A stretch of DNA of 64,000 nt, taken from NCBI GenBank assembly GCA_030295235.1, contig AP026164.1, positions 1,798,001-1,862,000 on the forward strand, read 5' to 3'. Every line of letters starts with the position of its first letter. Within the stretch, counting starts at the first letter, position 1. This DNA is from Fistulifera solaris (lineage: Eukaryota). The position numbers were made by a program, and so were the translations under genes. This document shows positions 1 through 64,000 of this stretch, piece by piece. Under the pieces are notes generated by a model, which was not told where the DNA came from, did no database searches, and worked only from the letters and a program-made list of their open reading frames with translations.

Positions 1-1594
1 GCCGCTCTTGAGCGTTCCAGAATCTGTGAACAGCCGTAAGACCAATTGCACAGAAACAATGAGTGTTTACGGAATTGTCGGCGGCATCCTCGTCGGCATG
101 GTTGTCGGCGTTCTGGCCATGTCCACTCACGGGTCGACATGGTTTCCTTTCCCACGTCATTCGCGTCTCTATACGTCCAAATATGCCAAAGTCCAAGGAA
201 TCGGCTTTCAAATATACACCGGCGGAGCACCCGCGTTTTTGGATCGCAACAATACCGGGCCACAGAACCCCGAATGCATCGGCCTCGATTCGTACGGTGA
301 ATTCTACGACGAAAATGGTTTGCAATATCAGTGCTATCTTGGTCTCGAAGATCCTATTGATGATGTTCGTGTACGAATTCAATTAATGAAAGACGCCATT
401 GAAAAAGCGTACGATGTGGCCGATCATAATCCCAGCATTTTGAGAAGTATTCATTGCACCCGAATTCTACTGGCGGGGCATCGATGGTGCATATATTATG
501 GAAGATGAAGAAGATTATACGCATTGTGGGCCCATTTGCGATTTAATGCTCGCCATGGAAGAATTTGTGGCCGACCCCAAATACCAAGATTGGCTCTTTC
601 TGATGGGCACCGTCATTGCCTCGCAGGTCTTGCCGGAAGAAGACCCGTACAATTATCTATTCTACAACTTTGCTCTACTATATAAAGGCTACGATCCAGC
701 GAAACAGGATCACACCGGAAAGCGGTACCTCGTTCCGAAGCGTATTGTGAGTGGACAGGACTTTTTGTTACCACGCCGATTCATGTCGAATCAGTCCGCC
801 ATTCTGGAACTGCTCGCGGAAGATCTGCCAGAAACGGACAATACTTTGTTCATACCGTTTGGTCAGAACAAGTACGACGTCGATGCTTGGGATTTGTACA
901 AAGTTGATCTTCATGATCGGGGGTAAGTGGCATTCGTTGTCGTTGTGAGATGTCTTCGAACAGTAAGGATGGAATTGGTAACTAACCCTTCGTACGACTT
1001 GTCCAGTTATCACTTGATTTATAATAACTGGTTTTTGATTGACGGGATTTCCATGACGTGCGAAATTTGCTTTGATCATGATCAGCGAAGAGCCAAAAAT
1101 ACGTATATGGCGGACATGGTTTCGGGTCGCAGTACGTTGATTCCTAGCTACTCGGATGAGAATGGTTTTGCCTATGTGAATATTCCCGAATATCAGGCAC
1201 AAATTTCTCTCGTTTCTAGCGCCGGCATGACGGTGACCGAGGACTCACTCGTTCTGACGAATGGGGGTGTCATTTTTCTGCAAGACGGTCAGAGCAATGC
1301 AGCCAACGATGTGACTTTTGGAAATGTGGCAGAATGCGATGGGTTCCGTCAGGATGGTTACATTTTCACGGGTGGTACGCAAGCGGTTCAGCGAGAAGCA
1401 GTCGTCTCGTACATGGATGCCTTATTTGAGTTCAAGTCCTTGCATAACTTTGAAAAGTACTCAATATGGGAGCACTGGGAAAGAAGTTAGACGGCGTGTT
1501 TTCCGCCGCATTGTATGAACCGCAACTTGCTGTATACGAGCCTGTTGAAATCGCTCAAATCAAATCGAATCAAAGGAATCATGCTGACTTCTAA
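1..1594 (+). CDS. Type II membrane protein with divergent carbon-nitrogen hydrolase (nitrilase-like) fold, paralog 1; 5' end probably upstream of window; intron 923-1006; frameshifts near 445-500 and 1487
   Basis: ORFs 8-508, 498-926 and 927-1490 join into one protein collinear with 2156-3728. N-terminal TM (VYGIVGGILVGMVVGVLAM). Motifs (I)APEFYWRG, LFYNFA, VPKR, CEICFDHD. GT..AG intron with ACTAAC branch point. Confidence 0.7.
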
Positions 1595-2155
1595 AAAGTG
1601 ATCGATGAAGTGCACTGCTTTTGTCATTTGTGATTGACAATCGCGACAAGTTCGGGTGACAAAACTATATGTAGACTATCTTTCTGACCATGCAATACGC
1701 TTTTGTGAATCGTCAACAAGATTTAGGCCACCTTTCTTCTTTTTAGTCAGCGTTCGGTGATACTACTTTTTGAAACTGAGTCGAATTTTCTTTAATTAGT
1801 GCGGTCAATAGTTACCAGGACTGCAAAATCGTTCAGTCGGAAAACTGTGCCCAACACTTTCTTAAGAAAGGAACAGTTTAACAACGAGACAACATATCCG
1901 CTAGTATTCTTGCAACTCTTTTCGTTTCATTTCTTCATAAAATATGGCCTGTGCGTATAAGAATTGCCCCGTACCCGGTAAGGTTAACATTTTCAGGGAC
2001 TGAAAATCATTAGAAAAAGTTCAGGACACTATTTCAGATAGTCCCACACACCGGTAACCGGTACGGTACCCGGTACAATCGTTACCGCAACCATGACGCG
2101 AGGATGAAGATGCAATTTTCTGTCTTTTGACAAACAAACAAGCAGTGAAAACCCA

Positions 2156-3728
2156 ATGGCGCTATCCGCGGAAAATAGCCCGTTATTACGAGGTTCGGGC
2201 CGTCATCTGTCACAAAAAAATAATCAAATCCAAGTGTCAAATGTGATATGGGGAATAGTAGGACTCGTGGTGGGTGTTCTTGCTATGGGGCTGCGTTCTT
2301 ATCGTCTTGAAATGGATCTTCACATCGCCCATTATCCACATTCCAAGTATTCGAAAGTGCAAGGTATTGGGTTTCAAATTTACACCGGAGGGGCCCCCGC
2401 AAAGCTACCCGATGGACGAAAAAATCCGGAGTGTATTGGTCGTAACTCTTACGGTCACATGGATGATGGAGGCGACGATGGACCAATACTTCAATGTTAC
2501 GTCGGACATGAAGATCCCATGGAAGATGTACGACAAAGACTGGAGCTTATGCGGGAGGCTGTTGATCGTGCACATGAACTCGCCGATCCAGATCCGAGCA
2601 CACTCAAGGTATTCATCGCGCCCGAATTCTTTTGGAGAGGAGTCAATGGGGCGTACTCCTTTGCGTACGATGAAAATGGCAACAGTTTTAATGAGTGCGG
2701 AGCAATTTGTGAAATCTTGAAAGGCCTGGAAGAAATAGTAGCGCAACAAAAGCTCGAGGACTGGCTTTTTGTCATGGGCACGGTGGTTGCATCCGAAGCA
2801 CTCCCAACGGAAGATCCATACGACTTTTTGTTTTACAATTTTGCGCCTCTCTACAAGGGTTATGATCCTGACAAAATGGATCATTCCGGAAAGCGTTTTT
2901 AGTTCCAAAACGATACGTGAGCAGCAGCGATTTTTTGACCCCTCGACGTTTCCTGAATGAAACAGCAGTGAGAGAGTTGATTGATGAAGCGCTTCCAGAT
3001 CATGATACAACAGTCTTTAATCCTTTCGATTTTTCTATAAAGCGGTATGACAATGATATGTGGAGCAAGTATAAAAACGAGCTGAATAACATTGGGTACG
3101 GACTGGCTGGACATGTGCTGAAGGCTGTTGTTGCGTGATGGTTCTGTTCTAATATGTGAATCCCGTTTGTCATCAGGTACACAATGATTGAGTATGATTG
3201 GCTCATGGTAGATGGTATCAGTTTTACGTGCGAAATCTGTTTTGACCATGACAGAAGATCAGCGAAGAATACTTATCTAGCTGATATTGTGACGGGTCGC
3301 ACAACTCGTATACCTAGTTCCTCAGACAAGGGACTCACGTTTGTCCCTATTCCCGCGTATCAGGCTCAAATATCGCTCGTGTCCAGTGCTGGAATGACCG
3401 TCACGGAGGATTCTTTGGCGTTGACCAATATGGGTGTGATCTTTTTGCAAGATGGCTTGAACAACTCGTCCAATCGCATGTATTGGGGAGCCATGGAGGG
3501 ATGCGAATACACAAAAGGCTTCCAGTTTGACGGCGGTACCGAAGCGGTTCGTCGAGAAGCCATTCTCACCAAGGACGATGTCTTTTCGAGTACCGAAGCG
3601 TGCAAAGTTTTCAGCGTTATCTGGTGTACGATGAATGGGAGAAACGACTGAAGGGGTCCTTTTCTTCGAAAGCGTATCCTCCGGAGCTTGTAATATATGC
3701 TAGTATGGACGTGGCTCAAGTCATGTAA
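2156..3728 (+). CDS. Type II membrane protein with divergent carbon-nitrogen hydrolase fold, paralog 2; intron 3096-3176; frameshifts near 2900 and 3585
   Basis: Shares KVQGIGFQIYTGGAPA, VFIAPEFFWRG, LFYNFAPLYKG, EICFDHD and AQISLVSSAGM with paralog 1. Intron is at the same position. Confidence 0.75.
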
Positions 3729-3737
3729 ACGTTTTGG

Positions 3738-4588
3738 CTAATAAAAGAGATAAAAAATGCAATTACTTATCGGTTTGCTGCTACGAGTCCTACGATGTTT
3801 TGCATGTCGACTCTTCCTTCGGCGGCCCATTCGCCGCAACGCGATTTCCTGGGTAATCACTCGCAATCGGTATTCCCTCATCGCCGGAGCAAATACTATA
3901 TACCACAAAAAGAACGGCATGCCCCATTTCGACATGAGTTCGTTCCGAAATCGTTCCTCACCAATATAGTAAACAAAGGAACCAGCGTGTCCTCCTTCGG
4001 CCCCCATTCGTTTTCCCGTGGTTTTGAATTCTTCCTGCGTGAAGAAAGCCCGCAGCAAGGGTAAGGCGGTATCTTCTTCGTCTTGTAAATGTTGGCGAAG
4101 GCCAATAGCATATTGCCGAAACATGGTTTGGAACGACTCAATCGACTCTTTCCCCCCGTCATCCTCCAGAAGCTTCTGTAACTCCTCTACAATCTTTTCA
4201 AGATCTTTATGTCCATTGGACGCCTATGGTGACAAGCGACACTGAGTAAACGAACCAAAATATGATGCAGAATAGCACGAGACGGCACCGACCTTCTCTG
4301 GATAACGAAATCGCGTCGATAACATGGGCTGCATGATTTCTTCTTCAGCTTTGTGGTGCGCCAAAACATGATTCCGATGATACTTCCACATGGAATTCAA
4401 GGCGGTGATCTTCCAAGCTACTGGATCGCTCACTACGTGGGAAAGGGCTTTTGAATCTCTTCTAGTTCTCCTCTTAAAGAATGGTGCGAAAGAACCCACG
4501 TGTCCTCCTCGGGTGGCGTTTTCCATTTCCCTGCCTTGTCTGGTGGGAAGTTGGGGTCAATTTGGTATTTGATAAAGTCTTCTGTCAT
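3738..4588 (-). CDS. Hemerythrin/HHE cation-binding domain protein; intron 4224-4292; frameshift near 4450
   Basis: His/Glu helical motifs WVLSHHSLRGE, HVLAHHKAEEEI and HLQDEEDTALPLL, typical of HHE domains. Exact C-terminus uncertain. Confidence 0.75.
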
Positions 4589-4709
4589 GTTAGATAGCTT
4601 TAAAAATATGTGATAGAGCTGCTATGATGATCGGCAACGAACGATTTTGAAAGGTTAACAAGAACCGAAGAACGAGAAGGTTCGCGTTTTCGCGTTCGTC
4701 CTCCTTTTT

Positions 4710-5149
4710 GTGCCACACAAAGAACTCAGACGAGACTTCACTCCCCTGGTCTTTTCCATTGACGGAATGATGGGACAACAGGCTATTTCAGCATCGAGAC
4801 AGCTTGCAAGAAAACTTCAGCGGAAGTGGAACAAGCCATACTCCGAGATCTGTGGCTTCATCCGGGCGCGCATGAGTCTTTCCCTGGTCAGGTCAGTTAG
4901 TATGCTTCTGCGAAATCCAAGAGAAGGAATGCCAAAACGGAATCCCCCTCATTGGGAAACGGGCTCGGGACTGGCCCTCTACTAGCGCACTAAGGCTAGG
5001 GAGTTAGAACCAAAGCTTACTCATTGAAGTGTCAGACTGAAATATATGTGAATGAAAAGTGGAAAATTCAGTCGAATGTCAAGATTAGATTCTGACAATT
5101 AAAAAATTAGGAATAAAATATATATGTTAAAAAAAAAAAAAAAAAAAAA
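4710..5149 (+). mobile_element. 5'-truncated non-LTR retrotransposon (CRE-like, restriction-like endonuclease C-terminus) with 3' UTR and 21-nt poly(A) tail
   Basis: ORF 4710-4985 (FTPLVFSIDGMMG..A...LARKL..KW.KPYS.I.GFIRARMSLSLVRS) resembles the C-terminal end of RLE-clade LINE ORFs. AATAAA near 5112 and an A21 run at 5129-5149. Confidence 0.8.
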
Positions 5150-5512
5150 CTATATTATGATAAAGTGTAACAGTGACAACTGACAACGGCAGGCCGTGAC
5201 TCCTCAATCTTTCCCGCCTGCTGCAGTCCCGGATGAGCTTTCGTGTTGTTCTTTTTTCGCGCGCTTTTATCCGCACCTGCCCGTCTCACGTTTTTTCTCG
5301 CCTCATTCTCCCCAGGCCTCCAAAATCGCAGCTTATTATCCAATCGCTTCACAATCAACATAGAAGGAATATCCAAGGTACTTGTACGAAGAACAAACAC
5401 AGACAGCATTGAGATTGAACGCCTCTAAAAGGATACTGGTATAAAACCTACCATCGACATTGATTCACCTAAGCTTTCAAAGTGATTACTATTGTGAGGC
5501 TACGACGACGAA

Positions 5513-6392
5513 CATGAACAAGTCCCTGGCTTGTACGCAAGCGTGGCTACAGGGCTTTCGAGTGGCAGCACGTGTCCTACAAACACCTCGCCCTTCCACT
5601 GATGCTCTTAATCGAAGCAAAGCATTTTTAGAACAGGCACTGGTCATCCTCACACAGCATCAAGATACTTGGAACAAACCTCCCGTGACGCTCTATCCCC
5701 CCGAGTTCCCGTATGACCCCGCAAACTACGTGGAAGAAGTTCGCGTGGGAGTTCCCATGGTCAGTCGACGTCTCTTGATTCGTCTCGTGACGTTACAATC
5801 CGAGCTCTTGGCCCGCGAGGCGACGCAGTGTCGTTTTCAAGATCCTCCTCAGTGGCTGGCAGGGGTCGAATATTATGAACAATCCCTCGAACGCCTCAAT
5901 TTTGCCATGCACCTCGCCGACTCGGAATACGCTCGCTTGGTACAAGAAAATGAAAACGCCCAGTCCGTCATGTCGGAAGATGCTTCCATAGTTCAAGTTG
6001 CGAACGGCAGCCTGATTCAACAACGTGACAAGTACCGCCGTGCCGCTGAAACGGCCGCTCGGAAGATCCGTACGGTACTGGAGCCGCAGTGGCAGTCGCG
6101 TGATCAAATCAAACACAGAATGGGAGACCGTTGGTTCAACAACCCCGCGCCGAAAAAGGATCACTGGAAGATGCGGGAAGCCGATGAAACGGCATTGAAA
6201 GAATTAGAGGCAACTATCGAACGTTTAGATGCTTTGGAGATTCGAGAATATCGTATGAACGAGCGGCGGGATCACCATTCGAGTGAAAGCAATCATAATG
6301 CTCAACCCAAAAGACGCCGCGAGGCGTCTGGTCGGCGAATTCGAATGGACAATTGTTCGGGTTGCCAGCAACTCTTTGGGCATTATCATTAG
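5513..6392 (+). CDS. Hypothetical helical/coiled-coil protein
   Basis: Long ORF (5460-6392) with coding-like composition. No family recognised; 3' end may be frameshifted. Confidence 0.55.
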
Positions 6393-7985
6393 GCAGCGGT
6401 ACAAACTACGAGTATGAGCGTTGACTACACGGCTATACGTCAGACAAACGGGCTTTTTTTCTTCACGTCAATCTAGTGACTCCAGAAACAAGCAAGTAGC
6501 CAATAGCTAAGCTAGCCCTATTTACAGCGTAGCCCCTTTCCTGTGCCCGCGTTCTTATCGCTTCTTTATTCAGTATGGATCGCATTTTGTTTCCAGAAAT
6601 AGAAAGGCGATCACTGATGCAGAAATAATAGACCTACACAACAACGCTGAACACTTTCAACCGATACATCATTTTGATGACTTATGAACGAACCAGGTCG
6701 TGCAAAAGTGCCGCAACAGCTTGAAAGTACATTTTTAAATTTGATGTTTCGAAACAAAATTGACCTTTTTGTTGTTGCGTTGCGTTGCGTTACGTGCGCG
6801 GCGGCGAGTGAATGCTACGCTGTGACTAGGTGCCAGATAAGTCGTCAACGTCTGACTTCCAGCGAGAACGCAGAGCACTGGCTAAAGATTACGCTTCGGT
6901 GGTCTATGATGACATTGTTTTGGCGACAGCACCGCCTCGAACCAAGTGTTCGTTCTGTGTTTCACTCTTTTATGAGATCAATGTTTCTAGAGGGACAAAG
7001 ACTTTCATTGACATTCGACCTTCTTTCGCGGCATCCGCTTGAAAATGATGGTTTATTGCCCCAAGAACAAAACGGTCGTAAAAATTATATTGGACCGAGT
7101 AGCAAAGCACGACCTCTCCGACTTGGACTGTAGATTTCCGTGAAGTGCTTCGTCGCCCTGAAGTCTGCTCGAATATTTTCCATTGAGCATTTCACTATTT
7201 GCATTTCATTCGGACAAGCCAATCAACTCTGGTCACTTGGGTAGCGTTTTCCTTAGCAAGTGAGATTTGTATGACTTCGACTGTGACATTTCAGCCTTTA
7301 AGAACTCACATATAGGCCCATCGTGGGAGAAAAGAACTTTAGAGACGTCGCTTGTTGTACTGCTCTGAGTGGGAGTGCTGTGTATGGCGGTCCAGATTCG
7401 CGATGACTCGTAAGTATCGTACCCACTATCTCTTGCCATCTTTGTATCTACAGCTGTTACAATATTATTACGTCCGCCACGGACGAAATCAAGGATCTGG
7501 TGCGTATAAAGTCATCGAGCATCGAGCCCTGGTGAAATAGAGATAAGACTATGTCTAAAACGATTTTCCATGCGCATTTTCGTGAAAGTCTATGCGTAAA
7601 TTTCTCCATGATGGGTGCAAGAATATTGAAGAGGGATCTTGATCGTTTCTTCCCTTCAGAGGGTCTCTCAATGAAATGGGAAAAAGGAAAGAGAAAAGCA
7701 AAATAAATCCTATGCGGTTGGATCGCACAACGCTTGTGTCTTGTGTCCTAAAGAGGATGCACGGACAGACTGCACCATTTTGAGACGACTCCTCGTGATT
7801 CAGAGATTGAAAAGCTTCACATTTCACACAGACAGAAATAACTGTGGTATCAACTTACACGTGACACGATTTTCTTTGTGATGGCGGGGGCGACGATGAG
7901 CGTTGATTACGTTACCGGTGTACCTGGTATTGTTGATTGAAATGAACAAATATGTTATTGAATAGGGAGTAAAAGATATGAACGA

Positions 7986-8936
7986 ATGCAACTTGATAAT
8001 CTTCCGGAAGTCGTAATTTTTCAAATATTCGAATATCTTGACGGACTGAGCCTCGCAGCGGTCGGTTCGTGTGGTATTTCGACGCTGGAGGAGTTGTCGT
8101 TGACGCCGCATTTGTGGACCCATTTAGATGATCTCATTTCGTTTGCTTCCGAAGTCTCCCGATCCGCGCACCGAAGAGTATATCGACATGCGGTGGCGAG
8201 TGCATTTGCGGAAGAAATGGAAACAGCTGTGTTGGATCATTATACCTTCCTTAACCCTGTCCGAGATCCGGATGAAGAGAAACGAAATGGGGAACTTCAC
8301 TGGGAAGGGTGTACCGATTGTGATAATTTACCTCAACTAAACCTCGAGTCGTTCTGGGGACCCGTTGAATTTTCGAGACTCGAGTTCTTTCTTCGCATTT
8401 CCGGTCGGAGTACAAAAAGCTTGATATGGCAAGGTTTCGTGCCGGCCTATTTTGAATTTCACGATTCTGTCAAGGACAGCGGCGACGACGATGATAGCAG
8501 CAACGATAGCGAACCGGGAGAAGAAACAAGAATCTCATTAGATTTAGGGAGAGCTGGGGCGAGTGCAGCTATTTTGTCACGGTGGTCGGAGCTCCGACGC
8601 TATCTTAACCGTAGCGGAATGAGTGTCGGATTGTTCGATGACATTCTCCTTCTCGTCGTTGCCATGGTTCGAGAAAGTGATGACGAAACTTCACTTGTTG
8701 CGTTCTCGAGTTATGCACATCACTGGAGAATTCAAGGAACTGATGTTCAGGTTTTGATGGCTCCGTTGCGTCATAGGGACGGTAGTCTTCACGATGAATA
8801 CATTTACGATGAAGATGCTGACGATCACGATCATGAGATGAGGCGACTCCAGGTTCATATGACAAAGCGGACAGAAGGCGAAGATAGTGATGATGAATGC
8901 GATGCCATTATTACTGCGGTAAAAATCATTCAGTAG
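7986..8936 (+). CDS. F-box domain protein
   Basis: N-terminal LDNLPEVVIFQIFEYLDGLSLAAVGSC...LW matches the F-box pattern. Intact 316-aa ORF. Confidence 0.75.
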   Translation: MQLDNLPEVVIFQIFEYLDGLSLAAVGSCGISTLEELSLTPHLWTHLDDLISFASEVSRSAHRRVYRHAVASAFAEEMETAVLDHYTFLNPVRDPDEEKRNGELHWEGCTDCDNLPQLNLESFWGPVEFSRLEFFLRISGRSTKSLIWQGFVPAYFEFHDSVKDSGDDDDSSNDSEPGEETRISLDLGRAGASAAILSRWSELRRYLNRSGMSVGLFDDILLLVVAMVRESDDETSLVAFSSYAHHWRIQGTDVQVLMAPLRHRDGSLHDEYIYDEDADDHDHEMRRLQVHMTKRTEGEDSDDECDAIITAVKIIQ

Positions 8937-8939
8937 ATA

Positions 8940-10043
8940 TACTGTAGTGCATTCCAGTCTACTCGAGTAGATGCAGTCGTGAATCACGTGTACCGAACAC
9001 AAGAATAGGTATGATATTATCATCCACCAACCTGTTACACGACACACTTCTTTTGAGTGCCCCTGACAATGGAATTCTTGCCGAGTCCTACTGGCTTAGA
9101 ATAAACAGCAGCACCCACATTGACACTCCATTCCAGGACGAGTTCAGCCGCAACTCCATCGACTCGTTTCCGAATACAGTGTACAAAGCCATCGTAGGAC
9201 CCTACAACAAAATAGCAACTCGGGGGGACTAAGAGGTGACGTTGAAAGATGCAGTGAAATCGACGTTGAGCTTGGCAACGCGATCAAATGAATTGAGCCC
9301 CAAGGCTCAGCAATGAGAACTTCTTCTGCAGTAACGTGGAGGATATCTTTGTAGACAGGCCCCACCTGAAATTTGGATAAACTTTTCAGACTCAAACCAC
9401 TTTCGCTCATAAGGGCAAGATCGCTGCATTCATAGTCAAAGCTGGCATAGACTGAATTGCCTTGCGGTAATATGACTCCACTTGAAGAAATTGTCTGGCT
9501 GAGCTTAATTGACGACACCTCCTTTTGCTAAAGCGCAGAAAAATGTTTTTAGTTGCCGACCGCATACAACCTGTTAACCTCGCCATCAAGAATGGGTGTG
9601 TGCTTAACTGGTTCGTCAATCTCTTTCTGCCACACAATAGATTGCAAGTTTTGTCTGAAGCAAGTGATGAGCCCTTGGCCACTTCTTGTATGGCCACACA
9701 CAATAATGTATTCACCGAATACAACCACCTCACTTTGTATCATCCATTCAGTGAAATAATGGGGCGCTTGTGTAATTCCACTCTTGAAGTCAACTTTTGA
9801 ATGGCTCCTCGTCGACAACCAATAAAGAAGCAACTGAGATCCTTATTTGGGACAGTTGGGCTCGAACCGACGCAACCTCGGAATCTCACAGACGTGTGTT
9901 TGCGGGAGATGGGGTTGAAATGGCGGAAAAGTCAGCGACAAAATGTTCAGTCAAGAAGACGATTGCATTTTCGCAATCACATCCTCTGATCTTTGGTAGG
10001 TCAGTACCGGATGAGACTATGTTGCAACGACCTCTCGTTATCA
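8940..10043 (-). CDS. Putative PQQ-like beta-propeller protein (fragmented by frameshifts, or a pseudogene)
   Basis: Minus-strand fragments 9549-9833, 9144-9518 and downstream contain blade-like motifs (IVWQKEIDEPVKHTPIL, SPLSPP, VGSYDG-like, W-terminated blades). Boundaries approximate. Confidence 0.4.
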
Positions 10044-10127
10044 TCGGCACTTTGCGAAACGATAGTAATTAATTATCGTTCATTTAATCAAAGTTACGAA
10101 ATGATTCATCGACTAAGCCACAGCGTA

Positions 10128-11787
10128 TTACATTTCGCATTTGCAACGAAAGCCCTTCATGAAAGCTCCAGGTACCATGAGCTCTTCCTTGGTCAATGGA
10201 ATGCACCGACACGAAGATGGCTTTGGTCCCCCAATTTTACCCAGTTCGTGCAAATACATGCCCAGTACTTTGACGCCATTCATAAGATTTGCAATGTTGT
10301 ACTTTTCATTTTGAGAGGTGCGCCATATCGTCGCAAGCTCCGATCGGTAGTAACAAGGCGTTCATCCCAGTCGCCTCTTCAAATGCGGTGGTGATGGGAA
10401 TCGATCCACCTTCTCGTGTATAATCGGGCGTTGTCTGAAAGACGGTTTGAATTGCAGCTGCTGCCGCTGCGTAATTAGGGTGATCGGGTGACGAAAGCCA
10501 AGATTTGGCTCCATGCAGCATTTTTACTTCCACTTTATTGGGCGAGTTCAACTAAGTTAATAGGCATGAGATCCTAGGCGATCGGCAGAGTACATACACA
10601 CACAAACTGCTTTCATACCTTTTCAAACTCGCGAGCAATGTGTGCCCTGACTACTTGTTCAATTCGAACCGGATCTTGATCGGGGACAAGTCGCATCGAA
10701 AATTTTCCTTTTACTTTTGCTGGAATAACTGTCTTAGCACCAGATCCCGAAAATGCACCCTCGATGCCGTGTAAGGAAAGAGTCGGGAATCTCCACCGTG
10801 CCATGAGAAGATCATTTTTGTTGTCATGCATAAGTTTGTTGCTGATTGACTTCACTTTAGCTTCTTCTTTAAAAGCTTCGACATCAAATTCAATGGAATC
10901 ATACAAAGCTTCTTCCTCGGGTGTGACCGGTTTCACATCATCCATGACGCCCTCAATCAATATCTTTCCCTGACTGTCCACCAAAGTTGCCATGAGGCGA
11001 ATGAGGTCCGTCATAGCTTCACGAACTGCTCCACCCATGTTTCCTGAATGCAAATCTTGCTCACAGCCTTGCACGAGCAACTCAAAGTATGCCAGACCTC
11101 GCAATCCGTACGTCAAACACGGTTTCGACTTCCCAATCCAGTAGTTGTCCGAGATGCAGAAAAAGTCGACATCCCCCAAGAATTTGTCATGTTCGTCGCG
11201 AATAAAAGTAAACAAACCTTCACTGCCGTACTCTTCCATGCCTTCGTACAGTATCTTGATATTGACTGGTAACTCAATTCCCAATTCCTTATGGGCTTCA
11301 ATGACCCATAGCCACGACAAAGCCGGGCCCTTATCATCCGTACTGCCTCTTCCGAAGAGTTTCCCATCTCGTTCGGTGAGCACAAAGGGTTCACTATCCC
11401 AACCATCGTCAATATGCGCCGGCTGGACATCCAAGTGCCCGTACACACATACCGTTTTCTTGCGGGGATCGACCGGAAAATTTCCCAGCAAGAGAGGCGG
11501 CAAAGGACGTTCCGGAGTGCCATCGGGATTGTCGCGAAGTTCGCACTGTCCTCCGAGACGCTGAATGAAATTCGCGGCATATTTCATCATTTTTGAATAT
11601 CCGGCAAATGTATATCCAGTTGCGATGAAACAGAAGGAATACTGAGTACAAAAGGAAAGTGAGGGATAGTGCGCGCCCGGAATTCGCCGCTGTAACGTTC
11701 GACTTACGCGACAGCTTCTCCCAGCTGATCGATGTAGCGCCGTTGCCGCTCGTCAACGTAGGCAAAGAAGCGCTCTTTCATTTCCAT
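10128..11787 (-). CDS. CNDP2: Cytosolic non-specific dipeptidase (M20 family, CNDP2/Dug1); spliced; frameshift near 10315
   Basis: [69 protein letters not shown]. Confidence 0.95.
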
Positions 11788-12438
11788 CTCGCTCATTGTT
11801 CGACAGATACTTCAGGATGTGTTGGCTCACGAAAAAATGGAAAACAAAGTCTAAAACAATAATTAGGTTATTCAACAGTTTTCACCCATTCATGTGGCGA
11901 GTGGCGATAAATGCGGCTTACCACCTACGGTACGGTACTGGGACCGGTACGTACCGGTACTTGTACTGTACTCCAAACTGTTTGTTCTCGGATCCACGAC
12001 TGGATTTCAGTCATGAAAAGACATTCACCATTCTCTACCGCATGCAGCACACTTGTTGCCTCTTGCGTCTGATTATCATCTCTAGTTGTATTCACTTCAT
12101 CGGATGCACAGTTAATTTCAGCCGACTAGCCAAAAAAGTAAAGATTGATTAGGAATGAATATAAGGAAAGACAAAGCACGGTCACGGTCCGATAGCTAAG
12201 CTCGGACAATGAATAGTAAAAATAAAACCACTAAGACTCCTGGTCAAAAGATACTTAGGGCAGACTTTGAATCGGTTTTGGGCTATTTGTCCTGACACTT
12301 CACTGACACCATAAAGATGATGCATGGGGGTGGGGTGGCATCTTTTTCCATAACATCTTCACATTTTCGCATTAATTCATTCTTTATTGTCATAAACATC
12401 AAACATTCCATAATTATTGCTAAGAAATTTTGATCTCA

Positions 12439-13222
12439 ATGAGCCGACCATTTGTCGCTGGTTATTTCCCTGGAATCACCCGCACTTTTCCTCGAATACT
12501 TCAATTTCTTTTCCCCGACGACGTCGCAGAAATATGCCCTGAGATCTTTCCAAAAGGCATCCGATATCCATCTCTGGCGGCGTTTGCAATTGCGGGAATA
12601 TGGATCGGAGCCCATGGGGCTTACCAGTACAAAACGTTACGGTGGTGGAGAGCAGCATTTGGTTGTTTTAGTCTCATGAATTTCTTCGCTCTTCTCCTGC
12701 ATTGTCTTGTCACCATCACCCCTGGTAGGACAGAAGTAAAAGAACAGCCACTGCTTTGGTCGCTGGACTGCATCTTTACGGGACTGTCCTCCTGTGCCAT
12801 TGTGGGAGCATGTCTGGACCGACTCGTTGATTCCGCTTCATTCTGGAAAGCAGTCACGTTCACGATATGTCTTACTTCAGCTCTTCTTGCAACAGTCATT
12901 TTCTGCACACGCACGAGCACCATCGGGCTAGAGCTTTTCTATCTCGTTCCAATGGCCTTCGCCGGTCACGTATGCTTTGCTACAATGCTCAAGGAATTTC
13001 GACCCGCATGCTTTGCGACCGTAGTTCTAGGGGTTTACTCCCTGTAGCTGGTATCGTTTTCGATCGCTACTCATGTCAAATTATGCGAGAGAGCGTTTTT
13101 ATGATCTTTTGGGTGCTCCTACGCTAATGTTTGCTGGTTGTGATGTCGCTTTCGTGGGATTAAAGATGTGGATCAACCCAATTTTCTGGAGAAAGACTTT
13201 GGACGACCCCAAACAGCATTAG
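12439..13222 (+). CDS. Hypothetical multi-pass membrane protein (frameshifted 3' part)
   Basis: ORF 12430-13047 has several hydrophobic segments and appears to continue in other frames to about 13222. Confidence 0.5.
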
Positions 13223-13306
13223 CTGCTTTTGTAACGATATCTATGCTGTGCACGCGTATGTTCGTGATAGATTGTTTCTGTGTGAAGGTTTCTATTTCGG
13301 AGTGGT

Positions 13307-15162
13307 CTAGTGATTATGACTCTGACGACCGTGAGCAGCTCTCTTGGCGGCTTCGACGCGCTCTTTGATCGCTTCCGTGTCATAACCTTCGTCATACAAT
13401 CGTCTTTTGAAATCATCGGTCAGAATTTCCAGCCCTTCACCGAGTAATTGAAAAGCAAGTTGACCACTCCTTTGCAGTTCTTCGCTTTGACCCACCATTC
13501 GATCCGGATGCAGTTCCATAGCCTTTTGTCGATACGCCTTTTTCATTTCGCGCTCCGAAGCCAACGATGTTACGCCTAGCATAGCGTAAAAATCAGGTCG
13601 CTTTCGTTTACGGACTTCAAAATCAGCCGTCTCGTACGCTTTGCGAATCCTAGAATCGTTAGCGCCCCACTTTTGCAGAAGATCCGTCGACAGCTCCACT
13701 ACTTCTTCGTGTCGCTCTAAAGCGTGCAACACTTGAAATCGAACGAGCCATGCTTCCACATAATCTTCAAGATAGTACAGGATCGTGGCACAATCTTTTA
13801 ACGCGTTCTGGTACTCTTTCAAGCGTAAAAAAGCCGTGGCACGTTGCGTGTACAGCCATGCGTGCAGCTGCGATTTAGGAGGTAATAACGCACATGCCTG
13901 GATCGCTTCTGTCGCTTTCTGCTTTGCTTCTTCAAAGCGGCGATAGAAGAGTGCTTCTTTGATGTGATTTGCTAAACTTTGAATCGATAGGCTCTCTTTC
14001 AAAGTTTTACGCAAAAGAACTGAATCAGGATCGCGTCGTAAGGCTTCTTTCAATAAAGAAATACTTGCATCGTATTCTGTCATTAGAAGATAACACTGTC
14101 CTCGAAGAGCATACGCGTCTGTTGACTGTGGATGCTTCTTAAGGACTTGAAGCGTGAGCCGAAGTGTCGCATCAGTCAGTCCCAAACCGAGATCCGCCTT
14201 TGCCAGTCCCAACAACACATTCGGGGCTTCCAGAGTTTGGGATAGCCAGTCTTGTGAAAGGGACAGCAACAAGCTAAAAGAAGACTTTGCGGCCGCAAAT
14301 TCGTTGTTACCCAACTGAGCACTCCCTTCAATGAAAACCTGGTTTAGCACAGTGACTTGCTCAAGTTCTTTCGCGAGCAGCTTGTCATATTGCTCTCCCT
14401 TGACAACGCTGGTGGCCTGTTGTAGCACACGAAATGCTTCCTGCATAGATCCAAGTTGTAGCAAAGCTTTCGCTTTTCTGGAGTAAGCTTTGACGTAAAA
14501 TGGGTCTATTTCGGTAGCGCACGTAGCATCATGGACCGCAACCGAAAACTCGTGTAGGATTAAGTGCGTCGCAGACCGATTGGCATATAGAGAAGCCAGC
14601 AAGAGCTTCACTTCTTCATCATTTTGTCCGAGGACTTGCAACATATCAATAGCTTTTGTATACATATCCTGAGCCTGACGAAAATGTCTGGATGCAAATT
14701 TATTGTTGGCTTCTTCTTTGTACATGACCGCTGTTTGTTTCGTGCGTTGAGTTGAGTCATCTTCCGCCGTTAACTGATGCGCTGCTTTCGACAAGTGCGA
14801 GTCTAAATCGCCGTAGTCACCTTTCCAGTCGCATCCAATTTGCGAGAAAGGGCATGATACTTGCACTCGTTTCAGTGACCGATGAGCCATAGGCTGATTC
14901 AACGACAACGGTTCGACACTGACGGACACGCCACCTATCGTCATACACTTGTGTCGATTGTTGTTCGAAAACAGCAGATTCTGATGACATGTTGGACATT
15001 CCGTGCTTTTGGAAAGCCACTGACGCAAACAGATCTCGCAAAAGCGTGTGAGCACGGCGTCGTCACCAGAGCATCTAAATCAATCAGCTGTTGACAAATG
15101 ACGCATTCAAAGACGCCATAATGGTGTTCGTCAGAAATGACGTGCTGCAATTCAAAGCCCAT
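13307..15162 (-). CDS. RING finger + TRAF-type Zn finger + TPR + DnaJ protein (DNAJC7-like with N-terminal RING); frameshift near 15040
   Basis: CVICQQ..TPCSHAF|CEICLRQWL..CPTC (C3HC4); CPFSQIGCDWKG..LDSHL; TPRs (LYANRSA, YVKAYSRKA); J domain DFYAMLGV...KKAYRQKAMELHPDR. Confidence 0.9.
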
Positions 15163-17197
15163 TCTTCACTACACACGTTAAGTTTCAAATGAGTTTCTCC
15201 AGCAATATCATGATGATCGTTGACCACTATACAACGATCACAATACATAAAGGATGATTTTCTTTCACTACAGAGTATCCTTTCAGTCAAATCAAATGCA
15301 TAATGACACGCCGTCACTCTTTTCTCTTTTGAAAACAAAACCGTATCCCGCGACCTTCCGTCTACATTCCCCGTCAGTGTGAAGCTTTTCAATTAATTCT
15401 GAGTCACGACGTCGTCAAGAGGGTCCAGTCTGTCCGTACACCTCTAAAACACATTCCGAGCATACTGCGACAAAGGCTAAACTCTCTCGAGTACAAAGAT
15501 TAGACCTTTTCTACTTCCACTATTTGCATACAAAGTAGTGTGATCAAACATCAAACTGTGCGTTCTCGCTTTTTCGGCCTAGAAAACATTGCCACAACTC
15601 CACTATTCACGTCATTTTCGTGCGATTGATCGATCTTTTGACGGTATCAACGGCCCCTTCTTTATATTCCCTGCAAACCATGATGTCTATAGTAACTCAG
15701 AGACTTGGCCGAAAGCGGCGATTTGAAATTCATATCAGTAAGGGTTTTTCCCTTACGGAAGAGGATGGGTTTGCTCAGTGGCTTTTATTTGCCGCATGCT
15801 TTGACACCTCTTAGATGCCTATGCACTGGACAAAAGTACAGGCAGTGGCGTATCTAGAGCGATGGTCTTCGAGGATCAACATGGTTCCACGCGAGTCGAA
15901 CAGCCAAAAGTTTACGGGAAAAGTGTGCTACCGTTACACGTTTCGTTGTCGATGCCTAGTTCACAACTGTTGAAGTATGAAGTGGTAATTGAAGAAAGTG
16001 TCAACAAAGATCACATGGAAACCGGCTGGCTTAGTATCAATCATTGTAAAATCGTAACCGTTATCAATGTTAACAATGAAATCGATTTGATCTTGCAGAG
16101 CAACCGAGTCGGTGATGTTGTCCACTTGCCAGCACCCTCAAAAAAATTTCCAGCAAGATGGCGAAAGGTGACGCCAAGAATGCAGCTTTTTCGGGCACAG
16201 GATCTACCTCGGTGAAGTTTGAGCCTGCCGATGGATTCTCAGGATCAAAAGTGGACCCGCGAATCCCCCCATCCCCCATGTAGCAACAATTTGATCTGCC
16301 TGTATTCCCATATGAAAGTGGGAAACGCCACCAGTTGCGACACCGACATCAATCATGGCCATGACCGAGCTGTACCAAGTCCTCGATTATCTTGAAAAGT
16401 AGGTGCATAAACCGAGTGGTTAAAAAACCACCATGGCGACAATCAAAGTACACCACGATGGTTGCAAAGAAGGAGTTAGCATTTTGAAAAGTTGTGAGAA
16501 GCTGCAGCTGTAGGGAGCATTTGAATTGTTGCGAGAGTCAACCGTTTTCCTTCATAGTGCATGTACAAAATGAACTACATAATGCAGCATACGCCCGGAT
16601 CGTGTCAACGCAAAGTGCATAGCTCCAAACTACAAGTGCCCGTTTCCTTCTTGGAATTTGGAAGTTTTGATAAAACATCTTTCAAAAATGCTATCAAGTC
16701 GCTTTTTGTCAAGCAGCACGAGGATGCCACGAGCCTTGATGGAAAATTTGAAGCAAAAACTATCCCATGCACGTGCTCCTTGCGCGCTCGTCGTTGTCCC
16801 ATCAAAGATCATAAACGCTCTGTCAAAAGTTGACTAGGTCGTGGGTAACAACTTTTCTCTCCATCCGTCAACCGTCGACAACCGTGGCTAATAAGCTTAA
16901 GCCCAAACGAATTGCCCAACAAGTCCAAAGACTACGTACTCCGTAATTAAAATTCAAACACCTAAAGTCAAAATGTGAGCAATGGTTCTTTTGGTTCCTT
17001 TCTCAAAAAATGTGAGGCAAACATGTTCTTCTTAGAAGTCGTGACAAAATCCAGTCGCAAACAACTCGATTACACTAGGAACAGGAACCCTCTAATTGGT
17101 ATGGAAGGGGATAAAACGAGATGCCACAACAAGAGACGTGTTTGCCTTATGAACAATAACAATCATGCTATCTTAGCTTGTCGTTGTTATTTACGGA

Positions 17198-19579
17198 TTA
17201 TGCGGGGCATATACTAGTCCAATCCTTCACGACGTATGAGTGCTCGCAAAGCTGCGCAATAGTAGGACGATGTGCTTGGTCATAGCACAGGCAAGTACGA
17301 ATAAACTCCTTTCCTTCCAAGGAAATTTCAACTTTATCGGGAAACTTCACTTCGTGGGCATTTAACATAGTTTGATCAGCCAGGATCCTGTCCTGCGACT
17401 GGCCGTCGCCAAAAGGACGTTTGCCAAAGATCATCTGGAAAAGATTACTCCAATCGACCAGACGTCAACCTTGTTGCTAATTCGAACGTTTTCGTCCATC
17501 ACAAAGCATTCTGGCGGCAGGTACCAATACGTACCAGCCCCTTGCGAAGTGAGTTCCATGCTGTCGGCAGGGTCGTGGGTGTCCACAATTTTGCTGAGAC
17601 CAAAGTCTGTAATCTTAGCGTCACCCTTCTCGTCGAAAAGAATGTTGCCTGGCTTCAAATCATAGTGAATTATTCCCTGCCGCTCTGCTGACGGATGGCT
17701 CAAGTAGTTCATACCGGAAAGGATTTGAAGTAAGATAGCTCTTGCATCGCGTTCTGGTATACGCCGCTTGTCTTTTAGCAGGATATCCAGGTCAGTTCCA
17801 CTGCAGCACTCCAACACCGTGGCGAAGGAATTGCTGTCGATTTCAAACACATCATACAAAGAAACAATGCGTGGGTGTCGGACGTTTCTGTGGATCTCAT
17901 ATTCCCGGGAAACATGCTTTGTATAGTTTTTCTTTCTTTGAATCAGACCATCTCGGATCGAGCTGGTGAATTTTGACTGCAACTTCACGGAGCTCCTCCA
18001 GATCGTATGCCCTCCAGACTTCTGAAAAACCTCCTTTCCCTAACAACGATTGCAGAACATAGCGATCGTTTAACTACATGGAGGAGTGAGTCGTTGAACA
18101 GCAGGATGCCCTTGTAGCACGAGAAATCGAACTCACCTTTGGACGCGAGCGAAAACGGGACGAATCCTCGCTAGCTACGCGTTTTAATGCGCGAATGTGT
18201 CGCGTCTTTTCAACGTTCAGTCGCTTCTCTTCCTCGCACAATTCCCGTTCCTCCTGTCGAAGTCTTCCGATATGATAGAGAGTCGACTCGATGTGCTCCG
18301 TGATCTCCAGGGGCGTCTTCCCGTCCTGTGGCTCTTGTTGCCGTTGCTTTAGTTCTTTTAAACTCTTCGCCAGCTTCTCCTTGGCGTCATTCAGTTGCTT
18401 TGTGGCGTGCCCATCTTGCCATGTCTCTTGCCATCGCACTCCGGTACGGACGATTCGACCCAATCGGGCACCATCCGCTGCCAGCCGTTCCCGCTCTGTC
18501 ATCGCTTCTTGTTCGGCGGTTTGACGAAGAAATTCTTCGAGCACACTGGTGGTGGCCGATTGCTGCTTTTGCGCTAGTTCCTTGAATTCCTTCAGCTCAG
18601 ACTCTCGTTGATTTAACGCCGATTGAAGAGCTGTGTGTATGATTGTTCGGTTGTTCGATACGGCAGAAAGCAGTTCTTCCTTGTCAAGGCACTCCTTCTC
18701 GAGATTTTCGCATCTGTTTTTCCAGTACTCTACCCTTTCCTCTTCCTTGATTTCCACCACATTTGACGTAACTAGTTTGACAGGCTCATCTTCGTCTGGC
18801 TTGGCATCTACTGCATCTTCTTTTCGAAAGTAGTAGAAAAGAGATCGCGAATTGGATGGTTTGGTTCGCTTGGGGCGAGGACTTTCTTCTACCTTGCGTT
18901 TCGGCGCCGTCGGTCCTAAATTCTCTTTAATGGACGGACGATCACGTTTCACAGGCACATACTGTTTGCGCTTTTTGTCCTGAAAAACAGAGTGATAGTT
19001 TAGGCTCAGTCGCCGCGTATACTTCAGAAAATATCGACTCTGTGTGGTGTTGGTACTTACGGTTGTTGTGGTAACGGAATTGCTGTTGTGGTTGCTATTA
19101 CTACTGAAAATATTTTGCATAGATATAACGGGCGTCGAAGAGGGTGTTTCAGGAGGAGCTACATGCGCTGTCTTTTTGCTGTGGTGACCCGTCAGAATGG
19201 TAGCGGCATTGGAAGCACTATCACTGGGAGACGCGTCGCCAGCGATCTTGCGCAAATGCTTGGTAGTTGCCGCCTCGACGATGGAAAGGGAGGAGCGACG
19301 AGCCGCCTTTTGTCGGGCGGATATAGATTGAGAATGACCGGACAAGGACGGAGTATCGAATCCAAACGAGTGCTGGCTGTTGTTGAGGCGACTGCTGCCT
19401 TGACGGCTGTGCTGATTTTTGATGCGCGGTGTTGTGCTTTTGTGTGTTGCGACAGACTCTTCCTCGCCCACATCTTCGACAGAATTCGGCGGCGTCGCCG
19501 GAGGAGCAGTAAAACGAGCTTCCAGTAGTTCCAGCTTACGCTCAATCTCGCTTGTGGTCGTCGTGCGCCGGCGTAACAT
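17198..19579 (-). CDS. TLK: Tousled-like serine/threonine kinase; introns incl. 18074-18136; frameshifts near 17950 and 17434
   Basis: Coiled-coil region with RLG..VR.G..W.ETW.DG and SEDSSRF; kinase motifs [61 protein letters not shown]. Confidence 0.95.
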
Positions 19580-20198
19580 CGTTGTGTCGAAGAAAAGAGC
19601 GGGGCAGGATTGTGAGAATTAAAGCCTCACTGCGCCAGAAGATAGTCCCCGGTTAGCCGATCGGGAGACCTAGTGTAAGGTGGAAAAATGACGCTTATAC
19701 TGGCAGTCGCCACAGGAACATGAGCCGCACCAAAGTGAAAGGAATATCTGTTTGCGGTGAATGGTGATGGCGTGTCGCAAATGCGCAAAACATTGCAAGT
19801 TTGGTGGAGGGAAAACCGAGGGCGCTTCCGCAAAGGCTCTGCGCGCGTTAACCACGTCGGCCGCATGACGTCAAAATAATGTCAATCCTATGCAGGCAAA
19901 ATTGCACTTAAAGGGCAACGGGCGCGCCCGCGCTTGATTTAAAAACTATCAATCAAATACTGCCTATAAGCACCATTGGATATTTCTATAGTCATTAGTG
20001 CCGCATTCGATTATTCGACTGTACAATCATGGTATCGCACCACCACTGACTAATTATGAGCGTGGGACAGACGAGACGTGTTTTTGCCACCAATTTGCCG
20101 CTTGCACGATGAGACGAAGCACACTGAAAAGATAAGAAATAATACAAGTTATAAAACATTAACATTAGTTCGATAATCTCTAAACTAACATTCGAATT

Positions 20199-21440
20199 AT
20201 GCCTAAAGCAAAACACAGTCACCACGATCACAAAAGCCGCTCTGAGCACCGCGAGAAACCTTACGAAAAGAAAGAGAAACACCATCGCGAAGACGATGAC
20301 ACGGCCCCGTGCCCTTCCTTCGACGCCATGAACTTGAAGCCGGATCTGCTCAAGGGAATTTATGCCTACGGATTCGAAAAGCCCAGTGCGATCCAACAAC
20401 GCGCGATTCGTCCCATAGTGCGAGGACGAGATGTCATTGCACAGAGTCAATCGGGGACGGGGAAGACGGCGGTCTTTTGCAAATCAGCGTTGCAGTTGCT
20501 CGATTCACGAAGTAAAGTGGTACAAGCGCTCTTACTGAGTCCTACTCGAGAATTAGCGGAACAGACACATAAGGTTGTTTCCGCTCTTGGAGACTTCCTG
20601 AATGCATCGTGCCACGCATGTATCGGGGGGAAATCACTGGGGATGGACATCAAAGCGCTCGAGCAGAACAACGTCCAAATCGTGTCGGGTACACCCGGCC
20701 GTGTCTTTGATTTATTACGACGAGGTGCTTTGGGTGTACAAAATTTAAAAGTGATGATTCTGGACGAAGCGGATGAAATGTTGAATAGAGGATTTAAGGA
20801 GCAAGTCTACGATATTTATCGCATGCTGCCACCGACAGCGCAAGTTGTTTTGATGAGTGCAACATTGCCAGCCAGTGTGCTGGAAATGACGCGACAGTTT
20901 ATGAAAGACCCCGTTAGAATATTGGTGCGACGAGACGAATTAACTTTAGAAGGCATCCAGCAGTTTTTCATAGCCGTGGAAAAGGAAGAATGGAAGTTTG
21001 ATACCTTGTGTGACCTCTACGATACGCTGACCATTACTCAAGCAGTAATCTTTTGCAATTCGAAACAGAAAGTAGATTGGCTGGCACAGCAAATGAAGGA
21101 AAGGGATTTTACAGTTTGTTCCATGCATGGCGATATGGATCAATCGGCTCGTAATGGAGTAATGGAGGAGTTCCGATCCGGAAGCTCAAGAGTATTAATT
21201 GCCACAGATTTATGGGGACGTGGTATTGACGTCCAACAAGTGAGTTTGGTTATTTGTTATGACTTACCAACCAACAAAGAGTTGTATATTCATCGAATTG
21301 GGCGTTCTGGGCGTTTTGGTCGTAAAGGAGTTGCCATCAACTTTGTTCGGGAAGAAGATACGCGACTTCTCCGTGAAATTGAGCAATTCTACAGTACACA
21401 AATTAGGGAAATGCCGACCAATGTGGGTGATTATCTCTAA
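20199..21440 (+). CDS. EIF4A3: Eukaryotic initiation factor 4A-III (exon junction complex DEAD-box helicase)
   Basis: [82 protein letters not shown]. Intact 413 aa. Confidence 0.95.
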
Positions 21441-21678
21441 ACATTTGTCAGTGGGTGGTATTGACGAGAGGATCCTAGTATTCAGGTTTTTTTTCAAAAA
21501 TCAAGTTCCAGCGACATCAATTTTGATATACACTGACAACGTCATCAGCTTGCCCCCATACTCAATTGCCGATACATTCGCGTTCGTACCGATCCAGCAA
21601 GTCAAGTTTTCTAATAACTCCGATAATTGATGATCAGCTTTAACACACTTAAGACGTGTCAAACGTCTTTCTATGGCT

Positions 21679-22737
21679 TTAGTAGGGTGTTAAGCCTACC
21701 GTCTCTTCCATACCAGCCCGTGTTGTGACTTGCTGGGCTTCAACAAAGAAAAAGTGGGTGCGCATGTATTTCATGGCAGCGACAGGGATCAAGAAACCGA
21801 ATAAATTGACCGACCAGTAAAAGAAATTGGAAATGGCGAGCAAAAGTCCCGCCCACCCCAAACCTGGCGCAACAACAAACCTCCACAGATAAGTTAGACG
21901 AACACTATTGTATGCAACAGGAATCAGAATGCGAATAGGTAAGGGTGTCGAGATCAAATGGCGCCGGCTCAACGATTCCGATGTGGCCTGACAGCACAAG
22001 AGAAAGAGCGGTCGTCCTGCTAGAGCAGCGTTTAGACAGCCTCCTCCGTAGGTATGATGATAAATCCATAGCACGGGCGCAAACAGGCCCAAAAAAATTC
22101 CAAGTTTCAGCCATTTGTCGTAAATGGGAGACTGGGATAATTGGTATCCCAGAGGGTTGGATATTTGCAAGGGAACGTGGCCTTGTGGTGGTAGAGCGGG
22201 GAGAGTTGGAATGCCTGTCCGACTCGCAAGATTCGACCAATTCGCCAGGAGACAAAAATAACCGGATAGGAACGTGACTAACAGCATATCGATCGGCTGC
22301 ACCATAGGCAAACAAGCCAAACCCACAATAGCGGGGGTTCGGTCAATCGGTTCTGTGGCTTGCTCCTTTTCTTCTTCTCCTGCCGCTGCTCGTCGTAGGA
22401 TACGAGCGACGCGAGGGGGTAAAATGCTCCATTGCCTCTTTCTCTTTTCTTCCAACGGATTGTCGGCTGGAGCAACAACTTCGTCCTCGATGATCCTCCG
22501 TTGTTGTTGATAGCGTTTGGCAACGTCGTCCGGTAAAATTCCGTTGGGGAAGGAATCTTTCAAATCGACGATTCCTTCGTTAGTGGGAGGCCAGATCTCT
22601 GCTCCTTTGCCATAAATTGTTTCTCCAAAGAGCCGACTTTGTTGCATACGCGAGACCATTAGTTGGTGCGGTTTTAAAGAAAAAGCGCATGTTTCTGGAG
22701 ACCAAAATGACGCGACGATAAGGAGGAATCTTAGCAT
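21679..22737 (-). CDS. Hypothetical plastid-targeted membrane protein
   Basis: Signal peptide ending ETCA-F (ASAF-type bipartite motif), followed by a transit-like region and several TM helices. Intact ORF. Confidence 0.7.
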   Translation of the reverse strand: MLRFLLIVASFWSPETCAFSLKPHQLMVSRMQQSRLFGETIYGKGAEIWPPTNEGIVDLKDSFPNGILPDDVAKRYQQQRRIIEDEVVAPADNPLEEKRKRQWSILPPRVARILRRAAAGEEEKEQATEPIDRTPAIVGLACLPMVQPIDMLLVTFLSGYFCLLANWSNLASRTGIPTLPALPPQGHVPLQISNPLGYQLSQSPIYDKWLKLGIFLGLFAPVLWIYHHTYGGGCLNAALAGRPLFLLCCQATSESLSRRHLISTPLPIRILIPVAYNSVRLTYLWRFVVAPGLGWAGLLLAISNFFYWSVNLFGFLIPVAAMKYMRTHFFFVEAQQVTTRAGMEETVGLTPY

Positions 22738-23286
22738 GTTGGATTGGTCAAATAGATGATTCAAAATTGTTCGGTGATGCTTTTTCAGAACGAATAACTA
22801 GGCCCGCGCTGTCGACCGCAAATAACGTGCAATGTCTCCGTAAAGATTAGAAATGAATGCTCTCCTCGGTTCACGATTCTTGTTTACAAGCAACTACCTT
22901 ATTTTGGTCACCATGTCTCCATGGTCGCAATATCAATAATGAAGGGCAAAACGTCAATCGTCGCACATCATGACCGTCGTGAAGTCGTACAGGTACAGCA
23001 CTAATGCTAATGGAAATCCACCATGTACGGTACCGTAATTCGGCGGTCACGTCGCGGAGGTTTCGACGCAAATAATCGAGATCGCATATAATCAAGGATA
23101 TAGATTGTTAACCGTGAACTATTATCTTATACATGTTGATGAAAACAGTTTCATGTGTGGCTTGTTTCGTTACCGCTTCAACCAGACTGAAATCCAGTCG
23201 TGGATTCTCGTAACAATCAAGGGAGTCATCGAAGCCACTAAATTCAAGTGTACTACGTATTTGCTTCTATAAATGTAGGTTAGTTA

Positions 23287-24962
23287 TCACAAGGTTGTGT
23301 TCAGTGTCGAGTTGTTCATAAAGACCTCAGAGAACATTCGGTGGGAATAGTTCAGCAAATCTTCGACTGAGGTACTATTCAGGTAATTCGTTGACGACAG
23401 ATAAAGGGCCGTGGCCTGGTCTCCGAAAAATTCTCCTAAAATTGCAATCACTACACTCGCGGTGGCGGTCATTAAGAGGATACGTAATGCAACTTTTTGT
23501 TGCTTGAACGTTTTGAGGAACGAACCGTAGACCTCGACCGCACCAGCCTCATCTGGTCTTGCTTTGAGCGCACGATATGCTAGAGACAACGGCAAAATGA
23601 AAGCAACTGATGATAGAAGAAGGACGCCGCCCCAAGAAAGAAGCGTTCCAATAGCATCACCGGCATAAAACGCCCACCCAATACCCCAAGGGATCCAAAC
23701 GACGAGCCAGTTGGAAAGGAGACACTGCATAAGCCAGAATGAGTCAAATTGTATCTTGTTAGCACGGAGAAGAGCGGAATATCCAAGCCAATGATGAAGA
23801 AAGCAAATATGGAGGCTGCAACTTGTACACCACGGCCAAAGGCTCCCGAAACCATCGGGTCCAGTAGATTGATGTTCACTTTGGGTATTGCCAACGCACC
23901 CATAAGCCCGACACCAATGTACAGAGCCACGGATATCACTGTCGACAGGAAGACAGTTTGCCCGACTCCAACATGTGCCTTCTTTTCGTGGAGCCACGCC
24001 GGAATGGCTAAGACCAAAGCAAAGTTGAACAGAATTACGCCCAACATATCGTCCCATTTTTCACCCCAAAGAGAAGCATGCTCTAGAGTCAGGTGAAACT
24101 GACTTAAGTCAAGACAAAAATAAACCGAAGTGGTTATCAGTATTACAAAGCCAACAACTGGTCGAGTAATCAAACCGTGAGGTGACGATTACAAGGACGA
24201 TTACAAGGACGATTACAAGGTTTTTCGACGTTCGACATGGGCACGGATACTACTTACTCTGCAATGTACTATTCTCTTTCAAATCCATAAGGCAAAGCGG
24301 CACAAAGACAACTGCTGTCAAAAGATACCCCAGCGTCAAGATATACTGTCCATATTTGGCGGGGTCCTCAAAGGGACTGCAATCTCCGCGCTTCACCATG
24401 TATCTTGTGCAATGAGTCCGGTGCGACCACGAGATAAATTCACCCTTATCGGACGAATATCCATAAGTCGTGGCGTGAAGACCCAGCGCACTATCGACCG
24501 TCTGTGCAGTATCCACAATAGCGGCCAAATTGACACAAACCGCCGTCAAATAAAACATGATTTGGGTAGCTCGGTACGCTCGTTCGCTCCAGAAAATACG
24601 ATAAACGTCACTAAATTCAATGCATTTGTCGTAATGCTTGTTTCCGGGAACCTTAGAGACCACGCTGGCCATGTGTAAGCTGCAATAGGCAGACAATGTG
24701 GCGACAGCCACCAAGCAGATTGTAGTGGGAATGATACCAGATTGCTGGTACTGAAATGGGAGTTGCAGAATCGCGGGGCCGGCTAAGGAATTGACGGCAA
24801 TGGCGACACTTCCCATCAATCCGATAGTCTTGGAAGCTGTTAAGTAAGTAACTAGTGAGTAAGAGTGGTAAAGAAAGGTCCAATATTGCTACAAAACTCA
24901 CAAGACGAAGATTCGTCCCCTTGTTTCTGGGGTAAGAGTTGTGTCAACTCGGATGCTGTCAT
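23287..24962 (-). CDS. Amino acid transporter (AAAP / Aa_trans family); spliced; frameshift near 23715
   Basis: KTIGLMGSVAIAVNSLAGPAILQLPFQYQQSG, PLCLMDLKEN, GVILFNFALVLAIPAWLHEK, GLDIPLFSVLTRYNL; multiple TM helices. Confidence 0.85.
24184..24219. repeat. Intronic 12-bp tandem repeat (GACGATTACAAG)x3
   Basis: Three exact copies read directly from the sequence. Confidence 0.9.
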
Positions 24963-25175
24963 TTTGTGGGTCGTATAGTTGCGTTTTTCTAGAATTCTGC
25001 GCTAAGTGAGATTCAGAGTCGTTGGTGGCCGTTGTGCTCCTTGATAATTAGTTTATGCTTGATAAGTGGGTGATCAAAGCACTTGTGTGCGGTTGTGAGT
25101 TCCTTTTCCAATCTTGAATGAGACATTCGGATAAGCGCATGACTGCGTGATGCGTGACACAAGATCCGAAATGAG

Positions 25176-25265
25176 AGTACCAGGTACCGGTACCGGTACC
25201 ACCGGTACTGTACCTGGTACCGGTACCGTACCGGTACCGGTACCGTACCGTGCTTGTACCAGGTA
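25176..25265. repeat. GGTACC/GTACC-rich quasi-palindromic simple repeat
   Basis: gtaccaggtaccggtaccggtaccaccggtactgtacctggtaccggtaccgtaccggtaccggtaccgtaccg... Confidence 0.9.
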
Positions 25266-26088
25266 AACAAAAAACTTTTGTCGTCTCAGATCTAAAACCT
25301 TATCGCACCACACGATGATCATAAAAGTTCGAGTTGTGCATTGCTAGTCATGCTGAAACTGAAGAACTATTACATCTTGATGAAGGAAATAATAAGTGAA
25401 TGGCTAAGTTGAAAATGGATTTTAGGTAAATTAAGTCTAGCAATTAAGCACGGAGAAACGACTCATGACTAAAATGCAGTCTTTGTACTGTTGAGCAAAC
25501 ACTGTGGATCCGATCGGCAAGAATTATCGACGTAAAAAAGTCGGTAGGTTCAATTCACTGATTAATAAAAGTATTTCCATTGGAATAATTCTAATTTGAG
25601 CTTAAAAGATGCTTGCGGGAAAGGAAATTTCGGGATTCATGACTGAAATGCAGTCGTTGAAATAGGTCGCCTACACTTTTCCTCTATTGTAAATACGGAA
25701 TCAAACATTTTCGAAGGATTTCCGACCTATTGCCTAGGTCTACTAATTTTGGAGTCTATTTATAAAAAGAATAATGTTGAAGTTATTTGCACATGGCAAC
25801 CTTTCTAGTAGGATTTGGTTTGCATACTTTGTCGCTCTATGCAAGTACACGGGTTGCATTGAAAGAAGTTTATTTCCGGAGATATTTCTATAAAGTTATT
25901 AATGCGTCTCCTTAATATAGAGTCGGTACTACTATCCTTTACTTTCTTACCGATTCGAACTTTCACCGAAATTCCCCCTCTGAAAACTATCAGGAAAGCA
26001 GCCACAAATTGTCATTGCCTTACAGTACATAATGTTACATGTACGTAGTAATCTCTTTGACTCGGGGATCACATGATGCCGGTAGTAC

Positions 26089-26544
26089 TTATTCGCGGTC
26101 CATTACCGCCTTCTGTGACATGCAAAAACCGCATTTCGGGTAAAGCGTCAATCCAGCTACAGCAACCGCTACCGGAACTTCGTCATTGCACGGAATAGCA
26201 CAGGATAAAACGCCGCAGCAGACGTGGCACTGTCCGTTCAGGATGCTGCAACCATTACATTGCGGTTTAAGTCCAACGCAACAGAACGGAAAGAGTGAAG
26301 GAGCACCAGGCTTGCAGCAAATCTCTGCATTCAAACAGCAGATACCCGCCTGCAACATTAAATGGTTCATTTTATTATCGAATGAGGTGCGATAACGGTT
26401 CATTCTTCATCACCAGTTAGATCTTACCTTCCCCGAGCAACCCAAGCAACCACAACTTGGATACACCGAAAGGTTCACACAGCAAAGCGCACAGCAAAGG
26501 ACAAGTTTGTCTTCGTTGACAGCATCACCACCACAGCAGCACAT
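26089..26544 (-). CDS. Small cysteine-rich protein (125 aa, 25 Cys); intron 26350-26427
   Basis: Exon 1 MCCCGGDAVNEDKLVLCCALCCVNLSVYPSCGCLGCSGK splices in frame (GTAAG..TGCAG) to AGICCLNAEICC...MDRE*. Confidence 0.8.
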
Positions 26545-26659
26545 CGCTAAAAACGTTTTTAAGGGAAACGAATGAATAGAATGGAAGTATCCGAGTGCTT
26601 ATGATTAATCGGCAAACTGCGTATTCTTAAGAAGAACAAATGCAGAACAACAAGGTTTT

Positions 26660-27270
26660 GACACTGGATCCAAGAACTTTGATCCTCTGGGCTTTGCGAC
26701 GGTAAGAAGAGTAGTTGTCGTTCTTCTGATTGCATTGTTATTCAATTTTCTCACATCTGTCGTAGAAAACCCCCGAGTGGCTTCCCTGGTACCGCGAGGC
26801 CGAATTGAAGCACGGCCGTGCCGCTATGTTGGCGGTGGCCGGTTTCGTCGTTCCCGAATTTGTACGCATTCCGGGCGAACAATTCTCCTTCGAATCCATC
26901 CCCAAGGTCATTCAGGCACACGATGCTCTCCCGGAATCGATGATTCAAATTTTCGGCTGGATTTCTTTCCTAGAGGCTTCTTCGTTCGCCGCCTTGGCCA
27001 ACATGAATGAGTTTGATCGCGTACCCGGAGACTTTGGATTCGATCCCCTGAACTTGTACCCCAAAGAAGCGGCCAAGCGAAAGGAAATGCAACTGAAGGA
27101 ATTGAAGGTATGTGGGGTTTTGTAGGATAGCGTTGTTAGTTTGCAGTCGGCTTGGTACTCACTTTAGTATTTTTTTGCGCTTCCAGAACGGTCGCCTTGC
27201 GATGGTTGCTATCGGTGGAATGGTAGCTCAATCTGCTATCACTGGAAATGGCTTCCCCTACCTTGCTTAA
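26660..27270 (+). pseudogene. Light-harvesting fucoxanthin-chlorophyll protein (Lhcr/Lhcz-like), apparently 5'-truncated; introns 26702-26765 and 27108-27186
   Basis: FDPLGFA|KTPEWLPWYREAELKHGRAAMLA...PGDFGFDPLNL...ELK|NGRLAMVAIGG. No in-frame ATG or signal peptide upstream; an in-frame TAA lies near 26607. Confidence 0.8.
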
Positions 27271-27639
27271 ATTCGACGAGCTAAGACTTTTTTTAACCTC
27301 GCGCGCGAGTGCAACTAAGGCTGTAGCGGACAGCTTTTAACCTCTCTTTAGACACTACCTTTTATCGTGGCTAGTATCCTCCGTTCTCCTAGTTTTGTAA
27401 TGAGTCGAGCACAACTTTCATTCAAAAGATCTATAGCAAAAGCCTTTGTCCTTGTTGCCGAAGAATTGAAGCGTCTCGGGCTTTCAGTCAAAAGAAACTC
27501 ATTTCAGGAGTATGCTCGGTGCTTATACTATGTCATGGAGCGCCTATTCAGCTTAAAATGACGTATGAAGAAAAAATTGATGCAATCTTTAGTGTAAGGG
27601 CAAATGAGTCCGTCAATATAGTCCTTGCTGTTGTTGTGA

Positions 27640-29450
27640 ACTGCTTCATCAACATCCTATAGTCACCTTGGCCATGTACACTCCAGGTCGGTTCAATTGC
27701 TTTAGGAGAAACCTTTCCAGCAATCCCTTTGCATTGTTACGATACGTCCCATGCAAATGGGTCGTCTATCCGTCAGAGTCTCCGAAGGACCGGCATTGCA
27801 GAACTACAACAACAAGCAGCCTTTTGATTGACCAATGTAAATGAAGCTCTGAAATAAGGTTGAAGAAACTACGTATAAATATGCAACTACAATAAGACAG
27901 CGTAGTCTTCTTCGGATTCCTCTTAGGCTGCACTGGCCTCGAACAATTGCACAAGCATCACCTTCGCGTGGATTGGAACCTCTTCACACAATTGATCAAT
28001 TTTAGATATGGGCGTTATTGTCATTCACATCCTGAAGGAACTCGTTCACCACACGTCTGTATGATGCGATAGAAAAAGTCCCATAGCGCCGCTGCCACCA
28101 GTGACAATCTTGACGACATTGCCTCTGTTGCAAGCTTTTTTGATTGGTCGTCAATCTTGTTGACAAAGAGGAGCTTGTTAATATTACCACAACGATTCTC
28201 AATTCGAAGTCTGCGGTCGCGAGCAAAAAGCTTTAAAGCCATGCAAATTCAGGCGATAAGAAAATTAGGCCAAATCGTCGTCGTCATCCAGATTATCACC
28301 AAACACAACAAAAGTGTATAAGCCTTCGTAATCTTCCATAGCCCTGAAAATAGTCGGTAAATGAGGTGCCCATTCCAAATACTGACAAGGCGTAGAGCTC
28401 AAATCGAAATGCGATAGCATCGGATTGCCATGGATTGCAAGAAGGACAGCTTCCGCAACACGTGCCAGCTCGTCGAACTCAAAAGGCTCACAATCTCGAA
28501 AAGGTTGCATTCCAAACCGTTCCTACAAATGACGTACTGAGAGGCAAAGTAGCTCAAAATGGCCCAGCTTAGCCACTTGATTCAGAAATGAGACCAAAAA
28601 GCCTCTCTTAATCGATCCAAGGTTCCAGAAAGAACCTCACCGATAGGTCGCCCATCGCAATAGCAAGAGTATCAATTGGCTGAAAAAGAAACCAGTACGC
28701 GTTCTGCAAAACGAACAATTGCTCATAGATCATAGATATCGAGCTGTACTAGGCGTCGTAGATTTCCAGGATTAAAAAAGGTCCCACAAACCAAAGAATG
28801 GAGGTGAACCAAAGGAAGTTTCTCGCTGTCCGAGTGCTTTGATGAAAGCCACACCATCGTCCTCGAATGCAGAACCATCTCGCGCTATTTCCAATCGCAA
28901 CCAGTAAGGTCTTGTGGCTAGAAAAACGGACTGCTCAGCATTCAAGACACCTGTTAGTATCGCATAGTGCCGTTCTTTTTCGAATTTAAGATGGATGCAA
29001 GCAGCGGTAGACGGAAGGCTCCAAAGTCGAAATAGCGTCCTTTGTCCACTCGTAGTGTATATTTCACTTCGACTGAATGCTCAAGGGACCAAAAAAATTT
29101 AGCAGTTTGAGCAATGACAGTACTTGTCTGGCCGTAAATATCACAGAATAGAGTACACAAGTCCCGTCCGACATTGTGCAGTAAAAAGGAAGCTTTGCGC
29201 TGGTAAATAGGTTCGAAATCCTCGTCACTAATGAGAACGACGATGCGGTTCTCCCGCCAGATGGCAATGTTGCCGAGATTCGTCCAATCGAACTCATTGT
29301 GATCAGAGGATTCGCGTAGAAGCTTGTAAACAGGCAGCGAATTCTCCCGAAAGAATTAAGCCTTTTGCTAACGCGACAGACGGAGAGAATGAACTGTGAA
29401 TGTTCTTCGGTAGGTTCAATTTCAGAAGAGTGAACCTCGCGGGCTCGCAA
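27640..29450 (-). pseudogene. Degraded member of a lineage-expanded RNI/LRR-like hypothetical protein family
   Basis: Broken ORFs 29064-29450, 28954-29160, 28265-28510 and 28021-28242 with motifs IYGQTSTVIAQTAKFFWSL, LAIHGNPMLSHFDLS, HLPTIFRAMED. Many stops and frameshifts. Family identity recalled, not searched. Confidence 0.5.
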
Positions 29451-29886
29451 GTATTGTTCCTCGTTCCTCGGTCACTAACAAGTAGAGAAAATGGCTGTTA
29501 TGTGTGCATGATAAGAACGACCACGCTCAGTACGTAATGTAAAACACAAAATCTGTCGGTACGGTACCCATGATCCCGGTGAGACACACGACTTACTGCG
29601 ACACCATGCTTCTGTACCGCTGCGCTTCATTGACTCTCATAAAATGTAGAATCAGTACCGCGTCTGTGTTCCGAGTTGCTTTGCCGTCAAAAGTTTGGTA
29701 CTGGTAAAGCGCGCAAAAGAACGACAACACGACAACACGACAACGAGGAACTCCGCAGTCGTCACATTCCGGTGGTTGTTCAACGCACTGATTGTTGTTT
29801 GGAAGAGGAAAACGGATTTTTTTGGTTACAGTGCTCAAAGGAATTACTATTGGAAGGGGAAAAGTCAACGAAAATCAGATCGCAAG

Positions 29887-30763
29887 ATGAATTGGTTTGG
29901 AAAGAAGAAAACAACCGCACCTACAACGGTTTCAGCCACTTCGACGGCACGACCCGCGGATCCGCAAACAACAATCGTTACGTTACGCGAGACTATTGCG
30001 AATCAAGAAAAGCGGTACGTGATACTCAAGAAATGATTTAGATTTTTTTCTTTGATGTAATGAGAGAATACGGCGTTTACTTGAACTACAACACAGCTCA
30101 AACTTTCTTCTTGGTTTGTAATCTAATATTTTTGTAGGGAAGAACACATTGCTCGCAAAATGGAGCAGATGGTGCAAGAAGCAAAAGTCAAAATGGCAAA
30201 AGGAGACAAAAGGGTAAGTCGGGCGTCAAAGACTTTCTCGAGGATGCATGAAAATTTTGTTCATAGTCTGATGCCCCTTGCGTTTTCAAGGTGCTTTATT
30301 TGCAATGAAACGAAAGAAATTGTTTGAAGCCGAGATTGACAAGATCCAAAACGTAAAAATGACACTGGAAACGCAGGTGATTAGTTTGGAATCTGCTGCG
30401 CAAAACGCGCAGACGTTTAAAGCCATGGAGACCGGTTCGAAGACGATGAAGAAAATACGTACGGAGGTGGGAATTGAAATGGTGGACGACATTATGGACG
30501 AAATCAAGGAAGAAATGGAAATGGCTAATGAAATCAATGAGGCGATTTCTCAACCAGTAGATCCACTCATGGCTGACGACGACGAATTGTTGGAGGAGCT
30601 CAATGCCTTGGAATCAGCAGACTTGGAGGCTGAACTACTGGCTCCGCCCACCAAAGTCAGCGACTTTTCACTACCCACGGTTCCAGACTCCAAGCTCCCT
30701 GCCTTGGAACAAAAAGAAGCAGACGATCTCAAAGCGTTGGAAGCGGAACTCGCGGGCCTATAA
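29887..30763 (+). CDS. SNF7: ESCRT-III subunit SNF7/CHMP4/Vps32; two introns (~30015-30137, ~30214-30290)
   Basis: MNWFGKKK, LRETIANQEKR|EEHI, GALFAMKRKKLFEAEIDKIQNVKMTLETQVISLESA, DDELLEEL, acidic tail LKALEAEL. Confidence 0.92.
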
Positions 30764-30929
30764 GAATCATCAACAACTTAGTCAAATAAAAACTTATAAA
30801 ACTTTTGTGAACTTAGTTCGTCATACTTATTTGTATCACTTCCTGTGTGAGAAAACCGACGCAGACTTTTATTAGATGCTTTCTCCGGTCCAGAAAGTGT
30901 AGCTTATAGTCGTCGGTGTCGCTCATCGA

Positions 30930-32101
30930 TCATATTCTCAATCTGGTCACAACGATTGACATGTCATCGCGATAAGCACCCATCATCTTGACACTCCAGC
31001 TCCGCTGAGCGTCATCGAGCAATTGTTTCACAAGTTTGGACAGTCCCACTCCTTTCTTTAATGCGTTTCCGAGCTTTGTCAAAAGTACATCTTGGTCTAT
31101 TTCGTCAATGAGCCCATCGGACGCAACCACAAGATAGTAAAAGAGTTACCACCACCCAACGCAGGAGATAGATCTTTCGCAACAATACTCGGTTCAGCTA
31201 TCAAGTATCCAGGAGCTTTCCCATCAAAGTCACCAATACATCGTGACATGGCCAGAGCCATCTCGCCTAACCTGGTTTTATATAGAACCCGACTGGTTAG
31301 TTCACTATCTTCCGGTACTAACACTATTCCGCCCACTGCTTCAATACGTGCCCGCTCCAAAGGATCCGCAGGCTTATGTTTGAGGGCCTCCAAGACTACC
31401 TCTGACGTTCCGTCTTGATATTTTACGAGCATCCCAGTCGAATCGCCAGTCGAGGCCAAATACACTTTTGTTCCTATTCTCCAAGCAATGACAGCGGAAG
31501 TCCCTCCATCCGTCACAGTTTGAATTTCTGGAGAAGCATCGGTTTCGAGAAAGGATTCGCGTATCCTTTGTTCTACTTTATTTGTTGTGGACTTCAACAA
31601 TCGAAAGGGCAAGTCGCGCAAGGCACGGTCCGCTACCACGTGACCATTCTCCCCGTGACCATCAAAGAGTGCCGCCAGAGTCATTTGATCCGATTCCAAC
31701 AACAAGCACCGATCTTGATTGGGGAGACCCATTTTGAATCCTTTCTGCGTGACAATATGAGATAGTTCCGACGCACGAATATACCGGTCGGTGTCTTTTT
31801 CTTGAGGGAATGAGAGCCGGCATGGACTTGCTGAAGTACAAAAAGTTCCTTTGGAGTACTGATACTCAGGATGAAATAAAGGATCTGAATTTTTGTCGTT
31901 ATAACTCAAAAGAGGTTGACTCCACGTCGAATAACGATTCGTCTTGGTCGACAGAACCGACCACCACCAAAGATATGACAGTACGAGCCACAAAATTATA
32001 ACAGCGATCCGAAAAACTGGAGCCATCCATTTCTTATGCCTGGCTTTTAATGATATTGATGTCATGGGATCATTCCTAGTTCGATTATCATTTTTTATCA
32101 T
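30930..32101 (-). CDS. PP2C-family protein phosphatase with N-terminal TM anchor; frameshift near 31135
   Basis: PNQDR, LFDGHG..G, GGTSA, STGDS, LAMSRCIGD, VASDGL, YRDDMSIVV. Confidence 0.9.
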
Positions 32102-32344
32102 TATTTGATGGATTCGAATGTCGTTAGAGCAATTTTGCTTGTGGCCTCTAAAAAAAGAAGTTCTTCGCTTGTAAAACAATGCCGTACCGGTACTAAGCTG
32201 AACCATTGACGTGCTTATCTAGATTGAATTGATGGTAATAAGGTAAATATATACACCGCGCTGTAGCATAAGCAAAAGGAGGCGAAAGGAACGGTAGCTA
32301 AGAAAGTCTGCAGGGTTGTGCGGCAAGCAGGAATCTCCTCAATC

Positions 32345-33138
32345 TTAAGCTCTACAGAGTTCGATTGTTTTTAGAGTGCCTCGCATACAACACAGTTCAG
32401 AGCCTATCAATTTGGTGATAACATTTCCTGCCGTTACCTCGAAAACCATGGAGGATGGAATACTTTGCGAATCTACTGCTTCGAAGCCGAAGTTTTGTTG
32501 ATACCATTTGGATGTTGTCGTCAAAGTCAATAAATAGATTGATGATGGGAGAGAAGGAGAGCCTGCGTCAATAAGCCGCCTTTTGAGGACGCGCCTCACA
32601 AGCTCTCTTCCAATCCCTTGTTTCCGATACGCAGGATCAACATACACAGACGACAATTCATAGAGTTGCAACCCTTTCCGATCCTTTTCTCGTACAGTCC
32701 GAATCTGTTCCCTTCGTTTCTCCCTGTCGCGAACCGCTTTTGCATCTGCTGATATTCTTTGGTCCATGGAAGTGACGCTAGACCGTTGGGGATCTGAACA
32801 AAATTATCTTGCTCAAAATCATCCCACATGTCATCGTCGACTTCTTGTTCCAAATCATAAGAACCAGGGCGCGCATCGTAACGCGCAGGATCTTGCATCA
32901 TCAGACTTTTCATGGGCTTAAGTTGCGCCCAACCAACGAGCTCATCATTCGCAGTAGTGGCTACAATAAATCGATCAATTTGGATATCGAGAGGATTCAT
33001 TAGTTGCCTGGCGAGTGTAGTAGCGATTTGGAGCCGGTGCCTTGTTTGCCCTGGCTGATAACAGACGCGTGACGACAAGCCATTGATGCGTAATATGTAG
33101 CAAAAGAGTAATATCAATACTTGTTTAGTATAAATCAT
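32345..33138 (-). CDS. GNAT acetyltransferase-domain protein with signal peptide; frameshift near 32740
   Basis: LVGWAQL, ELSSVYVDPAYRKQGIGRELV (acetyl-CoA-binding motif A), IYLLT, WYQQNFGF. Confidence 0.8.
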
Positions 33139-33761
33139 AGACAGATTGCAAGCAGATTTCATCCTCTTTTGTTACTCTTTATCGACAACGTTTCCGCGGA
33201 AAAACATAATGGAAGCGGCGCGTCGTGAACCGACACAAGTATTTAAGTCACGAGTAATGAGTAATGAGACGGTGCAACGTTTCCAAACAGTCGTGCCTGT
33301 TGACGGCAAGACGCTCGTCATTAACATTTTTTTTACGGTGTGTGTCTACAGTAGATGAAAAGAGAAGTGTGTGCCGGCGCGATAACTATCTCTGATCACA
33401 AACCAAGTTGGACAAGACTGGCTCTCTCTATACAAGATTGTACAATGATTACTTTACTTAGGGAGTAGTGTCAATTTTGATAGCGCTAATATCTTAAATA
33501 AGTGTTGGCTGACGTGCAACCGCCAATTTTCCAATGCCAATTAGAAGCTCGGGCAACTCTTTTCGCATCTTTCCATCGCTCTTCGGTATTTGTTTGTTTC
33601 AACCGAGAGATCAAGAAAGGCTTGTATTGTGCAAGTTAAACAATCCAAGCTATAACGCAGTTGTGTAAATGCCAAGTAGTCCCTTGTTACAGTGAGCATT
33701 ATTACTTTCTTGTCATTGAACGGGCCACAATCGCAAGAGGAATAAACTGTTATACAAAATT

Positions 33762-35500
33762 ATGAGAGACATCGTACAATCTGCACTGCTTATATCATTT
33801 CTCATCCTTCCAATTGAGGCGACTGTGATAAATAATAACACTATGGACATTTCAATCGATGGACAGATGACAGAAAGGGATTTCTCAAATCCATTTGAAC
33901 GACTCGAACACTTTCGAGAGTACACGAAAGAAGAAAGTCCTCGTCGCAAAGACAGAATGAGAGAGAGGCGACTGCGAGCGGAGGAAGCGTTCCGAAGATT
34001 GCCACAGCCTTCTCCTGACAAACTGGAACGCTTGACGGAAGAAGAAGTTTCCAATCTACGAAAAAAGAACCGTGAATTGAGCTGGTTTAGTTCCAACGCC
34101 GATGCGGATCCTTACGCGACAAGTGTTTTGGCCGATCCTTCGCAAGAGTACGACAAATGGGCACAAGCATACCGCATGCTTGGTGGCTTTATCGATTGTG
34201 ATCACAAAAAGACAGGCAACAATCATCACAGTCAAGATAACAATAAAAACAATGATGACAAATCCTGTTCGAGATGGATGATGTGGGCAGCAGTAAGTAC
34301 AGACCAACGTTGAATGAACATGCTTTTGAATCGTTGATACTAACCAATGTTCGCACACAGTACGTCAACCCTAACTATCAAGGAAACGAGTACGATGAGT
34401 ATTATGGTGATAATCCTACAAGTGTCTTGGACTGTCATAGCCCCGATACGGAATGGAAGTTGTTGGGTGTTTACCGGCAGGAATTCTACCAGTACATCGA
34501 ACAGATCTCGAAGCATCTTTGGGCGATTGACGAGTACGAATACATTGTAGCGTTAGCAGGCCTAGCGTACATGACAAATGCTGATTGCTTTCAAGTAGGA
34601 AAGGACTCCAGTGGAAATGCAATTTACGCTGGTGTGGCGCCTCAGCCTTATGGCAAGTTCCAAATGGCACTCTATACCGACGTGTACTGCTTGACGCCAA
34701 ATAACAATCTGGGCAAGACATACGACGATTACAACTTGCAAACAAACATCGATCTAGGCTCGAAAGACAAAACGGACGATGACACCTACGCCTGGGCCTA
34801 CGACGATTGGTACAGCACCCAGGAATATACTCTGACAAACCTCAATAACGTGTACGAAGAGTACAAATATTGTACATCGTGTGTGGATTATCCAACGTAC
34901 CAGGATGGATACTTCATAGGTGACAAGGGAACCGATGACGACGACCTTATCAACCAGTGTTGGAAATTTTATTCGCACAATTCGTACACATGCGAAGCTG
35001 AATGCATTGCCATGGCACATGCTCAGGGAACCATCCTTTCGTTGAAATATGGCGATGCTACTTTCGGGAGGGCGACGCAGGGTTTCTACCAGCACGTGAG
35101 CGAATCTGTGAAGAGATCACCAGAAGAGTCGCCGGTGGCTCGATTACTGGCGAACGCATTTTTGACGTTCTCCTTCTTGCTGTTTATCGCAACTTTCCTC
35201 GCCTTTGCGGTAGCGAGGCGATCAAGGTACCGAGAAAGCAGAAGCGCACGATCTCGTCGTCTACTGGATGATGAGGACGGTGCTCGCAGCCGCCGGTCGA
35301 GGCGCTCTAAGTCTCGAGCCGAAGAGGGTGATGGACTATTTAAAAGTTCATCGAGTCGAAAGAGTAGTAGTAGAACGCGAAAGAGCAGCAGCAGAAGTAC
35401 CTCGAAGAGTAAAAGGAGGTTATCAACACCGAAAGCCTCATACGAGCCGCCTTCCTACGGCGGTAGACCCGACCCTTCAGCAGGTGAAAGCTATATTTAG
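33762..35500 (+). CDS. Diatom-type type I membrane protein (signal peptide, RxL motif, Cys/Tyr/Asp-rich luminal domain, TM, Arg/Ser-rich tail); intron 34293-34360
   Basis: In-frame splice WAA|YVNPNY; motifs YRMLGGFIDC, LDCH, ALYTDVYC; TM FLTFSFLLFIATFLAFAVA followed by an RS-rich tail. Confidence 0.8.
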
Positions 35501-35748
35501 TTCTAGGGAGGCGCTAACAAAAAGCTGCTACTCTTTTTTCTGTCTGTATTTACTTTCTTACCATCTATCTAAGATTTTTAATCTGTAAATATTTGTGTAG
35601 CTCTTGCTATGTGCCGTGAAAGCGTAAAACATGCATGATTTTTTCAAAATTGACTTAAAGCGGCAGCTAAGCATTCCCACCGATACTGAAGATCGCAAAG
35701 CTTTACACGAAATCTAAATATAAAAGACTAGAGGATAATATTTCATTA

Positions 35749-36293
35749 CTATGATGAAGATGTTTGTGTAGCAGGGCCTCTTCCACCGGAACGCCCTCGT
35801 CCAGCAGCAGTTCTACCACGTCCCGCTCCAGTTCCTCTACCAGTGCTTAGTCCAGAGCGTCCTCGACCCCGTCCACCTCGGCCAGCGCTGTTGTCAAAGC
35901 GCCCACGACCGCGACCGCCACCACGTCCAGCAGGAGAGCGCTGGGCTTGTTCTTTCTCGTCCTCCACGGCCTTATCTAGCGCTGCATCCGAAAGACGTAA
36001 ATATTTGATTGCAGATCCTCGAATGTAGCATGAAGGTAGCTTCCAGAATCGTTCACCGGTGGCAGAAGTACAGATCACATCGGTAAGGTTCATATTCATC
36101 CACGCATCGCAAGTCCCCAATCTTCCATTGTAAGTCGTTCCGTCTTTTAATTCCACCAAAAGAGGGGATCCTGCAGCGGCACGAAGAAGTGACAGCGGAA
36201 GCTAAAAGATGAAAAAAAGAATATAAAGAGTGAGTGAATATTTTCAAAAATTGTGAATCTCTTGCGCTCCGTTTTGACTTCGTCGCGTACCAT
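35749..36293 (-). CDS. LSM4: U6 snRNA-associated Sm-like protein LSm4; exon 1 is the ATG only, intron 36202-36290
   Basis: M|LPLSLLRAA..PLLVELKDGTTYNG.L..CDAWMNMNL.DVICTS..G.RFWKLP.CYIRG..IKYLR; RGG-rich tail. Confidence 0.95.
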
Positions 36294-36908
36294 ATTTAGC
36301 CGACTATAAACAAATATCTACTGATCGATTTCTTTCACTACGACGCGAAACTGTGCCTTTTTCTCTCCTCGAGAAAGCTTTGTGAGAATAGAACTTCGGG
36401 TGAGTGTGGTATTGTAATTAAGTAAAGTAATGTGCGTTTGTAGGGAAATGTCATGGTCGACGAGCGAGATTTGCTGTTATTTTTGTTGTCCGTGTCCTTT
36501 GTTTTTCGGCAGCAATTCAGTCGGATAAATTCGTGTTTCATCAATCACATAGTGAACAGTACTAATCAAATACTTAGCCGGATTGTTCTATATCTAGTCA
36601 AATCCATCGATGTCTGGTTGTTAAGTAAGAAGTATGGATTGATCTTTTACTTAGAAAGGTCATTAAATAATCCCACAAATAGATAGACAATGTCGTTTTG
36701 CACTACGAACCAGAAAAATGAAAAGCGTACTCGTCACGATCGCTACTTGCTGACTGGTGGCGCCTTGCGCTAAAAGAAAATCTCCACCATGGGCATCTTT
36801 CACCAGGCCTTCCACTCTTTACATGCTTTGCACAATCTTCCATAGAGCCTTTTTATAGTTATATTCCGACGTTCACGTAGTCTCAAGTCATTCCTTACGA
36901 GAACAGGC

Positions 36909-38071
36909 ATGTCCGAGTGTTTGTCAATTTTTCAGTGTCAGTCTTGTTGTTTTATTGAAGAAACCATCATGCATCCAAGGGCTTCTGCTTCTCGGCGATC
37001 GCTGGACAACACTTCGGACATGGCCTTGCGTTCCAGGTCCGTGGAACGTTTCTCAGGCCAAGAGGGTGCGGACGGAACAAAGAACATGCACCCGACCGTC
37101 GAGAAGATGCCCATTCAGAGGTCGATGAGCGATCCTTTTGATACACAAGAAGATGCGGCAACGGTAGGAATCAGCGAGGAATCGGATGAAAACAGTGTCG
37201 CTGCTTCTCGTACTCGGACCATGTCGAAGGATATGAATCTTGCCACTATGCCACGCTATCCGCACCACGAATCAAAGGACCGGAACACGTTCAGTGAACC
37301 TCCCATTTCCATATTCACGGTCCGTGGTCCACATTACTTTCAGGATAAGAAGAAAGTGCCCAGTGGCCCCTATTTGCTACCCGGCAGAGGTTGCGATTTG
37401 CTATTGGTGGACGAAAATCAGCATGTCGATCTCCGAGAGAGGTGAGTGCAAAATATTCATTACTTTGAATTGATTGCTTTCTTTCCTTGACTAATACAAA
37501 TTGTCTCTTTATCAACAGAACTCGCAATATCATGGGAGGGCAGCTCCGGAAGCGTCCTACATTGGCGATCAATTTTAAATTTCCATGGGGTTACATGAAT
37601 CTTTATTTTGAAGTACCGGATCGGTTGGCACCTTACATGAGTCCCTCTGTCACGCTGGCGAGCGGTTCGTCTTTTAATCCAGCGGAAAAATCACTGATAG
37701 CGTGGTTCCAAGGCGACCAGGAATATCGAAACGAACGACTGAAATTGATTCCTTTTGTAGCCGAAGGACCCTGGGTGGTGCGGAATATGGTGACGGGGCG
37801 TCCTGCCATTATTGGTAAAAAATTACCCGTCACATATGATTTGATGGTGGGCACCGAGACAGAGGCCCCGCTTCTCATGGCAACACTGGACATTGGGAGC
37901 AGCAGCGCGACAGCGAAACGAATTGTCTCCGTGTGTCGTCGCTACATGAGTTCCTTGACGGTTGATATTGGTTTTGTGATTCAAGCCGAAGAAGTATCTC
38001 AGCTACCGGAACAGATGATGGGATCCATCCGTGTGCATCATGCGGATCCACTCAAGGCGCCTAAATTATAA
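36909..38071 (+). CDS. EDR2 C-terminal (DUF1336) domain protein; intron ~37442-37518
   Basis: FTVRGPHYFQDKKKVPS, RNERLKLIP.V.EGPWVVR, LDIGSSS, VDIGFVIQA...LPEQMMG. Confidence 0.85.
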
Positions 38072-38241
38072 ATCTAGTAATTATAATGAACATACTTTCA
38101 CTATCTAATGTTGATGATTGAACATTACTTCGTCTTCTATAGCTAGCTATACTCTATGAAATCGACCAAACTACTCTGCGAATCCCCAATGAATATGGAG
38201 TGACACGCTGGCAATCAAAGGTATGATCTTCGAGGCGAGCA

Positions 38242-38545
38242 ATGGCAACGTTGCTTGTCTACTAGGTCGGGAACGCGATTGAATACCAAAAATAAGCTAG
38301 GGAGCGCCTTTCGGACCTCGATGGGAAGATAGAGGTTTAAAAAGAGTGTCTATGCATTATCCGAGAATCGAGCTCGGAGCTCGACGATGGCAAACGTCGC
38401 TTGTCTACTAAGCTAAACAAACGATTGCATACCAAAATAAGACTAGGGATCCTATCTAGGACCTTGATGGCAAGATAGAAATCGAAAAGAGAAATCATTG
38501 CACCGTCCGAGAATCGAACTCGGAGCTCGACGATGGCAACGTCGA
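38242..38545. repeat. Degenerate ~145-bp tandem repeat (~2 copies)
   Basis: ATGGCAA(A)CGT(T/C)GCTTGTCTACTA...ACCAAAA(A)TAAG at 38242 and 38387; CCGAGAATCGA.CTCGGAGCTCGACGATGGCAA repeated, with a third start at 38533. Confidence 0.8.
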
Positions 38546-39015
38546 ATTTTGCCATTAAACCAACGGTGCAGATGACGCCCAAAGGAGAAATTTGAGTTCT
38601 TGATATGATTGTGATTTTGACGGTGGTTTTGGTGTGTTTGAATTCAACGGCAGCCACGAGAAATGGATGGTTGAAATTGAATAACTCTTAACCTTATAGA
38701 GGTTAAGAAGTGAGAAGTTGTATACACTTTAGACATATATCTTAATAACGGACGGACACAAGCAAAGATACCGTCTATCGGACAGACGGGGATCGCATTG
38801 CGCTTAGCTTATACCAGGTATCTTAGCGCTTCGCGCATTCGCATGAAAACTGGACTTTCACGTTTCGCGGCGTGATGGTTGACACCTCGTTTCTTGGACG
38901 CGTCACCTCGAACCGATGTCAATCGTCGGCCGATCTCCAGAAGCGAAAGAATAATTGCCACCGTTCACAAACCCTCCAAAAAAACACGTTGTAGCAATTA
39001 TTTCAGCACAAGTTC

Positions 39016-40967
39016 ATGTCTCGTGTTTTATTCAACATGAGGATTGTTCATTCGACTGCAAGTAGCCCCGCTCCGGTTGCGGATAACACCAAGGATTTGG
39101 CCACTCCCAAAAGTCCCCCGTGGGCTTCGCGGGTTGTCGGTGGCCTCGGGCGTTGCTCGGTCATCGGGCGATATGTCGGACCTTCAGCAAGATGTTGCCG
39201 CAATTGAGCAGTGGTGGCAGGATTCTCGATGGAAACACACGAAGCGTACTTACTCGGGTGAGTTTATTATCGAATCGTTAAACATTATGTTGTCAATCCT
39301 GTGTTTTGGTCTCACTTCTTGTCGTTCCTGCCGTTGCAGCCATGGATGTTGCGTGCCTTCGTCCCTCTCAACAAGCTCGTGGTGGTTCATTGGAGGCTCC
39401 GGGTACCTCCTTTTCATCGCAACAGTCCATGAAGCTTTGGGATCTCTTGACAAAGTTGCATGAGGTTGGAGGTTACTCTCACACCTTCGGAGCGCTCGAC
39501 CCTGTTCAGGTAACGCAGATGGCCCCTCACTTGTCGTCGATTTATGTCTCCGGCTGGCAATGCAGTTCCACGGCTAGTACAACAAATGAACCAGGGCCCG
39601 ACTTTGCGGACTATCCCAGCAACACTGTACCCAACAAAGTGGATCAGCTCGTCAAGGCTCAACTTCACCACGACCGTCGTCAGCAACAAGAGCGCTCTCA
39701 GGCACTTCTTGCCGGACAGGATCCAGGAACGAAACTGGACTACCTAAAACCCATTGTTGCCGATGGAGATACCGGTCACGGTGGTCTTAGCGCCGTCATG
39801 AAACTGACGAAACTCATGATCGAGGCGGGGGCAGCCGGTATGCACTTGGAGGACCAAAAACCCGGAACCAAAAGTGTGGACACATGGGTGGAAAAGTGCT
39901 TGTTTCAACTCAAGAGCATATTGATCGCTTGGTGGCCGCCCGCTTGGCTGCGGACATAATGGGTGCTAATTTGATCCTCGTGGCCCGCACTGACGCCGAG
40001 GCGGCAACTTTGTTGGATAGCAACATTGACGGTCGTGACCATCCCTTCATTTTGGGTGTGACGGATCCTTCCTTACCTTCTTTGCAAGAAGTGCTTGCGA
40101 GTGCGCCGCCGGAACAAGCTGCTCAAGCGAGTGCGGAATGGAAGGCCAAGGCAAACTTGATGACTTTCTCGGAGGCGGTGTTGTCCGAGATTGAGCGTTC
40201 GGCAATACCCGCTTATCGAAAACGACAAATGAAAGATCAGTGGATGTCCGCTGATCCTGATACATTGAGTAATGCTACGGCACGTCGTATCGCAGATCAA
40301 ATCTTAGGACGCAAGAATGCAGTAAGTACCTTTCGGTTGTACTTTGTTGACAAGGTCAATTTGAATCGCCGGCATTTGTACTGAATATTTTCGCTTCTTA
40401 ATACAGGTCTATTTCGACTGGGAAAAGTGTCGCGTGCGTGAGGGTTACTACCAGTTAAAGGCTGGAATCGATTATTGCGTTCAGCGCGCTAGAGCCTACT
40501 CGCCCTACGCCGATCTCATCTGGATGGAGACGGCAATTCCTGCCGTGAGCGATGCCGCGAAATTCAGTCATGGTGTCCGATCGGCTTGTCCACACCAAAT
40601 GTTGGCTTACAACTTGAGTCCATCTTTCAATTGGGATGCATCAGGTATGAGTGACGCAGAAATCAGTCGCTTCAATGACGATTTAGGCCGTCTTGGATAC
40701 GTTTGGCAATTTATCACTCTCGCCGGTTTCCACAGTAACGGCTTGATCATTACTGAACTTGCTAGAGCATACGCCGACCGTGGAATGATCGCATACTGTG
40801 AACTTATTCAACGACAGGAGCGAAAGAAGCAGATTGAACTTTTGAAGCATCAAAAGTGGTCTGGGGCTGAATTGATTGACCAGCAAGTGATTGTGGCATC
40901 TGGAGGTGTCTCCTCTACTGCTGCAATGGGATCAGGAGTCACCGAATCGCAGTTTGGGACGCATTAA
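39016..40967 (+). CDS. ICL: Isocitrate lyase with N-terminal Arg-rich presequence; introns ~39258-39339 and 40322-40406; frameshifts near 39040 and 39872
   Basis: [57 protein letters not shown](K)[32 protein letters not shown]. Confidence 0.97.
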
Positions 40968-41258
40968 GTTGAAAACAAAATTTCTCAATTGGAAGCTTTC
41001 TCTTAATCATACTTTAGGACACTACATTTTTTCGATGATAATGGCGCTTCTCAAAGGAATCTCTGGTAGACAACTACAAATTACACTTTATTCCATTCAA
41101 TAGTTCTAAGAAGCACAACAATATTTATAAATTCGTGTTTCTATAATGTTAATCAATTTGAACAATCACTACTCGAGTGGTGTTTGGCAGCGGTATCGAA
41201 TCAATGCCGCGCTTTTTCTAAATTCTAACAAGAGTTTCATGCGCTGTTCCTGAACTAG

Positions 41259-43077
41259 CTAGTCGGTAATTCGGCATTTCTTGGACGGAGAAGCAAGATC
41301 GGGTGAACTCGGTGCTTCAGCAGAATCTTTGCTGCTATTCTCACAATTCTCCTTGGACCCAATATCAATAGCGTTGTCTTCTTTCGAATCATTGCTCTTT
41401 GCACTGGGGGTCAAGTCAAGTTTTGGGTGAACAAAAGTCGGAAGTTCGCTACTCGTTATGTGCTTCAAGCTAAGGTCCATCCCAGAAACGCGATTGCTCC
41501 ACGAGTTGACGTTATGAAGAAAAGCAGAGGGTGCAAAACGCATATCAATTGTATCCACTTCATCTGCAAAACGAAGGGCAATGAAAAAAAGAGATTCGTG
41601 GATTGCATTTTCGTCTTTCGTCTTTCCCTGTCCTAAACAGTTGCCGTCGCTATCGTAGCTGCGGTCGAAGAAGCGGGCAAACGGCCATGCGTGAACTTGC
41701 TCAGTCTCGAGATCTGTGATCAGCACGCGAAGGCGCGATTCCACGAGGCGGAACCACTCGACAAAATCCTGCCTGCTGGTGGCGCGAATAGTTACTTGAA
41801 CAAAATGTTCGTGTCGACTAAAGAAATCAGAAGGCTTGAACAAGGCCGCAAAATCATTCTTGTGCTTTCGCAAATGGTTGCATGCAAGGATCATCTCGTT
41901 CTGAATGCTGCGTAACTGTGGAAAGCCCACATTGTATGACGAATTCATGCTAGGATAAGCAGGAGTAATGATAGGCATTATATGAAGCCCATCACGAGGG
42001 TTCACATCGGGGTTCCATGCTGGCAGCTCAACAACACCTTCTGGGGGTGCTTGTTGAATTGGCTGGAGTATTACAGGGTTCGCCCATTTCCAAGAAGCAA
42101 ATACTCGGAAGAAAATCTCCAAAAGATTCGATGTGCTAGCACGAGGATGGTTTTTGCATACCCATGCGACGAGAATTGCCCAGTTAATACCACCAAGAAA
42201 GCCTATGAATGATTATACCAGCAACGTGAGCGTTAGACAGAGATATCCTCTCATTTTACGAGATACACAAGCGAAGGAACATACCTAGCACGTTCGAATA
42301 AATCCCACTTTGATGCGCCCATTCTTTGACTGCTTTGAGCACAGTCGTAAAAGCTTTGTAGTCAGGGACCATTTCTTGAAGCATCTGACAAACACGAGCT
42401 CCATTCATCGACCGAACTCCAGCTTCGTCAAGACCCACAAGATCACGGTCATCGATAATGTATTCGACTCGCGGCGTCGAAGAGACTAATTGAGTCGTCA
42501 CCAAGGGACTCACACGTTGTCGTTGAAAGGCTAAAAGCTTCGAAGGATTATCAACCCTCGCAAATAGCATATCAATCTGAAATCCTTTCAACAAAAACTT
42601 AATCACCGGTGTATAAGCAGTTGGGATCGGATGCACTTGATCAATAAGGGGGTCGCTTTTCAGCATGTCCACAAGGGACGTAAAAAAGTCCTTACGTGTG
42701 CAAGAAGGAGGAGCGATCGCAAGAACATCAAGATCAGACGTCTTTCGATGTACCCCGAGGCGAAAAGAACCGATACTGACAAGTGTCACGCGAGGTGTCT
42801 GCCATGGATTTTCGGGAAACGAATGAGCACTGCTGTTGATAGTTCGCGCGGCCATCGCCCATCGAGCGAGAATCTTTTCAAGATAGTCTAACGCTGATCG
42901 TCTACTGTTGTAATCACTTCCCTTGTATGTCTCAATTTTCGCAACAGCCTCTTCTAGCACTCCGGGTTTATCACTCGCCCCGACCTTTTGTCTTCGCCGT
43001 GTCTGTTTGTGTTGCTTGTTTGCCGCAAAGGGCGTACTCGATGAGAGAGATGTCATGGCTTTCGATCGCAAGGTCAC
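41259..43077 (-). CDS. PAP: Canonical poly(A) polymerase; intron near 42205-42284
   Basis: GSFRLGVH...SDLDVL, AYTPVIKF, IDMLFAR, RSMNGARV, GIYSNVLG|FLGGINWAILV, MPIITPAYPSMNSSYNV, LVESRLR. Confidence 0.93.
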
Positions 43078-43925
43078 CTGTGTCTGTATTCTTTGTAGGT
43101 TATTGTTTATAACGTGAAGAATCGAGTGCTAATCGATTTTTTGGGATTGCTGAAATAGATTGCTCCTTTCTGGACAGCTCCACACTTCATCGAAACAATC
43201 CGATGCGTCGTCCCTGCGTCGTCGTCGCGATGCGATGCGATGCGTGCAGCGTGCAGTCTTGCGTCTTGCATCCCTCCTGCAACCAAAATTTCCGGTACAT
43301 TTTCTACGTGCGAAAGACAACGAAACACTCGGAGTCTCGATGGAATTCATGTTTGAAAGTGTTCCCAATTCCCGAACTCGCCGAAAATTCCCGTGTTTTC
43401 TTTCTATACGGTATCGTAGAAGGTATTCCCATTGACTATAAATTTTACAGTCTCTTAATCCATAATAAGTGTTTTCCTATTTATTGTAGTTTTTGAGTAT
43501 GATGGTTCATTCGATATAAAAAGTCATAATAAAGTCACAACGTTATAAGAAGAAAATGGAAAGAGTGCCGATAAGACATAAGCGGAGTCGTCGTCCACCT
43601 TCTTCGTCACACGTCACACAGTCACACAGCTCTTCCCTTACATCATTGTATTCATCCTTTGAACTATTAAATATTAAAGAAACAGTGGTGTCAGCTGTCC
43701 GCAATCCGCGATGGATCTTTCGGTCATCAGGAATAATTGGACTATAGCAGTAAAATGTACAGTCTAGAAAAGGTCATGGTCATCTCGTTTGGCAGAACAA
43801 GCGGTCTTTTTCGATCCACCATAAAGCGGACCCAAAGCAACGATTATCTCACTGACATTCAACAGGAAGTCATCTCGCAGATCTCATTGAAAAGCTATTC
43901 GTCGTACTTCATAGAATAAACGACC

Positions 43926-44198
43926 ATGGAGGCCCCACGAAAATCGAAGAAGAAGGGAATGAGCAAGTCTGGTGTTCGCACCAAGTTCTTAATCGAATCT
44001 CTCCGGAATGAGTATTACGAATTGCGCAAGGAGAACGAGAAACTCCGCGCTATGGTCTCTGACAACCTTCCTGGAAGTGTTTCCCGCGAGATTTTGGCCG
44101 ATTGTTTTGATAACAAGGCTACCAAGGCTGCGGTCACTAATATTGATGAGTTGGCGGGAGGCATGAATCTCGACGATGATGAGGATGAAGAGGCTTAA
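43926..44198 (+). CDS. Small (90 aa) bZIP-zipper-like protein
   Basis: SKSGVRTKFLIESLRNEYYELRKENEKLRAMV resembles the stramenopile bZIP pattern SRxRKKFLLESL..L..EN..L; acidic tail. Confidence 0.7.
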   Translation: MEAPRKSKKKGMSKSGVRTKFLIESLRNEYYELRKENEKLRAMVSDNLPGSVSREILADCFDNKATKAAVTNIDELAGGMNLDDDEDEEA

Positions 44199-45320
44199 GT
44201 GTTGCCTATGAAGCTACTGATGAGGTGCATTGCAGCTCGCAAAACACTATTGACAAGGGCAGCGCTGTGAGGTTATACTTTGCGACGAGGTTTGTAGTAA
44301 GGGAAACAATTATTAATGCATTTTACAACTATTTTGTTTTGTCGATAAGTTCCTACTTTCTTATATCAATCGATAGATCGCCACCAGAAATCCATTATCG
44401 ACGTTAAATCTTAGACGAGATCAGCATCCTATTTATTGCCATTGGGAGTTGAAAATGCGTAGGACAAACAAGGACCGATACGCCTGGCCTTCAAAATGGG
44501 ATTGGCGCCGTGCATTCATGCTCCTTCTTGATTCCGTCTTTTCACCTCTTGACGAGATCGCTGTCCCTCTGCATCCATCGATAAACGCTCGACTACTTAT
44601 TTAGAGTTGTTTTGGATAATTTTACCCACCATGGTGAAGTTGGGCACTTCCTAGGGTGTCGACGAGCTTGAACGCGGATCTATTGCGGATCCGCGAACCT
44701 TACCTGGTACCACAGGAATGGTTCTTGAAGAGACGGGCGACTGATTCACGGACCAGGCTACCTGGTACGACTGGTTCATTCGCGAGAGACGAATCACGCA
44801 CCTACGCTACCTGGTAGTTTCGCGTCCGCTCCGCTACCGGTACGGTACCGGTTGGTACCTGGTATTTTTTGACAGCGACACCTCGAGACAATTGTATTGT
44901 ATCTAATCATCGACATTTAAAGAAAACTTTCAGAAGTGTTGCCAGAGGTCAAGCCCTGATAACAATTAGTAGAAGTATCGAAGCACAGCAACTAAAAGTG
45001 GCACGAAAACATCATCATAAAGTTTAGACCTGACTCATTACTGCACGTCCTCCGCTTTTCGTGGACAGCAACTAGGCAGTTCCTTTGTTTCGTCGTGAAA
45101 ACTTCATTGGTCTAACCTTCTCCTTGTGTTTTCGGTAGCGGCTGGAACCGCTTGTCGAAGGTTGAGCATAGATCTTGCTTGGAGGGCAACTACTCATCGT
45201 TTCTTCTTTTTCTTGGAAATTCAAGTGGTGAAGCCAGTTCCAACCAAGATACGCTCATTTCTACCCAATAATACATCGGAATAGTTAGCTAAAACGAGAC
45301 CCATATTGTTTATTGCAAGA

Positions 45321-48300
45321 ATGCGTCAAACAACGGCAGCCATGTTCCTAAGTTCTTTGACGTTTTGCTTGTGTCTTGCGAGTTCTGACTCGTTCGCCTT
45401 CCACCGATCGGCTCAGAAAGCTTCGGCGAGACACGTGAGCTTCACTTCCCCGGAAACAGCGCAATCAACAGCTGTTAATGACGGTCCTTTGCGTAAGAAT
45501 GATTCTGGAAAGACGATCATATTGGCCAGTGAAGAGGAGTTCATCAAACCGGACCGTGATCGGTACAACTATCGCATGATCTTGTTACCCAACAATTTAC
45601 AAGTCTTGCTGGTATCGAACGGAATGAAGGAAGGCGACATTGGAGTCGAGGCAGCATCGGTCCATGTCCAAGCGGGGCACTTTGATGACAGTCTTCCGGG
45701 CCTCGCCCATTTCCATGAACATATGCTTTTTCTTGGTACTAAGCGCTATCCTGATGAGGATGAATATGAACGATTCCTCAACACGCATTCAGGCTTCAGT
45801 AATGCCTACACCGATATGGAAGATACCAACTATTACTTCTCGCTAACAACAGAAGCTGGACCTCCCGATGAGCCTTCAGAAGCGTTGACGGGTGCTCTGG
45901 ACCGATTCGCACAATTCTTTATTGCTCCACTCTTCTCTCCAGACGCTGTTGAAAGAGAACTGAAAGCCATTGATTCGGAATATTCCATGTCAAAAACAAG
46001 CGATTCCTGGAGAAATTTTCAATTGATGAAATCGGCTTGCAATCGTGATCATCGGTTCTCCAAGTTTGGGTGCGGCAATTATGAAACCCTGTCGGAGCGC
46101 GGATCCGATTATCTTTTGTCGGAATTGAAACGATTTTGGGACACTTATTATCAATCCTATAACTTGCGCCTTGCTGTTGCCGGTCATGCATCCTTAGATA
46201 CCTTGCAAAAGACAGTGGAAGATACCTTCGGGAACCTACCGCAATCGGAAGGGTTCCATAGATATGCAAGATCTTTGCCGGAGCAAATATTTTCAAGGGA
46301 GCATGGGAGTGGTGTTGTCGCATTTGGACCTGATCAACTCGGTTTAGTTCGAAAGGTCATTCCGTACGCGGAGACTCGTGTTATCAAATTGTACTTCGCT
46401 ACTCCACCCTTGGATGATCCAGCGGTGAAGAAATCTAGACCAGACCGTGTCTTGGCCCACATTCTCGGTCATGAATCACCTGGATCACTCTATCATTTGT
46501 TGAACGGAGAGGGCTTTATACAGTCTTTGTCAGCGGGGAGTGCTATCGATACTTCTGATTTTTCTCTTTTTGCCGTAACCGTGTCATTAACACCCAAGGG
46601 GATGAAGGAAAAGGAAAAAGTACTTGACTATGTATTTCAATGGATTGCGCTCTTCAAAAGAAGTCAAGAAAAGCTACCGTACTACCACAACGAGTTACGG
46701 CAGATTTCAGAAGTGAATTTCAAATTCAGAGAGAACGGTGATCCAACTGACTTTGTGTCATCAGCCGCAGAACTTCTATTTGATGACTACCTTGAACCAA
46801 AAATGCTCATCAAAGGCAGCTCCGCCGTCTCCGACTACGATCCCGACATTGCAAAAGCATTTTTCGACAGAATTTCTCCTACAAATTGCATGATTACAAT
46901 TACAAGCTCAGATTTTGACGGTTCGCAAGGCGAGTGGGAGACAGAAAAGTGGTACGGGGCGAAGTATCAAACAGAACGCATCGCCGACGCGTCAATTGCT
47001 TTATGGACCAACCCTACAATCGACGAGCGCCTCCATCTACCTGCGATGAATAAATACATTCCCGCAGATTTTTCCCTCAAATGTGACTCTGCCAAGGACA
47101 AGGACGATGTAGACCCTGCAGACACGGAAAGTATTCCTCCGGAACTTATCATCAATAAGCCGTATCTTAGGTTGTGGCACAAGATGGACCGTTTCTGGCG
47201 CGTTCCTAAAACTTACGTTCGATTTGCGTTGAACTCGCCCCATATTTACTCCTCTCCGCGAAGTATGACATTAAACCGCCTGTTTCAGAGAGTACTTAAC
47301 GACGACTTGAACAGCTTCGTGTATGATGCTTCCCTAGCTGGTTGTGGTTACAGAGTGTCTTGCGCCCCAAGAGGGTATCGAATATCTGTCAGTGGTTATT
47401 CAGAGAAGGTACCATTTCTCTTAGAGACTTTGACTAGCCGGATCATAAGTCTAATCGAAGAGATGAAAACCAGCAACGCCGTTCTCGAGCGGCGGTTCAA
47501 GAAAAGCAACAGAAAGCCTTTTGAGGGAAACGAAAAACTATCGTCTCGATACGCCTCATGAGGTTAACAACTACAACTCGCGTCTTTTGATTGAAGAGAG
47601 TGTATGGTATCTAGACGATTATTTGAACGAATTAGAAGGCGAGTGGGGAACGCGCGATCCGCTTACCATGGAGGAATGTGCTAAATCGGCAGAGCAGTGC
47701 TTTACTGGACGTCTACGTTGTGAGGCCTTGTGCATGGGGAATATTGATGAAGATGGTGCAAGAGCAGTCGCCAAAGTGGTGGAAGATCGCTTCCTCAATC
47801 GTGTGCGTCCTATGTCGGAAGCTGAAAATCCCGTCTTTCGCTCCTTTAAGCTGCCAACTAGAGATGAAGCTGTCAAAACTTTCGGCCCCGGAGTCTCGAA
47901 ACGTCACTTCCCGCTTGTTCACCAAAATCTCGCATTCAGCGCGACGGAAGAAAATCATGCCGTCGAGATAATTCTTCAAGTCGGTAGCGAATTTGATTTA
48001 GGATATGAGGGCATGGCAATGTTAGATCTGATGACACATATGTCATATCTTAGTGCCTTTAACCAGCTACGCACGAAGGAGCAGCTTGGGTATTATGTCA
48101 GTTCCTTTGCCCGGAAAACGGCGGGAGGATCCTGGTCGATGGTGGTTTTGGTTCAAAGCGCTGCATATTTACCCGAAAAGCTAGAAGAACGCTGCGAAGC
48201 TTGGTTGGTACAATTTCGAAAGGAACTAGAGGAAATGGACCCCAAAGACATAGTTCAAGAGGCTTCTTCTGTTGCCGCTCAACTATTAGAAGTTGAGACG

Positions 48301-48690
48301 AAACTGTCTCAGGAGGTCAGCCGAGTATGGGGTGAAATCTTGAACACGGAAGGCTTGGCCGATGCTTCGAGAACGCCCGCCTTTGATCGTCTTGAAAAGT
48401 TAGCTGACATACTCACAGTTGACGAGGACGAAGGCGAGTCGTACATGACTGGGGAAGAGTTGAAGCGTCGATTGCTGGATCTTTATGATCGCGCGATTTC
48501 AGCTAGTTCTCCGACCAGAAGAGCTCTTTCAGCTCGCGTATACGGCCACAAGGCTAAAGCCGAATACGACGCGTCTCTCAAACAACCAGGTGTTCTGTCT
48601 ACTTATTCGGACATGAGACACTTGAAGCAGCATCTGTCAACATGGCCTATTATTCCTTACTGGACCCGCAACGAAGTTTCCTCTGATTGA
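45321..48690 (+). CDS. M16A insulinase/pitrilysin-family zinc metallopeptidase, probably plastid-targeted; frameshift near 47505
   Basis: GLAHFHEHMLFLGT (HxxEH), SNAYTDMEDTNYYF, ALDRFAQFF.APLF, HILGHE.PGSL, FNQLRTKEQLGY. Signal peptide ending SDS-FAF. Confidence 0.92.
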
Positions 48691-48781
48691 TCACCAAAAT
48701 TTATGGCCAAAAAAGTACTTAAACTCCACTAAATGAACATGAAATGGGGTCAAATATAGTTACTATAGACTTTAAACATCC

Positions 48782-49776
48782 TTACAACTGGGTATCGGTC
48801 TGTTTGTTGTACTCCAAGACACGATCAATCAAACCGTATTCGAGAGCTTCCTGGGCGCTCATGAAGTTATCACGATCCAAATCCTTTATAATTTGATCCT
48901 GCGTTTGCCCGGTCATCATGCTGTACATTTTGACCAAGTTGTCGCGAATTCGCATAATTTGTCCTGCCTCGACTTTGATGTCTTCGGCCTGTCCTCGAGC
49001 CCCTCCCATAGGTTGATGAATCATGATGCGCGACGAAGGGAGAGCCAAGCGCTTGCCTTTGCTTCCAGCAGCCAAAATGAAAGATCCCATACTGGCTGCC
49101 AGACCCAGATTAATTGTGATCACTTCACTTTTGATGTGTTGCATGCAATCGTAGATGGCTAAACCAGCAATAACGGAACCGCCAGGAGAGTTGATGTAAA
49201 GGTAAATGGGTTTATCCGAGTCTTCCGAGTCTAAGTACAGCATGACACCAATCACCTGGTTTGCCAGTTCATCGTCAATCTCCGCACCTAAAAAGATGAT
49301 ACGTTCTCGGTATAGACGGTTGTAGATGTCGACCCTATTCGATCGTCAGGAAGAAAAGTTAGACGAATATCGAGTTGTTGAAGGCACAAGACGAGAAAGG
49401 ACTCTTACCAATCGGCACTTTGGCTTCCGGGGACGCGATAAGCGACTTTCGGTACACCAATTGGCATCATCTTGATATCATTTCTTCGCGAAGAGGATGC
49501 ACTACTTTTCCATAGGTATTCATGACGCTCTTGACCGGAGTTGAGACGACGCCGTAGTCTCGCGGCACAAACGAAGAAGCTGTAAAGGGGAAAATGGCAC
49601 AGGAGAAGTGAGAGATGTAGATTTTAATTACGACGTTCCTTTTTAAAATCGTGCACACATAATGATTTTCACGTGTGGCACACTTGATGCACACAGAACG
49701 TACCATAGGCATCAGCGTTCAAGATTTGCGAGCTCAAACACAGCAGGGCAGTCAAGGATGTTACGAAAGAAATCAT
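48782..49776 (-). CDS. clpP: ATP-dependent Clp protease proteolytic subunit, plastid-targeted; two introns; frameshift near 49508
   Basis: Signal peptide [14 protein letters not shown]..; [40 protein letters not shown] (Ser), MIHQP (His), RD (Asp). Confidence 0.95.
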
Positions 49777-50238
49777 AATGAGTGAAATATATCAAAAACG
49801 GAAGTACAACGAGGTAACCTTGAATGATAAAGAGTCGGGAGCTCGGTTAAAATGTCGTGCGGGGTCGACGAAAGGTCGAAGTTAAAACAGCGCTCGTCGC
49901 CCCGTGGAGGTGAAGTACCAAAACCAGTGATAAGGTTAAGAATGAATGACTTATGTCTTGTGTACAGTACAAAGATTTGTCTTATCATTACTAAATCTGT
50001 GCGTTTCAGGACAGTGGCGAGTAACGGTGCGCTATCGCTTTCATACCACCGCACACCGCACTCATTCTTTTTTGAAGAGCGCTTACGTCACTTTACAGCT
50101 ACAGACCAAGGAATTAACACGTTACAAAAAGTTCTCCCAGCTCTCCAGAGAAGACTAAGGGGCGTCCGATGATAGTTAGAGACTTCAATCATGAGTAGCT
50201 ACGTTAATCTGGTGCTTAAATCATAATTATCATATTCT

Positions 50239-51410
50239 TTAGCGAAGTGCTTCGGTCAAATAAGCTAAGAATGAAGTTGCAATACCCAATTCCGACGGAT
50301 CATTGGGCGGATTCTTCTGGCTCCATTGAGCAAATTGCCGACGTATTCGCTTTAATTCGGCAGTAGGAATCATTCGTCCGGGGGGCGCTTGCCAAGTTAT
50401 AGTCTGTGATTGGTCAATGGATGAGGGGACTTCTATTTTCATCACTTGTAGACTTTGTGCCGTTGCAATGGCGGAACATATCCGTTGAGTCAATGAGTCT
50501 AGATTCTGAAGGACGTTCGCATCTGTAGCTATTTGCTGTCGAGTCGACATGCCTTCTTCTAGTGGCTTGACGTATGACGAAAATTGATCCAGTATCTCGT
50601 CAATGCGCTCCTCCAAAGATTGTGGTCGATCAGGAACGCCTTGTGCTTTATTGCTATCAGAATTAGTAACAGTTATTGAAGCCGCAGCTGTATCGCCATC
50701 TTGTAATGACTGTTCTGTTTCTTTACTGGCCGAGGAACTGTTGGCACGACGAAAAGTGGATCGTTTTTTAAAGGTAGATGGCTTTATACTCTCTGTCTGT
50801 GGGGATGCTTTCGGAACGCCAGAATGAACATCGTCTGGTTTCGACAAAGCATCACTGAGATTGTGCATATTGTAAACGGATCTTTGCAACGCGTCGACAT
50901 CACTAGATGTAGCAGATACACTTTGTCGCATGTCGATTCGGTACAATGGCTGATCCCACCGATTTCGGGCGTCGGGGGCTCATAACGCATAATGAGCTCC
51001 TCCATCTGAGCTTCCGTATAGGCTGCTGCTTCGTTTCGCTCGCTGTTCCACTTGTGTATGGTTGCAGTATCGTTCAAAATCCAAATGATGCCATGTCGTT
51101 CATTGGCAGATTTGCTTATGCAATACAGTTCGTAACGAAATCCTTTGATGTAATTGAGTGAATCCAGAATGACCAAAGTTGAGCCATCGGAAGCAGCGAC
51201 TGTTCTATCAAAAGTCGATTTAAGAGCAGCGCGTGTTTTCTTCTCAACGTACGAGTCTTTGTAGCAGGCTGATTTCGTATGATCCGGACAAGCGCTTTCT
51301 TCGTTGATGAGCACGATGCGATCGAATTTTGAAGCAGCTCGATCGCGAAACAATTTGGCGACTGTTGTTTTCCCGGAACTCGGGTGACCCGTAAGGATCA
51401 AGCACGGCAT
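50239..51410 (-). CDS. KTI12: KTI12 (Elongator-associated P-loop protein); frameshift near 50975
   Basis: MPCLILTGHPSSGKTT, EKKTRAALKS, ILDSLNYIKGFRYELYC, RYEPP..RNRWD.PL, ELKRIRRQF. Confidence 0.92.
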
Positions 51411-52031
51411 GTTCTTGGCGTCTTTGCCGGTGATGTTTGAATGTACTTGGTCGCTGCCGATGCTTGTAGCAAGTGAATTAGTGGAAGCAAATGGGCCCTC
51501 ATATCCAACTGTTACTTGCAAAAATCAATCAGAGCATTCAGCATACATTTTTTCTGTTTTTTTCTGGCCTGTGAGGATCGACGAACGGACAACGGACAAC
51601 CGTATTTCCAACCCTACTGTAAAGTAGTGTGCCTTGTCTACGTTGAAAGTCTAGAAAGCTGAGCTTCACCGCGATTTCTTTTCTTGTTCATTAGACCCCC
51701 TTTGAAGAGACCATTGAGATAGCGATGTTAGGGCAAGGTTCGTTTTGTTCTGCATTGTTGAGTGTGTTGGAGGGAACGTTGTTTCACCTTTTTGATCGCA
51801 ACGCATTGCGACTCACTCGTGTGTGGGTGAGTCATGGATGTTGCATTGCGATCCTGCGAAAAAAACGGACGACGCACGACGCGCAGCGTGCTAACTGCTA
51901 ACAGAAAGCCAATCTTTTTTCTCACCCATCGTCGTTGTAAAGAAGAGGTTGCGATTTTACAAGTAATTGCAATATTTCCGTTTCTCTCCTTGTTTTTGTA
52001 CTAAGATTCTTTGCATTACATCTAAAAGATA

Positions 52032-54020
52032 ATGATGGTAGACGAAGAACTGAAACAGGAGATTGATTGTAACGATCAACAGCACAAAGAGTCCACCAAC
52101 GGCGATAATGATCCGGATACCGCTAAACTGGTCGATCCCATAGTATTAGCCAAAGGCAGCGAAGATACCGCTCAACTGATTGACAGCGCTGCGGCCACCC
52201 CGCTTCATTCGAGCATAGGCGATGCCACACTGGAAAAGCAGCAAACCAAACGGCTGGGTGCGACAGTCTATGGTCAGGCCATACAAGTGACAGAGAAAGG
52301 CGAATTTCCAGCCGTCGGTTCGATCCTCGGGCCGTACTTTTGTCTAGGGAAACTCGGCATGGGCACTTTTAGTAGCATTCACAAGTGCGTCAGCTTTCAA
52401 AAGGAGAATAGGCTCGCGGCGGCGAAAAGTGGAGTTAGGGGATTTTCAACAATCGGGTGTTCTGGAGTCGGAAGCCACCGTTCTCGATTTTTTGTATCGA
52501 AGTCTACCCAAAGGGACGGTGCCGACTTATATTGGCCATTACAAGAGTTCGAAGGGCGCCGCTCTACTCATGGAGTACTTGCCTGGAAAAGATATGCATT
52601 ACATGAGGGAAGATATTATGGCTACTAACAAAGATTCGAGTCGACGAATTGCCGTCAAAGATGCGGTCTATCTGACTGCAGACGTTATGCTACCTCTTTT
52701 GAAAGAAATACATCAGGTCGGAATTATCCATCGCGATGTGAAGCCCAGCAACTGTGTGAGAAGACAAGGCAAGGAATTCTGTATGGTTGATTTCGGTTTG
52801 AGTAAAAGTATTGTGGTGCCTGCTGATGCGGAAGTGGCCGACAAAGACCATGCTTGGCCCGATAGTCGATGGCTGAAGCCTCTCAATTACAACGGTCCTG
52901 GATGCTATAGAAAAGAACGAGCGAAGGCCGAATTTCGGGGAACTTCCATGTATGCCTCTCCTCGAGTGCATCAAGGCAGAGATTATTGTCCTCGAGATGA
53001 CGTTTGGAGCCTACTTTACGTCTTTTGTGACCTAGTTAGTGGTGGTCTTCCTTGGATGTCTCATGCCGCTGGTCGAGAAAGGGAAAGTTGCCAAGCTTTC
53101 AAGGAACGTATACATGCGAATGATGGTGAAGAATCAGCCCTATTGTTAATGGGTGATCACTATCATGTCGCTGCTTTCAAAAGAGAGAAACAGTTAGCCG
53201 CACAATCACAAAGCTCCGAGAGCAGAAGTGCCATATCATTACCGGAGCCACATCCGATGTCTAAAGACGAGCACAAGGTGAATCTCTTGCGAAAAGCGTT
53301 TCGCCACCTCTCTGAATTGCAGTTTTACGACACACCAGATTACAAGTTGATTCAGGAATGCATTTGGGGTTTCTTGGAGCTAAATGACGCGTGCAAAGAA
53401 CTGTCAATCGAAGAGATGCAATGGGGAAATACATCAAGTAAATCCGGAGCAGATGCTGTAAAGACTCGACCGATGAATTACCCGACCTGGGACATGATTG
53501 TGAGTGCAGACGATGAAAGTGCAATCGATGAGACTGTCTTTCAGGAAGTCGAGGTTCGAAACGGTTCCGCTTACGGCGGTTTACCTCTAGAATTTCAGTT
53601 TAAGATTGGGCAGATGGAGTACAACCAGACGCACGGAGTGAAAGTTCATCGCACTCTAAATGATTGGATGCAGGTGGCTCTTCCTTTGTTGTACAAAGAA
53701 TGGGATGCAAAGAAATTCGAGGACGGGGGCATCGCACCTCAACTGATGGGTTTCGACGAGATCGATTTTTGTCTTTGTTGCAATCCTGTTTGGATTGTGC
53801 TAAGAAAGAAGATTGTTTTCAATCACGTGATTGCTACTATTATAATGGAGAGGTGGACCCGACATCGAAGAGAAGAAAGGTCGATATTCAAGTCGCTCAT
53901 GAGTCCGATAGAAAATCTCCCCTGGTTTTCGTCTCCCGCGTGCTCGTTGGGCTTGAACGAGCCATTGAGCTTGAGAAGACCAAAAAATCTCCTCCACCCG
54001 CACGCATTTCGTTTTCGTAG
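52032..54020 (+). CDS. Tau-tubulin kinase / casein kinase 1 family protein kinase; frameshifts near 52428 and 53727
   Basis: LGMGTFSSI, AAK(V)E, IHRDVKPSN, VDFGL, FRGTSMYAS, RDDVWSLLY, LPW, PDY. Confidence 0.88.
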
Positions 54021-54057
54021 GCCGTGTACGAACACAGAGAAGTCAAATTAGAGATCA

Positions 54058-55942
54058 TTAAGAACAGCACTTTCTCTCCCTCTCCAATTCGTTTCTTTGC
54101 CGAATCTCATCGTCACTTGTCAGTGAGTCTAAGAGAGCCATTTCTTTGGCGGTGAGTTGAAATGATCCAAGAGACCGATTCTCTTTCATTCGCTCTAGAT
54201 GCGACGTTTTAGTCGCCATTATTAATTTCTTTTGCATCCCCCATTTTAGCATTAATTGGGCGCAAGTGACAGAATGAGTCAAAGCAAGCGTTTTAACAAC
54301 CGAATTATCGAAAGCTGTCGCGCGGTGGAGGGCTTTGTGGGCGAATACAACAACGTCTCTTTCCTGAAAGAAATCTACGTAGTCTTTCCTGTATATTAAT
54401 GGTGAAACTTCAATTTGATTCACGCAGGGCGGTACACTAATATCACTTCTCATCAGCTCCTCGTACTCTTCTGGAGTGAAATTGGAAAGACCAATTGCTT
54501 TTAACTTTCCTTCTTGGTATAACAACTCTAATTCTTTATAAGCGGCGACAAAATGGCCAGGAACAGGCCAATGCACGAGAAGCAAATCGAAATACCCGCA
54601 GCCAATATCACGCAAGCTCTTCTCGACGCTAGCTCGTACAGCCGTTGGACCTTCTCTGACAGCATCGTTCCACACTTTTCCAGTAATGAAAAATTCTGAT
54701 CGATCAAGGGCGCTTGCTTTGAGTGCAATCCCAAGGGTGCGTTCATTGCCGTAAACGGAAGCAGAGTCAAAATGACGATAGCCGGATGTTATGGCATTGA
54801 TAATTATTTTTCACCCTCCGAGTTATCTGGAACTTTACACAGTCCAAAAGGCTAATTGTGGAATTTGTGCACTAGTATTCAAAGTCAGACATGGTTCATT
54901 TTCGAAACCTGATCTTGCTGAACCTTGCAGCGGCTTAGCAAGCGATCCAGGTGGTGGGAGTTTTCCTACCCGGCGCAGTTCCTGCAGCAAAAATAATGCA
55001 CTGGATATTACCGGGAGAAAATCGGACATTTTATTGAGCAATATCGAAAATCAAAACCAAATTTCAATCTTCCACTTACATCATTGCTTTGGCGTCTCCT
55101 GATACTTGCCATAATTGTTCCATTGGGACGACCCGCAAGGATATGAACTCGCCGTGCTCACGCAGACCTAATCTCCCTCGCATTTCCTCTAATTCTGCTT
55201 TTGACACGGATAATTCGAGGTACATGTATCGAACGGACTCGTCGCATCCTCCCGGTGAGGGCGGAATCGATAATGCAGGTAAAGACCCGCTTGTAACAGC
55301 ACTTTCACAGGCTAAAGCAGTCAGATCGACTAAATCACCCGCATGAATTTCGATTCCACATTCCTCTTTCATTTCCTGAGCTGCTATTCCAGTTACAGTC
55401 TCGGCATGGTCATCTAACATGCCTGCCGGTATCTCAAGGGTCGAAACTTGACCAATAGGCACACGCGGCTGATCGACTAGCAACGAATGAACGCTATCGT
55501 CTTCAAAGCAATGAAGAGCGACTAAAATTGCAACAGCGTCACCTCGCAGAAAGCAAATGCCTGGGATACGGTGGTGGCTTTGTGCGTTGCTCGAGTCGTT
55601 TTCTAAAGTGCAATCCGATTTGATTTTGATGAATCCTACGCCTCTGAAAAATATTCTGTGAATCAAGGTATAATAATGAACAATCAACCAGCCAGCTACT
55701 CACCTTGCACCAAATATATCAATACTTTGGATCTCAACGCCATGAATTTGCATGTAGTTTCCATTCTTGTCCTGTTGGTTTTCACAGCGGTGATGCCAGC
55801 GAGTAAATATTTCCGAGTTGAGGGCCTTGATTGCATCAGCCTGGGCTACCCCGGGTGAAACCGTGACAGGGACTTTTTTCCCTTTGTACTCGAAAAAGAG
55901 AGCCTCGTGTTGATCATCCATGTTAACTGGTTCGTTAGACAT
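54058..55942 (-). CDS. Fusion of NUDT14-like ADP-sugar pyrophosphatase (Nudix) and aldo/keto reductase; introns 55644-55703 and 55001-55079; indels near 54848 and 54810
   Basis: Nudix: IQSIDIFG, PGICFLRG, QPRVPIG, EIPAGMLD, AAQEMKEECG, PSPGGCDE, GLREHGE. AKR: IPQLAFG, GYRHFDSASVYGNE, GKVWN, DLLLVHWP, KAIGLSNF, NQIEVSP. Confidence 0.85.
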
Positions 55943-56535
55943 GAGAAGAAAATTAAGAAAGGTAAGGAAAGGTCTGTATTACTATTGCTAAAATAAAATT
56001 ATCCACCTACGCCCAATTTGTTTCTTTGTTCCTCTCGTAGTTGTTCTTTCAATCACTTCTTGGGAACCGAGAACCGAGAGGTTAGGGTTCGGATTCTTGC
56101 GACGCATACAGCTGTTAAGGTTCGAGGTTTTAATAAGGATACCCCAAGGATTAATGATGAATGACTCTAACAGCAAGTGACCCAATTCTAGGGATGGAAA
56201 AAGCAAACTCAAACTCTCTTTGTTATTTTTACAGCTTTACTTGAAGGGAACAGTGATTGCACAAGTTGGAGGACGCACACGAAAGTGACGATCATCAATC
56301 CCAGCTCCAGCCAAATGACTGCTTCTCGACAGTAATCCTTGAAAACTCGAGAAAGGAGTACAATGCTTGTTGGTGCGGCTTGGAGCTTCCAAAATATGAA
56401 AACCAGATCAAAAGCCTCGCAAGTACCCATCATAATTTGATTTTTGGTAAAAAAGGACGTCTGGTGGCAGGATGTCGATCAGAAAGATCTTGCAGTGATC
56501 GATACAGGAATGCCACAAAGGTGAAACATTCGTTA

Positions 56536-57399
56536 TCAATGGATCCAAAAAGAGTGTAGCCAGTCAAATGGAACCTTTTCTCGCACATAATCGTTCAATG
56601 TGCCAAAAAATGACATGACATGTGACAGTGAAACGCTTACGTACTCCTTGTAACAATTGTGCTTTGAATCGCGAAGACGTTCATTCGCATTTAAGAGATC
56701 GTATCTGGTGATGAGTAGCTCAGCTTTCCTTTGCTCGAGTTGAGTCTCTTTTTCGGTAATATGATTTTCAAGCTGTGCCTTTGTCAAAGCTAGATCCCAG
56801 TTGCGCTGTTCCTGCCAGCGAAATTTTCTATTGTATGCGGCCTCAATTTCACGGCGTGATTCTTCCACAAATATTTTGGACGCCTCCTTTTCTTCAATTA
56901 ATTTACGTTCCAGCAAAAGAATTTTTTCATCCAAAGCATCCTTTGCTTGCCCGACATGGGAAACTTCAGTCTGCGCATTCTTCATCTCTTCCCGCAACGC
57001 CTCCATCTCGGTCTGTGATTCAAGCCACTTCGCGTGAGTAGCCTCAAGAAGTGCCTGAGTTTCAGAATATAAACGTTGTACGCGGATTAGCTCACTTGCT
57101 GTCTTTAGATTTTCGGTGCATATGGTTTCATCTTCGCTGTTAACCGGAGCCTGTTCGAGGATAGTGGTCTCCAATGATGCTACCAATGACTGGCAATCGG
57201 AGAGCTCGTCCTTTATTTTTTGGTGGAAATCATGCATTGTGTCATTCTTATCCGCGGAAAGCTCATCCGTTTCCGTGCGTTGTGGTCTATCCTTGAAGTA
57301 GCTTTCGTAAGGAGGCATGAACGCCCGTGCTAATGAGGAGAAAAGAAGGAGCAAGACTATTGATGCGGTTTGATGCCGGGAAATAAAAGAAGCAGTCAT
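56536..57399 (-). CDS. Hypothetical coiled-coil protein with signal peptide
   Basis: Intact 287-aa ORF; hydrophobic N-terminus ending LARA-F; heptad-rich body. Confidence 0.65.
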   Translation of the reverse strand: MTASFISRHQTASIVLLLLFSSLARAFMPPYESYFKDRPQRTETDELSADKNDTMHDFHQKIKDELSDCQSLVASLETTILEQAPVNSEDETICTENLKTASELIRVQRLYSETQALLEATHAKWLESQTEMEALREEMKNAQTEVSHVGQAKDALDEKILLLERKLIEEKEASKIFVEESRREIEAAYNRKFRWQEQRNWDLALTKAQLENHITEKETQLEQRKAELLITRYDLLNANERLRDSKHNCYKEYVSVSLSHVMSFFGTLNDYVREKVPFDWLHSFWIH

Positions 57400-57587
57400 G
57401 ATTTGTTACGCGTCGAAGAACCGGTACGAACAAATCACAGAATGATTAGTTGATTGTGGTACGTCTCTCTGGGTGAAGAGCAATACGTATAATGCTTTAG
57501 ATTAAATTACCAGGTATGATTGTCAAAAGTCGACTTCATCGTTAGCTTCCCATTAGAAAACAGAAAAGAGAAAAAAGCGAAGAGATT

Positions 57588-57981
57588 TGTTAAAATACTA
57601 ACGTACTGTGGAATCGAACCACAGAGCCATCCCAATCACGTCGTATTTCTACCCCGATCCATGATATATAAGCCACTCTGACTGACGTACAGACCCTCAA
57701 TCTGACATCCTCCCTGGCCTTATACTATCATGATCCGTACTGTTTATGCCCTTCAGCCTCCTCACTTGAGACCGCTTCCAGCCCTGCTCTTTTATCCTCC
57801 CGGCTTCTCAGGAGTCGGCAACAAACGCACCACGCGCGGGTTCGAACCCTGCACGTTACCATGTTAAAATACTAACGTACTGTGGAATCGAACCACAGAG
57901 CCATCCCAATCACGTCGTATTTCTACCCCGATCCATGATATATAAGCCACTCTGACTGACGTACAGACCCTCAATCTGACA
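57588..57981 (-). mobile_element. TRIM-type miniature LTR retrotransposon (394 bp): LTRs 57588-57707 and 57862-57981, TSD GAGATT
   Basis: Two identical 120-bp TG..CA direct repeats. 154-bp non-coding interior with a PBS (TGGTAACGTG on - strand) and a PPT (AGGGAGGA on - strand) abutting the LTRs. GAGATT at 57582-57587 and 57982-57987. Confidence 0.95.
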
Positions 57982-58239
57982 GAGATTCACCACGTCCACG
58001 TGGTAAGGTTAAGGCTATCAACTATCAATGTGCTTTCACCGTTCACTGTTCTCGGTTCATGGATGAAATCTATTTTTTAGAAAACCTGGTCGCATACGCA
58101 AAGCTCGAAAGACTTCACCCTTATTAAGGGTTTTGTCGAGGGACATTTGATATGAAGAGGGATCCACGTTCCAATAGAACGATACCCTAATGAGTGACTA
58201 AGAGCATAGTCACGCAAAAATTCGTCTATAGGTGAACAG

Positions 58240-59383
58240 CTATAAAACAATTTGGGTCCAGCAGTTGGAGCGGCCAATTCGCTTGTAGACAAGTGTTTTA
58301 TCACATCGATCGCCAAATATTTTGCAGTATGGAACGTCGCGTATCAGCTTAAGAGTTGCGCGAAGAGAATCGCAAAAGCTGTCTTCTTCGCAATCCGGTG
58401 ATGTACTCGTATACTGTAGCAGAAGGTCGTCGGGCATCTTCAAAAATGACTCCATTCCTCGAAATGGACTGTAGGCGAAGGGTTCGATGATGGTGTAGCA
58501 CGACTTTTCGCAATGAATTTGATTTAAACGAGGAGCAGCGGTGTTTCGTGTAAACAACCGCGCCGATCGAAGCACAGGCAGAGGGCCCGAAACGTCTTCG
58601 TCGCATCGAGCCAAGAAGGCATCACCCGATACTAGGTCAATAGCAAGTCCCCTACCTACTGGTGAGCCATTCCCCGAGTCGTTTAAACAGGAAATGGAGC
58701 AGGTTTTGAAGGCGAGACAGAGACTCTCTCGTTCCTCGTCCGCGATATCAGCCAGTAAGTGAATCATCCAGTTCGAGATGTTCTGAGAAGTCCCGTCTAT
58801 GTCATTAAAGCCACCCATTACGTGAACGGATATTGCAACCTTCTTCTCTCCCCCTCCAGTGGTGGTTGCGATGACGGACGACCATAGAGCGAATGCATTT
58901 CTCGTAGCTCGTTGAGTCAATGTGACTAAGACTTACAAGAGGGGCATTGTCGTCGGAGCAACTGCGCAGTGCTAGAATATGACATGTTGTTGCCTTGTCA
59001 CTCATAATGACATCGCATTGAGCAGGAACGGCGTGTGCTACTTCACCTTGTCCTACGTATAGAATGCGTTCCCTGGAGAAGCGCGAAAAATGGGCAGGGT
59101 CTACAGAGAGGAATGCATCGCGTGCATCCAGAATTTGCGGCAGACATTGCAGACATTCATCTACATCTAAGCTTGAGCCTGATTTTGGCAAGTAAATTGG
59201 CACGTCTTGACCCTCAGAGGTATCATCTATGCATTCAGAATCTCCGGAAACACGAAGGTTGGTTTGTCGCAAACTTACTTCCTCGGATCGGTTGGCTTGG
59301 AGCGCTTCTAAGGACGACACGCGCTTTAAAGCACTTTCGAGGCTTACGAGCGTTCCTGTTGAATCCGAATTGGCAATAACCAT
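58240..59383 (-). CDS. NTAN1: Protein N-terminal asparagine amidohydrolase; frameshift near 58850
   Basis: LYVGQGEVA, SDKATTCHILALR, SLSHID, VHVMGGFND, GPLPVLRSAR, LLQYTSTSPDCE. Confidence 0.85.
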
Positions 59384-60017
59384 GGTTGGTTCTCAAGAAA
59401 TGCTAGCGAATAAAGTCTTTTTCATTTTGTAATGACGGGAAAATCAGCGAATGCGTGGTACGATCAGAATTTAGAACTTTCTCCATCCTCCAGAACAACG
59501 GCATGAGCTTGAGAATCATTAAGATTCGTGGCCGTAGATCCAGTACCAAACATACGTGGTTAATGCAACGTCACGGCCATTTCTAACCGGAAGTTTCGTA
59601 CAAGTACCTGGTACGGTACCAGGGTATTCGTATTTTCGCATTTTGCTTTCGTATCCAAGGTTTTTACGGAGAAAGTGACAGACGATAACTGATTCTCTTC
59701 TGGCTCGGTGCGTTCCCGTGTGGGAGACACGGGAACGCACCTCTGCTTGGTACATTTCTCTACTGGGGCCTACGCGAAAGTACACAATTTCCCGCACCGT
59801 CCGTCCGTAAGCGGACTCAGGACTCGGGACTGAATCCTGGATCCTGGAACCAACAGACCGTACGCCGTACGTGCTCTTCGATCTCCGATCTCCCCCCCGC
59901 ATTTCTGCGTTTCACAACAAAGAACGATTGCTTCCGTTCATGTTATTCGTCCAAAGTTGTGGTTGACTGATCAAGCTACGTGCATCCGCTTTATCTTCTT
60001 CTCAATGATGCTACGAT

Positions 60018-63000
60018 ATGGTCGGGTTTGGATCATCGCTACGAATGGCCCGTCGTCCGGGATGGGAGGGTGCATATCTGGACTACGAAACATTAAAACT
60101 TCTCCTTTCTCAAATTGAATCCATTTACGAAGAAGAAGCCCAACGACCACGAGATGATGGTGTATTTTTGCGTGACGGCAGTCGGAAGGAACGAACCGAA
60201 AGAGATTTTCGTGTTGACCTTTTCCTTGAATCAGATTCAGATAACGCTTATCCGTCGGCGGATGAGGAGCGACCGGAGGGGTCTCGTCACTTGAAAGTAA
60301 TAGCTGAGCGACAGCCTGGTGCCTTTATCAGTACTCCCGGTCGTTCATTTGCAGTGACGTACTCGGATGACATAAATAGCTCGTCAGATGATGACGAACG
60401 GGTTCAAGACGCGGGCTGTGGAGGCGCTTTGGCTTCTTGGGTGATGAACACGAAGGCAGAGCGAATTACAAAAGAAGGTCAACCTCTAATGCAACGACAG
60501 AATCCCGGTAATGCAATTGCGTCTTCGTCTTATGATTCAGAAGACTACTACATCAGCAACCCCAAGCCATCAAATGGCGATGCTTTCATTCTCGAAGGAC
60601 GTGAAGAGGATAATCCTGAATCATCAATTTTAAGCGCACCTGTAAGGCGTGCACACATCGATGAGCGTAGTTCTCTTCTCGCAGCATCTTCGATAGCACA
60701 TTCGGGCAAAACTGCTTTTCCACCGGCCACTTTTTCTAGCGAAGAGAGCAATGATAGGTCTTTTTCTCCGGTACTCTCTCCCGTCCCCCTGTACTACACT
60801 ACGGGCCCAACAATAAATCCTCTCACGCCAAATGTTTCTCGTCAACTTGTTTCTCAGATGCCGAATAATAATCCTAACACCAATCGAAAACTTCAAGAAG
60901 AAAGAGAACGCGAACGTCGCGCTCGCCGCGAGCGGCGTAAGAGAACTCGCGAGGATAAAGTACCCAGGCGCCTTCGTCGAGCCCATGCAAAGGCACGCGC
61001 TATCACTGAACGATTCATCGGTCTTCTGTATGCTGAGTGTGAGAAAGTGGAACTTTTTGCTTTGGTATGTTGAGTTTTGTGAGTCATCGTTCGCTCGCGT
61101 GTCTTCTGACTTACAAATGATTCTGCTGCAGGCACGATTAGGGGAACTGGTCGAAACTGCAGGCAGTCTACGCTTCCCCGTCTTTTGATGACGAATATGG
61201 ATCTTTTCAGCATAACAGTGCAAATCATGGAGAAAACGTCCATTATCTTTCGGATCGAGGGTTGCACCCATCCGATTCGTCGTCATCAGGCGAAAGGCTT
61301 AATAGTGACGGACAAGGTATTTTTCCTTGGTCAGATAGCTCCGACGGAGACGCAGACAGTCATGGCACTGAACGTGCTGCATTACCGAGCACTTTTTCTG
61401 GTGACAGCGTGGGTCTTAAAGTTTCACCGCGGTCGCGATTGCCGACTGTTCCGGATATTTCACTTAGTTTGGTTGGTAAAAAAGTGGTCGAAAGCAGTGA
61501 TACCATTCGACAGCAGATCGCTCACTTCACAGCATTGAGACATAAAAGGCCAATATTTCAGCGAAATGAACTTGTTTTGGGGGAAGATATGCTTTTCTTA
61601 TCAGCCGGTGAAGAGGTAGATGGATATACCTCTGTCGGTGTCGAGCTTCTGCACGTCCTTCGCTTTATTTGTGTGAATCTTGTCGCTGTCAGGAAGATAT
61701 GTAGAAAGCACGACCGACTGCTACTTAACCGTATGCTCGGTGGTTATTACCAACGTCTTGGAGTCCGGTCGAATGTAGGGGGGCGACTGGACACATTAGG
61801 CGAATCAGTAAGTCGCGCCTCCCAGAAAAGTGAGAAAGTTCTTCTGGGTTTCTTTGGGAACACCTACAAACTTGTTGGAAAGCTCGACCATAGAATTCAA
61901 CACCTTGCGAACAGCCAGACTGTTAGAGTCATTTCATCTTGCTTATCGTCGGCCTTGTCTGAGTATGAGATATCAAGATCAAGAGCCGATGCGATGACTA
62001 AGTTAAATTCAGGGACTTTCACGTCTGTTACGCCGCTTAGGGCTGGCGGGGTGTCGATGGCGTCGTTGGTAAGAGAAAACCATTCGCTTAGGATAGAACT
62101 TGAGAAAACCGACGAAGCTTACACTAGTGATGCTCCTTCGACATCTTCGAGCATTGCGCTGACGCGATTAGAGTATACAGTTACAGCCATACACGCATTG
62201 CGAGAAGCCGCACGGGAGAAACACGGCTATTTTTCAAGCTATGTTTCTCGATCATGTGTGTCTTTCTGTGGCTACTATCCTCCCTGTGAAGGGCTAGATG
62301 GTTGTTCAAGAGAAACTTTGGATTTCTTGGTGGCTTACAATCCTGACTTAGCATTGCTACATAATGTAGATGTCTTGTTTGAGGGCTTGACGCGTGGTAA
62401 ATGGAGAGCGGTTCATTTGGAGGAGCTTTTCGCTAGTACGATTGTAGCTAGTTTGATCCCCGAACAAACTCCCTTGTCGACGGCGAAATCAATGATGGCT
62501 CAAGAATTCGATCGTGTAGCACGAGCGCTGGGATTGAAATCAGTTCTTTCTGATGAACCGTTCGAGAGTCCAAAGGGCCATGAAGTGAAAGTTCTTTCAC
62601 GGAGACATATAAGTTCGCTGCCTCGTGAGGTTTTTATCCTTAGTAGATGGGCGTCATTCCTCTATATGGTATGTGTCTGATGCGCCCTTGTATCCCGATT
62701 GGAACGATAAATTCTAATTCTTTTGCAGTTGAATTACTTCGTTGCTCATGCTACCTCGAATATATTTGTCATGTCTACTGGGTCCTCATCAGCGCTTGCG
62801 GCAACAATTATTGGAGTTCCAAACGTCGCGGCAATGCTTGTAACTTTTTTCCACTGTCTCATTTTATCTAATCAGCCAAATTCGCACCGTCAACACAACA
62901 ATGCCCGATTGCTAAGAGGTCTGTTTGCTTTGGCGAGTTTTTTTGCCATAATTGGCAATATTGTACATGCCCATGCCATCAATATTGGATCGATTCGCTT

Positions 63001-64000
63001 GGCCATATTAGGCCGCTTTGTCTTCGGTCTTTCTACTACTGAGATACTTCAGCGACAACTTCTGTTTACGAGTGGCCATCGCTTCATTGTCAGCGAATCG
63101 GCAAGCTTGGTTATTTCGAGAATCGCAGGTACAATATCGGGTCTCTTTTTGGGAGCATGCATTGAAGCATTACCACTCTTGGTGAACTCTCTTGATGTGC
63201 GGTTCCTTCGGGCGGGAAATTGGTTGCTGATCGTGACATGGCTACTCCTTCTTATTGCTGTTTGTATGAGGTTTCGGGAGTTGGAGTACGTCGCATTAAA
63301 GGCCGATAGTCACTGCCAAGGAGCGGTTGATGCGGCTGCTCAGAGAATCAATGATGGAAGCTCTAGCGAATCAGACTCTCCCAATCCTTCACGTATGTTA
63401 TATGGTGCTGAGAGAGCCGACCTGAATGATGATCTTCTAACAACATTGGTCAAGGCAAAGCACCCCAGTATTCCTAGCGGCCACGATAGTTACCAATCTA
63501 AACATAATCGATTACCAGGAACACCCAAAAAGAAACGATCCAAAAACTGGAGAAACTTTGTCGTACGGATCCGCAAGCTTCTTGATTTCCACATCGGCAT
63601 CCCTGTTTCACTCTTCGTTCTTTTTGTCGCATCTTTTGCGTGGAGGCCTTCTTCACCGGGACCCCCCTCGTTACGAACGAATACTTCGGCTGGGATGGTG
63701 CTCAAGCATCTAGCTTTCTCGGCTTTCTTTCTTGCACGACATTCCTTATTCACTGGATCTGTGAGCGCGTCTCTCGCGGCTATGAGGACAGAATTGTTAT
63801 TAAGGTAAGCATCCATCTTTCTTCATCGTTTGTTTACTGTTGAGTCCGACTCCTCACACATGGGTGCTTTCAGAATTCTATTGGACTAGTTGCGATTGGT
63901 TTATTTGTGACAATCAACTGGGTGTCAATCATTTACCTTGCAACGCGCTACTCAATATTACTGGAGGAGACGGAGCATGGCCACCCCCATGTGTACGACT
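60018..64000 (+). CDS. SPX-domain + MFS transporter protein (vacuolar phosphate transporter-like architecture); spliced, frameshifted, runs off window end
   Basis: MVGFGSSL...GWEGAYLDYETLKLLL; ECEKVELF; LRFICVNLVAVRKICRKHD (SPX). Downstream TM helices with ILGRFVFGL (MFS). Introns near 61065-61131, 62669-62728, 63805-63873. Confidence 0.85.

Follow-up and report, generated by a model that had tools for sequence, protein, structure and literature searches.

A probable TRIM copy of 394 bp in the nuclear genome of a raphid pennate diatom

The sequence lying between positions 57588 and 57981 of the window (the whole 64-kb stretch of DNA analysed here) is probably a TRIM copy, i.e. a non-autonomous LTR retrotransposon of 394 bp; its host is a raphid pennate diatom, in whose nuclear genome it resides. 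It consists of two direct repeats of 120 nt each (57588–57707 and 57862–57981, start-to-start distance 274) and a spacer of 154 nt (57708–57861). The two LTRs are 100% identical, an identity that depends on the assembly and for which the confirmation by contigs running into the flank covers the last 56 nt of the right LTR only. On either side the LTRs are flush with the hexanucleotide GAGATT (57582–57587 and 57982–57987). This TSD is exactly 6 bp in length, since the flush 5-mers (AGATT and GAGAT) and 7-mers (AGAGATT and GAGATTC) disagree. The LTR termini are TGT..ACA and therefore of the TG..CA type. All of these features had been listed in the original prediction, and they were confirmed base for base. 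The anatomical combination is beyond chance.

The minus strand is the sense strand, because a TGG start and a purine tract occur on this strand only. Read in this direction, the 5’ LTR occupies 57862–57981 and carries the motif TATATAT at its positions 38–44 (57938–57944). The internal region opens immediately 3’ of it with TGGTAACGTGCAGGG, which has the TGG start; the PBS-like segment (TGGTAACGTGCAGGGTTCGAACCCGCGCG) extends over 57833–57861. At its other end the internal region closes with AAGGCCAGGGAGGA (57708–57721), a polypurine-tract-like end read directly from the letters, which stands immediately before the 3’ LTR (57588–57707). The purine run AGGGAGGA is flush with this LTR; it is a short tract, the terminal 8 nt being all purine and 12 of the 14 nt purine. 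The plus strand was rejected as the sense strand, the left LTR having no TGG after it and the right LTR no purine tract before it. The longest stop-to-stop frame of the element is 67 aa, and it has no coding capacity; on this, and on the TGG start and purine tract of the minus strand, the prediction was correct. A 44-aa frame within the LTR found no relatives in a protein search. The G+C content of the element is 48.7% compared with 45.9% for the window. It constitutes the sole perfect long direct repeat of the 64-kb sequence, in which two repeat families of ≥ 35 nt were found, and no further copy of the LTR or the internal region is present elsewhere in the window. The other repeat family is a 75%-identical pair located beside a tRNA-Gly gene.

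According to the survey by Gao et al. (2016, PMC4717578), TRIMs possess terminal direct repeats, a PBS and PPT and a TSD of 4–6 bp, are smaller than 1000 bp (down to 292 bp) and specify no proteins. The diatom element has LTRs with TG..CA ends, a length of 394 bp, no proteins, a 6-bp TSD and a PPT, and it belongs to a dispersed family of the same short form. The prediction had described 5 bp as the usual TSD of such elements; a 6-bp duplication falls inside the range quoted in that survey.

How such a copy might have been made can be outlined as follows. Transcription of the family would be driven by the 5’ LTR, which presumably contains the promoter, and a putative autonomous LTR element would supply in trans the Gag-Pol that packages and reverse-transcribes the RNA. 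A presumed primer may start minus-strand DNA at the site beginning with TGG next to the 5’ LTR, and plus-strand DNA may start from the AGGGAGGA run adjoining the 3’ LTR, which would regenerate two identical LTRs. The integrase of the partner would then cut the target with a stagger of 6 bp and attach the TG..CA ends to it, leaving GAGATT on both sides. We infer the mobilisation in trans, the partner and any current activity. The stagger is known from this one insertion, and as a trait of the family it is a proposal resting on a single copy.

The family was followed in public sequencing runs by means of Logan contigs, whose depth values are k-mer figures for the contig as a whole and do not give copy numbers. 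Run X1 is DNA-like and bears the same organism label; it is possibly the sample from which the window itself was assembled and so is not independent. X5 is a wetland metagenome, and X2 and X3 are cDNA-like. The contigs leave holes in their cover of the region (57382–57569 and 57899–58180 in X2 and X3, 57523–57569 in X5), which were not used as evidence. In X1 there are 24 contigs which match the window, 16 of them fitting both LTRs, and the depth is 374–578 over the left LTR and 94–121 over the internal region as against 16–38 in the flanks. The metagenome yielded 32 matching contigs (25 fitting both LTRs) with depths of 339–1093, 114–137 and 0–19, respectively. Internal-region contigs in both runs cross the LTR-internal junctions. 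Four X5 contigs depart from the alignment exactly at the LTR edge (57587/57588), next to the left GAGATT, and continue into unlike sequence; one X1 contig likewise leaves at 57586. Beyond the edge the consensus agreement of the X5 contigs is just 0.57, and therefore the flanks differ. In X1 the two flank-LTR junctions of the window copy are bridged with 0 differences by records 2 and 7, the latter covering 57926 onwards and extending into the right flank. Two studies support the boundary of the LTR as well as the multi-copy and dispersed nature of the family.

Members of the family are not uniform. Their contigs show 3–12 letters different from the window copy, and the internal region exists in X1 in at least two variants (record 5 with 4 differences and record 6 with 10). 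The ratio of LTR to internal depth is roughly 4–5:1, in excess of 2:1, and suggests in a rough way either solo LTRs or LTRs common to another element; solo and tandem forms are frequent among TRIMs according to PMC4717578. Exact searches of sequence collections with short pieces were negative: a 24-nt LTR piece (57608–57631) had no match among metagenome contigs, a search which relatives with the other base at the polymorphic position 57630 would escape, and there was none for a 25-nt LTR end (one IUPAC position) in genome and viral contig collections or for the 17-nt LTR-end/PBS junction in viral contigs. In sum, this is a dispersed family of low copy number, and probably an expressed one.

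The insertion is polymorphic. X1 record 1 (depth 17.8, approximately 88% identical to the window) and X5 record 15 both join 57494 to 58144 with about 274 letters replacing 649, where removal of the element and one GAGATT would leave 249. Similarly, X5 record 16 has 486 letters in place of the 900 of the window, the empty expectation being 500. In these contigs the DNA between the anchors is too diverged to align, and emptiness was judged by length. The window-like contigs of X1 have depths of 20.6 and 16, about equal to that of record 1. The locus therefore exists in two haplotype-like versions, diverged by some 12%, of which one carries the insertion; three homologous contigs, all roughly 88% identical to the window, lack it and are too short to contain it. 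The prediction had proposed looking for an empty site; contigs of empty length do occur in X1 and X5. A search for the orthologous empty locus with the neighbouring amidohydrolase exon retrieved only a 41%-identical relative (L001).

The same prediction called the insertion very young. There are 0 differences in 120 positions between the LTRs, and this sets the bound on their divergence at <2.5% (95%). The mutation rate of diatoms is approximately 5e-10 per site per generation, at which the bound permits an age of up to some 10^7 generations. Both LTRs carry a C at 57682/57956 and an A at 57689/57963, states missing from every other matched contig and confirmed for the right LTR by X1 record 7; two private states common to both LTRs fit the copying of both from one template. 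The window copy stands apart from all other matched contigs at 57682, 57689, 57746, 57787, 57831 and 57832 and by an indel at 57735, and therefore derives from a minor source lineage about 2.5% off the abundant variants. The description “young” is compatible with the data; for “very young” there is the identity of the LTRs on one side, and on the other a bound of only 2.5% and a copy distinct from every other matched contig.

Runs X2 and X3 each contain one contig of 304 nt which runs from the internal region through an LTR and back into the internal region (the alignment “goes back 275”); a single 1-nt indel occurs in it. In both runs the loop formed by the assembly graph comprises one LTR and one internal region and has a period of approximately 274, and the short form is therefore the repeated unit. 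A closed 304-nt contig is no proof of a circle, since tandem arrays, or an LTR-to-LTR transcript with an R of at least 30 nt, would also close the graph. The RNA status of these runs rests on the guess of a tool and on one poly-T end: X2 is regarded as cDNA-like because its contig of the neighbouring amidohydrolase-like gene has a loose end of 25 T residues at 58207, the 3’ end of that gene. The depth of the element contig is 61.8 in X2 compared with 91–106 for the amidohydrolase-like gene, and 33.9 in X3 compared with 102.5, i.e. 0.3–0.6 of the depth of that gene across the two runs. The contigs carry no information on the strand, start or end of any RNA. The sequence expressed in X2 and X3 is that of the dominant X5 variant and is 3 letters off the window copy in the LTR and 11 letters and a gap off in the internal part. 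It is likely that the TRIM family is transcribed; the sequence expressed in these two runs is not that of the window copy.

The PBS-like segment deserves closer description. Taken as their reverse complement, the 29 nt following the 5’ LTR read as a T-arm-like hairpin (GCGGG-TTCGAAC-CCTGC) succeeded by ACGTTAC and CA, that is as a tRNA-like T-arm and acceptor 3’ strand. By comparison with a canonical tRNA (T-loop TTCGAAC, 7-nt acceptor strand, discriminator and CCA) the segment is 2 nt short. This register, together with a purine tract of only 8 nt, counts against the reading of the element as a TRIM. The sole Rfam match to the segment is the 3’ part of tRNA-Sec and is non-significant (10 bits, E 7.1). 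Gly-GCC, the only tRNA within the window, does not fit it, and an exact scan of prokaryote genome and viral contigs with the 21-nt PBS/T-arm piece gave no match.

A second tRNA-like piece resides in the LTR itself. In the sense direction this contains CTGTGGTTCGATTCCACAG, a box-B-like T-arm, followed by TACGTTAG and TTTT. In the 5’ LTR the T-arm-like hairpin is at 57880–57898, where 15 nt match a T-arm of the tmRNA/tRNA clan at 6.3 bits (E 0.93); in the second LTR the same motif is at 57606–57624 with TTTT 10 nt downstream. The end of U5 resembles the reverse-complemented PBS, the local-alignment score being reached by 0.3% of 2000 shuffles, and the two are predicted to form a hairpin (57839–57894) of -28.9 kcal/mol (z -3.85; equalled in stability by 1 of 200 shuffles) with the LTR/internal junction in its loop. 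The paired U5/PBS stretches have 0 variants among the 40 variant rows listed (73 further rows exist).

These observations bear on what we consider the foremost alternative, although an improbable one: that the element is a TRIM of the TRIMp3/Helenus type, whose LTR module would be derived from the very tRNA that has its 3’ end complemented by the PBS, making U5 a mimic of the primer that pairs with the PBS. Helenus elements, as presented by Kojima (2024, PMC10886601), have tRNA-derived LTRs, a length of 311–1263 bp and a TSD of 4 or 5 bp, and are reported only from fungi, animals and Selaginella; nowhere does the paper use the words stramenopile, diatom or protist. Like them, the diatom element is a miniature LTR element of similar size with a PPT and, putatively, a PBS, its 394 bp falling inside their range, and one Helenus is given there with LTRs of 120 bp. 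The GGTTC box B of Helenus LTRs has its counterpart in the box-B consensus GGTTCGATTC at sense positions 88–97 of the LTR, which is enclosed in a hairpin with a 6-bp stem and followed by an acceptor-like ACGTTA strand and TTTT. The likeness of U5 to the reverse-complemented PBS and the stability of the hairpin which they would form point in the same direction. Furthermore, a closed RNA contig calls for an R of at least 30 nt or for read-through, and a pol III unit spanning most of the LTR would supply this. Under such a scheme the element would be a stramenopile TRIM of the pol III type, with U5 either keeping the PBS paired in a hairpin of 21 bp up to the moment of priming or acting as a built-in primer like that of the self-priming Tf1-type, and with a diatom integrase making the 6-bp cut; to this elaboration we accord the same small likelihood.

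Several observations speak against it. No box A (TRGCY..YGG) is found in the LTR at tRNA-like spacing: the sole match (79–89) overlaps box B, and the TRGCY at LTR position 33 has its YGG 9 nt away. The box-B motif occurs by chance 8 more times in the window. ARAGORN (tRNAscan-SE being the tool employed by Kojima) recognised no tRNA in the element at its default or -ps thresholds; it made a call only at -ps80, where a shuffled 64-kb sequence yields about 30. No Rfam tRNA was obtained across the element at E values of up to 10, and since no Rfam family was significant, a true tRNA within the element was rejected. The T-run in U5 would halt pol III ahead of the PBS. Some variants of the family carry indels in the outer 15 nt of U5, the acceptor-like end (loose ends at 57603, 57605 and 57873). 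Lastly, Kojima (PMC10886601) saw no complementarity between the tRNA-like parts of Helenus LTRs and the PBS, whereas U5 and the PBS are predicted to pair here. The element has not been filed as Helenus because it has no spaced box A, no tRNA at normal thresholds and no Rfam tRNA.

Returning to a propagating TRIM family as the preferred reading, we regard it as very unlikely that the element instead arose once, when one copy of an autonomous LTR retrotransposon suffered an internal deletion, with no miniature family behind it. TRIMs are thought to arise from such deletions, as stated in PMC4717578. The same short period and sequence variants recur in independent data sets, however, and this disfavours the explanation: the 154-nt internal region is several-fold above flank depth in X1 and X5 and has at least two variants, and LTR-to-LTR linkage with the same period was found in both X2 and X3. 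Nor does any listed contig piece extend the internal part into longer unlike sequence, the exception being a 57-letter loose end at 57809 in X5. The original prediction had named a single-copy sequence lacking an empty allele and a related autonomous element, and a simple internal deletion, as the findings that would speak against it; what was found is a multi-copy family in which the short form is itself repeated, along with contigs of empty length. Least credible of all is a local tandem duplication or assembly artefact imitating the LTR-internal-LTR arrangement: short-read graphs do collapse LTRs, and tandem arrays would likewise produce closed 304-nt contigs, but such an event would hardly be accompanied by TG..CA ends, an exact 6-bp flank duplication and a TGG start and purine tract on one strand, by LTR copies with unrelated flanks in two data sets, and by flank-LTR junctions both bridged at 0 differences in X1.

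Plant retrozymes (PMC5680766) are also small non-autonomous LTR elements, and their RNAs have circular or self-closing assemblies. They differ in carrying a hammerhead ribozyme in their LTRs; this identity was rejected, there being no hammerhead among the Rfam matches over 57400–58200 at E values of up to 10.

Close structural parallels are the TRIMs of plants, with Katydid, SMART and Wukong as well as 156 families (Gao et al. 2016, PMC4717578). They share with the diatom element terminal repeats of approximately 100–250 bp, a short non-coding interior with a PPT (and a PBS, putative in the diatom element), and a location near genes, where TRIMs are reported in the same survey to be enriched. 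The insertions quoted there have a 5-bp TSD in contrast to 6 bp here, and the present host is a diatom (a stramenopile). The PBS-like segment of the diatom element is off the usual tRNA 3’-end register, and the likeness is judged by structure and not by sequence.

The prediction had also known of no described diatom TRIM. No described anatomy of one was found in the literature searched, the scope of which excluded Repbase and subscription journals. The category itself is not new to diatoms: Table 2 of Rastogi et al. (2018, PMC5859163) has 27 “Putative TRIM/LARD” totalling 7,291 bp in Phaeodactylum tricornutum, derived by automated annotation. These are likewise non-autonomous, LTR-type and from a pennate diatom, the comparison being one of class label alone. 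A mention of TRIMs exists for the brown alga Ectocarpus (10.1101/307165). Among autonomous diatom elements the Copia-like CoDi, e.g. Blackbeard (Maumus et al. 2009, PMC2806351), are active and transcribed and have empty-allele polymorphism. They are kilobases in length, and Blackbeard has a TSD of 4 bp (TTCC) compared with 6 bp here. CoDi elements are candidate suppliers of Gag-Pol to the family.

Work on diatom transposons has centred on the autonomous Copia-like (CoDi) elements, and miniature LTR elements have so far been represented by an automated “putative TRIM/LARD” class. The element described here provides a structurally complete reference for the annotation of diatom genomes, in which such repeats are easily overlooked or taken for tRNA-like sequence. 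It extends a known kind of element to a group for which there is barely any description and leaves the working of TRIMs unchanged. It also serves as a marker of recent retrotransposition, with the 6-bp TSD and the putative PBS furnishing a handle on the active partner element.

Minus-strand genes flank the element on both sides. It is situated 188 nt upstream of an ATG at 57399, in accordance with the distance of about 190 bp originally given. This start codon is considered real because the N-terminus of a homologue (P0121) aligns from the same methionine. The downstream ORF (56536–57399) has four relatives in the protein collection with 44–78% identity, and a tblastn match extends the gene to 56212 across an in-frame interruption; the product of the whole (56212–57399, minus strand) is a lineage-restricted coiled-coil-like protein. 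An LTR that precedes a conserved gene by 188 bp and shares its orientation makes effects on the promoter open to testing. Read-through from the LTR into this gene was not observed in the contigs, a negative that is given no weight as evidence. The upstream neighbour is the N-terminal asparagine amidohydrolase-like gene, the poly-T end of which (58207) is 226 nt from the element. The window is eukaryotic in content; elsewhere it encodes a protein kinase, a DnaJ/TPR protein, a DEAD helicase, an M16 insulinase and an SPX domain. Of the 120 insulinase relatives listed, those with a name come with few exceptions from diatoms; the raphid pennates Mayamaea, Fragilaria and Nitzschia rank highest among these at approximately 55–58% identity.

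A second version of the element locus is present in X1, a DNA-like run that bears the same organism label and is possibly the assembly's own sample. It is approximately 88% identical to the window over 57100-57494 (49 differences in 395 letters) and 58144-58497 (43 differences in 354). Its k-mer depth in X1 (17.8) is about equal to that of the window's own version (16-20.6). The ~88% version is also found in the wetland metagenome X5, where the window's own flanks are without cover. These observations point to haplotypes that have diverged strongly, to hybridity of the genome or to a paralogous copy of the segment.

Within the TRIM itself, the outer end of the LTR (57588-57605, equivalent to 57862-57879) carries short tandem duplications of a TACTAACGTAC-like motif in other copies of the family. 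Copies with such duplications were seen as loose contig ends, at 57603 and 57605 in X1 and at 57873 in X5. The outer end of U5 is a hot spot for indels within the TRIM family.

Upstream of the element lies a gene resembling N-terminal asparagine amidohydrolase (58207-59383, minus strand). Since it is divided between two overlapping ORFs (58240-58920 and 58805-59383), it probably contains an intron or changes frame. The poly(A) site of this gene is marked at 58207, where a cDNA-like contig from run X2 terminates in a run of 25 T. The downstream coiled-coil-like gene (56212-57399, minus strand) is represented by a 287-amino acid ORF which ends about 100 residues short at the C-terminus in comparison with its four homologues. 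In tblastn the homologue match continues past the ORF in the same frame to 56212, and there is therefore a short in-frame interruption near 56536, either a small intron or a stop.

Elsewhere in the window an M16 insulinase-like gene (45306-48690) is split between two ORFs of 751 and 389 amino acids, whereas its relatives are single proteins of approximately 1100-1200 amino acids; the nearest one in the protein collection, from a metagenome contig, is 95% identical. Lastly, two 118-nt tandem repeats at 38276-38393 and 38422-38539 share 75% identity at a spacing of 146. The pair overlaps a tRNA-Gly(GCC) gene (38498-38570, minus strand), and ARAGORN at a relaxed threshold also called a degenerate tRNA-like sequence at 38354-38423. 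The region 38276-38570 looks like a tRNA-Gly gene with an adjoining decayed duplicate.

Follow-up and report, generated by a model that had tools for sequence, protein, structure and literature searches.

TRIMs that carry a tRNA-derived sequence in their LTRs were described by Kojima in 2024 under the name Helenus, and Helenus, Cassandra and Ajax together make up the group TRIMp3 (PMC10886601). Helenus has been reported from fungi, from six animal phyla and from Selaginella, but from no stramenopile, and the terms diatom, Bacillariophyta and Stramenopil have 0 occurrences in the supplement of that paper (PMC10886601). A literature search for a diatom TRIM or a diatom Helenus, judged on listings and abstracts, found none, and a term search of Maumus 2009 (PMC2806351) returned no primer sites, tRNA or TRIM. 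In the plant Cassandra elements, according to the available sections of their descriptions, each LTR holds a small-RNA gene module with a Pol III promoter and a terminator near the PBS (8 nt away in ferns), and tandem arrays of LTR and core are known. The Cassandra module is described in these sections as 5S-derived, with boxes A and C, whereas the element presented here gave no 5S match (Rfam, up to E 10). A further relative in design is the retrozyme (PMC5680766), which is presented in the available part of that paper as a non-autonomous, TRIM-like LTR element of plants with a hammerhead in each LTR. A structured small-RNA motif in the LTR is common to retrozymes and to the present element, and here too the LTR-plus-core unit could close into a circle, but no match to the hammerhead or to any other ribozyme was obtained (Rfam, up to E 10).

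The element analysed in this study is a gene-less stretch of 394 bp with minus-strand sense, bounded by two direct repeats, at positions 57588-57981 of the window (the whole 64-kb stretch of diatom DNA that was analysed). The host is a raphid diatom close to Fistulifera, as judged from a 501-aa kinase ORF of the window, for which the best named relative is a tousled-like kinase of Fistulifera solaris (87% identity), followed at greater distance by matches from Nitzschia, Mayamaea and a Bacillariaceae MAG. The features of the element are listed in Table 1. A preliminary description of this DNA had called the element a TRIM, and this was confirmed by the presence of the full anatomy: identical short LTRs, TG..CA ends, a target duplication, a PBS, a PPT and no coding capacity. 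The two LTRs are identical at 120 of 120 nt (100%), their starts are spaced by 274 nt, and they have TGT..ACA ends with GAGATT on both outer sides. As the PBS, which begins with TGG, abuts one repeat and the PPT abuts the other, the sense strand of the element is the minus strand. The longest ORFs in the element are of 44 and 45 aa; these two ATG ORFs overlap on opposite strands of the core (57728-57867) and are probably meaningless. No second copy of the element was found within the 64-kb window. A short direct repeat, GTACGT(C/T)AG, is present at LTR positions 18-26 and 102-110; an insertion into an older LTR, of which this repeat would be the footprint, was considered as its origin. The 3' LTR with its TATATA lies approximately 190 bp upstream (57399-57588) of the ATG of a 287-aa minus-strand ORF (56536-57399), to which it is co-oriented. 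A TATA-bearing LTR in this position could influence the promoter or the expression of the downstream gene.

Table 1. Positions of the element's features in the 64-kb window, with LTR positions in brackets where they apply.
Feature	Position	Strand	Evidence
Left target-site duplication GAGATT (5 or 6 bp)	57582-57587		Same six letters beyond the other LTR
3' LTR, 120 bp, minus strand reads TGTCAG...TTAACA	57588-57707	-	Direct repeat; contigs of other copies diverge at 57586/57587
Internal core, 154 bp, non-coding	57708-57861	-	Sequence and ORF list
5' LTR, 120 bp	57862-57981	-	Direct repeat
Right target-site duplication GAGATT	57982-57987		Sequence
Predicted PBS core TGGTAACGTGC, abutting the 5' LTR	57851-57861	-	Sequence; 11-pair match to LTR module plus CCA
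tRNA-sense T arm GCGGG/TTCGAAC/CCTGC, antisense extension of the PBS	57836-57852	+	T-arm scan
Polypurine tract (PPT) AGGGAGGA, abutting the 3' LTR	57708-57715	-	Sequence
T-arm hairpin with B-box match, 5' LTR (LTR 84-102)	57880-57898	-	B-box and T-arm scans
T-arm hairpin, 3' LTR copy	57606-57624	-	B-box and T-arm scans
Acceptor-like 3' strand GTACGTT plus discriminator A (LTR 102-109)	57873-57880; 3' LTR copy 57599-57606	-	Geometry from the T stem
TTTT, 3 nt past the discriminator (LTR 113-116)	57866-57869; 3' LTR copy 57592-57595	-	T-run list
TATATA (LTR 38-43)	57939-57944; 3' LTR copy 57665-57670	-	Sequence

Like this element, the Helenus elements are TRIMs of less than 1 kb with TGT..ACA LTRs, a 5-6 bp duplication, a PBS and a PPT (PMC10886601). 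The likeness extends to a tRNA-like module in the 3' part of the LTR, with a GGTTC box B and a T run (PMC10886601). The Helenus consensus LTRs given there run from the module through the T run and a few nt to ..ACA and a TGG-PBS, which is the same order as that found here. Among these, Helenus-1_SMo of Selaginella also has an LTR of 120 bp, in which the TTTT stands six nt before ..ACA and the TGG-PBS adjoins. The minus strand of the diatom LTR is made up, towards its end, of the T arm (85-101), GTACGTT (exactly 7 nt), A, GTA, TTTT (113-116) and AACA, and the PBS follows. The module (T arm, acceptor-like strand and discriminator A) lies 11 nt before the PBS, with GTA and TTTT in between. The final 36 nt of each LTR resemble the 3' end of a tRNA gene, including trailer and terminator, and only this 3' third of a tRNA is recognisable in the LTR. 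The TTTT at LTR positions 113-116 provides the sole T4 runs on the sense strand of the element (one per LTR).

The T-arm hairpin CTGTGG-TTCGATT-CCACAG (minus strand) is perfect, with 6 of 6 pairs and a canonical loop. This hairpin and its B-box match had been pointed out in the preliminary description, and both were found in the two LTRs and above chance level. The B-box consensus GGTTCGANNCC occurs five times in the 64-kb window, compared with an expectation of 0.48, and a count of five was reached in none of 100 shuffles; four of the five matches fall within the element. The sequence GGTTCGATTCC, a match to box B (GGTTC...), is present in both LTRs. The fifth match, GGTTCGAGCCC at 9858-9868 (minus strand), is outside the element and has neither a T-arm stem nor a tRNA call. 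A strict T-arm search, which required a 5-bp stem, G53/C61 and the loop TTCRANY, gave four matches in 64 kb: one is a tRNA-Gly, two are the minus-strand LTR copies and one is on the plus strand at the PBS side. The mean in 300 shuffles was 0.16 and the maximum was 2. This tRNA-Gly is the sole tRNA gene of the window (Gly-GCC, 38498-38570, minus strand, 57.9 bits). The 30 nt before it contain no TATA-like word, and TTT and TTTT runs are present within 15 nt downstream.

Searches for a complete tRNA in the LTR and PBS with Rfam and ARAGORN yielded no credible candidate. The tRNA model of Rfam had no match on the LTR or on the PBS side (up to E 10), and the only Rfam match of the LTR was a 17-nt local one, in which the T arm aligns with the tRNA-like domain of a tmRNA model at 7.2 bits and E 3.2. 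ARAGORN detected nothing on the element unless its thresholds were relaxed; the 'tRNA-His' that was then called is an artefact, in which both LTRs are joined over a 241-nt 'intron'. The word TGGCTTA (LTR 33-39), which had been suggested as a weak A box, shares letters with TATATA (38-43) and precedes the B-box match by 55 nt, but its likeness to an A box does not exceed chance. Compared with TRGCNNAGTGG, the best site agrees at 7 of 9 informative positions, a score that was equalled in 22.5% of 5000 shuffles, and both TGGCTTA and AGTCAGAGTGG (LTR positions 25-35) were dropped as A-box candidates for this reason. A candidate 5' acceptor strand at LTR positions 66-72 (6 of 7 pairs) was also dropped, as it is equalled in 75-95% of shuffles. 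In contrast, Helenus keeps a clear box A (TRGCY..YGG), with many tRNA calls by tRNAscan-SE. The proposal of a tRNA analogue of Cassandra was therefore borne out for the tRNA-like 3' part of the LTR, and not for the A box or for a match to the tRNA model. The idea of such an analogue is not new, as it was already published as Helenus/TRIMp3 (PMC10886601).

On the plus strand, positions 57836-57861 read GCGGG-TTCGAAC-CCTGC-ACGTTA-CCA, directly against the LTR. The letters and the count both agree with the earlier view of this region as a T arm with a CCA end, 2 nt short of the canonical 7+1+CCA when counted from the T stem. Pairing of GGTTCGA in the LTR with TCGAACC in the PBS region had also been proposed; this pairing is real, and is part of a much larger complementarity. 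When CCA is appended to the LTR module, 11 contiguous pairs are formed with the PBS from the 3' end, one of them G-U, and beyond these, after a short asymmetric loop, GGUUCGA pairs with the UCGAACC block. The energy of the module-PBS duplex is -32.0 kcal/mol, compared with -13.2 +/- 3.0 for shuffled PBS, and none of 1000 shuffles reached it. The minimum-energy fold of the leader contains the module-PBS pairing, and the whole leader fold is only mildly better than that of shuffles (z -1.82; 10 of 200 equally good). Three outer pairs, on both sides, distinguish the T stem of the LTR module from that on the PBS side, so neither T arm is a simple copy of the other. The only tRNA of the window (Gly-GCC) did not fit the PBS, and a literature search with the PBS letters returned only unrelated primers.

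Extended or bipartite primer sites occur in Ty1, Ty3 and retroviruses, where contacts reach past the 3' 18 nt of the primer to the T arm. Self-priming in Tf1 reportedly relies on pairing of the PBS with the 11 nt at the start of the transcript. Leader RNA is thus said to pair with the PBS in Tf1 too, whereas in the present element the pairing segment is a tRNA-like U5 module. To our knowledge, a sense copy of the 3' part of a tRNA is present in none of Tf1, Ty1, Ty3 and the retroviruses. With respect to Helenus, Kojima looked for complementarity between module and PBS and found it in no family (PMC10886601), in contrast to the 11 contiguous pairs and the second block described here.

Evidence for a family of such elements was taken from contigs of the public runs X1, X2 (wetland metagenome), X4 (metatranscriptome) and X8, the RNA-type label of X8 being a guess. 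Contigs of this kind cannot show the start, end, strand or polymerase of a transcript, and they can be broken by variation between copies. The window's own locus is contained in X1 with zero differences. Contigs fitting both LTRs (16 of 42 in X1 and 25 of 48 in X2), together with contigs of unrelated flank that break at 57586/57587, the end of the LTR (one in X1 and four in X2), establish a dispersed multi-copy family, the members of which end exactly where the repeats do. Summed contig depth is many times higher on the LTR than on the flanks, a value which is not a copy number. A second form of the locus in X1 is approximately 12% diverged (83 differences in 694 nt), and in it 57495-58143 is replaced by 274 unrelated letters; the joined form is found in both X1 and X2. 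Most simply, this would be the other haplotype without the insertion, and the site is probably empty. The agreement between these 274 letters and the length of the LTR-plus-core unit is taken as a coincidence, as they gave no alignment to the element at 85% likeness. At 56551-57494 and 58144-58611, the approximately 12% diverged form was seen beside the window's own form in X1 and X2, as would be expected if the host and its wild relatives had two diverged haplotypes or subgenomes.

Among the differences listed (there are 312 further ones), seven in the core are shared by most family contigs, at 57735, 57779, 57787, 57808, 57827, 57831 and 57832. Three diverged contigs align across the hairpin region (loose ends at 57603, 57605 and 57629), and the acceptor-like 8-mer is kept in them. 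Other copies were observed to have insertions or duplications in the stretch from the T arm to the LTR end (57588-57606 and 57862-57880; loose ends at 57603, 57605 and 57873), and the words ..GTACGTTAG and TTTTAACA are retained in these copies. Exact-pattern scans for family copies in metagenome, viral and prokaryote genome contigs found none.

In X4, one contig bridges LTR, PBS, core, PPT and LTR (57620-57903); its ends are at LTR positions 79 and 88, and it does not close into a cycle. A 304-nt contig of core, LTR and core was found in X8 at a depth of 47, and forms a closed cycle of 274+30. In X8, 12 of 30 bins had zero depth, among them those on either flank of the element, and the depth over a neighbouring gene was 48-120. 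We take the coverage in X4 and X8 as the presence of family RNA. The 274+30 cycle could equally reflect transcripts with long terminal overlaps, tandem arrays or circles. The contig ends were also considered as transcript ends, with a start downstream of TATATA and a short R; no conclusion was drawn from them, as contigs do not show such ends.

The explanation preferred here, to which we assign a probability of about one half, is that the element is an ordinary TRIM, mobilised in trans, whose U5 module is derived from a tRNA and for which a host tRNA serves as the primer. The element would belong to the Helenus/TRIMp3 kind, reduced to the recognisable 3' third of the tRNA. As it encodes nothing, it needs the proteins of an autonomous element, and it would be copied by those of an autonomous LTR partner. 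This partner is probably of the Copia type, in view of the 5-6 bp duplication, the TGT..ACA ends and the fact that diatom LTR elements are mostly Copia. Transcription would start approximately 25-30 nt downstream of TATATA. The PBS would be bipartite, its first 11 nt pairing with ...G(C/U)ACGUUA-CCA and its second part, after the asymmetric loop, contributing at least 7 nt of pairing with the T-arm sequence GGUUCGA. A single putative host tRNA may both prime the element and have given rise to the LTR module, and module and PBS are predicted to form a single long U5-PBS stem in the leader RNA. The derivation from a tRNA is supported by the excess in the T-arm scan, by the exact succession of 7 nt, A, GTA and TTTT, and by the Helenus-like layout; the real tRNA-Gly of the window is likewise trailed by a T4 run. 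Several points count against this explanation, among them the lack of fit of the window's only tRNA, the leader fold that is only mildly better than that of shuffles, and the three pairs at which the T stems differ. A tRNA with the 3' end G(C/U)ACGTTA would begin with AACGT.., which is unusual for an elongator. A54/A60 are the hallmark of the T loops of eukaryotic initiator tRNAs, and neither T loop here (LTR or PBS side) has them. Any role of the B box as a Pol III promoter is hypothetical on this reading.

A genuine Pol III-driven TRIMp3 is an alternative that we regard as rather unlikely. TFIIIC would bind the B box, with TFIIIB perhaps placed by TATATA, and a transcript starting in the 5' LTR would read through the first TTTT and stop at the TTTT of the 3' LTR, in which case R would extend to LTR position 116 and U5 would have just 4 nt. 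Such a promoter is suggested by the perfect B-box match inside a perfect 6-bp hairpin and by a layout as in Helenus and Cassandra, the LTRs of which, in the available sections, have Pol III promoters and terminators. The length of the unit is inside the Pol III range, and the closed 304-nt contig of X8 needs ends that overlap by at least 31 nt, or read-through. The TTTT 3 nt past the module, with no other T4 on the sense strand of the 274-nt unit, would also be in keeping with a terminator, but by our own estimate the absence of another T4 in 274 nt is expected from composition approximately half the time. The position of the TTTT raises a difficulty, as it lies between module and PBS and a Pol III transcript must read through it to include the PBS; the real tRNA-Gly is trailed by T4, so most Pol III transcripts would end before the PBS. 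The A box (7 of 9 positions, 22.5% of shuffles), the lack of a tRNA model match and the failure of ARAGORN except with a spurious 241-nt intron also argue against this alternative.

We consider it improbable that the tRNA likeness now serves no purpose, as a relic or by-product. In that case, a fragment of a tRNA gene or pre-tRNA would have been captured in U5, reverse transcriptase would once have run into the primer and so produced the over-long PBS, and both would now be decaying. Decay is concordant with a recognisable tRNA part limited to the 3' third, with a PBS side 2 nt out of the canonical tRNA register, and with the insertions between T arm and LTR end in other copies (loose ends at 57603, 57605 and 57873). 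It is at odds with a hairpin that has kept all six of its pairs and a canonical loop, with the acceptor-like 8-mer preserved in three diverged contigs, and with a module-PBS match far above chance.

The same match bears on a different possibility, that the LTR encodes the element's own primer, the 3' end of which would anneal to the PBS. The primer might be a short RNA, from approximately position 66 to the TTTT, that folds as an acceptor/T-arm minihelix, is trimmed and receives CCA; addition of CCA to minihelices is a known phenomenon. Each LTR would then be a tiny TATA-plus-B-box Pol III unit, its product of approximately 50 nt would prime the element's PBS after trimming and CCA addition, and read-through past the TTTT would yield the template RNA. 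Alternatively, the U5 module of the genomic RNA might be cleaved and serve in cis, as in Tf1. The register of the 11 contiguous pairs is fixed by tRNA geometry and by the LTR/PBS border, and the probability that six Watson-Crick pairs past TGG arise by chance in a fixed register is approximately 1 in 4096. The lack of such complementarity in the Helenus families, the implied end AACGT../..ACGTTA, which is odd for a host tRNA, and the TATATA 28 nt upstream of position 66, with TTTT after the module, all favour a primer of the element's own. This is nevertheless the least probable of the explanations. Against it, the 5' acceptor-like strand (66-72) is not significant (at least 6 of 7 pairs in 75-95% of shuffles), a cut in cis leaves 11 nt of template to the RNA end and hence strand transfer on approximately 7 nt, and PBS position 10 is G where the module gives A, which is a G-U pair and not identity.

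TRIMs with tRNA-like LTRs were already known, and what is new here is the diatom host and the match between module and PBS. The diatom case extends these TRIMs to the stramenopiles, and fits a repeated origin. LTR modules of this type can be mistaken for tRNA fragments or for Pol III sites. The module-PBS match makes it a testable question whether an LTR element can carry or mimic its own primer, and the present element may, at low probability, encode one. If true, it would be a retroelement that carries both its template and a primer gene, and that is free of the host tRNA pool.
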